Source: Eubacteriales bacterium
GTDB lineage: Bacteria; Bacillota; Clostridia; Oscillospirales; CAG-382
DNA length: 64,000 bases
NCBI GenBank assembly: GCA_045600105.1
Contig: JAZRXG010000007.1
Span: 5,270-69,269, forward strand
Direction: 5' to 3'
Positions 1 through 64,000 of this stretch are shown one piece after another. Numbering within the stretch: position 1 is the stretch's first letter; each line of letters opens with the position of its first letter. Below the pieces are notes generated by a model. The model saw only the letters and a list, made by a program, of their open reading frames with translations, was not told where the DNA came from and did no database searches. The position numbers were made by a program, and so were the translations under genes.

Positions 1-1
1 T

Positions 2-241
2 ATTCCCGAATTTATCGTAAAAAGCTCCGAATACGACTATCCCGAGAGCAAAAAAGCCGAAAAAACGCGGCTTCTCTGCGAGGAATGCGGCGGCAGCGAC
101 CCCGTTTTCGCGCTCGAGCACGGTTTCGTGCGGTTTTTCCCGTCGTCTGCCGGCGGTTTCCGCGTCATTACCGAGGCGACGGGCAGCGAGTTTTCGGATG
201 AACTGTTTGATTTCGCTTTGAAAAAGCTCGGAGAAAAATAA
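2..241 (+). CDS. Partial CDS (3' end only); possibly the C-terminal domain of a phosphomannomutase/nucleotidyltransferase-like protein
   Basis: Open frame from base 2 (IPEFIVKSSEYDYPESKKAEK...FRVITEATGSEFSDELFDFALKKLGEK*) ending TAA at 239-241, followed by a hairpin. The product guess is weak. Confidence 0.55.
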   Translation: MPEFIVKSSEYDYPESKKAEKTRLLCEECGGSDPVFALEHGFVRFFPSSAGGFRVITEATGSEFSDELFDFALKKLGEK

Positions 242-244
242 ACA

Positions 245-284
245 AAAGAAGGGTTTCCGCACAGCAATGCGGAAATCCTTCTTT
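245..284. terminator. Bidirectional hairpin terminator; member of the GGATTTCCGC/GCGGAAATCC family
   Basis: aaagaagggtttccgca-cagcaa-tgcggaaatccttcttt between convergent genes. Confidence 0.8.
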
Positions 285-317
285 GATTTTCAAATGGAAA
301 TTGTCCTTGACGATTTC

Positions 318-1055
318 TTACGAAACGGTGAAAACCACGGTCAGCGTGCTGCCGTTCAGCGTGACGGCGGCAAAAATTGTGGGGTAATCATCCGAGCGTT
401 TGTAAAGCTCAAAGACGTTATCCTCGTCGGTGCCGTCCCAGTTGCCGTTGTCGAAGGAAGTGATCACTTTGTCATAGAGATCGCTGTCGGCGTTCGCGCA
501 GGTAACGGTGTGGGATGCCTTGTCGTAGGTGAAGGTGTAGTCGGAAACGCCGTAAATATCGTCTGCGGCGTAGCCGAGGTCGGCGAGGATCTGGTTGTAG
601 GGCCACTTGCCGGCTTCATCCTTGCGGGTAACGGTGATCATTTCCCCCGCGTAGGACACCTTGAGGTACACGGTGTCGGAAAGCCAGAAAAGGCGGTTTG
701 CGAATCCGACGGATTCCAAACCGTTGACGTATGCCATGACGTCGGAGGTTTCGGCGTCTGTGCAGGTGATGTTGATGCTGTTTTCGGAATCGTAAACGTC
801 AAATCCGGAGCAGGCTCCCGTGAAAGCGGGGAATTCGAATTTGCCTTCGGTATAGGCGGCAAGGGCAGCAGCGGGCCAGCCGCCCTCGTCAGCGGGCTCA
901 CCCGAAGACGTTTCGACGGACGAAGCGGTGCTCGTATCGGTGCTTGCTTTGCTTTCGGCGCTTGTTTTGCTTTCGTTTCCGTTTTCATCGCTGCCGCAGG
1001 CGGCAAGAGAAACGACGAGAGACAGAACGAGAAGCAGGGTAATGATCTTTTTCAA
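318..1055 (-). CDS. Hypothetical lipoprotein
   Basis: Probable TTG start at 1055 after AAGGAG; (M)KKIITLLLVLSLVVSLAAC lipobox, Ser/Thr/Glu-rich linker, acidic body. Confidence 0.8.
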   Translation of the reverse strand: MKKIITLLLVLSLVVSLAACGSDENGNESKTSAESKASTDTSTASSVETSSGEPADEGGWPAAALAAYTEGKFEFPAFTGACSGFDVYDSENSINITCTDAETSDVMAYVNGLESVGFANRLFWLSDTVYLKVSYAGEMITVTRKDEAGKWPYNQILADLGYAADDIYGVSDYTFTYDKASHTVTCANADSDLYDKVITSFDNGNWDGTDEDNVFELYKRSDDYPTIFAAVTLNGSTLTVVFTVS

Positions 1056-1149
1056 TTTCGTTATCTCCTTATCACAATTTTTGTACATTGTCATTATATA
1101 CCTTCTCCGCGGTAATTTCAAATGGAAATGTCCGCGAAAAAAGAATAAA

Positions 1150-1181
1150 ATAACGGTTCGTCCCGCGGGACGAACCGTTAT
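1150..1181 (-). terminator. Intrinsic terminator
   Basis: Perfect palindrome ataacggttcgtcccgcgggacgaaccgttat with a T-rich tail on the minus strand, just after the 154-aa lipoprotein. Confidence 0.75.
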
Positions 1182-1200
1182 GTCTGTTTGCTTTGCGTGA

Positions 1201-1665
1201 TTATTTCTTGAAAGAAATGACCATTTCAATTTCGGCTTCTACGCCTTCGGCTTCGCCGGACATGCTTACGTACATATCAAGGTCGTCGCCATTGACTTTG
1301 AAATAAACTTCGCCTTTAACTCCTTCTTCTATCTCGCCCATAAGCTCGGTGAGAGCTTCTTTGTCGAGAACGAGCTTGCCGTCTTTTTCGGTGAAGGAGT
1401 ATTCCGTGTCATCCATGTCATCGCCTTTGAACTGGACCTTGCTGCCGTTGATGACAATAGCGGCGTTGGAGTCTTCCATATCGAGGAGATCTCCGGCGTC
1501 GAACATTTCGGAAAAGTCCTGACCGGCGATTTCGTACTTGTTGATCTTGGCGGATTTGTATTTGTATTCGCCATCGTATTTGCCGCCTTTGCCGCAGGAA
1601 GCGAGCGCGAAAACGCAGGATGCGATCATAGCGAGCGCAAGGATAAGGGATAATGCTTTTTTCAT
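1201..1665 (-). CDS. Hypothetical lipoprotein (beta-rich, possibly lipocalin-like)
   Basis: GGAGG RBS; MKKALSLILALAMIASCVFALASC lipobox. Confidence 0.85.
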   Translation of the reverse strand: MKKALSLILALAMIASCVFALASCGKGGKYDGEYKYKSAKINKYEIAGQDFSEMFDAGDLLDMEDSNAAIVINGSKVQFKGDDMDDTEYSFTEKDGKLVLDKEALTELMGEIEEGVKGEVYFKVNGDDLDMYVSMSGEAEGVEAEIEMVISFKK

Positions 1666-1759
1666 AATGTACCTCCAAAAATTTTATATCACAAAGTGAC
1701 TACAATGATTATATTCCGCGTTTTCCGAAATGTCAAGCAAAATCGGCAAAAAAACTCGT

Positions 1760-2497
1760 TTATCTTCTTTTTCCTCTGCCGTACGGCGTGCGGTGGGATC
1801 TGTCCGGCATGCCTCTGCCCATCGGCGGACGCGGAGGCATAACGGGAGGGCGTCGGGGAGCCACGGGACGTCCGACGGGAGGCGTGCGGACGGCAGGCTG
1901 AGAAGAAACTTGATTCCTGAGAGCCGAATACGGCGGATAAACCCCGTTGTCCAGCCCCTGCAGATATTCGGAAAGCGAAACGCCGAGTGAAGAAGCCGCG
2001 GCTTTTATCTCGGAGACCGACATTTTGTCGCCGAGTCTGTCGTCGTCTTCGCCTTTGCCGAAAAATCCGGCGATCGCGTCGACTACTCCGTCGTCCGACG
2101 ACGCGTATTCGCGGATGAGCTCGTCACGGTCGAAAATGATGTTCTGCGCTTCGACTATCGGGTCGGGTATGTCGCGCGCGCTTTTGACGGGTATTTTTCC
2201 GCTTCCTTCGCGGAGCGCCGTGCCGCAGAAGTCGCATTTTGCGTTGTACGACGGGTTCGCGGCGTTGCAGGCGGGGCAATTCACGGTCCCGACGTCGTTT
2301 TCGTCGTTCACGACGACGTATTTCGTGTAGTATTCGTTAAGGTGGTCGACGGTGTAGAGCCAGTCGGCGAGCGCTTCTTTATATGGTTTGCACTTATCGC
2401 AGCATCCGGGGCAGTATTTGCACTCGGACGAGCAGTTGTCGCACGGCTTTTTCGATTTTTTTGTTCCTCCGCCGAAAAGTTTTGAAAAAAACGACAT
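1760..2497 (-). CDS. Zinc-ribbon hypothetical protein with Pro/Arg-rich tail
   Basis: Cys cluster CDNCSSECKYCPGCCDKC, CPAC..CDFC ribbon, GGAGG RBS. Confidence 0.8.
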   Translation of the reverse strand: MSFFSKLFGGGTKKSKKPCDNCSSECKYCPGCCDKCKPYKEALADWLYTVDHLNEYYTKYVVVNDENDVGTVNCPACNAANPSYNAKCDFCGTALREGSGKIPVKSARDIPDPIVEAQNIIFDRDELIREYASSDDGVVDAIAGFFGKGEDDDRLGDKMSVSEIKAAASSLGVSLSEYLQGLDNGVYPPYSALRNQVSSQPAVRTPPVGRPVAPRRPPVMPPRPPMGRGMPDRSHRTPYGRGKRR

Positions 2498-2597
2498 TTT
2501 TTCCGCCTCCAGTCTTTTACTGAAATAATTATATCACCGATATCGTCAAAAGTCAATGCGCCGCCCCACGGAACGGCGAAAATCGGCGCGAAATATG

Positions 2598-2625
2598 TTG
2601 ACAACGTCGAATATTATATTATAAT
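2598..2625 (+). promoter_or_regulatory. SigA-type promoter
   Basis: TTGACA-16 nt-TATAAT upstream of the GH172 gene. Confidence 0.7.
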
Positions 2626-2658
2626 GAAGAAAAAAGCGTTCAAAAGGGGAAAAAGCAT

Positions 2659-3714
2659 ATGTTCGATCTGTCGCTCACAAGCAAATACGTTTCAAGGTCG
2701 ATCTCCGCCGAGAATTTCACCGGAGAAAAAGGGAAAGGCGGCATGGCGGAGGACGGAAACGCGTCGTACGCCGCCCGCGAGCTCGGAAGAGGCTGGAAGG
2801 TGTCGCCGTATATCATTATCGGCTCGGGTGAAACGTTTGAGCTCGCGTCGATCGACGGACCCGGCATGATACGCCATATCTGGGAGACGGACAACGCGCC
2901 CGACAGACGCCTGATATTGCGCATCTATTGGGAAGGGAGCGAAAAACCGTCGGTGGAAACGCCGCTCAACGACTTTTTCGCCTCCGCCGACGCCGCGTCA
3001 AACGGCTACGCGCCCATATCGTCGCTCCCCGTCTGCGTCGGGCCCCGCAGGGGATTCAACTGCTACTGGGAGATGCCGTTTTTCAAAAAATGCAGGATAA
3101 CGCTCGAAAACACCGATTCAAAGGCGCAGATGGTCTATTATCAGATCGACTACGTGCTCGGTGAGATCCCCGAAAACTCGGCGTATTTCCACGCTCAGTT
3201 CAGACGCGTAAATCCGCTTCCGTACAAGGAGGTATATACGATACTCGACAACGTGAAGGGCAGCGGCCACTACGTGGGAACGTATATTTACTGGGGCTCC
3301 AACAGCAACGGCTGGTGGGGCGAAGGGGAAGTCAAGTTCTATCTCGACGGCGACGGCGAATTCCCCACGATATGCACCACGGGGACCGAGGACTATTTCG
3401 GCGGTTCGTGGAACTTTGACGTTGACGGAGAATACCGCGAATTCAGCACGCTTTATACGGGGCTTCCGCGCGTCGCGAGACCCGACGGACTGTATAAGTC
3501 GAATCAGCGGTTTTCGCTCTACCGCTGGCATATTCCCGACCCCGTTTATTTCAAAGAGGATATAAAAGTCACCGTTCAGGCTCTCGGCTGGCGCAGCGAC
3601 GGCAGATATCACCCGCTCTGCGACGACATTTCCTCCGTCGCGTTCTGGTATCAGGACACGCCGTGCGAGACCTTCCCCGTCCTCCCTTCCCCCGACGAGC
3701 TTGAAATAATATAA
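2659..3714 (+). CDS. Glycoside hydrolase family 172 (DUF2961)
   Basis: SRSISAENFTGEKGKGG, GPGMIRHIW, NCYWEMPF, WWGEGEVKFYLDGD, GTEDYFGGSWNF motifs. Confidence 0.9.
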   Translation: MFDLSLTSKYVSRSISAENFTGEKGKGGMAEDGNASYAARELGRGWKVSPYIIIGSGETFELASIDGPGMIRHIWETDNAPDRRLILRIYWEGSEKPSVETPLNDFFASADAASNGYAPISSLPVCVGPRRGFNCYWEMPFFKKCRITLENTDSKAQMVYYQIDYVLGEIPENSAYFHAQFRRVNPLPYKEVYTILDNVKGSGHYVGTYIYWGSNSNGWWGEGEVKFYLDGDGEFPTICTTGTEDYFGGSWNFDVDGEYREFSTLYTGLPRVARPDGLYKSNQRFSLYRWHIPDPVYFKEDIKVTVQALGWRSDGRYHPLCDDISSVAFWYQDTPCETFPVLPSPDELEII

Positions 3715-3729
3715 AAAATCGGAGAAATC

Positions 3730-4584
3730 ATGGATAAAATCAAAAACAGCAGATGCGCGGGCTTTGCGGTGATATCCGCCGTTTATATTGCCGCTTCGGC
3801 GGTCGGCATACTCGTCTTCCGTGCTCTTTCGTTTTCGTTCGCGCCGGATCTGCTCATCGCCGACGTCGTTTCGACGGTTTTCACCTTCGTTTTCAGCCTT
3901 GTTTTCAAAAACGCGTCGGTCTACGACCCGTATTGGAGCGTTCAGCCCATCGTCATCCTCGTTTACGCATCTGTCACTCACGGACTTACGCCGCTTACGT
4001 CCCTTCTGCTTGCCGCAGTCTGCTTCTGGGGCGTCAGGCTCACCGCGAACTGGGCGTACACCTTCCGCGGGCTCACGCATCAGGACTGGCGATACACGAT
4101 GCTTTGCGAAAAAACGGGGCGGCTTTATCCGTTCGTCAACTTCGCGGGCATACATATGTTCCCGACGCTGGTCGTGTACCTCTGCACCCTTCCCGCGGTC
4201 TTCGCGTTTGAGTACGGCGCGGAGTGCGGCGTTCTCAGCGTGATCTTCGTCTGCGTTTCGTTCGGTGCGGCGATCCTGCAGGGCGTTTCCGACGTTCAGA
4301 TGCACGTTTTCCGAAAAAAAGCGCACGGCGGCTTCATCAGAACGGGACTCTGGAAGTATTCGCGCCACCCGAATTACCTCGGCGAAATACTCATGTGGTG
4401 GGGCGTCGGGCTTGCCGTCGTCAGCGCGATGCCGCAGAGATGGTACCTGCTCGTCGGCGCTCTTCTCAACACGGTGATGTTCCTCGTCGTCAGCATCCCG
4501 ATGGCGGATAAACGCCAGTCGGCGAAAAACGGCTTTGCCGGGTACAAAAAAGCCACCCGAATGTTGCTTCCCGTCAAAAAATAA
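3730..4584 (+). CDS. DUF1295 membrane protein (steroid 5-alpha-reductase-like)
   Basis: Multi-TM; NASVYDPYWS, DWRY, GLWKYSRHPNYLGE. Confidence 0.9.
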   Translation: MDKIKNSRCAGFAVISAVYIAASAVGILVFRALSFSFAPDLLIADVVSTVFTFVFSLVFKNASVYDPYWSVQPIVILVYASVTHGLTPLTSLLLAAVCFWGVRLTANWAYTFRGLTHQDWRYTMLCEKTGRLYPFVNFAGIHMFPTLVVYLCTLPAVFAFEYGAECGVLSVIFVCVSFGAAILQGVSDVQMHVFRKKAHGGFIRTGLWKYSRHPNYLGEILMWWGVGLAVVSAMPQRWYLLVGALLNTVMFLVVSIPMADKRQSAKNGFAGYKKATRMLLPVKK

Positions 4585-4605
4585 CGCCCAAAGCGGCATA
4601 AAACG

Positions 4606-4635
4606 AAGGCTTCCCGCGTGATGGGAAGCCTTTTT
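4606..4635. terminator. Terminator between convergent genes
   Basis: aaggcttccc-gcgtgat-gggaagcctt + T run. Confidence 0.75.
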
Positions 4636-4646
4636 GAATCGTAGAT

Positions 4647-5405
4647 TCACACCCGTTTTGCTATCTCGAGCGCGAGAGCAAGCTTGTCCACGTTGTGGTT
4701 CGCGTCGGAAAGTCCTGACGCGTCATAGCCGTCGCCCGACAGCACGTCGCCCGTGACGAGGAACGTATAAAGCTCAAATCCGTAAAAATCGCAGACCGAC
4801 TGCAGCCCCGCGGCCTCCATTTCCACCGCGATACAGCCCTCGCTTTTCCTTTTTTCCATCTGCCCGGCGGTCTCGCGCAGAAACGCGTCGGTCGTCCACG
4901 TCCTGCCGAGCACGTACGGCACGCGCAGGGACTCGAAGACGTCCTTCACAAAGGCGTGGTTTTTGATTTTTATATAGTCCGACGGCGGCGCGTAGTGGTA
5001 CGACATCCCTTCGTCGCGGTACGCGTCGGTCGGTATGACGAACTTTCCCGCTGTCTTTTCAAAGTCGAGGCTGCCCGAAGAGCCGAACGTGACGAATTTT
5101 TCCGCTCCGCAGAGCCAGTTCGTTTCTATCAGACACTCGGAGGCGATCGCCGAGCCGATCGGCGACAGATAAAACGCGGTCTTCCGACCGTTTTCGTCAA
5201 ACGCGTATATGGGTATTGAGCCGTTGCACGCGCCTATTTCGGCGATTTTTTCGCATTTTTTCGTATTCAGCAGAGCGTCGTATATCACCTTCGAAAACGT
5301 GACGACGCACACGTCCGCAAGACGCTTTTTTTCGCCGTAAATGTCGCGCAGCGTGATTATCGGTCTGTCGTTTTTGTCAAATGAATCGGTTATCATTTCG
5401 GTCAT
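4647..5405 (-). CDS. Nucleoside phosphorylase (PNP/UDP family)
   Basis: FGSSGSL, AYRDEGMSYHY, WTTDAFLRET, AVEMEAA. Confidence 0.9.
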   Translation of the reverse strand: MTEMITDSFDKNDRPIITLRDIYGEKKRLADVCVVTFSKVIYDALLNTKKCEKIAEIGACNGSIPIYAFDENGRKTAFYLSPIGSAIASECLIETNWLCGAEKFVTFGSSGSLDFEKTAGKFVIPTDAYRDEGMSYHYAPPSDYIKIKNHAFVKDVFESLRVPYVLGRTWTTDAFLRETAGQMEKRKSEGCIAVEMEAAGLQSVCDFYGFELYTFLVTGDVLSGDGYDASGLSDANHNVDKLALALEIAKRV

Positions 5406-5581
5406 CTCCTTACTTTTCCGGCAGACGCTTCCGCACCGTCCGCCGCGCGTACATTATAACGCAAAAGCGCGGAAGCGTCAAGATTTTTCGGCGATTTTAG
5501 CGATGCGGCGTATTGAAAATCCGCACCGCGTGTGTTAAAATGAAATAAAGACGGCAGATGCCGCCGAAAAGGAGGAAAACA

Positions 5582-6235
5582 ATGGATAATGGCGTAAAAG
5601 CGTATCCCGCACCGTGGGATCTGCACGGAAAAGGGTATATTTTCATTTATAAATTCAAAAAAGACTTCGTCGAGAAAAGCGGGAACGTCCCCGAATTCCT
5701 CAGGGGGAGCTTCAAAGGCGGATTCGGCAGCGTCATGCTCGTCGATTACGAAAGTTCCGACGCCGGTCCTTACGGCGAGCTGCTGTTCATCCCAGGAAAA
5801 TTCGCTTACGGCGGCAAAAAGCTCGACACCATCAGCAAAATATACGTTTCGACCATGGAAAGCGTGGTGAACGGCAGGGCAAACTGGGGGATACCTAAGG
5901 AAAAAGCCGATTTTTCGTTTGAAAAGATAAGCGAAAAAGAGGAAAAAGCGACTGTTTCGGTGAACGGAAGGACCGCGGCGGAGTTCACGCTGAGGACGAA
6001 GAAGCTTTCTTTCCCCGTCAGCACCAAGCTGCTGCCGTTTCCGCTCGTCGAGGAGTACGATGGGAAGCGCTATTTCACGAACTTTTCGGGCAGCGGCAAG
6101 GGACGCTTTGCCAAGATCGTCGGCATGAAGATCGACCCCGAGCTTTTCCCCGACGTTTCGGCGTGTAAGCCCATCGCGGTCATCCGCGTCGACCCGTTCG
6201 ATATCACTTTCCCCAAAGCGGATGTTGAGGGGTAA
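5582..6235 (+). CDS. Acetoacetate decarboxylase-like family protein
   Basis: PAPWDLHG, YESSDAGPYGEL, GRANWGIPKE; ATG at 5582 after AGGAGG. Confidence 0.85.
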   Translation: MDNGVKAYPAPWDLHGKGYIFIYKFKKDFVEKSGNVPEFLRGSFKGGFGSVMLVDYESSDAGPYGELLFIPGKFAYGGKKLDTISKIYVSTMESVVNGRANWGIPKEKADFSFEKISEKEEKATVSVNGRTAAEFTLRTKKLSFPVSTKLLPFPLVEEYDGKRYFTNFSGSGKGRFAKIVGMKIDPELFPDVSACKPIAVIRVDPFDITFPKADVEG

Positions 6236-6268
6236 AAAGAGGCTCTGCCGATTGAGGCAGAGCTTTTT
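6236..6268 (+). terminator. Intrinsic terminator at the left edge of the R-M islet
   Basis: gctctgcc-gattga-ggcagagc + T run. Confidence 0.75.
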
Positions 6269-6340
6269 ATACTGTCAGCACAATGGCTAAACTTTTTTAT
6301 TATACTCAAGTTTACAAAATAAGCGTAACGCCACGACGTA

Positions 6341-6367
6341 ACTTATTGTATGTAGACTTATTGTGTG
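6341..6367 (+). promoter_or_regulatory. Putative C-box operator of the R-M controller
   Basis: ACTTATTGT repeated at 6341 and 6356 (15-bp period), resembling GACTTATAGTC C-boxes, upstream of a C-protein gene. Confidence 0.65.
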
Positions 6368-6409
6368 ATTCTGTATATAGTAAAAATTGAAAGTTGGTGA
6401 AGTATATAT

Positions 6410-6634
6410 ATGGATATTGTTAGAGTTTTTGGAATGAATCTTCGGAAATATCGAGTTAAAAATGAAATATCACAAGAAAAATTCGCAGAAATGGCAGGAT
6501 TGCATAGAACTTATATCAGCGACATTGAGCGATTTCAACGAAGTATTTCACTTGAAAACATTCAAAAAATAGCAGATGCACTTGGCATTGAAACATATAA
6601 GCTTTTTATCGAGGAGGACGTAAAAAATGGCTAA
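6410..6634 (+). CDS. XRE HTH controller (C) protein of an R-M system
   Basis: SQEKFAEMAGLHRTYISDIER signature; overlaps the start of the endonuclease. Confidence 0.85.
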   Translation: MDIVRVFGMNLRKYRVKNEISQEKFAEMAGLHRTYISDIERFQRSISLENIQKIADALGIETYKLFIEEDVKNG

Positions 6635-7235
6635 ATCTAAAGCAGAACTTTTTCTTGAACTGGCAAAGCCTGATGAAAATGGTGTAAGCAGATGGGTAAT
6701 GACAACAGAGTTTACTGGAGAGTATGAACGTTTGAAATTGGGAAACGGATTTGATTTTGGCAGAAAAGAATCTCCTCTCGCCCAAAAATACATAATTGAG
6801 ACAAATAAAAAACTAACTCCCGGTAGTGGAATCGACGCCATAAGGTTAAATGGCTTTAGAACTGAAGACCCATATACTCAATACATACGCTCCGATATAA
6901 AGGAGACCATTTCTAAAATGCGTTGTGTTGTTTTAGGTACATCAAATCCCGAAGTAGACCATAAAAACGGTATGAAAAATGAAGGCAGGGTAATGAAAAA
7001 TGAGAAACAAGAGCTTTCTGATTTTCAACCGTTAAGTAAGGCTGCAAACGATGCCAAACGTCAATTCTGTAAAGAATGCAGGCGAACAGGCAAACGATAC
7101 GATGCAAAAAGATTAGGTTATCCAATGTCGTATTATCTTGGTGGAGAAACACACCATAACGAAGAAGATGCTTGTATTGGGTGCTATTGGTATGATCCGC
7201 TGGAGTTCAAAAAGCATCTTAAGGAAAAACAATAA
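6627..7235 (+). CDS. IceA/NlaIII-family HNH restriction endonuclease
   Basis: SKAELFLELAKPDENGVSRWV, LKLGNG, EVDHKNG, FQPLSKAANDAKRQFCKEC, CIGCYWYDP. Confidence 0.85.
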   Translation: MAKSKAELFLELAKPDENGVSRWVMTTEFTGEYERLKLGNGFDFGRKESPLAQKYIIETNKKLTPGSGIDAIRLNGFRTEDPYTQYIRSDIKETISKMRCVVLGTSNPEVDHKNGMKNEGRVMKNEKQELSDFQPLSKAANDAKRQFCKECRRTGKRYDAKRLGYPMSYYLGGETHHNEEDACIGCYWYDPLEFKKHLKEKQ

Positions 7236-7251
7236 GTAAAAAGCTGCGGTA

Positions 7252-8037
7252 TTACCGCAGCTTTTTGAATATAAAAATATATTCGTGGTCAAAAATGTAA
7301 AAATCACTTGCCAATGCACGATATCTCCAGATAGCTCCTTGATTGGCTTTTCCTCTGGTTCTGTCAAAATCTTTTACGAGAATCGCCTTTAGCAAAAATC
7401 CCTTTTTCATAAACAGATTCATACAGTAAAAACCAAGCGGAACTATTTGACTGTTAGCATATTTATCACCAATAACAACTGCACAATAACGATTTCGCTC
7501 TAAATATTGCGTGGTATTATCAATAACTCTTCCAAAAGATTTTAAAAAAGTATCAAGAGAGTCAGCATTTGATAAATCGTTAGGATTGCTTGAAAATTTT
7601 ATTATGTCCCAATATGGCGGATGAAAAATAACAAATTGATATTTTTTTATACCAATATTGTCAAGTATTTTCTTTATATCGATATTTTGACTATCACCTA
7701 TAAATCCGAGCGTTTTACATTCATCATTGTACTCCAAACGTATTCGTTCAAATGCTTCTTTAACGACATCTTCTTGCAAATCAAAACCTATTGAGTTTCT
7801 TCCCATTCTTTGGGCTTCTATTAATGAAGTGCCGCTTCCCATAAATGGGTCAAGTATCCAATCACCTTTTTTGGTATACCTCTTAAACATTTGCCTTGGC
7901 ACTTGGGGAATAAAATTGCCGTGATAGGAAGCATTGTGTACACCGGAATTTTCTCGATGAAATGACCAAAAAGAATTTGTGAGTATGTCATCGTATTCTT
8001 TCCACTTTTTCGGGTCAATATCATTATACCAAGACAT
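7252..8037 (-). CDS. Amino (N4-C/N6-A) DNA methyltransferase
   Basis: YHGNFIPQ, LDPFMGSGT (motif I), IFHPPYWDII (motif IV variant), DHEYIFIFKK. Confidence 0.85.
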   Translation of the reverse strand: MSWYNDIDPKKWKEYDDILTNSFWSFHRENSGVHNASYHGNFIPQVPRQMFKRYTKKGDWILDPFMGSGTSLIEAQRMGRNSIGFDLQEDVVKEAFERIRLEYNDECKTLGFIGDSQNIDIKKILDNIGIKKYQFVIFHPPYWDIIKFSSNPNDLSNADSLDTFLKSFGRVIDNTTQYLERNRYCAVVIGDKYANSQIVPLGFYCMNLFMKKGFLLKAILVKDFDRTRGKANQGAIWRYRALASDFYIFDHEYIFIFKKLR

Positions 8038-9308
8038 TATTTTTCTTTATCCTCCAATTGATTCAAGCCTTTCATAACAGCAATGCCTATGGCCTTTCCG
8101 AGTCCGCAGGGAACCGCATTTCCTATTTGAACAAGCTGCCATTTTTTTGAGCCTTGGAATATGAAATCATCTGGGAATGACTGCAATGCTGCCAACTCGC
8201 GAGGAGTTAAAACCCTTGGAAGCTTTGGATGAATATTGACACCGCCATGATTTTCTTTTACCGTACAAGATGGTTTATCCCAAGGAGACTTTTTCCAAGC
8301 ATCTGAATAATTTCCATATAAACTCTGTCCTTCAGGCAGCTCTTTTATCTGTTGTATCATTTTTTCGGAATGCTTTGTAAAAATATGATTGATTTGCTTG
8401 TTTTCAGGGATGCTCATAAAACGTTTGATTCCCTCGCCGAGTGTCATATAGTTTTCAGGTGAAACCAATGGTTTCGGATGAAAATTTGTTAATCCATAGC
8501 GATTTCCGATAAAAATAACTCTGTGTCTGATTTGCGGTACGCAATAATCTGCACTGTTCAAAACCGTTACGTTTATACCATATCCGGCTTCTTTATAGTC
8601 CTCAATTATTTTTGCTTCAACCTTCCCATCAAGCATTGTACGGAGACCTTCAACATTTTCCATAACAACGTAGTCTGGTTGTATATGTTTAACGATTTCG
8701 AGCATCTCAAGATATAAACTGTTTCTGGGGTCGGTAATAACTCTATTTCCAGCCATACTGAAACCTTGGCATGGAAATCCGCCAACAATCAGATGAATAT
8801 GCTTGTCTGCAACAGAATTATAAAGCTCTTGTTTGACTTCCGGTTCTCTTATATCACGAGTATGGACTTTTTCGTTAAATCCCTTTTGCTTAATAAAATT
8901 ATATTCATATGTTTGGACTGCCTCTGGCATAATTTCAACGGAAGCGACCGGAGTAAAGCCGGCCATTGTTAATCCGCAACTCAGTCCTCCGGCTCCTGAA
9001 AACAGGTCGATGAAATTATAGCCATTGCGATAATTCGCGGTGGACCATCCGTCATATACCCACTTATCTGAAATGTCAATCCAGTTGACAGTATCACCAG
9101 TTTGCTCTTTGACTATTGTTTCTTTAAAGATGTTATCTTCTTCCGGATCATAATCAGAAATAAGCCATTTTTCATATTCATCTTTTGCAATTCGATAGCA
9201 ATTACTGATTTTATAAGCTTTGAGTTTTCCCGAAGCTATGTGTCTTCTGATGGTTTTAATGCTTTGATTGGACTTTTCCGCAACCTCAGCAATAGAATAA
9301 TACTCCAT
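8037..9308 (-). CDS. C5-cytosine DNA methyltransferase with N-terminal excisionase-like HTH
   Basis: DLFSGAGG, GGFPCQGFS, ENV, QIRHR, RELAALQSFP, GNAV; N-terminal YSIAEVAEKSNQSIKTIRRHIASGKLKA; start chosen by GGAGG spacing. Confidence 0.92.
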   Translation of the reverse strand: MEYYSIAEVAEKSNQSIKTIRRHIASGKLKAYKISNCYRIAKDEYEKWLISDYDPEEDNIFKETIVKEQTGDTVNWIDISDKWVYDGWSTANYRNGYNFIDLFSGAGGLSCGLTMAGFTPVASVEIMPEAVQTYEYNFIKQKGFNEKVHTRDIREPEVKQELYNSVADKHIHLIVGGFPCQGFSMAGNRVITDPRNSLYLEMLEIVKHIQPDYVVMENVEGLRTMLDGKVEAKIIEDYKEAGYGINVTVLNSADYCVPQIRHRVIFIGNRYGLTNFHPKPLVSPENYMTLGEGIKRFMSIPENKQINHIFTKHSEKMIQQIKELPEGQSLYGNYSDAWKKSPWDKPSCTVKENHGGVNIHPKLPRVLTPRELAALQSFPDDFIFQGSKKWQLVQIGNAVPCGLGKAIGIAVMKGLNQLEDKEK

Positions 9309-9397
9309 AATCATACCCTCCAAAAGCGGATGTGTCCATTATACATGCATTTTGTCCAATTGTCAAGAGGCAGTATGCAAATTAATAAGAACAATAT

Positions 9398-9415
9398 CTG
9401 CGGAAGAAGGATTTG
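9398..9415 (-). repeat. 18-bp duplicate of the tRNA-Gln 3' portion (att-like)
   Basis: ctgcggaagaaggatttg is identical to 9729-9746. Confidence 0.85.
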
Positions 9416-9473
9416 CTCTCGCGGCTCGACGCCTGCCCGTTCAAATATTTTTTACCATTGAATCGAATTATCA

Positions 9474-9693
9474 ATGATATATCGCCTGACGGCGATATGA
9501 TATACTTGCTTCGCAAGCATGATATATTTTCGCTCCGCTCAAATATGATATAATATCCGTTCCTTCATATGCCGAAGGCATATATCATCGCACGCAGTGC
9601 GATATCATACCGAAGGGATATCACCCGTTACGGCCCATTCCCCAAAACGGCAAAGCCGTTTCGGGGACCCCTTGGGGGCGGAACGGATATCAT
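9474..9693. repeat. Symmetric multi-hairpin intergenic element (REP/MITE-like or ncRNA)
   Basis: Four ATGATAT then four ATATCAY spacers separating short hairpins; 11-bp inverted repeat 9553-9563/9680-9690. Confidence 0.7.
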
Positions 9694-9725
9694 TGAAAAA
9701 AGACACCTGATGGTGTCTTTTTTCA
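9694..9725 (-). terminator. Terminator of the tRNA operon
   Basis: tgaaaaaagacacc-tgat-ggtgtcttttttca directly after the CCA end. Confidence 0.85.
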
Positions 9726-9799
9726 TGGCTGCGGAAGAAGGATTTGAACCCTCACAAACAGAGTCAGAGTCTGTCGTGCTGCCATTACACAATTCCGCA
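9726..9799 (-). tRNA. tRNA-Gln(CTG)
   Basis: TGCGGAATTGTGTAATGGCAGCACGACAGACTCTGACTCTGTTTGTGAGGGTTCAAATCCTTCTTCCGCAGCCA; anticodon CTG, encoded CCA. Confidence 0.95.
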
Positions 9800-9853
9800 A
9801 TTTATTATATTTTTACGCCGATTACATAAAATATAACGACGGGTGAATTCAAG

Positions 9854-9928
9854 TGGTGACCCGTAGGAGAATCGAACTCCTGTCTTCGCCGTGAGAGGGC
9901 GACGTCTTAGCCGCTTGACTAACAGGCC
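9854..9928 (-). tRNA. tRNA-Glu(CTC)
   Basis: GGCCTGTTAGTCAAGCGGCTAAGACGTCGCCCTCTCACGGCGAAGACAGGAGTTCGATTCTCCTACGGGTCACCA; anticodon CTC. Confidence 0.95.
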
Positions 9929-9947
9929 GTTTCAAATCAGCTTGATT

Positions 9948-9976
9948 ATATTATCACACACGCATACGTTTGTCAA
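9948..9976 (-). promoter_or_regulatory. SigA promoter of the tRNA pair
   Basis: TTGACA-17 nt-TAATAT on the minus strand. Confidence 0.7.
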
Positions 9977-10021
9977 TACATAATCGCAAAAAAATCAAAA
10001 AAATCTCGGAGGTGGGGCAAA

Positions 10022-11098
10022 ATTCTGCCGAAAGAACCCTACAAACGCATTCCCGTCATACTTTTTTACGCCGCGTTCTCGCTTGCGCTGCTTTTCGCGT
10101 TCTTCAAATGGCTGCTTCCCGTGTTTCTGCCGTTCTTCCTCGCGTGGACGACGGCGCTTTTTCTTCAGCCCGTCGTTTCAAAGCTCGCGTCGTCAAAGAT
10201 GCCGCGGCGTCTCGCGTCGGCGCTGCTCGTTTTTTTCACGGTCTCGCTTCTCGCGCTGCTTTGCTGGTTCGTTCTGTCGCGGCTATACAAGGAGCTTTCG
10301 CTTTTCGCGTCTGCCGCGGGCGACTTTTTCGCGCGGGCGTGGGACGACGAGGAGTACGCTTCACGCATAATTACCGAGATCGACTCCGCGCTCCCGTTTT
10401 TTCATTCGTCCGAATGGCTCGAAAGCGCGTGGAAAAGCCTCGGCGAACGCTTCAACGGCGCTTCCGTCGGGCTGATAACGTCGCTGACGACGCGCATCCT
10501 GCCCATCATCGGCGGCGTTCTGTCGTTTCTCCCCGACGCGATAATGTACGTTTTTGTTTTTTCGCTTTCGTGCTATTATTTCACTTTCGATTTCGATTTT
10601 ATCAACCGTTCGGTCTCGCGTCTGCTGCCGAACGGCGCCAAAAAATTCCTCTCAAACGCCAAAAAAGGGTTCAAGGGCACGCTCGGCGGACTGCTGAAAG
10701 CCTATTTTTTCATCATCCTCATCACGTTCACCGAGCTTTTCATCGCGCTGTCACTCATCGGCGTGCGCTATTCGCTCGTCATCGCGTTCCTCACGTCGCT
10801 CGTTGACATCCTTCCCGTGCTCGGAACGGGGACGGTGCTCATCCCGTGGGGGATATTTACCCTCGTTTTCGGACGGACGTCAAAGGGCATCGCGCTGCTC
10901 GTGACCTACGGCGTCATCACCGTCGTGAGGGAGATCATCGAGCCGAAGATCGTGGGGAAGACGATGGGCATCCATCCGCTTCTGACCCTCGTTTCGATGT
11001 ACGCGGGTCTGCGCTTTTTCGGCGTCATCGGGCTGCTCGCTTTTCCAATGCTCGCGACGTTCGCGAAAAATCTTGTCGTGCGGGGAAGCGAAAAGTGA
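10022..11098 (+). CDS. ytvI: Sporulation integral membrane protein YtvI (AI-2E family); start uncertain
   Basis: LPFFLAW...LQPVV, VDILPVLGTGTVLIPWG, VREIIEPKIVGKTMGIHPLLTLVSMYAG; frame open upstream of GTG 10121 to a GGAGGTG RBS at 10008-10014. Confidence 0.85.
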   Translation: MLPKEPYKRIPVILFYAAFSLALLFAFFKWLLPVFLPFFLAWTTALFLQPVVSKLASSKMPRRLASALLVFFTVSLLALLCWFVLSRLYKELSLFASAAGDFFARAWDDEEYASRIITEIDSALPFFHSSEWLESAWKSLGERFNGASVGLITSLTTRILPIIGGVLSFLPDAIMYVFVFSLSCYYFTFDFDFINRSVSRLLPNGAKKFLSNAKKGFKGTLGGLLKAYFFIILITFTELFIALSLIGVRYSLVIAFLTSLVDILPVLGTGTVLIPWGIFTLVFGRTSKGIALLVTYGVITVVREIIEPKIVGKTMGIHPLLTLVSMYAGLRFFGVIGLLAFPMLATFAKNLVVRGSEK

Positions 11099-11105
11099 TT
11101 TCCAT

Positions 11106-11134
11106 TTGACAAAAACGCCCGGCTGTGGTATTAT
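11106..11134 (+). promoter_or_regulatory. SigA promoter
   Basis: TTGACA-17 nt-TATTAT with TG extension. Confidence 0.7.
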
Positions 11135-11167
11135 CGTATCAACGAAAACGCAAGGACGTGCGACGAC

Positions 11168-11830
11168 ATGGAAAACAAAAAACCGCTTGGAAAAATCAAA
11201 AATTTCATCTGGGATTTCGACGGAACTCTGTTCGACACCTATCCGTATACGATAAACTGCTTCTGCGAAGCGGTGGAGAGGGTGAGCGGAAAACGCCCCG
11301 AATACCTTGAAATATACAAATATATGATGCAGACGATAGGTCACGCCTTCACCGCCTACAAGCAGCTCCTCGGCGATGAGAAGGACGCGGAGATACGTGA
11401 AGCCTACCGTTCCATACGCGTCCCCGGTCCCGGGACCGAGGGCGACCCCTTCCCGTACGCGAAGGAGCTGCTCGAACTCATCTGTGACAGCGGAAAAGCA
11501 AATTTTATGTTCACGCACCGCGTCAACGACGTTTATCCGTTCATGGACCACTGGGACATGAGAAAATATTTCACCCGCATCGTCACGCTCGCCGACGGAG
11601 TCAAGTCCAAGCCGTCGCCCGACGCGATATATCTGCTCATCAACGAATACGGGCTCGATCCCGCCGAGACGGTCATGATAGGCGACAGGGAGATCGACGT
11701 TCTTTCGGGCAAAAACGCGGGCGTGCTGAGCTGCCACGTGACGAACGGACTGCCCTACGACGATTTCGAAACGGACTACCGCGTCGGATCCATGAAAGAC
11801 ATTTACGAAGCGTTGGGCGGAAAGCTATGA
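11168..11830 (+). CDS. HAD-IA family hydrolase
   Basis: WDFDGTLFDT, KPSPD, IGDREID. Confidence 0.9.
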   Translation: MENKKPLGKIKNFIWDFDGTLFDTYPYTINCFCEAVERVSGKRPEYLEIYKYMMQTIGHAFTAYKQLLGDEKDAEIREAYRSIRVPGPGTEGDPFPYAKELLELICDSGKANFMFTHRVNDVYPFMDHWDMRKYFTRIVTLADGVKSKPSPDAIYLLINEYGLDPAETVMIGDREIDVLSGKNAGVLSCHVTNGLPYDDFETDYRVGSMKDIYEALGGKL

Positions 11831-12285
11831 ACAGGATGACGACACTCTGCTATCTCGAAAAAGACGGCAGATACCTGATGCTCCACCGCGTGAAGAAGAA
11901 AAACGACGAGAATCACGACAAATGGATAGGCGTCGGCGGACATTTTGAAGAAGGCGAGTCGCCCGAGGACTGCATGAAGCGCGAGATATCCGAGGAAACG
12001 GGCTTCACGCCGACGAAATGGCGCTGCCGCGGCGTCGTGACGTTCGTGTCCGACGTGTACCCGACCGAAGAAATGCACCTTTTCACCGTGACGGAGTGGA
12101 ACGGAGAGCAGAAAGAGTGCGACGAGGGCGTGCTCGAATGGATAGACAAATCGCGTCTTTTGTCGCTCCCGATGTGGGAGGGCGACAGGATATTTCTGTC
12201 GCTCATCGACTCCGAAGACACGCCGTTTTTCAGGCTTAAGCTCGTTTACGAGGGCGAAAAGCTCGTGGAAAGCATTAAGCTTTAA
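11827..12285 (+). CDS. NUDIX hydrolase (8-oxo-dGTP diphosphatase-like)
   Basis: Nudix box GGHFEEGESPEDCMKREISEETG. Confidence 0.9.
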   Translation: MNRMTTLCYLEKDGRYLMLHRVKKKNDENHDKWIGVGGHFEEGESPEDCMKREISEETGFTPTKWRCRGVVTFVSDVYPTEEMHLFTVTEWNGEQKECDEGVLEWIDKSRLLSLPMWEGDRIFLSLIDSEDTPFFRLKLVYEGEKLVESIKL

Positions 12286-12346
12286 GCAAAGCCTTAAGCC
12301 TTAAGCAAATAGGAAAGGATTTCCGCGGAAAGCGGAAATCCTTTTT
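12270..12346 (+). repeat. TTAAGCY-type heptamer array + hairpin element (terminator)
   Basis: agcattaagctttaagcaaagccttaagccttaagc then aaaggatttccgc-ggaaa-gcggaaatccttttt. Confidence 0.8.
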
Positions 12347-12366
12347 GCATTCAAGTGGACTTTCAA

Positions 12367-12579
12367 TCAGATATCGCTATATGCGTCGTTTATATTCTCG
12401 TAGACGCGATTCCCAGACTCAAGCATTTTTGCAATGATGGCATCTTCCAACTCATCATCAGATACCAGCAAAGCCATTTGAGTTTTCTTATTTGCGATCC
12501 CGTAACCGTATTCGGTATTGGCCAGAACCCAATCTGCTTTATCCGATTCCCATAGATATTTATACTCTTCAATGTTCAT
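12367..12579 (-). CDS. Small acidic hypothetical protein (possible second immunity protein)
   Basis: 70 aa, starts 5 nt after the upstream stop; last gene of the islet operon. Confidence 0.7.
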   Translation of the reverse strand: MNIEEYKYLWESDKADWVLANTEYGYGIANKKTQMALLVSDDELEDAIIAKMLESGNRVYENINDAYSDI

Positions 12580-12584
12580 ACCGA

Positions 12585-12908
12585 TTAATTCTCGTCTTCG
12601 GTGTCAATTTCGTCAGAGATCCCATCGTACATCTTATCACGGCTTTTCATTCGTTCTATCGTCGTCTCTCGGTTGTCCAACTCATAAAGAACGGCTTCAA
12701 TATTATTTGCAGTCAACTTCTCATAACAAGAGATTACTTTTTTGACCCCGAATCTATCGGCACATTCAAAACATAACAAATAATCGTTTTTGTCAATTCT
12801 TGCCTTTATCTCCGAAAATGGGTAGTTACAGTATTCTTTGATTATTTTTACGACAACTGCAAACGACGAATATGATTTAATTTTTAGTCCTACTATAAGA
12901 TTGAACAT
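12585..12908 (-). CDS. Putative immunity protein for the Tox-GHH nuclease
   Basis: 107 aa, TAATG overlap with the toxin stop, acidic C-terminus; function inferred from position. Confidence 0.7.
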   Translation of the reverse strand: MFNLIVGLKIKSYSSFAVVVKIIKEYCNYPFSEIKARIDKNDYLLCFECADRFGVKKVISCYEKLTANNIEAVLYELDNRETTIERMKSRDKMYDGISDEIDTEDEN

Positions 12909-13471
12909 TATTGTTTCCTCCCAAAATCATAAAATGTTGATTGCGAAATCGGTTTGCCAGGAGCAGCATTTTTGAAATTGCCGCCGTGCCATCCGTATAA
13001 GTGCTCATCAAAAGTTACAGGATATATTATTTCTCCTCGATTTGCTAAATGCGGATATTTTGAAGCACTATAAGTATGATGCCCCTGAATGGTTTTTCCA
13101 TTGAATTTTGGTCTCTCACCTCGCGCGATTGTTGCAAGTTGTTCGTCGTTCCAAGGCCGTGTTGTTTTTTGCCCAGAGAGTACCCGCATTTGCTCTGCAT
13201 TCCAAAAGCTGATAACTCCCATTTTTCTTCTTTCTGCAAATCGTTTATCAGAATCGTACAGTTTGAATTCTTCTTTTGTTGCAGTGCGTTTTTCTATTTT
13301 GGCCTTAATCTCTTTGCGCTGTTTTGCGGTTAGAGATTTTGTTCGTGGATGTTTACGAAGATCCAGCCCCTTTGTTCTTGAACGAATCACATCACTGCTT
13401 TTTAAGGCAGATGACAAGCTTTTCCTTGAACCTTCGGTCCCGCCGAACAGTCCGCTTCCGCTCTTACTCAT
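12908..13471 (-). CDS. Tox-GHH (HNH/EndoVII-fold) nuclease toxin without a recognisable delivery domain
   Basis: FWNAEQ...GQKTTRPWNDEQ...IQGHHTYSASKYPHLAN...EHLYGWHGGNFKN; ATG at 13471 after AGGAGG. Confidence 0.85.
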   Translation of the reverse strand: MSKSGSGLFGGTEGSRKSLSSALKSSDVIRSRTKGLDLRKHPRTKSLTAKQRKEIKAKIEKRTATKEEFKLYDSDKRFAERRKMGVISFWNAEQMRVLSGQKTTRPWNDEQLATIARGERPKFNGKTIQGHHTYSASKYPHLANRGEIIYPVTFDEHLYGWHGGNFKNAAPGKPISQSTFYDFGRKQ

Positions 13472-14204
13472 GGCTCTTCCTCCTTTCAAATGCACTTGAC
13501 ATTTGACTTTGGAAAGCCACGATATTGATGCCTTGCGATTTCAGATCGTCAAAGCATTTGTAATTGGCAGAGCCGTATACGATGATGGTGTGCGGCTGAA
13601 GCACACGGATCATTTTGCGCAGACCGCTTTCGAAGCGATCACGGTCCTCAATCTTGCGCGGACTGCCGCCGACCGTGCCGATACATACAATGCTGTTTTT
13701 CGGAATGCCGTCAAAACAATAGGAGAACGTTTCCTCCGTACCCCATCGGACGTTGTTGATGACGGCGATGCCGTTCCTGCCGAGCCAGTAGCCCATCAGA
13801 CGCATGCGGTATGTAGCGTAGATTTTGAGCGGTTCCGGAAAGTCCTGATATGTCGAGAAGTCGGGAGTGATAACCCCGGCAAAATGACAGAGAACAAAGA
13901 GCGCGTGCTCGGAGTCATGCCAGATTCCTCTCGGGCCGTCGAACTTGTAATCATCGATGTAGAAGCAGACGTACGCATCGCACTTGAAGTCACTCCCCGC
14001 AGAGATATTCTTCTTGTAGATCGCTTTCGCTTCTTCCCACGTTACAAGTGCGTGAGGGAGTTCGGTCGCGGTTGTCGGACAGAACGGAATGTCGTGGGGT
14101 GAATAGATCGCTCCGTCCGCCATGTAGGCGTTCCAAATGTCTTTCAACCCCGCTCTTGTGGTATTCATTTTACCACTTTGCGATTGGTAATTCAATAGGA
14201 ACAT
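13464..14204 (-). CDS. DUF4417 domain protein
   Basis: FYIDDYKFD, VITPDFSTYQDFP, INNVRWG, FDGIPKNS, IIVYG; GGAGG RBS. Confidence 0.85.
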   Translation of the reverse strand: MFLLNYQSQSGKMNTTRAGLKDIWNAYMADGAIYSPHDIPFCPTTATELPHALVTWEEAKAIYKKNISAGSDFKCDAYVCFYIDDYKFDGPRGIWHDSEHALFVLCHFAGVITPDFSTYQDFPEPLKIYATYRMRLMGYWLGRNGIAVINNVRWGTEETFSYCFDGIPKNSIVCIGTVGGSPRKIEDRDRFESGLRKMIRVLQPHTIIVYGSANYKCFDDLKSQGINIVAFQSQMSSAFERRKSHE

Positions 14205-14363
14205 TTTTATTTTCCTCCATTATGATAATTTGAGAAACTTTGTTTTCTCGCTTAGCATTATCTCACAATAAAGGAAAGTTAAAAATTTCCGGGTTTTTGA
14301 TAGGCATGCCGTATAAATTGATCAAAGTGGGAACAAACCTGGGTTGAACATATAATTAACATA

Positions 14364-14392
14364 TTGACACAATAGTTAATTTGTGTTATAAT
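14364..14392 (+). promoter_or_regulatory. Consensus SigA promoter with an overlapping inverted repeat (putative operator)
   Basis: TTGACA-17 nt-TATAAT; ACACAA...TTGTGT dyad spans the spacer. Confidence 0.8.
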
Positions 14393-14427
14393 ATCAATGA
14401 ACTACTACAATATAAGGAGTTGTGCAT

Positions 14428-14928
14428 ATGTATGATGAAACGCGCATGGGGAAGAACATCAAAAGAATAAGAAACGAAAAAAACTTAACACAGCAGCAAG
14501 TTGCGAGTGCATCGGGAATACAGAATACTGTAATAAGTGCATTTGAAAACGGAAAGAAGGTGCCGGGACTCATTACGTTGATCAAATTGTCGGAAGCAAT
14601 GAAAGTGTCTTTGGATGAATTGGTTTTCGGGACACCTGCCGACAGGATAATCACGACCGATGAAGAAGCGGAGGTGATTGTTCGCTGTGTATATGAACTG
14701 TGGAAGCGAAATATGATTTCCAAACCTTACGATATAATAAACAATGAATATTTTTCGACTGTGTCTTATGGTCTTGTAAGGTTCGGCTGTGCGTTTGCGA
14801 TAGACAGATTATTACAGCAGTTGAAGGATCATAAAGATAATGAAAGTACGTACTCTATGCCGGAAGAACACATAAAGCAGATATTGGAATCATCCGCAAA
14901 CGAAATCAAAAGGTCGATACAAAAATAA
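14428..14928 (+). CDS. XRE-family HTH regulator with a ~100-aa C-terminal domain of unknown function
   Basis: NIKRIRNEKNLTQQQVASASGIQNTVISAFENGKKVP; ATG at 14428 after AAGGAG. Confidence 0.85.
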   Translation: MYDETRMGKNIKRIRNEKNLTQQQVASASGIQNTVISAFENGKKVPGLITLIKLSEAMKVSLDELVFGTPADRIITTDEEAEVIVRCVYELWKRNMISKPYDIINNEYFSTVSYGLVRFGCAFAIDRLLQQLKDHKDNESTYSMPEEHIKQILESSANEIKRSIQK

Positions 14929-14952
14929 AAGCAAGCTGAAATGCTTGCTTTT
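14927..14952. terminator. Bidirectional terminator at the right edge of the islet
   Basis: aaaagcaagc-tgaaat-gcttgctttt. Confidence 0.75.
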
Positions 14953-14962
14953 ATTACGGCTT

Positions 14963-17080
14963 TTATTTTTTCTTTTTCCTCTTTATTATCGCGGCGCAGA
15001 CTGCTGCTGCGGCGATCACACCGGCGGCGATGGCGGCGTATCCCCAAGCGGGGAAGCCGTCTTTTTTGCTTTCGGCTTCGGAAACGTCTTCCGAAACGGG
15101 CTCGGACACTGTCTCCGATGGCTCTTCGCTGATTTCCTCCGCCTTGGCGACTGTTTTCACTATGACTTTTCTTACCGTTGTCACGCCGTTCGCCGTGATC
15201 TCGTATTCAATCACGTCGTCGCCGAGGTAGTCTTTTTTCGCATAATAGGTGAACGTCTTTGCGTCTGTCGAGAATGTGATCCTGCCGTGAGACGGGCGTG
15301 TTATTATTTTTGCCGAAGCCTGCCAGTCGCCTGCAAGGCACGTCGGGCATATGACTTTTTTGCCTGCTTCGACTTCAAACTCGCTTTCTGCGTCCGCCGA
15401 AAACGGGTCGTCGGGGAGGACGAGAGTACCTTTGATGAACTTGTACGTCGCGTCGTAGAGCCAGCGCATTTTCGAGTCGGACGACCTTGCGGCTCTGCCG
15501 AACACGGCGTCGCCGGCGCCGTTGTAATAGGCGTGCACCGTGTCGGTCATCAGCCCCGTGTTCGACGCCGAGTGCAGGTATTCGATATAATAATCGACGC
15601 GGTGGTCGAAATTCCATATAATGCCCGAGTCGATCTCCATCTCGATGCCGAGCCCGAACTGCTTTGCCGTTTGGTCAAAATCCGCCATCGCTCCCGCGGG
15701 ATCGTCCTGAAGTCCGGCGTCAAACGACACGTTGGGCTGCATCAGCACGGCGTCGAATCCGATCTCGTCGTGGCACTCGATGCCTTTTCCGTGATAATAC
15801 GGGATCATCACGCAAAGCAGGTCTTTTTCGTGCAGAAGCGAGCAGAAATCCTTGGCGTACTGCATTTCATAGGGGTATCTTTCGCCCGTTATGCCCTCGC
15901 TGTTGAAGAAAAATCCCTTGAAAACGAGGTTTTCGTATTTGTTTTCGCTGAATCTCTTTATACATTCGTCAACGAACCACTCGGTGACGGTCAGACAGTC
16001 GTCGTAGGTGGAAATTTTTTCGGCAGCGCCGTCGCCGTTGTAATCACCGAAGATCTTGCCGCTCGTTTTGGGGTAGGGGCAGGTGAGGTAGACAGATATC
16101 TTGTAATCGTCAAGTGAAAGCGCGGACTTCACGTCGTTCGCGGCTTCGTCGAGCGCGCGCAGGTTATAGGTGTCGGAAAAATACATATCGAGCATCAGCT
16201 GCCAGTCCGAATACACGGTAGTGCCGCCCGAAACATTGAGCCCTCCGCCCGACGGGCAGAGCCCCTGGATGATGAGGAACATCACCGAGTCGAACATCGT
16301 GTCGACTATCTGTCCCTTTTTGTCGAGGTAGGCGATGAAGGGAAGAAACGTCTCTTTTTTGTTGTTGACGAGCGTTTCGTCGTTGGGATAGTAGCCCGTG
16401 TGGAAAAGTATGATGTCCCTGTCGTCCCCGAGCGCGTTCCGTTCAAGGTAGCTTTCCTTTGACGGCGTTATTATCGGCGAGTAGTCGGTCGGCGGAACGA
16501 GGGACGTGCCTTTTTTGCCGAAAACCTCGATCTCGTCGATAAAGGTGTTGACCACGACGTCGAAATGTATGGCGACGTAGCGTCCGCAGACAGGCTCGAC
16601 GGGCATATCGTAGGTGATTATCGCGCAGGGTTTTTTCTCGTTGGTCCCGTAAGGCGCCGTGTTTCCGCTTTTTATTTCCGCTTCGGAATAGTTCACGCCG
16701 TCAGCCGAAACGAAAACGGTGACTTTTTCGGGCATCAGCACGCCCGCGGGGTTGTCGCTGATGAAGCGGGCTTTCACCCGGTCGATCTCGCGGTTTTCCC
16801 CGAGGTCGATCTTGACCGTTCTGCCGATGGCGCGGTAATATTTGACGAAAGCGGGATCGCTCCAGCTGTTTCTGCCGTATTTGCCGTCGGTGAGCTTCAC
16901 GCCGTCGTCAACGTCGCGCTCCGCGTAGCTTCCGCCGTTCGCAACATCGGTCTCCACGGTGTACGGTCTGCCGAGAGCAAGGTTTTCCGTTTCTTCGTTT
17001 TTTTCGTTTTCGGCTGCCGCGCCGAACGCGGGCAGCAGCATTGATAACGCAAGCATAATACAGATCATCGCTTTCTTCAT
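14963..17080 (-). CDS. Secreted, C-terminally anchored DUF4855 protein with N-terminal discoidin/F5-8-like and C-terminal Ig-like domains
   Basis: Signal peptide MKKAMICIMLALS; NLALGRPY..KLTDG; MFDSVMFL, QPN, GIEMEID; TM helix + KRKKKK tail. Confidence 0.8.
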   Translation of the reverse strand: MKKAMICIMLALSMLLPAFGAAAENEKNEETENLALGRPYTVETDVANGGSYAERDVDDGVKLTDGKYGRNSWSDPAFVKYYRAIGRTVKIDLGENREIDRVKARFISDNPAGVLMPEKVTVFVSADGVNYSEAEIKSGNTAPYGTNEKKPCAIITYDMPVEPVCGRYVAIHFDVVVNTFIDEIEVFGKKGTSLVPPTDYSPIITPSKESYLERNALGDDRDIILFHTGYYPNDETLVNNKKETFLPFIAYLDKKGQIVDTMFDSVMFLIIQGLCPSGGGLNVSGGTTVYSDWQLMLDMYFSDTYNLRALDEAANDVKSALSLDDYKISVYLTCPYPKTSGKIFGDYNGDGAAEKISTYDDCLTVTEWFVDECIKRFSENKYENLVFKGFFFNSEGITGERYPYEMQYAKDFCSLLHEKDLLCVMIPYYHGKGIECHDEIGFDAVLMQPNVSFDAGLQDDPAGAMADFDQTAKQFGLGIEMEIDSGIIWNFDHRVDYYIEYLHSASNTGLMTDTVHAYYNGAGDAVFGRAARSSDSKMRWLYDATYKFIKGTLVLPDDPFSADAESEFEVEAGKKVICPTCLAGDWQASAKIITRPSHGRITFSTDAKTFTYYAKKDYLGDDVIEYEITANGVTTVRKVIVKTVAKAEEISEEPSETVSEPVSEDVSEAESKKDGFPAWGYAAIAAGVIAAAAVCAAIIKRKKKK

Positions 17081-17154
17081 AAGTCTGCCTCCGATGGATG
17101 GTATACGGATATAATACAGTAATGAGGGGAAAAAGTCAACGAAAAGGATGAAAA

Positions 17155-17252
17155 AAGCATTAAGCCGAAAAGCCTTAAGCAAAAAAAGGATTTCCGCACG
17201 TCACCGTGCGGAAATCCTTACTTCTTCACTCTTCACTCTTACCTCTTCACTG
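17155..17252. repeat. Hairpin element flanked by two different heptamer arrays
   Basis: ttaagc units, aaggatttccgcacg-tcac-cgtgcggaaatcctt, then (tcactct)-type units. Confidence 0.8.
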
Positions 17253-17256
17253 ATAT

Positions 17257-17284
17257 AAAAGCCGGTTCGTCTGAACCGGCTTTT
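17257..17284 (-). terminator. Terminator of the response regulator
   Basis: aaaagccggttc-gtct-gaaccggctttt. Confidence 0.8.
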
Positions 17285-17352
17285 ACGTTGGATTGGAAAG
17301 GAAAGAAAAACAATGAAAAAACTGTATATAAATATAAAAGGAAGTTATCGGA

Positions 17353-18042
17353 TCATTCGGAAAGGAGCTCGAATTTGTAACCGACGCCCCAGACGGTCTT
17401 GAGCACCCATTTGTCGCTCGCGCCGTCGAGCTTTTCGCGCAGTCTCTTGATGTGGACGTCTACCGTACGGCTGTCGCCGAGGTAATCGAATCCCCAGACC
17501 TTGTCAAGGAGCTGGTCGCGGGTGAAAACTCTGTTGTAGTTTGCCGCGAGGAAATAGATGAGGTCGAGCTCCTTCGGGGGAAGATCAACGGGTTTGCCTT
17601 TGATCTTGAGCTCGTATTTCTGACGCGAAATTTCGAGGTTGTCGAAACGGATGAGCTCTCCGTCGTTGGAATCCTGACGGGAATAACGTCTGAGCACGGC
17701 TTTGATACGCGCGAAAACCTCTTTCATATCAAGGGGCTTCACGATAAAGTCGTCCGCGCCGAGCTCGAGCCCGAGGACCTTGTCGATGGTCTCGCCTTTG
17801 GCGGTTATCATGATTATGGGCTTGGAGGACTGCTCGCGGATCTCGCGGCAGGTCTGCCAGCCGTCTTTTTTGGGCATCATAATGTCGAGCAGCACGAGGT
17901 CGGGCTCGTACATCCTGAACGCGGTTATGCCTTCAACGCCGTCGGACGCGGTCTTCACTTCGTAACCCTCTTTTTCGAGGTACATCCTGAGCAGCTCGCA
18001 GATATTGGTGTCGTCGTCGACTACAAGTATCTTGGTCATCAT
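17353..18042 (-). CDS. OmpR/PhoB-family response regulator (no adjacent kinase)
   Basis: ILVVDDD, LLDIMMP, GADDFIVKP, RTVDVHIKRLREKL, TVWGVGYKF. Confidence 0.95.
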   Translation of the reverse strand: MMTKILVVDDDTNICELLRMYLEKEGYEVKTASDGVEGITAFRMYEPDLVLLDIMMPKKDGWQTCREIREQSSKPIIMITAKGETIDKVLGLELGADDFIVKPLDMKEVFARIKAVLRRYSRQDSNDGELIRFDNLEISRQKYELKIKGKPVDLPPKELDLIYFLAANYNRVFTRDQLLDKVWGFDYLGDSRTVDVHIKRLREKLDGASDKWVLKTVWGVGYKFELLSE

Positions 18043-18311
18043 ATCGTCATTACCTCCGTTTTGTAACGTATTACGCGCGCCGTTAGGCGGCATTAACAAA
18101 TTGAATTTTAACGTGTCTTTTGCTTTCTGACGCTAATATACCACATAAAATCCGCTTTGTCAATACTTTTTTCAAAAATATTTTTCTGATTATAAATTTT
18201 CATTCAATATTAATCGCCAAAAAGTATGTATCAAAGTTTACAACGCCCTAAAAACGCGGCATGACGGAGACGTCACGGAAAGGAGAAACGGAAATATAAA
18301 GCATAAATCTA

Positions 18312-18340
18312 TTGACAAAATATGTGCTTTGTGATAGTAT
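18312..18340 (+). promoter_or_regulatory. SigA promoter of the cpsC/D/B module
   Basis: TTGACA-17 nt-TAGTAT with TG extension. Confidence 0.65.
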
Positions 18341-18430
18341 ACAATCGATAATTAATAGTATTTTGAAACCCGCGTTTTGCGGACGCTTTTCTGCGTATCC
18401 GCGAAACTCACCTGACTGGAGGAAACACAA

Positions 18431-19162
18431 ATGAACTCATCCGATGAAAAAGGAGCGATGTCGATAGACTTCATCGAGCTTCTCAGAGGGCTCTGGGCAC
18501 GTCGAGTCGTAATAATCGTTATCACCGCGGCGTGTGCGCTCATCGGCGCAGTATACGCGTCGTTTTTCATAACACCGACTTATCAGGCTACCGCCAAGAT
18601 GTACGTCGACAACCTCGGCGACAAGAGCCAGAGCGGATATATTTCGACCACCGAGATCTCCGCCGCAAAGAGCCTCGTTTCGACCTACGCGGTCATCGCC
18701 AAAACGAGAGACACGCTTGACGCCGTTAACGAATACGCATGCAGCAGCTTTTCTTATTCCCAGCTTTCCGATATGATAAGCATTTCGTCGGTCAACGACA
18801 CCGAAGTATTTCAGATAACCGTCACCTGCGAGGACGCCAACATCGCCAAGATCGTTGCCAACGCTCTCACCGAGGTGCTCCCCGACAGGATCTCCACCGC
18901 CATGAAGGGCGCAGGCGTCACCACCATCGAAAAGGCGTACACCACGGGCAATAAGGTCGCTCCGAGCGTTTCGAAGTACGCGATCGTTCTCGGCTTGCTC
19001 GGGCTTGTCGTCACCTGCGGCGTGATAGTCGTCATCGACCTTCTTGACGACAAGATCCACGGTGAAGAATACATCAACAACAATTTCAAACATCCGGTGA
19101 TAGCGGTTATCCCCGACCTGTTTGTAAAGAACGCCGGAGGTTCAAAGTACAATGCAAAATAA
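18431..19162 (+). CDS. Polysaccharide co-polymerase / BY-kinase activator (CpsC/YveK/Wzz family)
   Basis: IDFIELLRGLW, ITPTYQATAKMYV, two TM segments, LDDKI..EE...PVIAVIP. Confidence 0.9.
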   Translation: MNSSDEKGAMSIDFIELLRGLWARRVVIIVITAACALIGAVYASFFITPTYQATAKMYVDNLGDKSQSGYISTTEISAAKSLVSTYAVIAKTRDTLDAVNEYACSSFSYSQLSDMISISSVNDTEVFQITVTCEDANIAKIVANALTEVLPDRISTAMKGAGVTTIEKAYTTGNKVAPSVSKYAIVLGLLGLVVTCGVIVVIDLLDDKIHGEEYINNNFKHPVIAVIPDLFVKNAGGSKYNAK

Positions 19163-19946
19163 AAAGAAAAACGCCGCAAACGCTCAGAATATCGGCTTTG
19201 TCGCGGAACGCGATTTTATATGCCAGAACATGAACTTCGGAGCGTCCGAAGCATATAAGGTGCTCAGAACGAACATTTCGTTCGCGCTTTCCTCCGTCAA
19301 GGGATGCAGGATAATCGGCGTCACGAGCTCCAACAATACCGAGGGTAAATCGCTCGTTTCCATCAACCTCGCGTACACGCTGTCTCTTCAGGGCTCCAAG
19401 GTGCTCCTCGTCGACTCCGACCTGCGCATACCCACCGTCGCAAAGCGTCTCGGGCTCAGCAAAGCCCCCGGATTTTCCGATCTTTTGCTCGGCAGCGACG
19501 TCGACCCCGTCCACAGAAACGAGATAGTCGATAATTTCAGCGTGCTTACCAGCGGCAACAGACCCGCCAACCCCTCCGAGCTCCTCGGCTCCGGCGCGAC
19601 TGCCGACGTCATTTCCAAGCTCAGCGCTGAATTCGACTATATACTTCTCGACCTCCCCCCCGTCAACGAAGTATCCGACGCCATCAACGTCAGCCGTTAT
19701 CTCGACGGCATCGTGTTCGTCGTGAAGGACAACGTCACCACAAAGTCCAACTTCAAAAAGGCGGTCTCCCAGCTCGAACTCATCAACGCCGAGATACTCG
19801 GTTTCGTCCTCGTTGACTCCAACGGCGGCAAATTCGACAAATACGGCAAGTACGGCAAATACGGCAAGTACGGTAAGTACGGAAAATACGGCAAATACGG
19901 CAGCTCGGGCGCGAATAAATACGAAAAAGAGTACGAAGGCAAATAA
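19152..19946 (+). CDS. CpsD/CapB-family tyrosine kinase
   Basis: EAYKVLRTN, Walker A EGKS, VDSDLRIP, LLDLPP, C-terminal (KYG)7 tyrosine cluster. Confidence 0.92.
   Translation: MQNKKKNAANAQNIGFVAERDFICQNMNFGASEAYKVLRTNISFALSSVKGCRIIGVTSSNNTEGKSLVSINLAYTLSLQGSKVLLVDSDLRIPTVAKRLGLSKAPGFSDLLLGSDVDPVHRNEIVDNFSVLTSGNRPANPSELLGSGATADVISKLSAEFDYILLDLPPVNEVSDAINVSRYLDGIVFVVKDNVTTKSNFKKAVSQLELINAEILGFVLVDSNGGKFDKYGKYGKYGKYGKYGKYGKYGSSGANKYEKEYEGK
19839..19901 (+). repeat. 9-nt coding tandem repeat (AARTACGGH)x7 = (KYG)7
   Basis: Read directly from the sequence. Confidence 0.9.
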
Positions 19947-19952
19947 GACGTT

Positions 19953-20660
19953 ATGGAACTCACTGACGTACATTGTCATATACTGCCCGGTGTCGACGAC
20001 GGAAGCCGTGACGCCGAAACGTCGCTTTCGATGCTCCGCACCGCGCACGACTCGGGAATTACCGAGACGTTCCTGACGCCGCATTATTACCCGACCGAAT
20101 CGTCCGACGAGTTCCTCGCCCGCAGAAAAGCGGCTTTCGATACGCTCGTTTCGGCGATCGGAGACGACGAAGGCAGTTATCCCTCGCTTCACCTCGGAGC
20201 GGAAGTGTACTACCACGTCGGCATCGCCAACGACCCCAATATCCGCGAGCTTTGCTACGAGGGTACGGATCTTCTGCTCATCGAGCTCCCGTGGCGCAAA
20301 TGGCAGCCGACGGTGTTCGACGACGTGGAAATGCTCATCAGCTACAAGGGCATCACGCCCGTCATCGCGCACCTCGAAAGATATTACGACCTCACCGACA
20401 AGCGCGATATAAAGCGGCTCCGCACACTTGACGTGCTCGTGCAGATGAACGCCGAGACGATCATCGAGCCGAAAACGCGCAAAAAAGCGCTCAAAGCCAT
20501 CAAAAAGAAGCAGTTCGATCTTCTCGGCTCCGACGCTCACGACCAAAAGGACAGACGCGTCAACCTTGCCGAGGCGTACGCCATACTCGTGGAAAACGGA
20601 ATGTCGGACGACGCCGAACGCCTCCGCCGCAACGCTTTGATGCTTCTCGGAAAAAAATAA
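19953..20660 (+). CDS. CpsB/CapC-family PHP tyrosine phosphatase
   Basis: DVHCHILPGVDDGS, TPHY, IAHLERY, GSDAH. Confidence 0.92.
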   Translation: MELTDVHCHILPGVDDGSRDAETSLSMLRTAHDSGITETFLTPHYYPTESSDEFLARRKAAFDTLVSAIGDDEGSYPSLHLGAEVYYHVGIANDPNIRELCYEGTDLLLIELPWRKWQPTVFDDVEMLISYKGITPVIAHLERYYDLTDKRDIKRLRTLDVLVQMNAETIIEPKTRKKALKAIKKKQFDLLGSDAHDQKDRRVNLAEAYAILVENGMSDDAERLRRNALMLLGKK

Positions 20661-20772
20661 GCCATTCAGCCTCCGTTCCTCGGAGGCTTTGCTTTTGCGT
20701 TTTGCGCGAAAGGCATTGAAAAAAGCGAAAAACGCGGTATAATGGAACAAAAGACACAAAACGGAGAAAAAC

Positions 20773-21429
20773 ATGAAAATTTACATCATCAGACACGGGG
20801 AGACCGAATTCAACGAAAAGGGGCTTTTGCAGGGGTGGACGGACAACGACCTCAATCCGCTCGGCGTGAAGCTTGCCGAGGAAACGGGGAGAGCGCTGCG
20901 CGGCGTTTCGTTCGACTGCGCGTTCACGTCGCCGCTCGTCCGCGCGCGCCATACGGCGGAAGTGCTGCTTCGCGAAAGCGGAAACGACTGCCCGATATAC
21001 ACCGACGACAGGATAAAGGAAATAAGCATCGGCGACTACGAGGGCAGACCCTACCGTTCCGCGTCCGGCGACGGCACGAAGACGCTGATGCAATCGTATT
21101 TTTCCGACCCGTTTTCTTCTCCGCCGTTTCCGCACGGCGAACACGTGAACGACGTCATCGGGCGCACGCAGGCGTTTCTGAAGGAGCTTGCCTCAAAAGA
21201 CTACGGGACCGTGCTCGTTTCGACCCACGGCTGCGCCATGCGGTGTATGCTCAATTTCCTTTATGACGACCCGTCCGACTTTTGGCACGGGCACGTCCCG
21301 CTCAACTGCGCCGTCAATATCGTCGACGTGACGAACGGCGTCATCCGGCTCGAAAAAGAGGACGTCATCTTCTACGACCCCGCCATGGGCGTGGACAGAT
21401 ATTCCGAAATAAGAAGCAAAAAGGAATAA
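20773..21429 (+). CDS. Histidine phosphatase (phosphoglycerate mutase family)
   Basis: IRHGETEFN, SPLVRARHTA, STHG. Confidence 0.9.
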   Translation: MKIYIIRHGETEFNEKGLLQGWTDNDLNPLGVKLAEETGRALRGVSFDCAFTSPLVRARHTAEVLLRESGNDCPIYTDDRIKEISIGDYEGRPYRSASGDGTKTLMQSYFSDPFSSPPFPHGEHVNDVIGRTQAFLKELASKDYGTVLVSTHGCAMRCMLNFLYDDPSDFWHGHVPLNCAVNIVDVTNGVIRLEKEDVIFYDPAMGVDRYSEIRSKKE

Positions 21430-21512
21430 TGCGAAAAATACGGCAAAGGCATTGAAAAAAACGAAATCACGGTGTATAATATTATGAATATCAAATATCA
21501 GGAGAAAAATAT

Positions 21513-22616
21513 ATGAAACTCGGTATCGTCGGGCTGCCGAACGTCGGCAAATCCACACTTTTCAACGCTCTTACCAAAGCGGGCGCGGAGGCCGCCAACT
21601 ACGCCTTCTGCACCATCGACCCCAACGTGGGCGTCGTTGCCGTTCCTGACAAGCGTCTGGACAAGCTCGCTGAAATATACTCCCCCGAAAAATACACCCC
21701 CGCGACGATAGAATTCGTCGACATCGCGGGTCTTGTCCGCGGCGCGTCCCAGGGCGAGGGACTCGGCAACAAGTTCCTGTCCCACATCCGCGAGGTGGAC
21801 GCCATCGTTCACGTCGTGCGCTGCTTCGGCGGCACCGAGGTCATCCACGTCGAAGACTCGGTCAACCCCGTCCGCGACGCCGACACCATCAACACCGAGC
21901 TCGTGCTCGCCGATATGGAGGTTCTCGAACGCCGCATCGACAGAGTGAAAAAGCAGCTCAAGGGCGACAGCTCCGTCAAGCCCGAGCTCGAGCTGCTCGA
22001 ACGCCTCGCGGCGGTTCTCGGCGAAGGCAACACCGTCAGAAGCGCCGGACTTTCCGACGACGAATACGCGCTCATCAAGGACGCCTGCTTCCTTTCCTCA
22101 AAGCCCGTCATCTACGCCGCCAATGTGGATGAGGCCTCGCTTTCCGACCTTTCGTCCAACGAATACTACAAAGCCCTCGAAGCAAAGGCTGCCGAGGAAA
22201 ACGCCGGCATCATCGCCGTCTGCGCCAAGATCGAAGCCGAGCTTGCCGAGCTCGACGACGAAGAAAGGGAAATGTACCTTGAAGAGTTCTACGGCGGACT
22301 CGGACTCGAAGACACCGGGCTGAACAAGCTCATCCGTGCGTCCTACGACCTGCTCGGCTACATCTCGTTCCTCACCGCCGGTCCCAAAGAGGTCAGAGCG
22401 TGGACGATCACACGCGGAACCAAGGCGCCGGGAGCGGCCGGAAAGATACACACCGATTTCGAACGCGGCTTCATCAGAGCCGAGATCGTCGCATACGAAG
22501 ACCTTATCGCCAAAGGCTCGTTCAACGCCGCCAAGGAAGCGGGGCTCGTCAGAAGCGAAGGCAAAGAATACGTCATGCAGGACGGCGACGTCGTTCTGTT
22601 CAGATTCAACGTATAA
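21513..22616 (+). CDS. ychF: Redox-regulated ATPase YchF
   Basis: GIVGLPNVGKSTLFN, DIAGLVRGASQGEGLGNKFL, IHTDFERGFIRAE. Confidence 0.97.
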   Translation: MKLGIVGLPNVGKSTLFNALTKAGAEAANYAFCTIDPNVGVVAVPDKRLDKLAEIYSPEKYTPATIEFVDIAGLVRGASQGEGLGNKFLSHIREVDAIVHVVRCFGGTEVIHVEDSVNPVRDADTINTELVLADMEVLERRIDRVKKQLKGDSSVKPELELLERLAAVLGEGNTVRSAGLSDDEYALIKDACFLSSKPVIYAANVDEASLSDLSSNEYYKALEAKAAEENAGIIAVCAKIEAELAELDDEEREMYLEEFYGGLGLEDTGLNKLIRASYDLLGYISFLTAGPKEVRAWTITRGTKAPGAAGKIHTDFERGFIRAEIVAYEDLIAKGSFNAAKEAGLVRSEGKEYVMQDGDVVLFRFNV

Positions 22617-22669
22617 AACGCGTTTCTCATTTTGAAGGAAAAAATAAAAAAACTGCCGTTTATTGAAAA

Positions 22670-23362
22670 ATGATAAAACTTATATTTTTTGACCTTGACA
22701 ACACGCTCGCGCCCGTCGGGCTGCCGATACCCGACGACTGCCTCGGAAAACTGAAAAAGCTGTATTCGAGCGGCGTCAGAATGGCGGTCTGCTCGGGCAA
22801 GCCCGTCGCCTACCTCAACGGCTTTGCGCGTCAGGCGGGACTTCCCGACCTTATTATGTGCGGCGAAAACGGGCTGACCTATCAGTTCGGCAGCGACCTT
22901 CCGCCGCGGCTTTCGGGGCATTTTCCCGTCGAAAACGGCGTTATTTCGTCGCTTGAAGACGTAAAAAGAGGATTTTCGGAGCGTTTCGGGGGAAGATACT
23001 GGTGCCAGAAAAACGAGTTCGCGTTCACGCCCTTCCCGTTCGACGAAAAAGACTTTCCGCCGATGACCGAATACCTCAAGGAAAAGGTAAAAGGCACACG
23101 ACTCAAGGTCTATTACCAGCCCGACTGTTTCGACGTGCTTCCCGACGGCATCGACAAGGGAAGCGCGCTTGCCAACGTGTGCGGTATCCTCGGCATCGAC
23201 GTACGCGACACCGTTACCGTCGGCGACCATATCAACGATTACCCCATGTTCGCGCTTTCGGGCACGTCGGTCGGTATTTCGCTGCCCGACCCGTCAAAGG
23301 CGAAGATAAACGTCGGCACGCTTTCCGAAGCACTCGGGGTCATCGACGAGCTTATGAAATAA
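22670..23362 (+). CDS. HAD-IIB family hydrolase
   Basis: FFDLDNTL, DKGSAL, VGDHINDYPMF. Confidence 0.9.
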   Translation: MIKLIFFDLDNTLAPVGLPIPDDCLGKLKKLYSSGVRMAVCSGKPVAYLNGFARQAGLPDLIMCGENGLTYQFGSDLPPRLSGHFPVENGVISSLEDVKRGFSERFGGRYWCQKNEFAFTPFPFDEKDFPPMTEYLKEKVKGTRLKVYYQPDCFDVLPDGIDKGSALANVCGILGIDVRDTVTVGDHINDYPMFALSGTSVGISLPDPSKAKINVGTLSEALGVIDELMK

Positions 23363-23431
23363 AACAATCACAAGATACATCCGCTTTCCGCGGCGTTCTG
23401 CCGTGCGAAAACGGGGAAAAGGAGACACAAA

Positions 23432-24262
23432 ATGAGTGAATGCACGCACGATTGCTCGACCTGCAGCGCAAACTGCCCGAGCAAACAGAAGCCCGAATCC
23501 CTTATCGAAAAGCCCAACGAAATGGCGATCATCCGCAACGTGATCGCGGTCGTTTCCGGCAAGGGCGGCGTCGGCAAATCGATGGTGACGTCTCTTCTCG
23601 CGGTCAATTCGCAGAGAAACGGATTCAACACCGCAATCCTCGACGCGGACCTCACCGGTCCTTCCATCCCCAAGGCTTTCGGACTCAAAGAAAGACTTGA
23701 AGGCAGCGAATACGGCATACTTCCCGCGGTCACCAAAACGGGTATCCAGGTCGTATCCCTCAATCTTATGCTTGAAAACGAGACCGACCCCGTCGTCTGG
23801 CGCGGCCCCGTCATCGCCGGAACGGTAAAACAGTTCTGGACCGACGTCATCTGGAACGACGTTGACTATATGTATGTCGATATGCCTCCCGGAACGGGCG
23901 ACGTTCCCCTCACCGTTTTCCAGTCGCTCCCCGTCAAGGGCATCGTCATCGTCACGTCACCTCAGGAGCTCGTCTCGATGATAGTCGAAAAAGCCGTCAA
24001 TATGGCAAAGCTCATGAACATCCCCGTGCTCGGCATCGTGGAGAATATGTCCTATTTCGAATGTCCCGAATGCCACACGCGTCATAAGATATACGGCGAG
24101 AGCAACCTCGAGGAGATTGCCGCGAAGCACGGCATACCCGTCATCGCACGCCTTCCCATCGATCCCAAGCTCGCCGCCGCGGCTGACAAGGGAACTGTCG
24201 AGCTCTTTGAAGGAAACTGGCTCGACGGCATGACCGAAGAAATAACGAAACAGAGCAAATGA
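23432..24262 (+). CDS. Mrp/NBP35 Fe-S cluster carrier ATPase
   Basis: SGKGGVGKS, WRGP, DMPPGTGD, ENMSYFECPEC. Confidence 0.95.
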   Translation: MSECTHDCSTCSANCPSKQKPESLIEKPNEMAIIRNVIAVVSGKGGVGKSMVTSLLAVNSQRNGFNTAILDADLTGPSIPKAFGLKERLEGSEYGILPAVTKTGIQVVSLNLMLENETDPVVWRGPVIAGTVKQFWTDVIWNDVDYMYVDMPPGTGDVPLTVFQSLPVKGIVIVTSPQELVSMIVEKAVNMAKLMNIPVLGIVENMSYFECPECHTRHKIYGESNLEEIAAKHGIPVIARLPIDPKLAAAADKGTVELFEGNWLDGMTEEITKQSK

Positions 24263-24283
24263 CCTGACAAAAGGGGGTAAATT

Positions 24284-25225
24284 ATGGCAATAAGCTCGGT
24301 TTGGGGCACTATGGTCCCCCTGTTCCTGGTACTTCTGCTCGGCGTGGTCATAAGACTCACGCACATACTCGATTGGCAGACCTGCCGCAATCTTTCGTCG
24401 TTCATAGTCAACGTGGCTGAGCCGCTGCTCATCGTCGCGTCGTTCCAGACGAAGATCGACGGCTCGTCGCTGCGTGTCGCCGTCTTTATCGCGCTCATCG
24501 CGCTCATAATGCACATCGCCTACACCCTCGTTTCGATGCTGATCTACCGCGGCGAAGGGAGGGCGAGCAAGTCGACGCTCGAATTCGGGCTCATTTTCGG
24601 CAACATCACCTATCTCGGCTATCCGCTGCTTCTTGTTCCGTTCCCGAAGAGCGGTCCGTTCTACTTCGCGGTCTTCGCGCTCGTCTCAAATATTTATGCC
24701 CAGACCGTGGGCAAATACCTGCTCAACTCGGGAGCCAAAAGCAAAAAGGCGCTCCTGAAGTCGATCATCAACCCCGGAACGGTCGCCGCGCTGGTTGGCA
24801 TCGGGCTCAGACTGCTTCCGTTTGACGTTCCGGCTGTTTTCACCGACACGATGATGACGGTAGGCAATCTGTGCTTCCCACTCGCAATGCTCATCGTCGG
24901 CAGCCTGATATGCAATCAGCCGTTCAAAAAGCTGTTTTCTCCCAAGCTTTATATGTTCTCGCTGTTCAGACTCATCGTTCTGCCCCTTCTGACGCTCGGC
25001 GTCTGCCTGCTGTTCGCAGGTGTCGCGGACGAGGGTATGTGCTACCTCGTGATGATAATGGCGTGTGTTCCCACCGCGGCAAGCGCCGCTATTTACAGCG
25101 ACCTTTACAAGGGCAATTCGCCGCTCGCGGCGTCCTGCGTCGGCATCTCGTCGCTGCTTTCGGTGATCACCGTGCCGTTCATGCTGTGGCTGACCAAGCT
25201 GCTCTTTGAGGTATTCTACGGTTAA
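24284..25225 (+). CDS. AEC (auxin efflux carrier) family transporter
   Basis: Multi-TM; FGNITYLGYP, PLAMLIVG, RLIVLP. Confidence 0.9.
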   Translation: MAISSVWGTMVPLFLVLLLGVVIRLTHILDWQTCRNLSSFIVNVAEPLLIVASFQTKIDGSSLRVAVFIALIALIMHIAYTLVSMLIYRGEGRASKSTLEFGLIFGNITYLGYPLLLVPFPKSGPFYFAVFALVSNIYAQTVGKYLLNSGAKSKKALLKSIINPGTVAALVGIGLRLLPFDVPAVFTDTMMTVGNLCFPLAMLIVGSLICNQPFKKLFSPKLYMFSLFRLIVLPLLTLGVCLLFAGVADEGMCYLVMIMACVPTAASAAIYSDLYKGNSPLAASCVGISSLLSVITVPFMLWLTKLLFEVFYG

Positions 25226-25296
25226 ACTCATAAAAAACGTATCTCCGCTTTGCCACAAGCGGAGATAATTCTATAATCGTACGGAGGAGTTTTATT

Positions 25297-27561
25297 ATGA
25301 AACTGAGCGAAAATTTCTATTGCGCGTCCGAGGAATTAAACGACTTTTCTTCCCACGTTCCGGCGCCTTACATGAGACGCGGCTTCGCGCTTGAAAAAGC
25401 GCCCGAAAAAGCGACGCTTTCGATCAGCGGGCTTGGTTTTTACCGTCTTTTCATCAACGGAACGGAAATAACCAAGGGTATCCTTGCGCCGTACATTTCC
25501 AACCCCGACGATATATGCTGCTACGACGTTTACGACGTCACGCCGTACCTCACCGAGGGCAAAAACGCCGTCGGCGTCATACTCGGCAACGGTATGCTCA
25601 ACAACCCGGGCGGAAAAGTATGGGATTTTGAAAAAGCGGCGTTTCGTTCGTCGCCCAAGCTCGCGCTGACGCTTGAATGTGACGGCAAAAACGTGATACC
25701 TTCCGCAAAGGATTTCGTCTCCTTCCCGTCGCCCATCCTCTTCGACGACCTCAGAAGCGGCGAAAGATACGACGCGAACAAAGAGATACGCGGTTGGGCT
25801 GACCCCGATTTTGACGACTCCGAATGGAAAAAAGTCAAAAAAGCGGTGACCCCCAAGGGCAAAAAGCACATCGTTGACACCGATCCCATCGTCTGGTCGA
25901 GGGCTCTTGAGGGAACTCTCATCGGCAAGGCGTCGCTCCGCCACGGCAGAAAAGACGTCATTAAGAATTATTTCCCCGATTACGACGTTCCCGAGGACGA
26001 AAAAGCGACCGAGGGTTATCTTTTCGATTTCGGCGAGAACACCGCGGGAGTCGTCGCGATGCATATCAACGGCAGCGCCGGACAAAAGGTGATACTTCAG
26101 ATGGGCGAATGCTATGAAAACGGCGTGCTCGACCTCGATCAGATGTATTTCCTCCCCGATTATTACGATCACAGATGCGTATACGTTTGCCGCGAAGGGG
26201 AACAGGTGTACAGACCGTCGTTCACCTATTTCGGCGCCCGTTACTGTCTCGTTATGGGAATCACCGAGGAGCAGGCAAAGGAAATGAAGGTCTTCTTCTT
26301 CGTCCACCATTCCGACGTGGCGAGAACCGGCGATTTCCGCTGCTCAAGCTCCGTCGCGAACAGGATTTACGACGCGTGCATGGTCAGCGACCTTGCGAAT
26401 CTGTTGTATTTCCCGACCGACTGCCCTCAGCGCGAAAAGAACGGCTGGACGGGCGACGCTTCGCTTTCCGCCGAGCAGTTCATGACGTCTTTCGCGTGTG
26501 AAAGGACGTTTGCCGAATGGCTTCGCCACATAAGGGCTGCCCAAAGACCGAGCGGAGAGCTCCCGGGCATCATCCCGACGGGCGGCTGGGGCTTTGCGTG
26601 GGGCAACGGACCCGCGTGGGACGCCGTCTGCGTCAACCTGCCTTACGAGGTTTACCGTTTCACGGGAGACAAAAAGATACTCAAAGAAAACGCCGGAATG
26701 ATATGGAAATATTTCGGCTATATGCTCACCAAAAAGAACGAAAAAGGGCTTTACGCCTACGGACTCGGCGACTGGTGCCCCGTCGGAGGAGTCATCAAGC
26801 CGCCGCTCGAGCTGACCGACTCGGTCACGCTCTGCGATATAATGGCAAAAGCCGTGAAGATCTTCGAAACGCTCGGGGAAAAAGAAAAAGCCGAAGAAAT
26901 AAACAAAGAATACGCGCGGCTGAGAAAAGCCATCCGCAAAAATCTCATAAATGAAGATTTAGTCGCGGCGGGTTCGTGTCAGACGTCGCAGGCAATGTGC
27001 CTCTACTACGGTATGTTCGACAAAAACGAGTATAAAAAAGCGTTCGGCATACTTCTTGATATGATAAAAGCGGCTGACGATCATATCGACACGGGCGTGC
27101 TCGGCGCAAGATGCATCTTCCGTCTGCTTGCCGACAACGGCGAATGGGAGCTCGCGTGGAAGATGATAACGCGTACCGACGCACCGTCGTTCGGCAACTG
27201 GGTGACGACGGGGGGAACGAGTATGTACGAAAACTTCGGCTATCCGCAGTCGAGGAACCATCATTTCTACGGCGACGTTTCGGCGTTCATGATAAATTAC
27301 GTCGCGGGCATCCGCGTCAATACGGAGTTTGCCGACAGCCGGCGCGTGGAGATCAGCCCGTGCTTCGTCAAGGAGCTTTCCTTTGCGTCCGGCGAAACGA
27401 ACGGCGTGAAAGTCGAATGGTACCGCACGGATAAAGGAGTGACGCTCCGCGTGGATGGCGGTATGTACCATTATGGACATATCGTACTGCGCGAAGGCAC
27501 CTTTGCCGACGGAACGACCGAAAAAACGCATATCAGCGGCGTATACGAAATCATTATTTAG
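25297..27561 (+). CDS. Alpha-L-rhamnosidase (GH78)
   Basis: ISGLGFY, FDFGEN, FTYFGARY, PTDCPQREKNGWTGD, LGDW, SRNHHFYG. Confidence 0.92.
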   Translation: MKLSENFYCASEELNDFSSHVPAPYMRRGFALEKAPEKATLSISGLGFYRLFINGTEITKGILAPYISNPDDICCYDVYDVTPYLTEGKNAVGVILGNGMLNNPGGKVWDFEKAAFRSSPKLALTLECDGKNVIPSAKDFVSFPSPILFDDLRSGERYDANKEIRGWADPDFDDSEWKKVKKAVTPKGKKHIVDTDPIVWSRALEGTLIGKASLRHGRKDVIKNYFPDYDVPEDEKATEGYLFDFGENTAGVVAMHINGSAGQKVILQMGECYENGVLDLDQMYFLPDYYDHRCVYVCREGEQVYRPSFTYFGARYCLVMGITEEQAKEMKVFFFVHHSDVARTGDFRCSSSVANRIYDACMVSDLANLLYFPTDCPQREKNGWTGDASLSAEQFMTSFACERTFAEWLRHIRAAQRPSGELPGIIPTGGWGFAWGNGPAWDAVCVNLPYEVYRFTGDKKILKENAGMIWKYFGYMLTKKNEKGLYAYGLGDWCPVGGVIKPPLELTDSVTLCDIMAKAVKIFETLGEKEKAEEINKEYARLRKAIRKNLINEDLVAAGSCQTSQAMCLYYGMFDKNEYKKAFGILLDMIKAADDHIDTGVLGARCIFRLLADNGEWELAWKMITRTDAPSFGNWVTTGGTSMYENFGYPQSRNHHFYGDVSAFMINYVAGIRVNTEFADSRRVEISPCFVKELSFASGETNGVKVEWYRTDKGVTLRVDGGMYHYGHIVLREGTFADGTTEKTHISGVYEIII

Positions 27562-27596
27562 AAATTTAGAAATTTTCAGAATTCCGGTGATTTTTT

Positions 27597-28934
27597 ATGG
27601 ACGGACAGGTCAGGATGAGCGAGGGACCGATAGCAAAGCATATCGTCCTTTTCGCGCTTCCGCTGTTTCTCGGCAACCTTTTTCAACAATTATATAACAC
27701 GGCGGATTCTCTGATAGTGGGGAATATGCTCGGCAGCGAGGCGCTTGCGGGCGTTACCTCCACGGGTTCGCTTATCTTCCTGCTCATCGGCTTTTTCCAA
27801 GGTATTTTCCTCGGAGCCGGCGTCGTCATAGCACGGTTTTTCGGCGCACGCGATACGTCGCCGATGCGTAAAGCGATACATACGACGCTTGCCTTCGCCG
27901 TTGCGGCGGGAGCGCTGCTCACCGTCACGGGTATGGTATTTTCTCCGACGCTCCTTCGCTGGATGGACACTCCGGCGGACGCGTTCGAGCTTGCCGTCGA
28001 CTACGTCCGCACCTATTTCGCGGGGAGCCTCGGGTTCGTGCTCTACAACGCGTGCATGGGCATAATGCAGGCGGTCGGCGACAGCAGGCATCCGCTTTAT
28101 TACCTTATCATTTCGTCGCTTACCAACATCGTCCTCGACGTCGCGTTCATCGCGCTGTTCGACGGCGGAGTCGCGTCGGCGGCGCTCGCCACCATACTTT
28201 CGCAGTTTCTCAGCGTTTTCCTCTGCCTTTTCAGACTTATGCGGCTCAAGACCGATTACCGCGTATCGTTCAGGGAAATACGCTTTGACCGCGAGCTTTT
28301 CCCGATGATAATCCGTTACGGTCTGCCGTCGGGTCTTCAGAACTCCATCATCGCGTTCGCCAACGTCATAGTGCAGTCCAACATCAACGCGTTCGGCACG
28401 ATGGCGACGGCAGGCTGCGGCGCTTACAGCAAGATCGAGGGCTTCGCGTTCCTGCCCGTCACGAGCTTTACGGCGGCGCTGACCACGTTCGTCGGACAGA
28501 ACCTCGGGGCAAAGGAGTACGAACGGACCAAAAAGGGCTCGGTCTTCGGCATTTTCTGCTCGATAATCATTGCCGAGCTGATAGGGCTCACCATCTTTCT
28601 GCTCGCGCGTCCGCTGACGGCAGCGTTCACCAATGAAAAAGAGGCGATAGCCTTCGGCGTCGAAAAGGCGCGTACCTGCTCGCTGTTCTACTGCCTGCTC
28701 GCGGCGTCGCACTGCCTTTCGGCGGTCCTCAGAGGCGCGGGAAGGGCAAAGGTGCCGATGGCGACGATGCTCGTGTTCTGGTGCGTCATCCGCGTGACCT
28801 TCCTCGAGATCATGGTGCCGCTCACCAACGACATCGCCGTAGTCAACTGGGTCTACCCGCTGACGTGGTTCTTAAGCACCGTTTTCCTCACGTTCTACTA
28901 CCTCAGGGTCGACTGGCTGCACGACTCAAAATAA
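27597..28934 (+). CDS. MATE efflux transporter
   Basis: FALPLFLGNLFQQLYNTADSLIVG, GDSRHPLY, FVGQNLGA. Confidence 0.95.
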   Translation: MDGQVRMSEGPIAKHIVLFALPLFLGNLFQQLYNTADSLIVGNMLGSEALAGVTSTGSLIFLLIGFFQGIFLGAGVVIARFFGARDTSPMRKAIHTTLAFAVAAGALLTVTGMVFSPTLLRWMDTPADAFELAVDYVRTYFAGSLGFVLYNACMGIMQAVGDSRHPLYYLIISSLTNIVLDVAFIALFDGGVASAALATILSQFLSVFLCLFRLMRLKTDYRVSFREIRFDRELFPMIIRYGLPSGLQNSIIAFANVIVQSNINAFGTMATAGCGAYSKIEGFAFLPVTSFTAALTTFVGQNLGAKEYERTKKGSVFGIFCSIIIAELIGLTIFLLARPLTAAFTNEKEAIAFGVEKARTCSLFYCLLAASHCLSAVLRGAGRAKVPMATMLVFWCVIRVTFLEIMVPLTNDIAVVNWVYPLTWFLSTVFLTFYYLRVDWLHDSK

Positions 28935-28939
28935 AAACA

Positions 28940-28976
28940 AAAAACTCTCTGTGTTTTTACGGCACGGAGAGTTTTT
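28940..28976. terminator. Bidirectional terminator
   Basis: aaaaactctctgtg...cacggagagttttt. Confidence 0.75.
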
Positions 28977-28989
28977 GACTTTTGTTTTA

Positions 28990-30147
28990 TCAGTTGTATT
29001 TGATTATCTTTTTGAGCTTGCAGTGCAGCACGTATCTTTCGTCCGAGGTCGTCGAAACGTTCGTGCAGGTGCAGAGCGTGAGGATACGCGTGTTCTCGTC
29101 GTAGGGATGCTTTGCCGAAAGCACCGTCTTGCGCTGTATTTCGTGCAGGAAATCGAGATATCCGTCGGTGTTGGGGAACGAAATGGTTATGAAATGGTTG
29201 CCGTCGGAACGGTAGGCGGAGAAGACCTCGTAAACGTAGACCGCCTCCTCGGTGATGAGCTCGACGGTGATGAGGTCCGCGGACGAGTTGCGCGTCGACG
29301 ATTCCATCCAGTTCTTTATGCTTCTGAACATCGTGCCGTTGGTCATGCAGTGGCCGTAGATGACGGTGTTCAGGTTGTCGCTGATCTTGCGCGAGTTGCG
29401 GAAATCGGTGAATATCGAGCCCGCCACCGCGTATTCCTTATTTATGTCGCGGTGCAGATAAAAATCGTTGTCGGGCGCAAGCACGACGGGGTAGTTGATC
29501 TGTCCCAGCCCGCCCTTGCAGAGGATCCACGCATAGATGTCGGGGTTTTTCTTTTTCAGCTCGGAAAGCGTGTTGAGATAGGTGTCGTATTCGCCGGTGG
29601 TCGTGACGTCGTTCCACTCCTCGTTCTGCTCGGTGACGCCGAGTGAATCGTAAAGCCCGAGCGACAGCGGTGAAACTCTGACCTTCGGTATTCTCGCTAC
29701 CGCCGACTTCTGCTCGACGGTCTCGATGAGCTCCTCCATCATTTCGCGGCTCTTTGTGTCGTCGGCGATACGCATGGCTATCGAATAGACGCAGTACATG
29801 AAAAGGGAAGCGCACACGATGAGAAGCAGCATCCTGATTATGAAATTCGCGTTGATGACCGACGCTTTTTTGCCGTCGAACGACGATTTTATATCGTTTA
29901 CGTCAAGGTCCTCGACGGTCTCCTCAAAGCCCGCGTCGGGAAGCTCTCCGGTAAAAGCGCCGACTTCTTCGGCTTTTTCAACGTCTTCCGCGTCATTGCC
30001 GTCTTCGACGCTTGCGTCGTTTTCCGTCACGGCGTCTTCCGCGTTTTCGGCTTCAGCCGTCTCTTCGGTCACGTTTTCGTCGACCGCGTTCCCGACGTTT
30101 TCTTCGCTGACGTTTTCTTCGCCGACGATTTTGTTTTCGTCTTCCAT
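28990..30147 (-). CDS. Class B sortase with a long acidic N-terminal extension
   Basis: NPDIYAWI, INYPVV, DNDFYLHRD, NTVIYGH, LTLCTC, RYVLH. Confidence 0.9.
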   Translation of the reverse strand: MEDENKIVGEENVSEENVGNAVDENVTEETAEAENAEDAVTENDASVEDGNDAEDVEKAEEVGAFTGELPDAGFEETVEDLDVNDIKSSFDGKKASVINANFIIRMLLLIVCASLFMYCVYSIAMRIADDTKSREMMEELIETVEQKSAVARIPKVRVSPLSLGLYDSLGVTEQNEEWNDVTTTGEYDTYLNTLSELKKKNPDIYAWILCKGGLGQINYPVVLAPDNDFYLHRDINKEYAVAGSIFTDFRNSRKISDNLNTVIYGHCMTNGTMFRSIKNWMESSTRNSSADLITVELITEEAVYVYEVFSAYRSDGNHFITISFPNTDGYLDFLHEIQRKTVLSAKHPYDENTRILTLCTCTNVSTTSDERYVLHCKLKKIIKYN

Positions 30148-30289
30148 TCTTCGGCGCTCCTTTCATAATTTTCTGCTTTTACTTTAGCATACAGTATATC
30201 ATATTCTGCGCTTTTATCAAGTAGAACGGGGAAAAATTTCAAAATTCGTTACAAAACACTCTTATTTTCAACGATTTTAATGAAAACTG

Positions 30290-30317
30290 TTGACAAATCG
30301 TCTTTTTCGTATAAAAT
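30290..30317 (+). promoter_or_regulatory. SigA promoter of tig-clpP-clpX
   Basis: TTGACA-16 nt-TAAAAT. Confidence 0.6.
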
Positions 30318-30356
30318 GGTATGGATATGATATATAATTTACGGAGGAAAAAACCA

Positions 30357-31670
30357 ATGTCTGAAGAAAAAGTAAAAGAAATAGCGACCAACCGCTATGA
30401 GCTCACCCTCAATATCGAAAAGCCGGCTTTTGATGCCGCCGTTATGGCAGCATACAAAAAGAACGTCGGAAAGATCACCGTTCCCGGTTTCCGCAAGGGC
30501 AAAGCTCCCAAGTCCATTATCGAAAAAATGTACGGCTCGTCCTTCTTCTATGACGACGCCCTCGACGCTCTGCTTCCCGATATCTATTCCAAAGCAGTCG
30601 AAGAATCCGGTCTTGACGTAGTTTCCCGTCCCGAACTCGAAGTAGTTTCCATCGACGATAACGGCGTTGTCATCTCCGCCAAGGTCTACACCAAGCCCGC
30701 TGCGACCGTCAAACAGTACAAAGGTCTCGAAGCCGAAAAAGAAGAAGCTGTCGTTACCGACGAAGAGATCGAAAAAGAGATCGACGGCATCAGAAAGCGC
30801 AATTCCCGTATGCTCACCGTTACCGACAGAGCAGCCGAAAACGGCGATACCGCGGTCATCGACTTTGAAGGCTTCCGCGACGGCGTTGCTTTCGAAGGCG
30901 GCAAAGGCGAAAACTACAACCTCACCCTCGGCTCCGGCTCCTTCATCCCCGGCTTCGAGGATCAGATCGTCGGCCATAACGTCGGCGAAAAATTCGACAT
31001 CACCGTCACCTTCCCCGAAGACTACGGCGAACCGTCCCTCGCAGGCAAAGAGACCGTATTCAAGATATCTCTCAACGAACTCAAAAAGGAAGAGATCCCC
31101 GAGCTCGATGACGATTTCGTAAAAGAAGTTTCCGAAAATCTCGACACCGTCGATGAATACAAGGCTGACATCAAGGCGAAAATAACCGAGAGAAAAGAAA
31201 AAGCCAACGACAGAGCGTTTGAAGAAAAACTCATCGACGCCCTCATCGCCAACACCGAGGTCGAAGTTCCCGACTGCATGATCGACGACGAAGTCGACAA
31301 CGACATCCGCGATTACGATTACCGTCTGCGCTCTCAGGGCGGCAGCCTCGAAATGTACTTCAAATACACCGGTCAGGACGAAAAGGGTCTTCGTGACACC
31401 CTCCGTCCCGGTGCCGAAAGAAGAGTAAAGACCCGTCTCGCTCTCGAATGCGTCATCAAAGCCGAAAACATCGAAGCCACCGCTGAAGAGATCGAGGAAG
31501 AATACAAGAAGATCGCTTCCGGCTACACCATGGAGCTTGACGACGTAAAGGCAAGGATCCCCGAAGACGGCATCAAGGAAGACATCGCGTTCCGCAAGGC
31601 AGTCGATTTCGTCAAAGCAAACGGCATCGCGACCAAATGCGAATGCGAACACTGCAAGGATCACGAATAA
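30357..31670 (+). CDS. tig: Trigger factor
   Basis: VPGFRKGKAP; FKBP domain IDFEG..GVAFEGG..FIPGFEDQ; ATG after GGAGG. Confidence 0.97.
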   Translation: MSEEKVKEIATNRYELTLNIEKPAFDAAVMAAYKKNVGKITVPGFRKGKAPKSIIEKMYGSSFFYDDALDALLPDIYSKAVEESGLDVVSRPELEVVSIDDNGVVISAKVYTKPAATVKQYKGLEAEKEEAVVTDEEIEKEIDGIRKRNSRMLTVTDRAAENGDTAVIDFEGFRDGVAFEGGKGENYNLTLGSGSFIPGFEDQIVGHNVGEKFDITVTFPEDYGEPSLAGKETVFKISLNELKKEEIPELDDDFVKEVSENLDTVDEYKADIKAKITERKEKANDRAFEEKLIDALIANTEVEVPDCMIDDEVDNDIRDYDYRLRSQGGSLEMYFKYTGQDEKGLRDTLRPGAERRVKTRLALECVIKAENIEATAEEIEEEYKKIASGYTMELDDVKARIPEDGIKEDIAFRKAVDFVKANGIATKCECEHCKDHE

Positions 31671-31725
31671 TCCCGAATTACGATAGAGAAAACATATTTT
31701 TCGCAAGCGAGAAAGAAGGTATACT

Positions 31726-32310
31726 ATGGCGTTAGTACCAATGGTCATCGAACAAACCAACCGCGGAGAGAGATCGTTTGATATTTTTTCCAGACTTCTC
31801 AACGACCGCATCGTGTTCCTCGGCGAAGAGATAAACGACGCGACGGCGTCCCTCGTAGTGGCACAGCTGCTTTATCTTGAGGCTCAGGACCCCGAAAAGG
31901 ATATATGCCTTTACATCAATTCTCCCGGCGGCTCCATCACCAGCGGTATGGCGATATACGATACCATGAACTTCATCAAGTGCGACGTATCGACCATCTG
32001 CGTCGGTATGGCGGCATCCATGGCGGCGTTCCTGCTTTCCGCGGGCGCAAAGGGCAAAAGGATCTGCCTCCCCAACTCCGAAGTCATGATCCATCAGCCT
32101 CTCGGCGGTATGCAGGGTCAGGCGACCGACATCAAGATCCACGCCGACAGAATAATCAAAATGAAAGAAAAACTCAATAGGATCCTTGCCGAAAACACCG
32201 GCAAATCGTACGAACAGATCTGCGCCGACACCGAGAGAGACAACTTCCTCAGCGCCGAGCAGGCAAAGGAATACGGTCTTATTGACAAAATCTTTGATAA
32301 AAGGCAATAA
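31726..32310 (+). CDS. clpP: Clp protease proteolytic subunit
   Basis: [19 protein letters not shown]. Confidence 0.98.
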
Positions 32311-32315
32311 TCTTT

Positions 32316-33569
32316 ATGGCAAACAATAACAAGACGAGAGGCGCGAACTGTGCCTTTTGCGGACGTGTCACCGAACACCCGATAAAACTCAATATCGAAG
32401 GCAGGGATATGGATTTCTGCGACGAATGCGTTTCGGTCTGCCTTTCCATCGCCGACAGCTACGAAGACCTGATGAGCGAAAAGAAGACGGCTTCCGCAAA
32501 GCAGAAAGCCATCGCTCTTCCCAAGCCGAGCGAGCTCAAGGCAAAGCTCGACGAGCACGTCATCGGACAGGACGAAGCGAAGATCGCGCTTTCCGTGGCG
32601 GTGTACAACCACTACAAACGCATCAACTCGCTTATCAAAAGCGGTAAAGGCAAAAAGAAGGATGACAGCGAGGAAAACGAGGTAAAACTCCAGAAGTCCA
32701 ACGTCATGCTTCTCGGTCCCACCGGTGTCGGCAAGACCCTGCTCGCGCAGACGCTCGCCGAAACGCTCGAGGTCCCGTTCGCGATAGCCGACGCCACCAC
32801 GCTCACCGAAGCGGGCTACGTCGGTGAAGACGTCGAAAACATACTGCTCCGTCTTATCCAGGCGGCGGATTTCGACGTTGAAAAAGCCGAAAAGGGCATT
32901 ATCTATATCGACGAGATAGACAAAATTTCGCGCAAGAGCGAAAACCGCTCCATCACCCGCGACGTATCGGGCGAGGGCGTTCAGCAGGCGCTCCTCAAGA
33001 TACTTGAGGGAACGATCTCCAACGTGCCTCCGCAGGGCGGCAGAAAGCACCCCAATCAGGAATTCATCCAGATAGACACGTCGAACATACTCTTTATCTG
33101 CGGCGGCGCCTTCGACGGGCTCGAAACGCTCATCGAAGAACGCATGGGCAAGCAGTCCATCGGTTTCGCGTCGGGCATCAAGACCAAAGAGGAAAAGACC
33201 AAGTCGGTCGTACTCCGCGAGGTGACTCCGCACGACCTCGTCAAGTTCGGCATCATACCCGAGCTCGTCGGACGCATCCCCGTCGTCTGCTCTCTCGATC
33301 CGCTCGACAGAAACGGACTCATCCGCATACTCACCGAGCCGAAGAACGCCATCGTCAAGCAGTATAAAAAGCTGATGGAAATGGACGGCGTAAAGCTCGA
33401 ATTCGAAAAAGAAGCGCTCGAGAAGATCGCCGACAAAGCGATCGAGCTGGGCACGGGCGCCAGAGGACTCCGCACCATCACCGAAAAACTGATGACCCAC
33501 TTCATGTACGAGATCCCGTCTGAAGAAGACGTGCACGAGCTCGTCATCACGGCAGATATGGTGAAATAA
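32316..33569 (+). CDS. clpX: Clp protease ATP-binding subunit
   Basis: C4 zinc finger, [33 protein letters not shown] loop. Confidence 0.98.
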
Positions 33570-33637
33570 TTGCAAATTGAAAATTGTAAATTGCAAATTT
33601 CGGAAGGATTTCCGCGTTTTTTCGCGGAGATCCTTTC
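33568..33637 (+). repeat. AATTGNA heptamer array + hairpin element
   Basis: aattgca aattgaa aattgta aattgca aattt, then aaggatttccgcg-T run-cgcggagatcctt. Confidence 0.8.
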
Positions 33638-33697
33638 TTCTTTTGCTTGAGGCTCAAAAAATAATTGTAAATTTATTTCTTTTTTCGCAAATTCCAC

Positions 33698-33726
33698 TTT
33701 ACACGCGAAAACAACGGTAGTATAAT
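33698..33726 (+). promoter_or_regulatory. SigA promoter of rny
   Basis: TTTACA-17 nt-TATAAT. Confidence 0.65.
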
Positions 33727-33881
33727 AGATTGTCTTGGAATGCTCACTTTTCACACCGGACGGAAAAACACGATTTACATATATATATACGTATATATTT
33801 CAGCCTTTCTGAAACAAAAAACTGTGTTCCCGCCGCGTGAAAAAGCAAAGCATCCTTAAATATAAAGGAGGTCACAAACCT

Positions 33882-35435
33882 ATGTCTACTACCGTATGGG
33901 TCATCATCGTCGTTGCCGCGGCAGCGGCAGCATGCTTTGGCGGCTTTGTATTCGGGCACAGCAAACGTATCAAAGACGATAACGGAAAGATCAAGAATGC
34001 CGAAGTCGAAGCCGAGAAAATCAAGCAGGAAGCGATAAAAATCGCCGAGACGAAAAAGAAAGAAGCAGCTCTTGAAGCAAAGGAAGAAGCTCTCCGCATC
34101 AAGAATGAAACCGAAAAAGAGCTTAAAGAAAGAAGAAACGACGTTCAGCGCCTCGAAAAGCGCGTTCTTCAGAAAGAAGAGCATCTCGACAACAAGATCG
34201 AGTCTCTTGACAAGAAAGAAGAAAAACTGAACAACAAGATCAAGGAAAACGAAGCCCTCACCGAAAAGATCGAAGAGATCAAACAGCAGCAGCTCGAAGA
34301 ACTCCAGAAAATTTCGAATTTCACCATCGAAGAGGCAAAAGAAGTCATTCTCAAACGTGTCGAGGACGAATCCCGTCACGAAATGGCGCAGAAACTCATT
34401 GAAATCGAAAAAGAGTATAAGGAAAACGCGGAGGACACGGCAAAGAAGATAATCACCCTTGCCATCCAGAGATGCGCGTCCGACAGCGTGGCTGAAGCCA
34501 CCGTATCGGTCGTAGACCTTCCCAACGACGAAATGAAGGGACGCATCATCGGACGTGAGGGACGCAACATACGTTCCATCGAGACCCTCACCGGCGTTGA
34601 CCTTATCATTGACGATACACCAGAGGCGATCACCATCTCCACGTTCGACCCCGTTCGCCGCGAGGTCGCCCGCCTCACTCTCGAAAAACTCATTTCCGAC
34701 GGACGTATCCATCCTTCGAGAATCGAAGAAATGGTCGAAAAGTCCAAAAAGGAAGTTGACGCCGTCATCAAGCGCGAAGGCGAACAGGCTACCTTCTCCG
34801 CCGGCGTTCACGGCATCAATCCCGAACTCGTCAAACTCCTCGGCAGACTCAAATTCCGTACGTCCTACGGTCAGAACGTGCTCAAGCATTCCATCGAGGT
34901 CGCTCATATCGCGGGTATGATCGCAAGCGAGCTCGGTCTTGACGCCACCATCGCACGCCGTGCGGGTCTTCTTCACGATATAGGCAAGGCCATGACCCAC
35001 GAGGTCGACGGAAGCCACGTCGCCATCGGCGTTGACATCGCAAAGAAGTACAAGGAACACAAGGAAGTCATCCACGCCATCGAATCGCATCACGGCGACG
35101 TTGAACCTTCGACCTACATTGCCGTCATCGTTCAGGCTGCCGATGCCATTTCCGCGGCACGTCCGGGAGCCAGACGTGAAAACCTCGAAAACTACATCAA
35201 ACGTCTCCAGAAGCTCGAAGAGATCGCCAATTCCTTCGACGGTATCGAAAAATCCTTTGCCATCCAGGCAGGCAGAGAAGTCCGCATAATGGTCAAGCCC
35301 GAGGAGGTTTCGGACGAAAAGATGCTCTTCCTTGCCAAGGATATTTCCAAAAAGATCGAATCCGAGCTCGAATACCCCGGACAGATCAAGATCAACATTG
35401 TGCGTGAGACCCGCGCCGTTGACTATGCAAAATAA
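33882..35435 (+). CDS. rny: Ribonuclease Y
   Basis: N-terminal TM, coiled coil, KH ([14 protein letters not shown]), HD (LLHDIGK). Confidence 0.98.
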
Positions 35436-36219
35436 TATTTTTACGCTGCTCGTTCTCGGCGACGTCGTCGGACAGAAGGGCGTGAACCGTGTCAACGAGC
35501 TGCTCCCCAAGCTGAAAAATGAATTTTCTCCCGATCTCACCGTCGTGAACGGCGAAAACTCTTCCGACCGCAACGGGCTCGACGCCTCGTCGGCGGATAC
35601 GCTGATATACGCGGGAGCCGACGTGATCACGGGCGGCAATCACACGCTTGCCATCTACGACGTATATGACCGTCTCGACGACGATGACAGGCTGCTCCGT
35701 CCCGCCAATTTTCAGCCGCTCTGCCCCGGAAAGGGGTACACGGTGGTCAACTGCGGCGCGCTTCGCGTGCTCGTCATGAACGTGTCGGGTCAGGTGTTCA
35801 TGAACCCCTGCGACAACCCGTTCGTCTGCGCCGAGCGCATACTGAAGGAGCAAAGCGGTTCGTATGATATCGCGCTTTGCGATATCCACGCCGAGGCAAC
35901 GAGCGAAAAAAGCGCGTTCGCGCAGTATTTCGACGGACGCGTCAACTTCGTTTTCGGTACGCACACCCACGTTCCCACCGCCGACGAGCAGGTCCTCCCG
36001 AACGGAACGGGCTTCATCAGCGACGTCGGAATGTGCGGAGTCGCCGAAGGCACGGTGCTCGGTGTCGCGGCGGAAAACGTCATAAACCGCTTTGTTACCG
36101 GCAAAAACGAACGCTTCAACCGTCGTGTCGAAGGGAAAGCCGAACTGAACGGCGCCGTCTTCAGATACGATACGGCGGCAAAACGATGCGTAAGCGTCGA
36201 AAGAATCAAAAGAAAGTAA
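35425..36219 (+). CDS. ymdB: YmdB/TIGR00282 metallophosphoesterase
   Basis: [30 protein letters not shown]; follows rny. Confidence 0.93.
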
Positions 36220-36234
36220 GAAAGGGAATCAATC

Positions 36235-36552
36235 ATGACAAATCTTTTCAGAGCTATGGACGCCGCCAATCCCGACGCCACCATGTCGCTCATCACCACC
36301 GGCGGCATGATAGTCGTCCTCGTACTCGTTTTCTATTTCCTCCTCTGGCGCCCTCAGAAAAAGCAGCAGAGAGAGACCGACCAGATGCGCAACTCCGTTG
36401 AACGCGGCGACGTCATCACCACCCTCGGCGGAATCGTCGGCATCGTCCTCACCGTCAAGGAAGACAACATCCTCATCGAGACCAGCGGCGACAAAACAAA
36501 GATACAGATCCAGCGCTGGGCTATCAGATCGATCGAAAAGAAAGCAGACTGA
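36235..36552 (+). CDS. yajC: Preprotein translocase subunit YajC
   Basis: FYFLLWRPQKKQQR...GDVITTLGGIVG. Confidence 0.95.
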   Translation: MTNLFRAMDAANPDATMSLITTGGMIVVLVLVFYFLLWRPQKKQQRETDQMRNSVERGDVITTLGGIVGIVLTVKEDNILIETSGDKTKIQIQRWAIRSIEKKAD

Positions 36553-36581
36553 ACGTCTTGAATCGGCGCGGAGCGTTTTGC

Positions 36582-36651
36582 AATTCCAAATTGAAAATTG
36601 AAAATGTCAAATTAAGGAAAGATTTTTCGCTTCAGGCGAAAAATCTTTCCT
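36582..36651 (+). repeat. AATTGNA heptamer array + hairpin element
   Basis: aattcca aattgaa aattgaa aatgtca aattaa, ggaaagatttttcgc-ttcag-gcgaaaaatctttcc. Confidence 0.8.
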
Positions 36652-36691
36652 ATTAGGCTTAAACTTAATACTTTCAAAGGAGCGTTGTATT

Positions 36692-38083
36692 ATGAAAACT
36701 TATACGATCCCCGCAAAAGAAGTCGAGACCCGTTTTTCCGCTGACGTCGTAGTCTGCGGCGGAGGTACGGCGGGTGTCCACGCGGCGGTTGCCGCGGCAA
36801 ACGAAGGCTGCTCCGTTATCATCATCGAACAGTTCGGCTCTCTCAGCGGAACTGCCGGAAACGGACTCGTCACGCCGCTCATGCACATGCACGTTGACGG
36901 CGATCCTCAGTGCTCCTACATCACGCCTCTTCTCAACGCCAAGCTCGATGAAGTCGGCGGTCTTTATCCCGACAGACGTCAGTTCGACCCGATGATGATA
37001 CGCTACGCGTCCGAAAGGCTCTGCATCGACGCCGGCGTAAAGATTCTTTACTATCATTTCATCAGCGACGTCATCACCGAAAACGGTGTCGTAAAGGGCA
37101 TCGTTACCGTTTCCAAGTCCGGCACCTACGTAATCGAAGGCAAGGAATTCATCGACTGCACCGGCGACGGCGACGTTTCGGTACTTGCGGGCGGAACATA
37201 TACCAAAGGCAACCCCGAGACCGGCAAGTGCCAGCCCATTTCGCTCCGTTACACCGTCAGCGGCGTCGACCAGAAGGCTTTCGGCGAGTTCATGCTCGAA
37301 CATTCAAAACAGAACGGCGTCACCAAGGCGGCGTCTTACGACGGCGAAAAGGTTTACACCGCCGTCACCAACACCGACGACTGGGTGTTCAGCGACACGT
37401 TCATCGAAGCGGTGAAGAACGGCGACCTGCTCCCCGAGGATAAAGCGTACTGGCAGGTATTTGCCGTACCCGGCAAACCCGATATGCTCGCGTTCAACAA
37501 CCCCGAATTCTTCGAGGACGTGGACGGCACCGACGCGATGCACCTCACGAGAGCGCAGATCGAGGGCAAGGAACGCATCTATCGTCAGCTCAGATTCTAC
37601 AAAAAGTATTTCAAAGGCTTTGAAAACGCCTATATTTCCGAGATCGCGCCGATGGTCGGCATCAGAGAAAGCAGAAACATCGACACCAAGTACATCCTCA
37701 CCGGCGAAGACCTGCTTTCGCGCAAAAAATTCTCCGATTATATCTGCCAGTCCAACTATCCCATCGACGTTCACGGCGTTCAGCTCAGATGCAGCACCAT
37801 CGCGACTCCCGTCAACGACGGTATGCCGTGGTACGATATCCCGTTTGACTGCCTTGTCGTCAAGGATTTCTCCAACCTCTTCGTCGCGGGCAGATGCGTA
37901 GGCTGCGAATTCGTTGCCGAAGCGTCGCTCCGCATACAGCCCTGCTGCCGCGCAACGGGCGAAGCCGCCGGAATCGGCGCGTCGCTCGCGCTCAAAAACG
38001 GCGTGTCGTCTTATGCCGTCAAGGGCGAGGAAGTCAGAGGCATAATGATAAGCAAGGGCGCGGACTTCAAGGAACAGAATTGA
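36692..38083 (+). CDS. FAD-dependent oxidoreductase
   Basis: VVVCGGGTAG, IDCTGDGD, GIRESR, YDIPFDCL, VAGRC. Confidence 0.9.
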   Translation: MKTYTIPAKEVETRFSADVVVCGGGTAGVHAAVAAANEGCSVIIIEQFGSLSGTAGNGLVTPLMHMHVDGDPQCSYITPLLNAKLDEVGGLYPDRRQFDPMMIRYASERLCIDAGVKILYYHFISDVITENGVVKGIVTVSKSGTYVIEGKEFIDCTGDGDVSVLAGGTYTKGNPETGKCQPISLRYTVSGVDQKAFGEFMLEHSKQNGVTKAASYDGEKVYTAVTNTDDWVFSDTFIEAVKNGDLLPEDKAYWQVFAVPGKPDMLAFNNPEFFEDVDGTDAMHLTRAQIEGKERIYRQLRFYKKYFKGFENAYISEIAPMVGIRESRNIDTKYILTGEDLLSRKKFSDYICQSNYPIDVHGVQLRCSTIATPVNDGMPWYDIPFDCLVVKDFSNLFVAGRCVGCEFVAEASLRIQPCCRATGEAAGIGASLALKNGVSSYAVKGEEVRGIMISKGADFKEQN

Positions 38084-38150
38084 AAATTGCAAATTTCAAA
38101 TGGCAAATCAAGGAAAGGATTTTCGACCTTTTGGTCGAAAATCCTTTTTT
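38078..38150 (+). repeat. AATTGNA heptamer array + hairpin element
   Basis: aattgaa aattgca aatttca aatggca aatcaa, aaaggattttcgacc-tttt-ggtcgaaaatcctttttt. Confidence 0.8.
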
Positions 38151-38191
38151 AATATTCATCATGATTCATTGCTGCAAAAATGACATATCAT

Positions 38192-38252
38192 AAAAAAGAT
38201 TTCCGCACGGTATCGTGCGGAAATCCTCAATAATTTTCAATTTGCAATTGCG
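38192..38252 (-). repeat. AATTGNA heptamer array + hairpin element (minus strand, after tgt)
   Basis: Reverse complement: aattgca aattgaa aattatt gaggatttccgcacg-atac-cgtgcggaaatctttttt. Confidence 0.8.
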
Positions 38253-38258
38253 AAGCTT

Positions 38259-41265
<3,007 letters not shown>

Positions 41266-41272
41266 CGTCCTT

Positions 41273-43837
41273 TCAGTTGAGTTTTGTCTTGAGATCGTAA
41301 AGTATCGACATTGCCTCGATCGGGGTTATCGTGTTGATGTCTATCCCCTTGAGCTTGTCGATTATGCGCTGCTCGGCGACGTCCTCGAACGAAACGTTCA
41401 TGCTTTCTTCCTTCTGCACGGTCTGTTTCTTCGGGGAAGTGCTTTCAAGCTCCTTGAGTATGGCTTTTGCCTTGTTGACGACTTCCTTCGGAACTCCCGC
41501 AAGGGAAGCGACCTCGATGCCGAAGCTGTCGTCGGTGCCGCCTTTGACTATCTTGCGCAGGAAAATCACGTCGTTTCCGCGTTTCTTGGCGGCGATATTG
41601 TAATTGATGATGCCTCTGTCGGTGTCTTCCATCGACGTCAGCTCGTGATAATGCGTCGCAAACAGCGTTTTCGCGCCGATCTTGCGGTTGGTGTATTCAA
41701 GCACGGCGCGCGCTATCGACATACCGTCGAAGGTGGACGTGCCGCGTCCTATTTCGTCGTAGATGATGAGCGAACGGCTCGTCGCGTTGGAAAGTATGAA
41801 CGCGACCTCTTTCATTTCCATCATGAATGTGGAGTCGCCGCTCGAAAGGTCGTCGCTTGCGCCGACACGGGTGAATATCTTGTCGACCACGCCTATCCTC
41901 GCTTCACTCGCGGGGACGAACGAGCCTATCTGCGCCATCAGCGTGATGAGCGCGACCTGACGCATATAAGTCGATTTACCTGCCATGTTGGGGCCGGTGA
42001 TCAGCATCGTGCGGCGCGAAGAACAGTCCATATCACAGTCGTTGGGTACGAAATATTTGTCTTTTACGAATTTTTCTACCACGGGATGCCTGCCGTCCTT
42101 GATGTAAAGGACGTCCGACATATCGACCTCGGGGCAGACGTAGTTCGATTCATCGGCGACAGCGGCGAGAGAACAGAGCACGTCTATCGCCGCGATGAGC
42201 TCGGCGGTCTTCCTTATCCTGTCCTTGGACGAAAGTATGTGCTCGCGCAGCTTCTGGAACAGCTCGTATTCAAGCTCGGCGTCGCGTTCCTTGGAGGTAA
42301 CGACGCGGGATTCCATTTCCTTGAGTTCCTCGGTCACGTAGCGCTCCGCGTTTGCGAGTGTCTGACGGCGGATGTAGGTGTCTGGCACCTGATCCATGAA
42401 CGACTTCGAAACCTCTATATAGTAGCCGAAAACGCGGTTGTAGCCGACCTTCAGAGTTCTGATGCCGGTCCTTTCCTTTTCGTCCTGCTCGATGCGCGAA
42501 ATGAACGTCTTGCCGTCGGTCATCATGTTTCTGAGCTCGTCGACCGCGGACGACGCGCCTTTTTTGATTATTCCGCCTTCTCTGAGCGACACGGGAGCGT
42601 CCTCGGCAATGGTGGAGTCGATGGATTCGCCTATGTCGTCAAGCAGATCGAACGAACGGAAAGCGTCGAGGAGGAGCGGGGAATTGAAGGACGAAATATT
42701 GTTTTTTATCGTGGGGAGTACGGATATCGTCTGCGAAAGAGAAAGCAGGTCACGCGCGTTTGCGGTGCCGTAAACGAGGCGGGTCAGCAGCCTTTCGACG
42801 TCGACCGTCTTTTTGAGCGCGTCGCATATCTCGTTTCTTTTGACGGGGCTCGACGCGAGCTCGCCGACCGACGCCTGACGCGTCCTTATGTCGTTCACCG
42901 AAAGCAGCGGCTTGTCGATCCAGCGTCTGATGAGACGCGCGCCCGATGACGTTTTCGTTTTGTCGAGCACCCAGAGCAGAGAGCCGCGTTTTTCGTGGCT
43001 TCTTATGCTTTCGCAGAGCTCGAGATTGCGTCTGCTCGACGTGTCGAGCGACAGATATTTTTCCGCTTTATAGAACGATACGGTCTTTATGTACGAAAGA
43101 TCGGTCTTCTGCGTCTGTTCAAGGTATACCATCAGCGCCGAAAGGGCGAACGCCGCCTTTGACGACGGATTGACCGCGCCTTCGCCGAATCTGTCCTCGG
43201 TCTGCGCCTTTATCGTTTCGGCCGAGTAGGAGGACGGGTCGGCGGGAGTGATGAGAGACGAATATTTTTCCGAAAGGAAAGATTTTATCTCGTCGGGGAC
43301 GAGCTTGTTCACGATGACTTCCTTGGGCTCGAACGACGCGAACTCGGAAAGCAGCGGATCGGGCTCGCTCACGGAGCCGATCTCGGTGAGCTGAACGTCG
43401 CCCGTCGTGATGTCGGCAAACACCACGCCATAGCCGTAGCCGTCGGAATAGAGCGAGCAGATATAGTTGTTGCGGTTTTCGTCAAGGCAGCTTCCCTCGA
43501 TGACCGTGCCCGGGGAAATGACGCGCAGGATGTCGCGCTTCACGAGCCCCTTGGCGAGCTTCGGGTCTTCCATCTGTTCGCAGATAGCCACCTTGTAGCC
43601 CTTTGCGATAAGACGCGAAACGTAGGTGTCGACCGCGTGGAACGGCACGCCGCACATCGGCGCTCTGTCCTCAAGACCGCAGTCTTTTCCCGTCAGAACG
43701 AGCTCGAGCTCCCGCGACGCGGTCTTGGCGTCGTCGAAGAACATCTCGTAAAAGTCGCCCACTCTGAACATCAGAATGCAGTCGGGGCGGTCTTTTTTTA
43801 TGTCGAAGTATTGCTGCATCATCGGTGAAAGTGCCAT
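41273..43837 (-). CDS. mutS: DNA mismatch repair protein MutS
   Basis: SPMMQQY, GDFYEMF, GPNMAGKSTYMRQ, DEIGRGTST, ATHYHEL. Confidence 0.98.
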   Translation of the reverse strand: MALSPMMQQYFDIKKDRPDCILMFRVGDFYEMFFDDAKTASRELELVLTGKDCGLEDRAPMCGVPFHAVDTYVSRLIAKGYKVAICEQMEDPKLAKGLVKRDILRVISPGTVIEGSCLDENRNNYICSLYSDGYGYGVVFADITTGDVQLTEIGSVSEPDPLLSEFASFEPKEVIVNKLVPDEIKSFLSEKYSSLITPADPSSYSAETIKAQTEDRFGEGAVNPSSKAAFALSALMVYLEQTQKTDLSYIKTVSFYKAEKYLSLDTSSRRNLELCESIRSHEKRGSLLWVLDKTKTSSGARLIRRWIDKPLLSVNDIRTRQASVGELASSPVKRNEICDALKKTVDVERLLTRLVYGTANARDLLSLSQTISVLPTIKNNISSFNSPLLLDAFRSFDLLDDIGESIDSTIAEDAPVSLREGGIIKKGASSAVDELRNMMTDGKTFISRIEQDEKERTGIRTLKVGYNRVFGYYIEVSKSFMDQVPDTYIRRQTLANAERYVTEELKEMESRVVTSKERDAELEYELFQKLREHILSSKDRIRKTAELIAAIDVLCSLAAVADESNYVCPEVDMSDVLYIKDGRHPVVEKFVKDKYFVPNDCDMDCSSRRTMLITGPNMAGKSTYMRQVALITLMAQIGSFVPASEARIGVVDKIFTRVGASDDLSSGDSTFMMEMKEVAFILSNATSRSLIIYDEIGRGTSTFDGMSIARAVLEYTNRKIGAKTLFATHYHELTSMEDTDRGIINYNIAAKKRGNDVIFLRKIVKGGTDDSFGIEVASLAGVPKEVVNKAKAILKELESTSPKKQTVQKEESMNVSFEDVAEQRIIDKLKGIDINTITPIEAMSILYDLKTKLN

Positions 43838-43854
43838 GATATCAACCCTTTCGT

Positions 43855-44125
43855 GTCGGGACTAATCCCCGTATTTGATGACCTCTATCTCGTCGGCGAT
43901 AGGCATGAGGAAATCCCAAAGTCGAAGCAATGCTTCGACTTTGCTTTAGCTTGCTGTGAGATCGCGGAAAGCGCTGCAGAGTCGCCGTTTGCGGCCGTCA
44001 GGCGTACAACGGTACGTCGACAGGCGAAAACGACGGCAGAAAAAGCGTGTATGACATATTCAAAGAAATCCGCAAGGATTTCTTCCTTAATAAACAATAT
44101 ATAATGTCGGAAGTCTTCCGCAAAA
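43855..44125. other. Structured non-coding intergenic element between ricA and mutS
   Basis: Several hairpins, including a 13-bp perfect inverted repeat at 43917-43943 and aagaaatcc-GCAA-ggatttctt at 44063-44084; boundaries approximate. Confidence 0.5.
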
Positions 44126-44178
44126 GGCAGAATAAAACTTTTTAACGCTTTTTCGGTCTGCACGTTTTCAGCATCTCA

Positions 44179-44574
44179 TCAGTGACAGCCGCCGCAGGAT
44201 GCGCAGTTACCCGAGCAATGCTCGTGATCGTGTTCGGGAACGACTACGGACTGAAGCTTGTTTACGATGTCGTTGTAAAGAACGTTGACGGCTTCTTCTG
44301 CTGCCATGAATCTCTTGGAGACCTCGTTCGACGTGATCTGTTCGTAAAGGGCGTCGAGGCGCGCGGATATGGAAGTGAGGAGCAGCTCGTCCTTTTCTTC
44401 TTTGGCAAACTCGGTCTCGTATACGGAACGCTGGACGTTGTATTCGTTTGCGAGGGTGATGAGCTCCTTGTCGGCGACGTAAGCGTCTCTGGCTTCGAGG
44501 TATTCTTTGACTTCTCCTTCTTCGGCGATGAGTTTTTTGAGTTCTTCAACTGCTTTAAGAGTATTTACGTTCAT
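44179..44574 (-). CDS. YlbF/YmcA (RicA-like) family regulator
   Basis: Helical 131 aa between miaB and mutS; Cys/His tail CSGNCASCGGCH. Confidence 0.85.
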   Translation of the reverse strand: MNVNTLKAVEELKKLIAEEGEVKEYLEARDAYVADKELITLANEYNVQRSVYETEFAKEEKDELLLTSISARLDALYEQITSNEVSKRFMAAEEAVNVLYNDIVNKLQSVVVPEHDHEHCSGNCASCGGCH

Positions 44575-44591
44575 TTTTTTATCCTTTCGGT

Positions 44592-45971
44592 TTATTTTAT
44601 TTTTCCGTCGAGTCCGTACGGGTGCGCGTCGGTTATTTCCACGTTCACAAAAGTCCCTTCGGGAACGTCGGAATCGAAATTTACGGGCTTGTTCTGTCCG
44701 CTTCTGCCTGCTTTTCCGCCTTCTGACAGCACTTTTATCGTCTTGCCGACGAGAAGACGGTTATTTGCGAGGGCAATGTCGTTTTCGGCATCGGAAATGA
44801 GCGAGAAACGGCGCACTTTTTCTTCGTGCGGGATCTGGTTTTCCATCTTTTCGGCGACCGTTCCGGGACGCGGCGAATAGACGAAGGTGTATATCATATC
44901 GTACCCGACCTCTTTGACGAGCGACAGGGTCTCGAGAAAATCCTCCTCGGTCTCCCCCGGGAAACCGCATATAATGTCCGTCGTTATGGCGGCGTCGGGC
45001 AGCTTTTCGCGGATGTACGCGACCTTTTCAAGGTACTGCTCACGCGTGTAGCGGCGGTTCATCTTTTCGAGTATCCTCGTCGAGCCCGACTGAACGGGCA
45101 GATGGAAATGCGGTGCGATATGTTCGGACGACGCCATGACGTCAACGAGCTCCTTCGACGCGTCCTTCGGGTGGCTCGTCATAAAGCGCACCCAGTAGTC
45201 GCCGTCGGCGGAAGCGACGCGGCGCAGCAGCTCGGGGAACGAAACGTCGCCCTTGTAGCTGTTGACGTTCTGACCGAGCAGGGTGATGTCGCGGTAGCCG
45301 CGGGAGATCAGTCCGTTCGTCTCGGAGAGTATGTCGGACGAAAGACGGCTTCTTTCTCTGCCTCTGACATAGGGGACCACGCAGTAGGTGCAGTAGTTGT
45401 TGCAGCCGTACATTATCGACACCCACGCTTTGTATGACGAGCTGCGGTGCGACGGCACGTTTTCGGCTATCACGCCGAAATCTGCGTGCGGCAGGTCGTT
45501 GATGAACGAAAGGCGCTTTTTGGAATTTATTGCCTTTTGTATCATCTCGGGCAGTCTGTGGTTCGCGTCAGTGCCGAAAACGGCGTCAACGTACGGATAA
45601 GACGTCTTCAGCTTTGCCCGTATATGCTCTTCCTGCGCCATGCAGCCGCAGAACATGATGAGCAGAAACGGGTTTTCTTCCTTCAGCTTCTTGTATCCGC
45701 CCGTGCGCGACAGAGTACGCAGCTCGGCGTGCTCTCTGATGGCGCAGGTATTCACTATGATGAGGTCGGCGTCCTTTTCGGTGTCGGTCTTGGTGTAGCC
45801 GCATTTTTCGGCAAGTCCCATCAGCTTTTCGCTGTCGGCTTCGTTCTGCTGGCAGCCGTAGGTCTGTATGAACGCCTTCGGATGCCTGCCTTCGCTTTCA
45901 AATCCGGCTTTCAGCGACGCCGCGATAAGGGACTGCTTTGTTATTTCTTCTTGTGATACGAAAATTTCCAT
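44592..45971 (-). CDS. miaB: tRNA-i6A37 methylthiotransferase MiaB
   Basis: TYGCQQNEADSE, NTCAIRE, CNNYCTYC, TRAM domain; ATG overlaps the upstream stop (TAATG). Confidence 0.95.
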   Translation of the reverse strand: MEIFVSQEEITKQSLIAASLKAGFESEGRHPKAFIQTYGCQQNEADSEKLMGLAEKCGYTKTDTEKDADLIIVNTCAIREHAELRTLSRTGGYKKLKEENPFLLIMFCGCMAQEEHIRAKLKTSYPYVDAVFGTDANHRLPEMIQKAINSKKRLSFINDLPHADFGVIAENVPSHRSSSYKAWVSIMYGCNNYCTYCVVPYVRGRERSRLSSDILSETNGLISRGYRDITLLGQNVNSYKGDVSFPELLRRVASADGDYWVRFMTSHPKDASKELVDVMASSEHIAPHFHLPVQSGSTRILEKMNRRYTREQYLEKVAYIREKLPDAAITTDIICGFPGETEEDFLETLSLVKEVGYDMIYTFVYSPRPGTVAEKMENQIPHEEKVRRFSLISDAENDIALANNRLLVGKTIKVLSEGGKAGRSGQNKPVNFDSDVPEGTFVNVEITDAHPYGLDGKIK

Positions 45972-46743
45972 TAAAACATCGTTCCTACGCATTTAAGATT
46001 ATTCAGGTACCATTCGGAGTAATCGGGGTCATTGGGGTCGAGCGAGTTTATCCCCACAAAATTCCTGCCGGAGGACGAGTGTACGAACTTTTTGCCTCCG
46101 ATGCAGACCGCGACGTGACCGGGGAAGAAGAACAGGTCGCCTTTTTTTGCGTCGTCAAGCGCTATCTTTTTCATGCCCGGGGTGCGGTCGATATCGGCGT
46201 CGCGCCATATCGTGATGCCCGCCATCTGATACGCGGTGAACGCGAGTCCGGAGCAGTCGACGCCGTCGTGCGTTCTGCCGCCCCAGCGGTACTGCGTGCC
46301 CATGAACGAAAGGGCATAGCGGCATATCGTCTCTCTCGCGGTCTCTTCGTCTTTGAAAACGGGAATTTCACCCAGGTCTTCAAGTCTGATGTAAAACATT
46401 CTCTTGTCGGGGAGCACGACCATCGCGTGGCGGGGGATCTCTTTGGAAAATCCCACGTCAACGAGCGAGCCCATCGGCAGCGCCATAACGGGAGCGTAGT
46501 AATTCTCGGGGCTTTTTTTGAGGTCTGCCCACGGAGCGGTTATTATGCGGTTGGGGGATGCGAGCTTTTCGGCTATCTCGTTTTCGTCGATATAGCCTTC
46601 GTACCCGTAGGACGTGCGGATCTTTGCAAATCCGCACAGTCTGTCGAGCACTTCGACTTCGGTGCCGTAAAGCGCGTCGTCAACGTGTTCGCTGTCGAAC
46701 GTCGGGTAGCGGTAAAGGTACGCGACGGGGACGCTGACGATCA

Positions 46744-46744
<1 letters not shown>
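45971..46744 (-). CDS. SH3 + NlpC/P60 peptidase (YkfC-like)
   Basis: TSYGYEGYI, YRWGG, GVDCSG, FFPGHV, HSS. Confidence 0.9.
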
Positions 46745-47907
<1,163 letters not shown>

Positions 47908-47979
47908 AATGTGCCTTCCTTTTTTTGTAATGTATTTTTTTGTAGTTTTTTTCAAAAATATGATCGGGAGATGATGAAA

Positions 47980-49425
47980 ATGAGAAAAACGCTTTGTCTT
48001 CTTATGTCGTTCGTGCTTTTTGCGTCGGTCATCACGGCTTCGGCGGCGACAGCGTCAAACGGCGGCGTGATGAACTGGTTTTTCCGTCCGTCGACCGACG
48101 GCGAACAGCCCGAGGTCATGGGCGGCAGCACTCTTCCCGACGAATACGGTGCGCTATACCTCGGAAACGAAAACGAAAAAGTGATATATCTCACCTTTGA
48201 CGCCGGATACGAAAACGGAAACGTCGAAAAAGTGCTCGACGTGCTTCTTTCTCATTCGGCGGTCGGCGCGTTTTTTATTCTGCCCAATATCATAAGGACG
48301 AATACCTCTCTCGTGAACAGGATGTTCGACGAGGGACACACGGTCTGCAACCATTCGTATTCGCACCGCAATATGGGGAAAATAAGCTCTTACGACGAGT
48401 TTATCAAAGAGATAGACGGAGTTGAAAAGGTCTGTCTTGAATATACGGGAAAGGAAATGTCAAAATATTTCCGACCTCCCGAGGGCGCGTTTTCCGAAAA
48501 AACGCTGTCTTTCTGCCGCGACGCCGGAGTCGTTCCGGTGTTCTGGTCGTTCGCCTACGCCGACTGGGACAACAACGCACAGAAGGACGAGGAGTGGGCA
48601 TACGACAGGATAATGTCGTCCGTCCACAACGGTGAAGTGATGCTGCTGCACCCGACGTCTTCGACGAACGCCGCCATCCTCGACAGAGTGCTGACGTCGC
48701 TTGAAGAGCAGGGCTACCGCTTCGGCGGTCTCGACGAGCTTTATCTTTATTCGAGAACGGGAAAGCAGCTTCCCGCGTCGAACGAGATCGACGAGATAAA
48801 TTATTATAAAAAGCAGGGGATGGTCTTCTGCGAGAATCCGTCGGCGGGCAAATGCGTCGCGCTGACGTTCGACGACGGGCCGCATCCGACTCTCACGGAC
48901 GAAATACTCGACATTCTTGACGAGTACGGCGTTAAGGCCACCTTTTTCGCCATTGGCAAAAACGCTTCCGAAAATCCGGCTCCCGTAAGACGGGCGATAG
49001 AAGCGGGACATGAAATAGGCAATCACACCTATTCGCACCTTCTTCTCGGGAAATGCAGCGAGGAAGCGTACCTTGCCGACGTCGAAAAAGCCGAAAAGCT
49101 TTTCGAAGAGGAATTTTCTTACCGTCCGCGGCTTTTCAGACCTCCCGGAGGCCGATTCGCCGCGGAAACGGTGGAAAAAATCTGTTCAAAGGGTTACAAA
49201 TACGTTCTTTGGGCGTGGAGGCTCGACACACGCGACTGGGCGTGCCCGAGCATCGGAGACGTCGTGGGCACGGTGATGAAAAACGTCAGAGGCGGTGATA
49301 TCATTCTGTTCCACGACTACAACTCGTGCCGCAGCCCGACGCCCGACGCACTTCGCGTCATAATCCCGTCGCTTCGTGAGCAGGGATATACGTTCGTGAC
49401 GGTGTCGGAGCTTTTCGGGGAATGA
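47980..49425 (+). CDS. Secreted protein with two NodB polysaccharide deacetylase domains (first is PdaA-like)
   Basis: YLTFDAGYENG..NHSYSH..FRPPEG..WSFAYADW..LLH, then ALTFDDGP..GNHTYSH..FRPPGG..LFHD; start codon uncertain (47971/47974/47980). Confidence 0.9.
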   Translation: MRKTLCLLMSFVLFASVITASAATASNGGVMNWFFRPSTDGEQPEVMGGSTLPDEYGALYLGNENEKVIYLTFDAGYENGNVEKVLDVLLSHSAVGAFFILPNIIRTNTSLVNRMFDEGHTVCNHSYSHRNMGKISSYDEFIKEIDGVEKVCLEYTGKEMSKYFRPPEGAFSEKTLSFCRDAGVVPVFWSFAYADWDNNAQKDEEWAYDRIMSSVHNGEVMLLHPTSSTNAAILDRVLTSLEEQGYRFGGLDELYLYSRTGKQLPASNEIDEINYYKKQGMVFCENPSAGKCVALTFDDGPHPTLTDEILDILDEYGVKATFFAIGKNASENPAPVRRAIEAGHEIGNHTYSHLLLGKCSEEAYLADVEKAEKLFEEEFSYRPRLFRPPGGRFAAETVEKICSKGYKYVLWAWRLDTRDWACPSIGDVVGTVMKNVRGGDIILFHDYNSCRSPTPDALRVIIPSLREQGYTFVTVSELFGE

Positions 49426-51124
49426 ATCTTCTTATGATAAGATAAGCGATAAGAGAGATGAACGAGAGGATGGAAACGATGACGCATATCTTTCTGAGCG
49501 TCGTTCCGGTATATTCGACGACGACTGTTCCTTTTTCGGTCGAGCCGATAAGTACACGGACCGCGCAGGTGTTGTCGGCGTAAGTGACCTCTGCGGGCTT
49601 GCCGTCTATTTTTGCGGTATAGCCCTTGTACATAAGGAGCGGAACGTCGATATAAGTATCGCTGTCCCGGTTTCCGCAGAAATCCACGGTTATCACGTTG
49701 AAATCACGGCTGAACGAGATCAGGTTTATCGGAATGTTGTTTGACGATACCGTTTCGCCTCTTTTGAGTATTCTCGATTTCATCGTTGAAGCCGAAATAC
49801 GTTTGCCCGTTTTCGGGTCTTCGAGCGTCGGCATATATTCGCCGCCGCTGATCGTATTTTTGTAGTTGAATTCAACCTTTTCGTCTTTGGAATACTTGTT
49901 GTACATATTATTGAATTTCACTACGCCGGTGGTATAGTACAGAAAAACCGAAAAGCCCATCACCGCAAGTGCCGCAAAGAGTGCGGCTTTTTTGCTGCTT
50001 GCCGACGTAATGAACGCGCAAGCGGAAAGCGCGAATAAGAACGTCACGAAAATAAACAGTCTCCAGGGGAACTGAAGAGAACCCAGGAACGATTGGACGG
50101 AATCCCACGGAAAAGCGTTCGTGGTGCAAAAAAGCGTGATGATCCCGGCAAGGAAGAGCGGCCAGGCGCATTTTCCGACTGGTTTTTTTCTGATCTCGCT
50201 TATGATGAGAAAAGCGAATATCACTATCGGCAGAAGCCCAAAGCCGTTTGGTATCCAGGGGTCATTCGTTCTCATCGTCACGAACGGCGAAAGCAGAGCG
50301 TCCGCCGGCATCGCGCGGGATGAAAGCGTGCCCCATTGTACGGCGGCGCTTCCGTCGGTTATCGCAAGCTCGTGACCTCCCATCTGCTCGAGAAGCGGGA
50401 AAATGAAGAACGCGCTCAGGCAGAGGAACACGGCGGCGGAGATCGCGATGACCGCAAGGCGTTTCGGCTTTTCGATGAACCGTTTGATGAGAATGAGCGA
50501 AAAGATGACGAGGAACACAACGCAGAAGACCGACGTTATAACGTGCGACAGCAGGCATCCCGCAAGACCGATGGAAAGCAAATACCACTTTTTACCGTCC
50601 TCGCATACTATCGAATAGAATCCGTAGGCTATCAGCGGGATGAATGCAAATGTCTGCAGCTCGCCTATTGCCACGCGTGTGATGAGATCAACGCAGAAAT
50701 ACGACGAAAACGTATACGTTATCGCCGCGGTCAGAGCTCCGAGCCTGCTGCCGAACATCTTTTTTGAACAGTAATAGGAGGCAAACGCGGTGAACGTCGT
50801 TATCATCATAATGAACACGCGCAGCGAGGTTTCGACCTGCATACCCATAACGACGAGCAGTCCGGGGATGTGCAGGAAGATATCACCGTAGAAAAGAGGA
50901 GACGCATAGCCGTATCCGTTCAAATGCGTATAATATATCGGAGACAGCAATTTTCCGTGACGGATGTTTTCGGCTATGCAGTCGATCCTGCTCAGGTGAA
51001 AATTGAGGTCGTGTCCCGTGTATATCTGCGTGAACGAGAGCGGATATATACACAGCACGAACACCGCCGCGGCGAGAATGAGCGGGTATTTGTTTTTTTT
51101 GATAAAGTCTGTTATCTTTGTCAT
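49358..51124 (-). CDS. Multi-pass membrane protein, YfhO/PTPS-related GT-C-like
   Basis: GHDLNFHLSRI, GYGYASPLFYG, LQFPWRL, GEYMP, VPLLMYKGY. Confidence 0.85.
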   Translation of the reverse strand: MTKITDFIKKNKYPLILAAAVFVLCIYPLSFTQIYTGHDLNFHLSRIDCIAENIRHGKLLSPIYYTHLNGYGYASPLFYGDIFLHIPGLLVVMGMQVETSLRVFIMMITTFTAFASYYCSKKMFGSRLGALTAAITYTFSSYFCVDLITRVAIGELQTFAFIPLIAYGFYSIVCEDGKKWYLLSIGLAGCLLSHVITSVFCVVFLVIFSLILIKRFIEKPKRLAVIAISAAVFLCLSAFFIFPLLEQMGGHELAITDGSAAVQWGTLSSRAMPADALLSPFVTMRTNDPWIPNGFGLLPIVIFAFLIISEIRKKPVGKCAWPLFLAGIITLFCTTNAFPWDSVQSFLGSLQFPWRLFIFVTFLFALSACAFITSASSKKAALFAALAVMGFSVFLYYTTGVVKFNNMYNKYSKDEKVEFNYKNTISGGEYMPTLEDPKTGKRISASTMKSRILKRGETVSSNNIPINLISFSRDFNVITVDFCGNRDSDTYIDVPLLMYKGYTAKIDGKPAEVTYADNTCAVRVLIGSTEKGTVVVEYTGTTLRKICVIVSILSFISLIAYLIIRRFIPRKAPTPSRTYIPAHEATGL

Positions 51125-51148
51125 TTCTTCATATCCGGAAAAACGGTT

Positions 51149-51937
51149 TCAGTTGAGTTTTATTGCCTTCATCGGGCAGGCTTCGGCACACGCTCCGCAG
51201 CCGGTGCATTTTTCGGTGTTGACCGAGGCGCGGTTGTTCACCATGGTGATCGCCTCATTCGGGCAGGTCTTCACGCATTTCGTGCAGCCGATGCAGCCCG
51301 CGGTGCAGGCGGCTCTCGTTTCGGCGCCCTTGTCCTCGTTGCGGCAGGCGACTTTTGCGACGTCACCGGCGACCACGAGAGAAATGAGGTTCTTGGGGCA
51401 GGTCTTCACGCACATACCGCAGCCGCGGCACTTGGAGCAATCGACCTTGGCAACGCCGTTGACGATGGAAATGGCGTTGTACTGGCAGGCTTCCACGCAG
51501 TCACCGTGACCGAGGCAGCCGTATTTGCACTTGGTTTCGCCGAGGCAGACGAGCTTTGCGCCGCGGCAGGTCTGAACGCCTCTGTAATCAACGGTTTTCG
51601 GAGTGCAGTCGGGGTGTCCCGAGCAGTGCACGAACGCGACCTTTTTCCGGGTGGACGCGGCTTCGACTCCGAGGATGGCGCATATCTTTTTCACGCCCTC
51701 TTCGCCGCCCACGGGGCAAAGGGTGGTTTTGACTTTTCCGGTGGCGAGCGCCTTGGCGTAATCCGCGCATCCCGCAAACGAGCAGGAACCGCAGTTTGCG
51801 CCGGGAAGCACGTCGAGCAGCTTCTGTTCGGTCTCATTGACCTTGACATGGAACACTATCGACGCGATGCCGAGTCCGATACCGGCGATAAGGCCGATGG
51901 AAACGACGACTATTACAGCAGTAAGAATAGGACTCAT
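51149..51937 (-). CDS. rnfB: Rnf complex subunit B
   Basis: LPGANCGSCSFAGC and multiple CxxCxxCxxxCP motifs. Confidence 0.95.
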   Translation of the reverse strand: MSPILTAVIVVVSIGLIAGIGLGIASIVFHVKVNETEQKLLDVLPGANCGSCSFAGCADYAKALATGKVKTTLCPVGGEEGVKKICAILGVEAASTRKKVAFVHCSGHPDCTPKTVDYRGVQTCRGAKLVCLGETKCKYGCLGHGDCVEACQYNAISIVNGVAKVDCSKCRGCGMCVKTCPKNLISLVVAGDVAKVACRNEDKGAETRAACTAGCIGCTKCVKTCPNEAITMVNNRASVNTEKCTGCGACAEACPMKAIKLN

Positions 51938-51941
51938 TACG

Positions 51942-52571
51942 TTACACCCCCAACAGATTTTCTACGATACCGCCGAAGCCGAGGAACGAAAGCGCGACTA
52001 TCGAAGCGGCGATAAGGGTTATGGGAAGTCCCTTGAGGAACTTGGGTATATCCGCGTCTTCCATCTTCTGTCTGACGCCCGAGAAAAGCACCATCGCCAC
52101 GAGATAACCGACGCCCGAGCCGAGCGCGTTGACGAGTGCGGAAAGGTAACCGTAGCTGCTGCCGTAGATCATGTTGCCGGTCCTGTCGGCGCAGAGCACG
52201 GTGACGGCAAGTACGGCGCAGTTGGTGGTGATGAGGGGGAGATACACGCCGAGCGCCTTGTAAAGGCCGGGTATGTATTTCTTCAGCACGGCTTCGACGA
52301 GCTGAACGAGAGCCGCGATGACGAGGATGAACACGATGGTCTGGAGATATCCGAGATCGAATTTATCGAGTATGTAGTGCTGGATAGGCCAGGTAACGGC
52401 TACCGCCATCGTCATGACGAAGGTGACGGCAAGCGACATACCTACCGCGGTGTTGAGCTTTTTGGAAACGCCGAGGAACGGGCAGATACCGATGGACTGC
52501 GAAAGAACGTAGTTTTCGGTGAGTATGGACGAAAGAGCGATGGCGAGGAGAGAAATAAGTGCGCTGTTCAT
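51942..52571 (-). CDS. rnfA: Rnf complex subunit A
   Basis: GICPFLGVSKK, LPLITTNCAVL. Confidence 0.95.
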   Translation of the reverse strand: MNSALISLLAIALSSILTENYVLSQSIGICPFLGVSKKLNTAVGMSLAVTFVMTMAVAVTWPIQHYILDKFDLGYLQTIVFILVIAALVQLVEAVLKKYIPGLYKALGVYLPLITTNCAVLAVTVLCADRTGNMIYGSSYGYLSALVNALGSGVGYLVAMVLFSGVRQKMEDADIPKFLKGLPITLIAASIVALSFLGFGGIVENLLGV

Positions 52572-53248
52572 TTGTTTTCTTCTCCTTTCGCTTTTTTGTC
52601 ACAGCTGTGGCACATACCCGCCATGGGGCAGCCCGTGCAGCCGGGTTCTTTGTTGGGACGTTTGGCTATCTTGTTGGCGATCGCCATGAGCAGACCGTAT
52701 ACGAAGAAGCCTCCGGCGGTCATGCCGAATATGCCGATGGGTTCGAGTATGGACGGCGTGACGCGGATGCCGAAAACGGTGCCGCTGCCGAGAATCTCAC
52801 GGATGATACCCATCGTGGTGATGGCAAGAGTGAAGCCGCAGCCCATTCCGAGACCGTCGAGGATGGACGGAACGACTTTGTTTTTGGATGCGAACATTTC
52901 GGCTCTGCCGAGGATGATGCAGTTGACGACGATGAGCGGCAGGAAAATGCCGAGCGATTCGTCAAGCGACGGAACGTAAGCCTTGATGAGCATCTGGATA
53001 ACGGACACGAACGACGCGATGACGGTGATGAAGGCGGGGATACGCACCGAGTCGGGGATGAAGCGTTTGAGCAGCGAGATCGCCGCGTTGGAGCAGACGA
53101 GAACGAGGGTGGCGGCAATTCCCATGCCGAGCGAATCGAGCGCCGAGGACGAGATCGCGAGCGTCGGGCAGGTGCCGAGCACGAGCACGAGAGTGGGGTT
53201 CTCTTTGATGAGTCCCTTCGTGAACTCTTTCAGATATCCTTTTTTCAT
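52568..53248 (-). CDS. rnfE: Rnf complex subunit E
   Basis: ENPTLVLVLGTCPTLA, PLIVVNCIILGRAE. Confidence 0.95.
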   Translation of the reverse strand: MKKGYLKEFTKGLIKENPTLVLVLGTCPTLAISSSALDSLGMGIAATLVLVCSNAAISLLKRFIPDSVRIPAFITVIASFVSVIQMLIKAYVPSLDESLGIFLPLIVVNCIILGRAEMFASKNKVVPSILDGLGMGCGFTLAITTMGIIREILGSGTVFGIRVTPSILEPIGIFGMTAGGFFVYGLLMAIANKIAKRPNKEPGCTGCPMAGMCHSCDKKAKGEENK

Positions 53249-53778
53249 TTTGCGTCTCCTCCTTTCACTTCGTTATATTTTTCAACGGCTTCGTTGACCG
53301 CGGCGATGACGCCGTTGGTGGTGCGGGTCGCGCCCGACACTCCGTCAACGTTTTTGCCGTTCACGAACGTTTCGGCGTTTTTGCCGGCAAAGCCGTCCGC
53401 AAGACCGTTGTTTATTGCTTTTCCGCCGACGCTTGCCGTCTCGGAATGCGAAAGCACGCTGACGCCGGTGATCTTTCCGTCGGTGCCGATGCCGGTCATG
53501 ACGGAGATCGCGCCGCCGTAGCCTTTGCCTTCGGTGGTGAAGATGTAGCCGACGACGTTTCCGTTTTCGTCAAGGCAGCAGACGTAGCCGTCTTTTTCCT
53601 CAAACGAGGACGCGGAAGCGAAAATCTCGCTTCTCTGCTTTATTTCGGCGTTTTTCCTGCTTTCTTCGATGGGACCTTTGGTAAGGTCATTGGTGACGGC
53701 GAGAAGCAGCGACGCGACGAGGCAGATGCAGACGAGGGAAAGCGTGGGGTAAAGTATCTTTTTGAAATCGAATTTCAT
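53245..53778 (-). CDS. rnfG: Rnf complex subunit G (FMN-binding)
   Basis: GYGGAI, HSET, DGVSGATRTT flavinylation motif. Confidence 0.92.
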   Translation of the reverse strand: MKFDFKKILYPTLSLVCICLVASLLLAVTNDLTKGPIEESRKNAEIKQRSEIFASASSFEEKDGYVCCLDENGNVVGYIFTTEGKGYGGAISVMTGIGTDGKITGVSVLSHSETASVGGKAINNGLADGFAGKNAETFVNGKNVDGVSGATRTTNGVIAAVNEAVEKYNEVKGGDAK

Positions 53779-54695
53779 TTCTTTTTGCTCCTTTCCTCGC
53801 CGAAGGCCTTCGGGACGAAAAGATTATCGAGCTGGGGAGAAATGATGTTCATAAGGAGAATGGCGTAGGAAACGCCCTCGGGAAGGCTGCCGTAAACACG
53901 GATGAGCACGGTGAACACGCCGCAGCCGACACCGAATATAATTTTTCCGGGGAGCGAGATGGGGGAGGTAGCGTAGTCGGTCGCCATGAATACGGCGCCG
54001 AAGAGCAGACCGCCGGAAAGGACCTGATAAAGCACGTCCTGTCCGCAGATGAGCGACATTATCGCGGCGGTACCCACGAAAGCGACGGGGATGACGGGGG
54101 TGATGACGCGGCGGTAAACGAGATAGGCGAATCCGATGAGGATCGCGAGCGAGCAGGTCTCGCCGATGCAGCCGCCGCAGTTGCCGAGGAAGAGGTCAAG
54201 GTAGCCGTAGGTGCCGTCAGCGGCGGCAAGCGGGGTCGCGGTCGTCACGGCGTCAGCCATGAAATTGGTGTTTCTCCACACGCTGAGCGCGGAGAAGGAA
54301 ACGAGGAGGATTATTCTCGCGGTGCAGGCGGGGTTGGCAATGTTCTTGCCGATGCCGCCGAACATCTGCTTGACTACCGCGATGGCGGCAACGGCGCCGA
54401 AAGCGGCGATGAGCACGTTGCAGTCGGGCGGGAGTATAAGTCCGAGTATCACGCCGGTGACCGCGGCGGAAAGATCGCCAACCGTCTGACGGCGTTTCAT
54501 TATGATGCGGCTTAAATATTCGGTGAGTATCGCGGTCGCGGTGGTGACGGCAACGACGAGAAGAGCGTTGAAGCCGAAAAGCACGACGCCTGCGATGACG
54601 CACGGGCAAAGGGCGATGAGGACGTCAAGCATTATCGAACGGGTGGTGTCCTTGCCTCTGATGTGAGGGGATGACGAAACTATGAGATTGTCCAT
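53775..54695 (-). CDS. rnfD: Rnf complex subunit D
   Basis: SSSPHIR, KQMFGGIGKN, DAVTTATPL, FMATDY. Confidence 0.95.
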   Translation of the reverse strand: MDNLIVSSSPHIRGKDTTRSIMLDVLIALCPCVIAGVVLFGFNALLVVAVTTATAILTEYLSRIIMKRRQTVGDLSAAVTGVILGLILPPDCNVLIAAFGAVAAIAVVKQMFGGIGKNIANPACTARIILLVSFSALSVWRNTNFMADAVTTATPLAAADGTYGYLDLFLGNCGGCIGETCSLAILIGFAYLVYRRVITPVIPVAFVGTAAIMSLICGQDVLYQVLSGGLLFGAVFMATDYATSPISLPGKIIFGVGCGVFTVLIRVYGSLPEGVSYAILLMNIISPQLDNLFVPKAFGEERSKKK

Positions 54696-54713
54696 TCTTC
54701 CGATGCTCCTTTC

Positions 54714-56048
54714 TTATTTCTGCTTGGATTCGCGCAGAGTCGCCTTCGCGAGACGCATCTGCTGGGTGATGTGACGCTTTGCGGGGCAGTTGAACGTGCA
54801 GCATCCGCATTCGATGCAGCTCATTACGTTGAGCTTTTCGAGCGACGCGAGGTCGTTCCTTGCCGCGGCCTTCACGATCTTGACGGGCTGGAGCTTCATC
54901 GGGCAGGAGGAAACGCAGCGTCCGCAGTTGATGCAGTCGGTCTCCTCGGGTATGTCGGCGTCGTCCTCCCTGAACGCGAGGATGGCGTTGTTCTGCTTGA
55001 GCACGGGAGTGGAAACGTCGGAAAGAGAGGTCCCCATCATGGGACCGCCGGAAAGCACCTTGCGGTAATCCTTCGCTTCGCAGAAATCAAGTACGTCCTT
55101 GACGGGCGTGCCTATCGGAACGATCACGTTGCCGTTGTTGCCCACGGCGGAGCCGTCGACGGTGATGCGCTTCGAAACGAGAGGCATACCGGTCTTGAGG
55201 TAGTTGGCGATGAACGAAAGGGTGGTCATATTCATGACGACGCATCCGGCGTCAAGCGGCAGCTTGCCTGTGGGCACGATACGCTTGGTGCAGGCGTAGA
55301 TGAGCATTTTTTCGGCGCCCTGCGGATATTTGGTCTTGAGCTTCAGCACCTTGACTCTGTCGTCGGGGTCGTTGGTCTCGCTTTCGGCGATGTCGTTGAG
55401 CATCTTGATGGCGTCGGGCTTGTTTTCCTCGATGCCGATGATGACGCGCTTGAACGGGATTATGTCGATGAGGGCGTATATCGCGCTCATTATGTTCCAC
55501 GAGTTTTCGAGTATCTCTCTGTGGTCGGACGTTATGTAAGGCTCGCATTCCGCGCCGTTGACGATGAGGGTGTCTGCCTTTTCGGGCGGGATGTTCATTT
55601 TGACGTGCGTCGGGAAGCCCGCGCCGCCGAGACCGACCGCGCCGGATTCGCGGAGAGCGGCGATCAGCTCCTTGGCGTCGTTGACGACGGGAGGCGCGAT
55701 TGAGGGATCGGGCTCCTGCAGACCGTCGGAGTCGATGACGACCGCGTCGCATTTGCTGCCGTTCGGCATTCTTATCTGTGTGATTTTCTTGACCGTTCCC
55801 GAAACGGACGCGTGTATCGGAGCCGATACGAACGACGTCGAATCGCCTATCTTCTGACCGACGTAAACGTGGTCACCTACGGCGACGCAGGGAGCAGCGG
55901 GTGCGCCGATGTGCATCTGCATGGGTATCACTACCTGCGGAGGGATCGGCAGAAAACGCGTTTCTTTATCCGAAGTGCGCTTGAAGTGGGGAACTTTGGC
56001 GCCTCCGTGATTACGGAACGGTTTTGAAGGGAATTTTGCTTTTTCCAT
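54714..56048 (-). CDS. rnfC: Rnf complex subunit C
   Basis: HIGAPA, PIHASVSG, GLGGAGFPT, NGAECEPY, YPQGAEK, two ferredoxin motifs. Confidence 0.96.
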   Translation of the reverse strand: MEKAKFPSKPFRNHGGAKVPHFKRTSDKETRFLPIPPQVVIPMQMHIGAPAAPCVAVGDHVYVGQKIGDSTSFVSAPIHASVSGTVKKITQIRMPNGSKCDAVVIDSDGLQEPDPSIAPPVVNDAKELIAALRESGAVGLGGAGFPTHVKMNIPPEKADTLIVNGAECEPYITSDHREILENSWNIMSAIYALIDIIPFKRVIIGIEENKPDAIKMLNDIAESETNDPDDRVKVLKLKTKYPQGAEKMLIYACTKRIVPTGKLPLDAGCVVMNMTTLSFIANYLKTGMPLVSKRITVDGSAVGNNGNVIVPIGTPVKDVLDFCEAKDYRKVLSGGPMMGTSLSDVSTPVLKQNNAILAFREDDADIPEETDCINCGRCVSSCPMKLQPVKIVKAAARNDLASLEKLNVMSCIECGCCTFNCPAKRHITQQMRLAKATLRESKQK

Positions 56049-56082
56049 TGTTCACTTGACCTTTCGTAATATATATATAAAA

Positions 56083-56586
56083 TTATTTATCTTTATTCAG
56101 CGCCTTTTCGGCGAGATACAGCACCGCTCCGGTGAGGATACCGCAGAGAGTGCCGAAAACGAGCAGATACGGCAGATACCAGAATATCGCGCCGCCGACA
56201 ATGACCGAATAAACGGCGACCTGTGCCGCGTTGTGGCAGGCGGCTCCCACCACTCCGGCGCCGACGCAGCCGAAGCGTCCCTTGCGCGAGCGGAAGATGA
56301 GCACGACCGCGGAAACCGAGCAGAGACCTCCGGCGAGCGACAGCAGAAACGCCGTCACTCCGCGCGTTATCAGCACGAAAAGACTTTTTACGACCGTCAC
56401 CGCGAAAGCCGACGCAAACGACACGTTCTTGGCGGCGATCATCGTCGCGACGTTCGAAAACCCCACCTTCATTCCCGGGGGCAGCAGTGAAGACGACGGA
56501 ACGAGCGACTCGAGCAGCGATACCGCGATGGCGAACGCCGAAAGCAGACCGCTTTTTGCGATGTTTTCAAGACGTTTTCTGTTCAT
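56083..56586 (-). CDS. Gx transporter family membrane protein
   Basis: LESLVP..PGMKVGFSN, SLAGG, GAACHNAAQ. Confidence 0.85.
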   Translation of the reverse strand: MNRKRLENIAKSGLLSAFAIAVSLLESLVPSSSLLPPGMKVGFSNVATMIAAKNVSFASAFAVTVVKSLFVLITRGVTAFLLSLAGGLCSVSAVVLIFRSRKGRFGCVGAGVVGAACHNAAQVAVYSVIVGGAIFWYLPYLLVFGTLCGILTGAVLYLAEKALNKDK

Positions 56587-56957
56587 CCCGTCACCCCGTC
56601 AACGTTCTTTTCGTCTCCGCTTATCCTCACGGATACGCGTGCGGGGGCGCAGACGGCTATCTGACCCGGTCTGCTTATCACGCCGAAATCCATACATATC
56701 CCGTCGGGACATTCGGATGCCGAAAACCTTATACCGTCCTTCGTCACGGTGAAGACGACCTTCAAATCGCCCTCGACTTCAAACGAATATTCTTCTTTTG
56801 CGTTTTCAAGATCTATTTCTTTTACGGTTTTTCCGTCGTATTCTATTATCGCGGTCTTTCCGCCGCCCCGCGAGAACAGGATGAACAGCAGAACGCCGAC
56901 CGCGGCGAGTGCAAGCACGAGTATGACGTCGGCTTTTGAAATCAGCTTGTTCTTCAT
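56583..56957 (-). CDS. NusG domain II-containing protein
   Basis: N-terminal TM; SECPDGICMDFGVISRPGQIAVCAP. Confidence 0.85.
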   Translation of the reverse strand: MKNKLISKADVILVLALAAVGVLLFILFSRGGGKTAIIEYDGKTVKEIDLENAKEEYSFEVEGDLKVVFTVTKDGIRFSASECPDGICMDFGVISRPGQIAVCAPARVSVRISGDEKNVDGVTG

Positions 56958-57943
56958 CCGCCGATCACCTCAAAGGAATCGGCTTCAAAGACGTTTTCAA
57001 GTCCCGAAGTCACGTAAATCTTTCCGTCGTTCGTCACGAACACGGCTTCGGCGGAATGGGACGCGAGGATTGGAAGCGAGCTTTCGATGCCCACGCAGAA
57101 GCACGCGGACGCGAGCGAATCGCTCTCTCCGCCGTCGTCACACACCACGGTGACCGAAACGAGCCCTTTTTCGGCGGGGTATCCCGTCGTCGCGTCGAGC
57201 AGATGGTGATAATTCACGCCGTTCTGCTCAAAGCATTTTTCATAGCTTCCCGAAGTTGAAATGAATTTGTCGGTGACCGTCAGAGTGCCGATAAGCCCGC
57301 TTTTGTCGAACGGGTCTCTCACGCCGACAACAAAAAGGCTGCCGTCGTCTTTTGTGCCGTATACGCCCACGCTGCCGCCGACGGTGACTATCGCGCCCTT
57401 TACTCCGTCTTGCTTATAGACTTCAACGGCTTTTTCGCAGGCTTCACCTTTTCCGACGGCGGAAAGGTCGCACGCCGCACCGTTTTCAAGACGCGCTTTG
57501 CCGTCAATTATGACGACGTTTCCGTACCCGACTTTGTCAAGTTTTTCTTTTATTTCCTCGTCCGTCGGCAGACGGCAGGTCTTTCCGTCGCCGTCGAAGC
57601 CCCAGACCCTCACCACGGGGAGGATCGTGATATCGTAGATGCCGCCCGTCTCTTCCGAAAGAACGAGGGACGACGCGAGGAGGGGAACGACGTCCGTGTC
57701 GTCGACCGTGTCTCCGGCGTTGAGACGTCCGATCACGCTGTTTCCGTCGCGGTACGAGATGCGGGAATCGAGAGAGCTTATTGCGTTCATCGCCTTTTGC
57801 GCCGTGCCGCTTTTGCCGCCGTATATCTTCTGCGTGACGGCGCTGCCCATCGCGTACGAGACGTTTTCCTCCGTTTTTGCCGCGCATCCCGCAAAGAGAA
57901 CGGAAGACAATATAAAGAATATCAAAAAGAGGACTTTTTTCAT
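56954..57943 (-). CDS. apbE: FAD:protein FMN transferase (lipoprotein)
   Basis: Lipobox FAGC; AMGS, DLSAVGKG, STSGSYE, HHLLDATTGYP. Confidence 0.92.
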   Translation of the reverse strand: MKKVLFLIFFILSSVLFAGCAAKTEENVSYAMGSAVTQKIYGGKSGTAQKAMNAISSLDSRISYRDGNSVIGRLNAGDTVDDTDVVPLLASSLVLSEETGGIYDITILPVVRVWGFDGDGKTCRLPTDEEIKEKLDKVGYGNVVIIDGKARLENGAACDLSAVGKGEACEKAVEVYKQDGVKGAIVTVGGSVGVYGTKDDGSLFVVGVRDPFDKSGLIGTLTVTDKFISTSGSYEKCFEQNGVNYHHLLDATTGYPAEKGLVSVTVVCDDGGESDSLASACFCVGIESSLPILASHSAEAVFVTNDGKIYVTSGLENVFEADSFEVIGG

Positions 57944-58208
57944 CCGTACCTCCGTGATCGTCGGGTATCGCGCCGCTTCGGGCAATATGACCGCTTATAC
58001 TTAATCACAATATTATATCACGCGAAGAACGCAAATTCAATAAGAATTTAGCTGAATATTTACCTAAATATATAATAAATCTCTTCCCGTGTTGGTACAG
58101 TGTGACACATTTTTCCAAAACGGATATTATTTGTGATAAAGTCAAACAAATATCAAAATTCACTTGATTTTATGACCGTCATAAACTATAATCAAAGGAG
58201 AAGATATT

Positions 58209-58499
58209 ATGAGCGATTTTGTGCTTGTTTTGTTGTCGTATTTTGCGTCTTTCGGTTTTTTTGCGTTCATCGGAAGGATCGCGAGGGTTTTCGCCTCAAG
58301 AAAAAACGACGAGATATATGTTTATTTTGATAAAGAAAAGACGCTTGACGGCAAGTGGGACGTGCTCATCGCGTCGGACGACGCCGACAGGATACTTGAA
58401 GCATTGAGTGACAAATACGGACGCATATATATTTTACGGGGAGCAGACAGGTGGACGAGGAAAGAAGAGAACGGATCGAAGGAAGCGTTGAAGAAATAA
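58209..58499 (+). CDS. Small membrane-anchored hypothetical protein
   Basis: AAGGAG RBS, ATG, N-terminal hydrophobic helix; its 3' end overlaps recD2. Confidence 0.6.
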   Translation: MSDFVLVLLSYFASFGFFAFIGRIARVFASRKNDEIYVYFDKEKTLDGKWDVLIASDDADRILEALSDKYGRIYILRGADRWTRKEENGSKEALKK

Positions 58500-60661
58500 T
58501 ATATTCCAACGAAGTCAACGGCTACACCGTCTGCGTCGTTGACGTCGGAGGCGACCCCGTCACCGTCGTGGGCATCATCCCGTACCTTGCCGAAGGCGAG
58601 CATATCAGAGCGTCCGGCTCGTGGCAGGTGCATCCCACCTTCGGCCGTCAGTTCAGGGTCGACGTCTTTGAAAAGGAGCTCCCGCGCGACGAGGACGCCG
58701 TCTGGCGTTACCTTGCGTCGGGCACCATACGCGGGCTCGGACCCGTCATTGCCAGACGTATCGTCGACCGCTTCGGCAGCGATACGCTCGACGTCATCGA
58801 AAACAACCCCGAATGGCTCAGCGAGATACGCGGCATCACTCCGGCACGGGCAAAGCAGATCGGCGAATCGTTCTGCTCGCAGTTCGGCGCGAGGGAAGCG
58901 ATGGTGTTCCTCACGAACTATTTCGGGCCCTCCCTTTCGGTGAAGATATACAAAAAATACAAATCCGCGTCGTCCGACATAGTCCGCTCTAACCCGTACA
59001 GACTGTGCGACGAGATAGCGGGAGTCGGCTTTGAAAAAGCCGACAGAGTGGCGAGCGAGCTCGGATTCCCGCCCGACTCCCCCGAAAGGCTGCACGCGCT
59101 CGTCAAATATGTGCTTTCCGACGCCGCTTTCGGCGAAGGACACTGCTTTTTGCCCTACGAAGTCCTGCTTGACAGATGTATACGCAAAGCGGGAACGGAC
59201 AAAGGCAATTTCGATTCGGCGCTCGGCGAATGCGTTTCGTCGGGTGAAGTCATAAAGTCCGCGTTCGGCAGCGGCGACGCTTTCGCCCTCGTTTCGGTGC
59301 GCAAGGCCGAGGCGTACACCGCCGAAAAGCTCAAGGCCCTTGCCAAAAACGCAATGCCTTTTCCGCTTGAGGGCGTGCGCGAGCAGATAGCGTATTCCGA
59401 AAAAAAGCAAAAGATAAAATACGACGAAAAACAGATAAAGGCGATAGAAGACGCCGTCACCAACGGGGTCAGCATCGTCACCGGCGGCCCGGGAACGGGC
59501 AAAACGACGGTCATCAACGCCATAATCGACATCCTCGAGGCGCTCAGGGTGCGCTATATGCTCGCCGCCCCCACGGGCAGAGCGGCAAAACGAATGTCCG
59601 ACGCGTCGGGACGCGACGCCAAGACCATACACCGTATGCTCGAAATGAGCTATTCCGACGACGACGGCCCCGTTTTTTCGCGCAATGAGGAAGACCCGCT
59701 TAACGCGAAGGTCTTCATAATCGACGAAACGTCCATGGTGGACGTGTTCCTGATGGAGGCGTTTTTGCGCGCGGTCAAGCCCGATTCGATGATAGTTTTC
59801 ATCGGCGACTGCGACCAGCTGCCGCCCGTCGGCCCCGGCAACGCGCTGAGCGACATGATCGACAGCGGCGTTTTCAGCGTGACGCGGCTCGAGCACATCT
59901 TCCGTCAGGCGGAACAGTCGCTCATCGTAGTCAACGCGCACCGCATCAACAACGGCGAAGAGCCCGATATAAGACGCAGGGACGGCGACTTCTTCTTTAT
60001 GGAGCGCCACGACGCGGACGAGATAAAGACGCTCATCAGCTCACTCTGCCGCGACAGACTGCCCGCCGCCTACGGTCTGCGCCCGCTCGACGACATACAG
60101 GTCATCACGCCGACCCGCCGCGGTGAATGCGGAACTTATGAGCTCAACCGCACGCTTCAGGAGGCGATGAACCCGCCTTCGAAATCGAAAAGAGAAAAAA
60201 AGCTGCGTGACACGATCTTCCGCGAGGGCGACAAGGTCATGCAGATAAAGAACAACTACGACCTCGTCTGGACCAAGGACGGCGACGAAGGCGAAGGCGT
60301 CTTCAACGGCGATATCGGACGGATAATCAGCGTGGATTTCAAATCGGAATGCTTCGTGATAGATTTCGACGGCAGAAGGTGCGAATACGATTTTCTGCTT
60401 TCGGAGGACCTCGAGCTCGCTTACGCCGTCACGGTGCACAAATCGCAGGGAAGCGAATATCCGGCGGTCATAATCCCGGTCTTCCGCTGTCCGCTCCCGC
60501 TGATGACGCGAAACCTGCTTTACACCGCGGTGACCCGTGCCAAAAAGCTGCTCATCGCCGTGGGAGAACCGCCCGTGATGATGAAAATGGCGCAGAACGA
60601 TAAAAAGACGCTGCGCTTCACGGCGCTGCCGTACCTTTTTGAAGAAAGCATTGAGCCTTAA
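58451..60661 (+). CDS. recD2: ATP-dependent RecD2-like helicase
   Basis: YLASGTIRGLG, NPYRL, TGGPGTGKTT, DETSM, GDCDQLPPVG, AVTVHKSQGSE. Confidence 0.95.
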   Translation: MDEERRERIEGSVEEIIYSNEVNGYTVCVVDVGGDPVTVVGIIPYLAEGEHIRASGSWQVHPTFGRQFRVDVFEKELPRDEDAVWRYLASGTIRGLGPVIARRIVDRFGSDTLDVIENNPEWLSEIRGITPARAKQIGESFCSQFGAREAMVFLTNYFGPSLSVKIYKKYKSASSDIVRSNPYRLCDEIAGVGFEKADRVASELGFPPDSPERLHALVKYVLSDAAFGEGHCFLPYEVLLDRCIRKAGTDKGNFDSALGECVSSGEVIKSAFGSGDAFALVSVRKAEAYTAEKLKALAKNAMPFPLEGVREQIAYSEKKQKIKYDEKQIKAIEDAVTNGVSIVTGGPGTGKTTVINAIIDILEALRVRYMLAAPTGRAAKRMSDASGRDAKTIHRMLEMSYSDDDGPVFSRNEEDPLNAKVFIIDETSMVDVFLMEAFLRAVKPDSMIVFIGDCDQLPPVGPGNALSDMIDSGVFSVTRLEHIFRQAEQSLIVVNAHRINNGEEPDIRRRDGDFFFMERHDADEIKTLISSLCRDRLPAAYGLRPLDDIQVITPTRRGECGTYELNRTLQEAMNPPSKSKREKKLRDTIFREGDKVMQIKNNYDLVWTKDGDEGEGVFNGDIGRIISVDFKSECFVIDFDGRRCEYDFLLSEDLELAYAVTVHKSQGSEYPAVIIPVFRCPLPLMTRNLLYTAVTRAKKLLIAVGEPPVMMKMAQNDKKTLRFTALPYLFEESIEP

Positions 60662-60675
60662 GCAAACAGGAAATT
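60645..60675 (+). repeat. Degenerate TTAAGC-type heptamer array
   Basis: aagcattgagccttaagcaaacaggaaa matches the 12270 copy, but the hairpin has decayed. Confidence 0.55.
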
Positions 60676-60767
60676 ATTTTCACGCGGTGCTTGAAAACAG
60701 CGACGTCAACTCACAAGCTCTGAACTTTAAGTTATAAACTCACAAACGGAAAGGACGTAACAACAAA

Positions 60768-62837
60768 ATGAACGAAAAAACAGTACGTTACCGCGGAGGC
60801 GGGATTTCATACGGCGTGGACGTGAGTCCAAAAGGGATCTCGGTCTCACAGATACGCGATACGGTGGAAGAAAAGATCCTTTTCTCGGGCAGACGCCCCG
60901 TGTTCAGCCTTACGGTGCGCGTGCTTGAGGACGGAAAAGAGATATGCGTCAATTCCGAAAAAGGCTGGGAAAGCGTCTCGGCTGACGAAAACGCAATGAT
61001 ATTTGCCGGCAACTCTGCCATCCCCGGCGTCAGCGTCATCATATCCGTCTCGAAGACCGAGGAATTCCTCACCTTCGATACCGAAGTCATAAACACCAAC
61101 GAAAAGCTTTCGGCGTACAAGTGCGATCAGCCGTCGCTCTGGTTCACCAAGAACCGCAACGTCAGATTCTTCTATCCGTACGGCTGCGGCGAAAGCAAGG
61201 TCTCGACCATAAAGGGCGGCTGGAATTCCGAACAGTCCTATCCGTCCTTCGGCGCTTCGATGCAGTACCTCGCGTTCTGGAACGAGGTCACGCGCCGCGG
61301 CGTATACTACGGCTGCCACGACAAAGCGCCTGCGTCCAAAAAGCTCTGCTGCATCGGTGACCCGCACGATAACGATTTCTGCCTCAAATCGTGGCAGTAC
61401 CTCACGGGCATCACCGACGGCAGGAACAGTCAGAAGCTTTCCGGCAGCATCTGTATGTCGGCTTTCGACGGCGACTGGTACGACGCCGCCCTCATCTATA
61501 AAAAATTCATCGAGGAAGAAGCACTTTACGATTCCGAATACGACGAAAACGGCAAAAAAGGCGTTCCCGAATGGCTCCGCAACACCGACTTCTGGTTCAA
61601 CACCCGCGTCATCGACGACGGCGACTTTGCCGAAGACATCATAAAGCAGGCGGAAGTCCTCGGCGTCAAGCCCGCCATACATCTTTACTATTGGCACAAG
61701 ATACCGTACGACAACGACTATCCGCACTATTTCCCCGTAAAGGACAACGTGATCCCCGGACTCAAAAAGCTCCACGACGCGGGCATCAGGGTCATGCCCT
61801 ACATCAACGGACGTCTCTGGGACACCCGCGACAGGGGAATGGAGGACTTCGAGTTCACGTCCGTCGCAAAACCCAACTGCACCAAGGACCTGAACGGAGA
61901 ACCGATAACCGAATCCTACGCTTCCAAGGAAGCAGACGGCAGCCCCGTCGTGCTTTCGGTAATGTGCCCGTCCACCACGCTCTGGCAGGACAAGGTCGCG
62001 TCGCTCGTCAAACAGCTTGAGGAGACCGGCTTCGACGGCGCCTATATCGATCAGATAGCGGCGGCGGAAGCCAAGACCTGCACCGACAGAACGCACAAGC
62101 ATCCGTCGGGCGGCGGCGATTGGTGGTGCGCCGCGTACAATACCATGCTCGAACGCATCGACAGGAACAGAGGCAAGGATTTCTGCCTCACCACCGAATG
62201 TACGGCAGACCCGTTCTCGCGTCATCTCGACGCGTACCTCACGTGGATATGGGTAAAGAACGACCAGGTCCCCGCCTTCCCCGCCATTTTCTCGGACAAG
62301 GTCCTGACCTACGGCACCGACTTCCGCGCGCTCGGCAAGCTCGACTACGATCTTTTCGGCGCCATTGACGAAACGGGCGTGCGTATCTTCGCGTCGCAGT
62401 CGTTCCTGTTCGGTCAGCAGATGGGCTGGATGACCCCCGAGCTCTTCTCACGTATGCCGCACCGGGACTTCTTCTGCAAGCTCGTCAGAGCGAGAGCGAC
62501 CTTCCGCGATTATTTCCTTGCGGGCAGAGTGCTCCGTCCGCCCGTCATCACCGACGACGGCGAAAAGCTGATACTCACCAAGTGCCGCGAGGCGTACAAC
62601 GGATATGTCGAGGCACAATGCGTCAACGGCATGATCTGGCAGTCCAAAAAAACGGGCAGAAAGGTGCTCATCCTCGTCAACTCGGGCAAGACCGACGTGA
62701 ACGCAAAGGTGAAGAGCATACTCCCGAACGGAAAATACACCTTCAAGGGCGACCTTGGAAATGAATTCGAAATCAAAAAAGGCGAATTTGAAATAAAAAT
62801 GCCGCCTCTTTCCTACTGCTACACGGAGGTAGAATAA
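60768..62837 (+). CDS. Putative TIM-barrel glycoside hydrolase (DUF6259-like)
   Basis: DWYDAALIY, HLYYWHKIPYDNDYPHYFP, MPYINGRLWD, FDGAYIDQIAA. Confidence 0.75.
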   Translation: MNEKTVRYRGGGISYGVDVSPKGISVSQIRDTVEEKILFSGRRPVFSLTVRVLEDGKEICVNSEKGWESVSADENAMIFAGNSAIPGVSVIISVSKTEEFLTFDTEVINTNEKLSAYKCDQPSLWFTKNRNVRFFYPYGCGESKVSTIKGGWNSEQSYPSFGASMQYLAFWNEVTRRGVYYGCHDKAPASKKLCCIGDPHDNDFCLKSWQYLTGITDGRNSQKLSGSICMSAFDGDWYDAALIYKKFIEEEALYDSEYDENGKKGVPEWLRNTDFWFNTRVIDDGDFAEDIIKQAEVLGVKPAIHLYYWHKIPYDNDYPHYFPVKDNVIPGLKKLHDAGIRVMPYINGRLWDTRDRGMEDFEFTSVAKPNCTKDLNGEPITESYASKEADGSPVVLSVMCPSTTLWQDKVASLVKQLEETGFDGAYIDQIAAAEAKTCTDRTHKHPSGGGDWWCAAYNTMLERIDRNRGKDFCLTTECTADPFSRHLDAYLTWIWVKNDQVPAFPAIFSDKVLTYGTDFRALGKLDYDLFGAIDETGVRIFASQSFLFGQQMGWMTPELFSRMPHRDFFCKLVRARATFRDYFLAGRVLRPPVITDDGEKLILTKCREAYNGYVEAQCVNGMIWQSKKTGRKVLILVNSGKTDVNAKVKSILPNGKYTFKGDLGNEFEIKKGEFEIKMPPLSYCYTEVE

Positions 62838-62839
62838 AA

Positions 62840-64000
62840 ATGGAACTTTCTTTTCACAGAAACAAGGACATACTCCACGTGAACAACTGCCGTCTCCGCT
62901 CCTACTATATCCCGTATGAGAGCGAAGAAAAGGCAATTAAGGGCGAAAGAAGCGAAAGCGCCTTCTTCCAATCGCTCTGCGGTGAATGGGGATTCACCTG
63001 GTACGGATCCGAAAAAGAGCTTCCCGAATTCACGTCGGGCTCCTATGTTCCCAAGGACACCCTTCCCGTACCGTCCTGCTGGCAGGTCTTCCTCGGCAGA
63101 GGCTACGACGTACCCAACTACACCAACATCGTTTATCCGTTCCCCATCGATAACCCGCCCGAGGTCCCCGAGGATGACCCCTGCGGACTTTATTCGCGCA
63201 AGTTCAACGTGAACAAGAACGGAAAACGTGTCTATATCAACTTCGAAGGCGTCGATTCCTGCTTTTATCTGTTCATCAACGACGCTTTCGCGGGCTACAG
63301 CCAGGTGTCGCACTGCACCACCGAGATCGACATAACCGACAAGGTGCACGACGGCGAGAACGACATCAAGGTGCTCGTCTTCAAGTGGTGTGACGGCTCA
63401 TATCTCGAGGATCAGGACAAGTTCCGTCTTTCGGGCATTTTTCGCGAAGTTTTCCTGCTTTACAGAAGCGAAGACCACGCGGGCGATATCGTCGTGAAGC
63501 CCACCCTCAACGACGATTTCACCGTGGGCAACGTGGAAATAAAAACCGACAAGCCCTATACCGCTGTCCTTTACGCTCCCGACGGCAGCGCCGTCCCGCT
63601 GAACGACATTTCGTCGCCTAAGCTCTGGAGCGACGAGATACCCGACCTCTACAAGCTCATCGTAAAATGCGGCGACGAATACATCCCGTTCGACATCGGC
63701 TTCCGCACGATAATGATCAAGGACCGCGTCGTTTACATCAACGGCAAAAACGTCAAGGCGCGCGGCGTCAACCGTCACGACTCGCATCCCACCAAGGGCT
63801 ACGCCGTCAGCATGGAAGACATGGAAAACGACATAAAGATAATGAAGGCCCACAATATCAACATGATAAGGACGAGCCATTATCCCAACGACCCGCGTTT
63901 CTACACGCTCTGCGACAGATACGGACTTTACGTCTGTGATGAGGCGGACATCGAGACCCACGGTATGCAGAGAATGGGCAACTGGGGATATTTCACCGAT
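62840..64000 (+). CDS. Beta-galactosidase (GH2), 5' part, runs off the window
   Basis: Frame translated by hand: YTNIVYPFP, FEGVDSC, YLEDQDKFRLSGIFR, GVNRHD, IRTSHYPND. Confidence 0.92.
   Translation, partial: MELSFHRNKDILHVNNCRLRSYYIPYESEEKAIKGERSESAFFQSLCGEWGFTWYGSEKELPEFTSGSYVPKDTLPVPSCWQVFLGRGYDVPNYTNIVYPFPIDNPPEVPEDDPCGLYSRKFNVNKNGKRVYINFEGVDSCFYLFINDAFAGYSQVSHCTTEIDITDKVHDGENDIKVLVFKWCDGSYLEDQDKFRLSGIFREVFLLYRSEDHAGDIVVKPTLNDDFTVGNVEIKTDKPYTAVLYAPDGSAVPLNDISSPKLWSDEIPDLYKLIVKCGDEYIPFDIGFRTIMIKDRVVYINGKNVKARGVNRHDSHPTKGYAVSMEDMENDIKIMKAHNINMIRTSHYPNDPRFYTLCDRYGLYVCDEADIETHGMQRMGNWGYFTD

Follow-up and report, generated by a model that had tools for sequence, protein, structure and literature searches.

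Classical polymorphic toxins consist of a constant N-terminal part joined to variable C-terminal toxins, with a co-varying immunity gene directly downstream, and orphan toxin/immunity cassettes are found among them (Zhang et al. 2012, PMC3482391). Their secretion or presentation domain is fused to the toxin, as in LXG toxins, which carry an N-terminal LXG domain and are served by WXG100/T7SS genes. S8-PTS, a polymorphic toxin system known from Gram-positive bacteria, has three components, among them a subtilase accessory and toxins in which a BetaH domain accompanies a signal peptide (Li, Tan and Zhang 2022, PMC9424270). In the MuF systems of temperate phages, too, toxin modules come with immunity genes (Jamet et al. 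2017, PMC5576092; PMC3482391). In Type IV CBASS, Cap10, a recognizable homologue of the TGT family, is encoded beside CdnD in a conflict locus and holds its N-terminal tail, M(G/S)G(G/S)GG; this Gly/Ser-rich N-terminus enters the barrel active site, and Cap10 acts together with a QueC-like protein, Cap9, that attaches 7-deazaguanine (Wassarman et al., 10.1101/2025.04.06.647259). Finally, DUF4417 (PF14386) has been described in ParB_N-DUF4417 fusions that are enriched in phages and carry an N-terminal ParB-CTPase/nuclease domain, with no described toxin partner (10.1101/2025.10.10.680097; PHROG 940).

We analyzed a 64-kb stretch of DNA, referred to here as the window, which contains a small islet with the following features:

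12289–12352, no strand: terminator-like palindrome (hairpin 12314–12344), a 13-pair stem followed by a T-run, at the right-hand end of the toxin operon
12367–12579, minus strand: acidic 70-aa protein, pI 4.1, after a 5-nt gap from the 107-aa ORF
12585–12908, minus strand: acidic 107-aa protein, pI 4.9, its start and the stop of the toxin overlapping in TAATG
12908–13471, minus strand: predicted toxin, 187 aa, Pfam Tox-GHH, with a leader (residues 1–14), a helical pre-toxin region (about 15–100) and a His-Me nuclease core (about 100–175)
13430–13471, minus strand: codons of the 14-residue leader (M-S-K-S-G-S-G-L-F-G-G-T-E-G), as delimited by a logo of 75 proteins
13464–14204, minus strand: DUF4417 protein, 246 aa, Pfam PF14386, with GGAGG 9 nt before the ATG
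14355–14398, no strand: divergent promoter region with an imperfect palindrome, from promoter and inverted-repeat searches
14428–14928, plus strand: XRE-family HTH regulator, 166 aa (a GTG start at 14422 is possible), HTH_3, divergent from the toxin operon
14924–14955, no strand: terminator-like hairpin, 13 pairs then a T-run, common to the XRE gene and a convergent 739-aa host gene

A sequence-only reading of this DNA had described five ORFs in an islet of ~2.6 kb between two terminators, with an XRE regulator pointing away from four coupled genes. All five fell where that reading had placed them, the regulator is a divergent plus-strand ORF, and the junctions it listed, an 8-nt DUF4417/toxin overlap (ATGAGTAA), the shared TAATG and the 5-nt gap, were all read from the sequence. 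An alternative GTG start for the toxin, 8 codons upstream of the ATG, would give a protein of 195 aa. Pfam searches with all five proteins returned DUF4417, Tox-GHH and HTH_3, and no family for the 107-aa or the 70-aa protein.

Comparison with the nearest relative, genome G011 of the same genus, showed that the islet is a true insertion. Window positions 10100–12265 (78% identity) and 15003–17113 (76%) match DNA that is contiguous in G011, with ~79 bp between the two matches, so that the site there is clean and empty, and the inserted DNA extends from about 12266 to 15002 (2.74 kb). In 10 further genomes of the genus, a DNA search found nothing that matched the islet portion of the query. The GC content is 0.37–0.42 at 12500–13499 and 0.38–0.39 at 14000–14999, against 0.53–0.57 in the flanks; the body of the DUF4417 gene, at 0.52, is unlike the low-GC rest of the islet. 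The palindrome at 12289–12352 is a short repeat, query positions 2172–2252 matching 8 further places in the source genome at 78–100% identity. That genome (2.1 Mb, 95.7% complete) contains one DUF4417 gene, one Tox-GHH gene and one leader-bearing ORF, which is the toxin described here. Within the class the cassette is patchy, being present in 35 of 300 genomes and 30 of 178 genera.

The toxin gene product matched Tox-GHH (PF15636) with E=7.5e-12 and 45.5 bits (cut-off 25), and its sequence displays the W-x-x-E, G-H-H and [DE]-H motifs given for this family (PMC3482391). Residues H131, H132, E156, H157 and H162 were invariant in an alignment of 41 relatives. In Foldseek searches at E<=1e-3 its AF2 model (pLDDT 80.4) matched 7 chains, all of them teneurins, which carry Tox-GHH domains (E 2e-4). 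The protein is thus predicted to be a small Tox-GHH His-Me DNase. The short form has 196 relatives of 102–328 aa; of the 41 that were aligned, nearly all bear the leader. The N-terminus of the model is poorly ordered, residues 1–10 having a pLDDT of 58 and residues 1–12 no regular structure, and the protein has neither a signal peptide nor a trafficking domain known to Pfam.

The sequence-only reading had proposed that DUF4417 is a dedicated partner of the toxin, and that the genes directly downstream of DUF4417 in other genomes might encode interchangeable toxin domains. A survey of genome contigs gave 190 pattern matches, of which 161 encoded a DUF4417 relative, and the best 80 of these were taken. 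In 74 of the 80 loci a leader ORF began no more than ~20 nt from the stop codon of DUF4417; it was also found by eye in three others, one of them frameshifted and another cut by the contig end, and two loci could not be assessed, ending within DUF4417. In all, 77 of 78 assessable DUF4417 loci had a leader-bearing, tightly coupled gene directly downstream, the loci being gene-called with a custom ORF picker, drawn mostly from MAG contigs, and in related cases not independent of one another. The leader has the consensus M-S-K-[GS]-x-S-x-L-[FY]-x-G-T-x-G, and the information content of a logo made from 75 proteins falls after position 14. Identity between classes was 54% over residues 1–16; beyond the leader the 75 proteins fell into 16 classes unrelated by BLAST. 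Pfam identified LHH (1.7e-27), Ntox50 (1.9e-26), YwqJ-deaminase (5.7e-7), Ntox37 (2.8e-7) and Tox-GHH among these classes and, below its cut-off, Prok-JAB/Toxin-JAB1 and PBECR1. The survey therefore bore out the proposal, with at least 16 unrelated toxin classes and, as described below, immunity-like genes that co-vary with them.

The DUF4417 proteins of the 80 loci are tightly conserved (57–81% identity). On a tree of 75 of them the toxin class required 48 changes, where the minimum possible is 15 and shuffled labels required 52.5 +/- 1.8, with 5 of 200 shuffles giving 48 or fewer. We conclude that toxin modules have been swapped almost freely behind a conserved DUF4417. The two parts also occur as natural fusions; P0373 joins DUF4417 to Ntox37 and P0389 joins it to a Ribonuclease domain, the two proteins being near-identical to about residue 215 and divergent beyond. 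Additional leader ORFs were found further downstream in six loci.

We also asked the reverse question of GHH toxins, using 80 metagenome loci that comprised 32 leader forms and 48 leaderless forms. DUF4417 was adjacent in 30 of the 30 leader forms with at least 750 nt upstream and in none of the 48 leaderless forms, in which similarity begins only at about residue 27. The leaderless proteins are LXG, PT-HINT or other long forms (among 9 long ones scanned, LXG 3 and PT-HINT 2). As a rule, then, leader and DUF4417 adjacency go together in the sequences compared. The sequence-only reading had named a truncated orphan tip of a longer RHS/LXG toxin as a refutation, and these results bear on the possibility that the 187-aa protein is such a remnant of an LXG, RHS or PT-HINT toxin, with DUF4417 a chance neighbor. 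The module from about residue 27 onward is indeed common to LXG and PT-HINT toxins, and orphan tips are frequent where polymorphic toxins are encoded (PMC3482391). Against this, the toxin start codon overlaps the DUF4417 stop, the leader is tied to DUF4417 as just described, and a longer GHH or LXG gene, into which a tip could recombine, was not found in the genome. We rejected this explanation, to which we give almost no weight; the short form, with its conserved leader, constitutes a separate family. Together with the coupling in the genome-contig survey and the natural fusions, the GHH comparison upheld the view of DUF4417 as a dedicated toxin partner.

The ORF following the toxin was present in 67 of the 75 loci and formed 20 clusters, none of them common to two toxin classes. 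These proteins had a median length of 110 aa and a median pI of 4.36, the toxins having a pI of 9.4; none belongs to a named immunity family. Their strict co-variation with toxin class marks them as immunity-like. In the window this position is occupied by the 107-aa protein. Its homologues (22–57% identity) lie directly after GHH toxins in most of the 80 metagenome loci and in one genome-contig locus, and they accompany GHH toxins encoded next to DUF4417 as well as those of the LXG or PT-HINT type. The 107-aa protein is therefore predicted to be the cognate immunity protein of the GHH toxin. The 70-aa gene proved to be of another kind. It had been taken for a further partner of the GHH toxin, a misreading, as its homologues pair with JAB-like toxins; three of them (60–64% identity) lie directly after JAB-like leader toxins, and a fourth (66%) lies further downstream in its locus. 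We predict that, as an orphan gene, it confers immunity against a JAB-like leader-toxin class that is absent here.

The XRE regulator matched HTH_3 in Pfam with E about 4.7e-16 and 59 bits (cut-off 23), and relatives with 29–36% identity lie divergently upstream of DUF4417 in four other loci. Between the XRE gene and the toxin operon we found a plus-strand promoter, TTGACA-17-TATAAT, at 14364–14392 (12/12, with TG) and a minus-strand promoter, TTGATA-17-TATTGT, at 14397–14369 (9/12). The same region contains an inverted repeat (14355–14372 and 14381–14398, 18 nt, 72% complementary). This palindrome is a candidate XRE operator, through which the divergent XRE protein would act as a repressor controlling the toxin operon.

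The DUF4417 protein matched PF14386 with E=2.8e-42 and 144.7 bits (cut-off 28.9) over profile positions 19–181 of 183. Among 1714 relatives of comparable length, the best 120 show 66–100% identity. Its AF2 model (pLDDT 93.4) is an alpha/beta barrel, with the conserved motifs at the C-terminal ends of strands and near-invariant D85, D115 and S117 at strand ends. When the model was compared with 48,161 chains by VIA-align, the top four all belonged to the TGT superfamily: 6fv5_A (QTRT2; Z 10.2, rmsd 3.4, 186 aligned), 1iq8_A (ArcTGT; 9.9), 7ui4_A (DpdA; 8.8) and 3unt_A (TGT; 8.7). The next family reached Z 7.5, and Cap10-CdnD gave 6.7. In BFVD, phage "queuine tRNA-ribosyltransferases" ranked 4, 5 and 7 after three DUF4417 homologues, as weak matches (E 6e-3 to 2e-2). 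Foldseek against the PDB returned nothing at E<=1e-3, listing generic TIM barrels and EAL domains; Pfam gave no TGT (PF01702) match, and HHalign, comparing a 75-row DUF4417 profile with 30 Tgt proteins from bacteria of the phylum, returned a probability of 0.04. At 246 aa the protein is too short to contain the C-terminal Zn subdomain of Tgt (336–390 aa). The modeled barrel appears closest to TGT/DpdA by fold alone, sequence comparison being negative. A complex of DUF4417 and toxin, as the sequence-only reading had envisaged, scored 0.36 against 0.00 for the best control, a weak pass, with contact agreement of at least 45% and partner pLDDT of at least 73; one of three runs scored 0.06. In calibration, 58 of 80 solved complexes and 2 of 110 mismatched pairs attained this mark; at scores of 0.60 or below, only 7 of the 80 complexes did so, along with both mismatches.

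We conclude, with a probability of about 0.72, that the islet was inserted by horizontal transfer and represents, in complete form, a polymorphic toxin-immunity family with three components, in which translation of the toxin is coupled to that of DUF4417. Comparison of the loci showed, at the level of sequence, a constant part made up of DUF4417 and the leader, a variable part that is a swappable toxin, and a co-varying immunity gene. DUF4417, previously of unknown function, is the constant partner in this toxin family, which appears to be new, no description of it having been found.

As DUF4417 is also found in phages, we considered whether the islet might be a decayed phage fragment, in which DUF4417 and the His-Me nuclease are a stranded pair of packaging or replication accessories with no toxin role. 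The domain occurs in 498 phage records, the window's protein matches PHROG 940 (labelled "nuclease") at 1.3e-41, and 5 of 10 long forms scanned were ParB_N-DUF4417 fusions, 2 of these below the Pfam cut-off, a type reported as phage-enriched (10.1101/2025.10.10.680097). In Streptococcus phage A25 the gene directly after DUF4417 encodes a protein of 127 aa whose N-terminus is related and whose C-terminus is His-rich, and the small terminase gene comes next. However, among 30 phage records listed, the phage proteins are at most 33.5% identical to that of the window, and the subfamily patterns found no relatives in 2.9 million viral contigs. The islet contains no other phage gene, its empty site is clean, and the cassette lies outside any prophage; the 80 loci already suggest that intact cassettes occur in many non-prophage contexts. 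A packaging pair would also leave the deaminase, RNase, JAB and Ntox partners and the strictly co-varying acidic genes unexplained. We regard a phage fragment as very improbable.

A more serious alternative is that the toxin never leaves the cell. The locus would then be an intracellular abortive-infection module or a tripartite toxin-antitoxin module, with the small acidic protein as antitoxin; DUF4417 would be a sensor or activator that holds the N-terminal tail of the toxin and frees or activates it on phage infection, by analogy with Cap10-CdnD and chaperone-addicted toxin-antitoxin systems, and the trigger would be set by XRE or, in other loci, by an ImmA/IrrE peptidase. The neighborhoods of DUF4417 resemble defense islands. 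Among 127 proteins scanned, the window's XRE and 126 upstream neighbors, HTH_3 was the commonest family (21), alongside Peptidase_M78 (17), ThsA_Macro (11), ThsB_TIR (9), the ABC-3C components CTD11 (6), MC2 (3), CTD6 (3) and MC7 (2), and AAA_21/AbiEii (2). Further out, a random 119 of 143 flanking genes included no recurrent secretion, conjugation or phage-structural family (integrase 2, MobA 1), and the source genome, at 95.7% completeness, gave no WXG100 or LXG match, so that neither secretion machinery in cis nor T7SS markers in the genome were seen. The cassette is self-contained and patchy, and its nearest mechanistic analogue, a TGT-like protein holding the N-terminus of its partner, is an anti-phage system (10.1101/2025.04.06.647259).

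Other observations argue against an intracellular module. DUF4417, the toxin and the two small proteins matched no family of PADLOC-DB v2, and XRE matched only its generic HTH/control-protein models. Exported LXG (T7SS) and PT-HINT toxins use the same GHH module and the same immunity family. Phages show a comparable arrangement: in mycobacteriophage JoshKayV the protein after gp2 (DUF4417) is gp3, an ADP-ribosyltransferase (7.4e-21) whose N-terminus is Gly/Ser-rich, and a 101-aa gene comes next. Annotations of other phages place the gp3-type domain in fusions with minor capsid or capsid maturation protease proteins, and the equivalent of the toxin domain there alternates with virion-packaging scaffolds. 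The loci have accumulated orphans, both immunity genes and leader-toxin cassettes, which is unexpected for a self-contained abortive-infection module and fits toxins arriving from other cells. For this reason we lean, by a little, toward a toxin that acts on other cells, and consider confinement to the producing cell possible but rather unlikely.

For the polymorphic toxin family we propose that DUF4417 takes the role that the N-terminal scaffolds (LXG, PT-HINT, MuF) play in classical toxins. By analogy with Cap10-CdnD, DUF4417 would recognize the leader, the extended N-terminal tail of the toxin probably entering a pocket at the C-terminal face of the TGT-like barrel. Such recognition would lead to the toxin being loaded, activated or conjugated, and DUF4417 itself may be the trafficking element.

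The islet thus resembles the classical polymorphic toxins in its division into constant, variable and immunity parts and, with LXG/T7SS and PT-HINT toxins, has its GHH module and immunity family in common. It differs in that the fused secretion or presentation domain of those systems is replaced by a separate, cytoplasmic-looking barrel of 246 aa and a 14-residue leader, joined only in some relatives; it has neither a recognizable trafficking domain nor an export apparatus, and LXG is absent from the toxin, as are LXG and WXG100/T7SS genes from the genome search. In the text of PMC3482391 available to us, DUF4417 is not among the trafficking modes given and "transglycosylase" has 0 occurrences. 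S8-PTS shares the number of components, but here DUF4417 stands in place of the subtilase and a short leader in place of the signal peptide and BetaH domain. MuF toxins are linked to phages, as is the actinophage ADP-ribosyltransferase that comes after DUF4417, whereas the islet has no MuF domain, lies in no prophage and belongs to a subfamily not found in viral contigs. In contrast to the ParB_N fusions, with which it has PF14386 in common, the DUF4417 of the window stands alone and is followed by a leader toxin, as in nearly all loci of its subfamily. The closest mechanistic likeness is to Cap10-CdnD; in contrast to Cap10, the TGT likeness of DUF4417 is at the level of fold only, no QueC-like gene accompanies the cassette, the leader motif differs from the CdnD tail, and the partner is a toxin with its own immunity gene.

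The islet comprises an XRE regulator gene and, divergent from it, four genes on the minus strand; three of the five products were named by Pfam:

14428-14928, plus strand, XRE-type HTH regulator (E=4.7e-16)
13464-14204, minus strand, DUF4417 protein (E=2.8e-42)
12908-13471, minus strand, Tox-GHH toxin (E=7.5e-12)

The 107-aa and 70-aa proteins encoded after the toxin matched no Pfam family, and PADLOC recognised none of the four operon proteins. Among the PHROGs, the DUF4417 protein matched phrog_8680 and the C-terminal half of phrog_940, with the label 'nuclease'. On re-reading of the sequence, the five ORFs, the gene overlaps and the two hairpins described in the sequence-only reading were all borne out. 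GC content was low across the islet, the DUF4417 body excepted. Comparison with G011, a genome of the same genus with an empty site, indicates that the islet is an insertion: the sequences matching the left flank (78% identity) and right flank (76%) lie next to each other there, separated by about 79 bp versus 2.74 kb in the window. The islet DNA was unmatched in all other genomes of the genus that were searched. Compared by eye with the empty site, its ends showed no direct repeats or target-site duplication, and there was neither an integrase gene nor a tRNA gene at the junction; tRNA-Gln(CTG) and tRNA-Glu(CTC), at 9726-9928 on the minus strand, lie 2.3 kb from the islet and off the junction. 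Among the sequencing runs listed there was no RNA run containing the sampled words, and nine runs contained only 5-9% of them.

Several features of the surrounding sequence were also observed. The terminator-like palindrome at 12289-12352, downstream of the 70-aa gene, is one copy of a short REP-like intergenic repeat, which has eight more copies (78-100% identity) on other contigs of the host genome and three short matches in G011. The ORF at 11827-12285 may, by its motif, encode a Nudix protein. Low-GC stretches at 8000-9500 and 18000-18500 (0.38-0.40 versus about 0.54) may be further inserted islets; minus-strand ORFs 7252-8037 and 8037-9323 fall in the first of them.

The possibility, raised in the sequence-only reading, that the 187-aa toxin is a truncated orphan tip of a longer toxin was checked and rejected. 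A word-indexed search gave 196 relatives of 102-328 aa, mostly 175-200 aa long, and the motif M-S-K-x-x-S-G-L-F-x-G-T-x-G opens nearly all of the 41 that were aligned; we call this Gly/Ser-rich N-terminus of 14 residues the leader. The His-Me residues H131, H132, E156, H157 and H162 were invariant in the same alignment. In the AF2 model (pLDDT 80.4), residues 1-12 lack regular structure (pLDDT 58 for block 1-10) and are followed by three helices, at about residues 13-99, and a beta-beta-alpha core. Foldseek returned seven chains at E<=1e-3, all from teneurins, which carry a Tox-GHH domain, and ranked the colicin E7/E9 DNases next with weak scores.

Restricted to lengths of 135-431 aa, the search counted 1714 members of the close DUF4417 subfamily at E<=1e-3; identity was 66-100% for the best 120, and about 80 positions were invariant among 16 sequences of 66-84% identity. 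We surveyed the genes that follow DUF4417 by a pattern scan with one genome per species. Of the 161 relatives that it found, we used the 80 best loci (57-81% identity), which by record title stem almost all from MAGs of gut or rumen Clostridia. In 74 of the 80, a leader ORF begins no more than about 20 nt from the DUF4417 stop codon. For the remaining six, it is present in L011, present and then frameshifted in L041, and truncated by the contig end after five codons in L045; L061 and L078 end inside DUF4417 and were left out, and L056 is the sole exception, with a leaderless NADAR-domain gene (2.6e-48) after DUF4417. A leader-bearing gene thus followed DUF4417 at 77 of 78 assessable loci from the best 80 of 161 relatives. 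The leader logo reads M1, S2, K3, [G/S]4, S6, [G/H/Y]7, L8, [F/Y]9, G11, T12 and G14, its information drops to background past position 14, and in six-frame translation the 2.1-Mb host genome contains the motif once.

Past residue 22, the 75 leader proteins sorted into 16 classes that BLAST could not relate to one another. Pfam named LHH (1.7e-27), Ntox50 (1.9e-26), YwqJ-like deaminase (5.7e-7 and 1.1e-4), Ntox37 (2.8e-7) and Tox-GHH; Prok-JAB/Toxin-JAB1 and PBECR1 matched below curated cut-offs only, and at least seven of the 16 classes have no Pfam name. When toxin class was mapped on a maximum-likelihood tree built from the 75 DUF4417 proteins, 48 changes were required (minimum possible 15), and shuffled class labels gave 52.5 +/- 1.8 changes, with 5 of 200 shuffles at 48 or fewer. 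Because the observed number is near the shuffled level, toxin modules are read as swapped almost freely behind a conserved DUF4417. The interchangeable toxin domains for which the sequence-only reading had proposed such a survey were found. Two loci carry, upstream of DUF4417, a 168-aa leader-bearing protein of a separate type (L056:1785-2291, L041:4837-5343). Frameshifted leader toxins, a GHH toxin in L015:6734-7239 and a JAB-like one in L041:6732-7106, could reflect decay or assembly error.

An ORF lay within 160 nt after the toxin in 67 of 75 cases. Its products formed 20 clusters, none common to two toxin classes, and were small and acidic (median 110 aa; median pI 4.36, 61 of 67 below 5.5); the toxins are basic (median pI 9.4). 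Pfam named almost none of 50 such proteins. Homologues of the 107-aa protein (pI 4.9) are encoded directly 3' of the GHH toxin in L015 and likewise directly after GHH toxins in most of 80 metagenome loci, regardless of the N-terminal context of the toxin; by this gene association, the 107-aa protein is the predicted cognate immunity protein of the GHH toxin. The 70-aa protein (pI 4.1) has homologues of 60-64% identity encoded directly after JAB-like leader toxins in three loci (L008, L055, L076), and in L007 a fourth homologue (66%) sits farther downstream. The 70-aa gene is therefore best read as an orphan immunity gene for JAB-like toxins, so that of the two small genes which had been linked to the DUF4417-toxin pair, the first keeps its predicted role as immunity gene and the second belongs with another toxin class. 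Additional leader ORFs further downstream in six loci are read as orphan toxin cassettes.

We then approached the association from the toxin side, with 134 metagenome relatives of the GHH toxin, the best 80 of which were used. The leader stands at the start of 32 of these toxins. DUF4417 ends at the toxin start in all 30 leader-type toxins with at least 750 nt upstream, and in a 31st its end is visible at the contig edge. The other 48 matched from about residue 27 only, in long or 5'-open frames, and DUF4417 was adjacent to none of them; nine long forms scanned carried LXG (three), PT-HINT (two, one also with PT-TG) or no named N-terminal domain (four). We concluded from this split that the same toxin-immunity module rides either a classical export scaffold or the leader with DUF4417, never both. 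The earlier suggestion that DUF4417 is the dedicated partner of the toxin was thus upheld in both directions (77/78 forward; 30/30 versus 0/48 reverse), and comparison of the loci shows that DUF4417, leader and toxin belong together, that the toxin part is exchangeable and that the next gene encodes a putative immunity protein. Prediction of the DUF4417-toxin complex gave a score of 0.36 (runs 0.36, 0.40 and 0.06) and 0.00 for the best of three controls, with at least 45% of contacts in agreement between runs and partner pLDDT of at least 73. Of 80 solved complexes, 58 reached the mark used for such predictions, as did 2 of 110 mismatched pairs; at scores of 0.60 or less only 7 of the 80 did, along with both mismatches. 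The model lends weak support to the pairing.

The AF2 model of DUF4417 (75-row alignment; pLDDT 93.4, pTM 0.88) has strands alternating with helices. Residues conserved family-wide (D85, D115, S117, P114, G145, G166, P204, Y210 and G211) lie at or just past the C-terminal ends of strands, which in barrel enzymes form the ligand-binding side. With VIA-align against 48,161 representative chains, the top four matches belonged to the tRNA-guanine transglycosylase (TGT) superfamily: QTRT2 (Z 10.2, rmsd 3.4, 186 residues aligned), archaeosine TGT (9.9), the DNA preQ0 insertase DpdA (8.8) and bacterial TGT (8.7). The family ranked next reached 7.5, and the complex of Cap10 and CdnD, a type IV CBASS pair, 6.7. 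In BFVD, three viral DUF4417 homologues came first, and phage 'queuine tRNA-ribosyltransferases' held ranks 4, 5 and 7 with weak E-values. Foldseek against the PDB found nothing at E<=1e-3, its weak matches being generic TIM and EAL barrels; when the DUF4417 profile was aligned by HHalign to 30 Tgt proteins of the phylum, the probability was 0.04; the ESM Atlas, which holds no model of the DUF4417 protein, gave no usable match; and a profile search of PDB sequences returned only spurious designed 'Pizza' repeats. Since Foldseek, HHalign and the Atlas gave no support, we describe the modelled DUF4417 as closest in fold to TGT and DpdA without assigning it to that superfamily. A cysteine peptidase, considered for the C42 and H96 invariant in the close subfamily, was rejected because the two residues are not kept across the whole family and the model folds as a barrel. 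The ordinary TGT gene of the host lies in the same window (38292-39368, minus strand, G000:C7:43561-44637; PF01702 E=7.7e-157), and its product is unrelated in sequence to DUF4417.

We propose that DUF4417 takes the place of the classical N-terminal scaffold of polymorphic toxins and would recognise the leader. In type IV CBASS, as described in the available text of 10.1101/2025.04.06.647259, the active site of the TGT-family protein Cap10 holds a Gly/Ser-rich N-terminal extension of CdnD, M(G/S)G(G/S)GG; the same text reports that the CdnD tail bears a 7-deazaguanine added by the QueC-like Cap9, and its authors propose transfer to an unknown target. A QueC-like gene is present there, whereas the islet cassette has none, and plain docking of the leader is therefore the conservative reading. 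A bolder one, which we consider improbable, is that DUF4417 is a TGT-like transglycosylase turned to protein: the leader would enter its base-binding pocket and be coupled covalently to a nucleobase or directly to DNA or RNA. The toxin would then reach a target cell together with nucleic acid that a phage packages or other mobile DNA carries; alternatively, foreign DNA would be the place where it is armed. If true, protein-nucleic-acid conjugation would be a mode of toxin trafficking or activation common to the cassettes of gut Clostridia and left-end genes of actinophages.

An exhaustive profile-free search gave 2238 DUF4417-related proteins at E<=1e-3. Among the best 150, two are toxin fusions, P0373 (DUF4417 with Ntox37) and P0389 (DUF4417 with a barnase-type ribonuclease), which are near-identical to about residue 215 and divergent beyond a Gly-rich junction. 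A search for longer homologues gave two longer proteins only, neither with an extra Pfam domain, and ParB_N preceded DUF4417 in five of ten long forms scanned, two of these below the cut-off. DUF4417 occurs in 498 phage records, at no more than 33.5% identity to the islet protein among the 30 matches listed; a pattern scan of 2.9 million viral contigs found no relative of the islet's own subfamily. At the left genome end of Mycobacterium phage JoshKayV (L200:661-2566), gene 2 encodes DUF4417, annotated 'nuclease', gene 3 an ADP-ribosyltransferase (7.4e-21) whose N-terminus is a Gly/Ser-rich tract of about 75 residues, and a 101-aa gene follows. This toxin domain occurs in 120 phage records, including Microbacterium, Arthrobacter and prophage records in which it is annotated within a minor capsid protein or capsid maturation protease. 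The gene after DUF4417 in Streptococcus phage A25 encodes a 127-aa protein whose N-terminus is related, and the small terminase gene comes next. Another long form, P0378 (306 aa), has sigma-70 region 2 (4.9e-6) fused C-terminally behind DUF4417, with no obvious link to toxins.

The XRE protein is a probable repressor of both divergent promoters, with the palindrome at 14355-14398 as its likely operator. Among 127 proteins scanned (the window's XRE and 126 upstream neighbours), 21 matched HTH_3 and 17 the ImmA/IrrE-type M78 peptidase, which suggests derepression triggered by damage or infection. In 12-13 of the 80 loci (L007:96-1719 and, e.g., L012, L016, L018, L038, L057, L072 and L080), DUF4417 has upstream of it a divergent Thoeris-like pair of about 364 aa (ThsA Macro) and 171 aa (ThsB TIR), and ABC-3C components (about 410 and 548 aa) occupy this position in 7-8 others.

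As to where the toxin acts, we lean toward action between cells because orphan immunity genes and orphan toxin cassettes accumulate, because T7SS toxins share the toxin-immunity module, and because the phage parallels use virion-packaging scaffolds. An intracellular abortive-infection or toxin-antitoxin module would accord with the Thoeris (ThsA_Macro 11, ThsB_TIR 9 of the 127 proteins) and ABC-3C genes adjoining many cassettes, with the lack of an export gene in cis, with the mostly housekeeping character of 119 distant flanking genes scanned (two integrases, one MobA) and with the patchy occurrence of the cassettes (35 of 300 genomes, 30 of 178 genera of the class). Weighing these, we place action between cells against the intracellular module at roughly 55:30. 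The host genome (2.1 Mb, 51 contigs, 52% GC, 95.7% complete) holds one DUF4417, one Tox-GHH and one leader-type ORF, and no match to the T7SS markers WXG100 or LXG.

The islet family looks like a new class of polymorphic toxin system, whose constant module is itself new: a separate enzyme-like barrel and a 14-residue leader would stand in for a fused secretion domain. DUF4417, a family whose thousands of members occur in bacteria of gut and rumen and in phages, would gain a concrete role. The leader rule is an easy marker by which new families of toxins and immunity proteins can be mined, and virtually none of the immunity clusters has a Pfam name. Searches of the main text of papers turned up no link of DUF4417 (PF14386) to toxins and no function for the family; the sole substantive mention found, in the available text of 10.1101/2025.10.10.680097, concerns ParB-CTPase fusions of unknown function in phages. 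If the likeness to Cap10-CdnD exceeds a shared fold, a TGT-like grip on protein N-termini would be a wider theme of microbial conflict than one CBASS subtype. For Tox-GHH, the main text of PMC3482391 lists trafficking by T2SS, T6SS, T7SS (LXG) and TcdB/TcaC, and the word 'transglycosylase' is absent from it. The nearest published concept, judged from the available text of PMC9424270, is the three-component S8-PTS.
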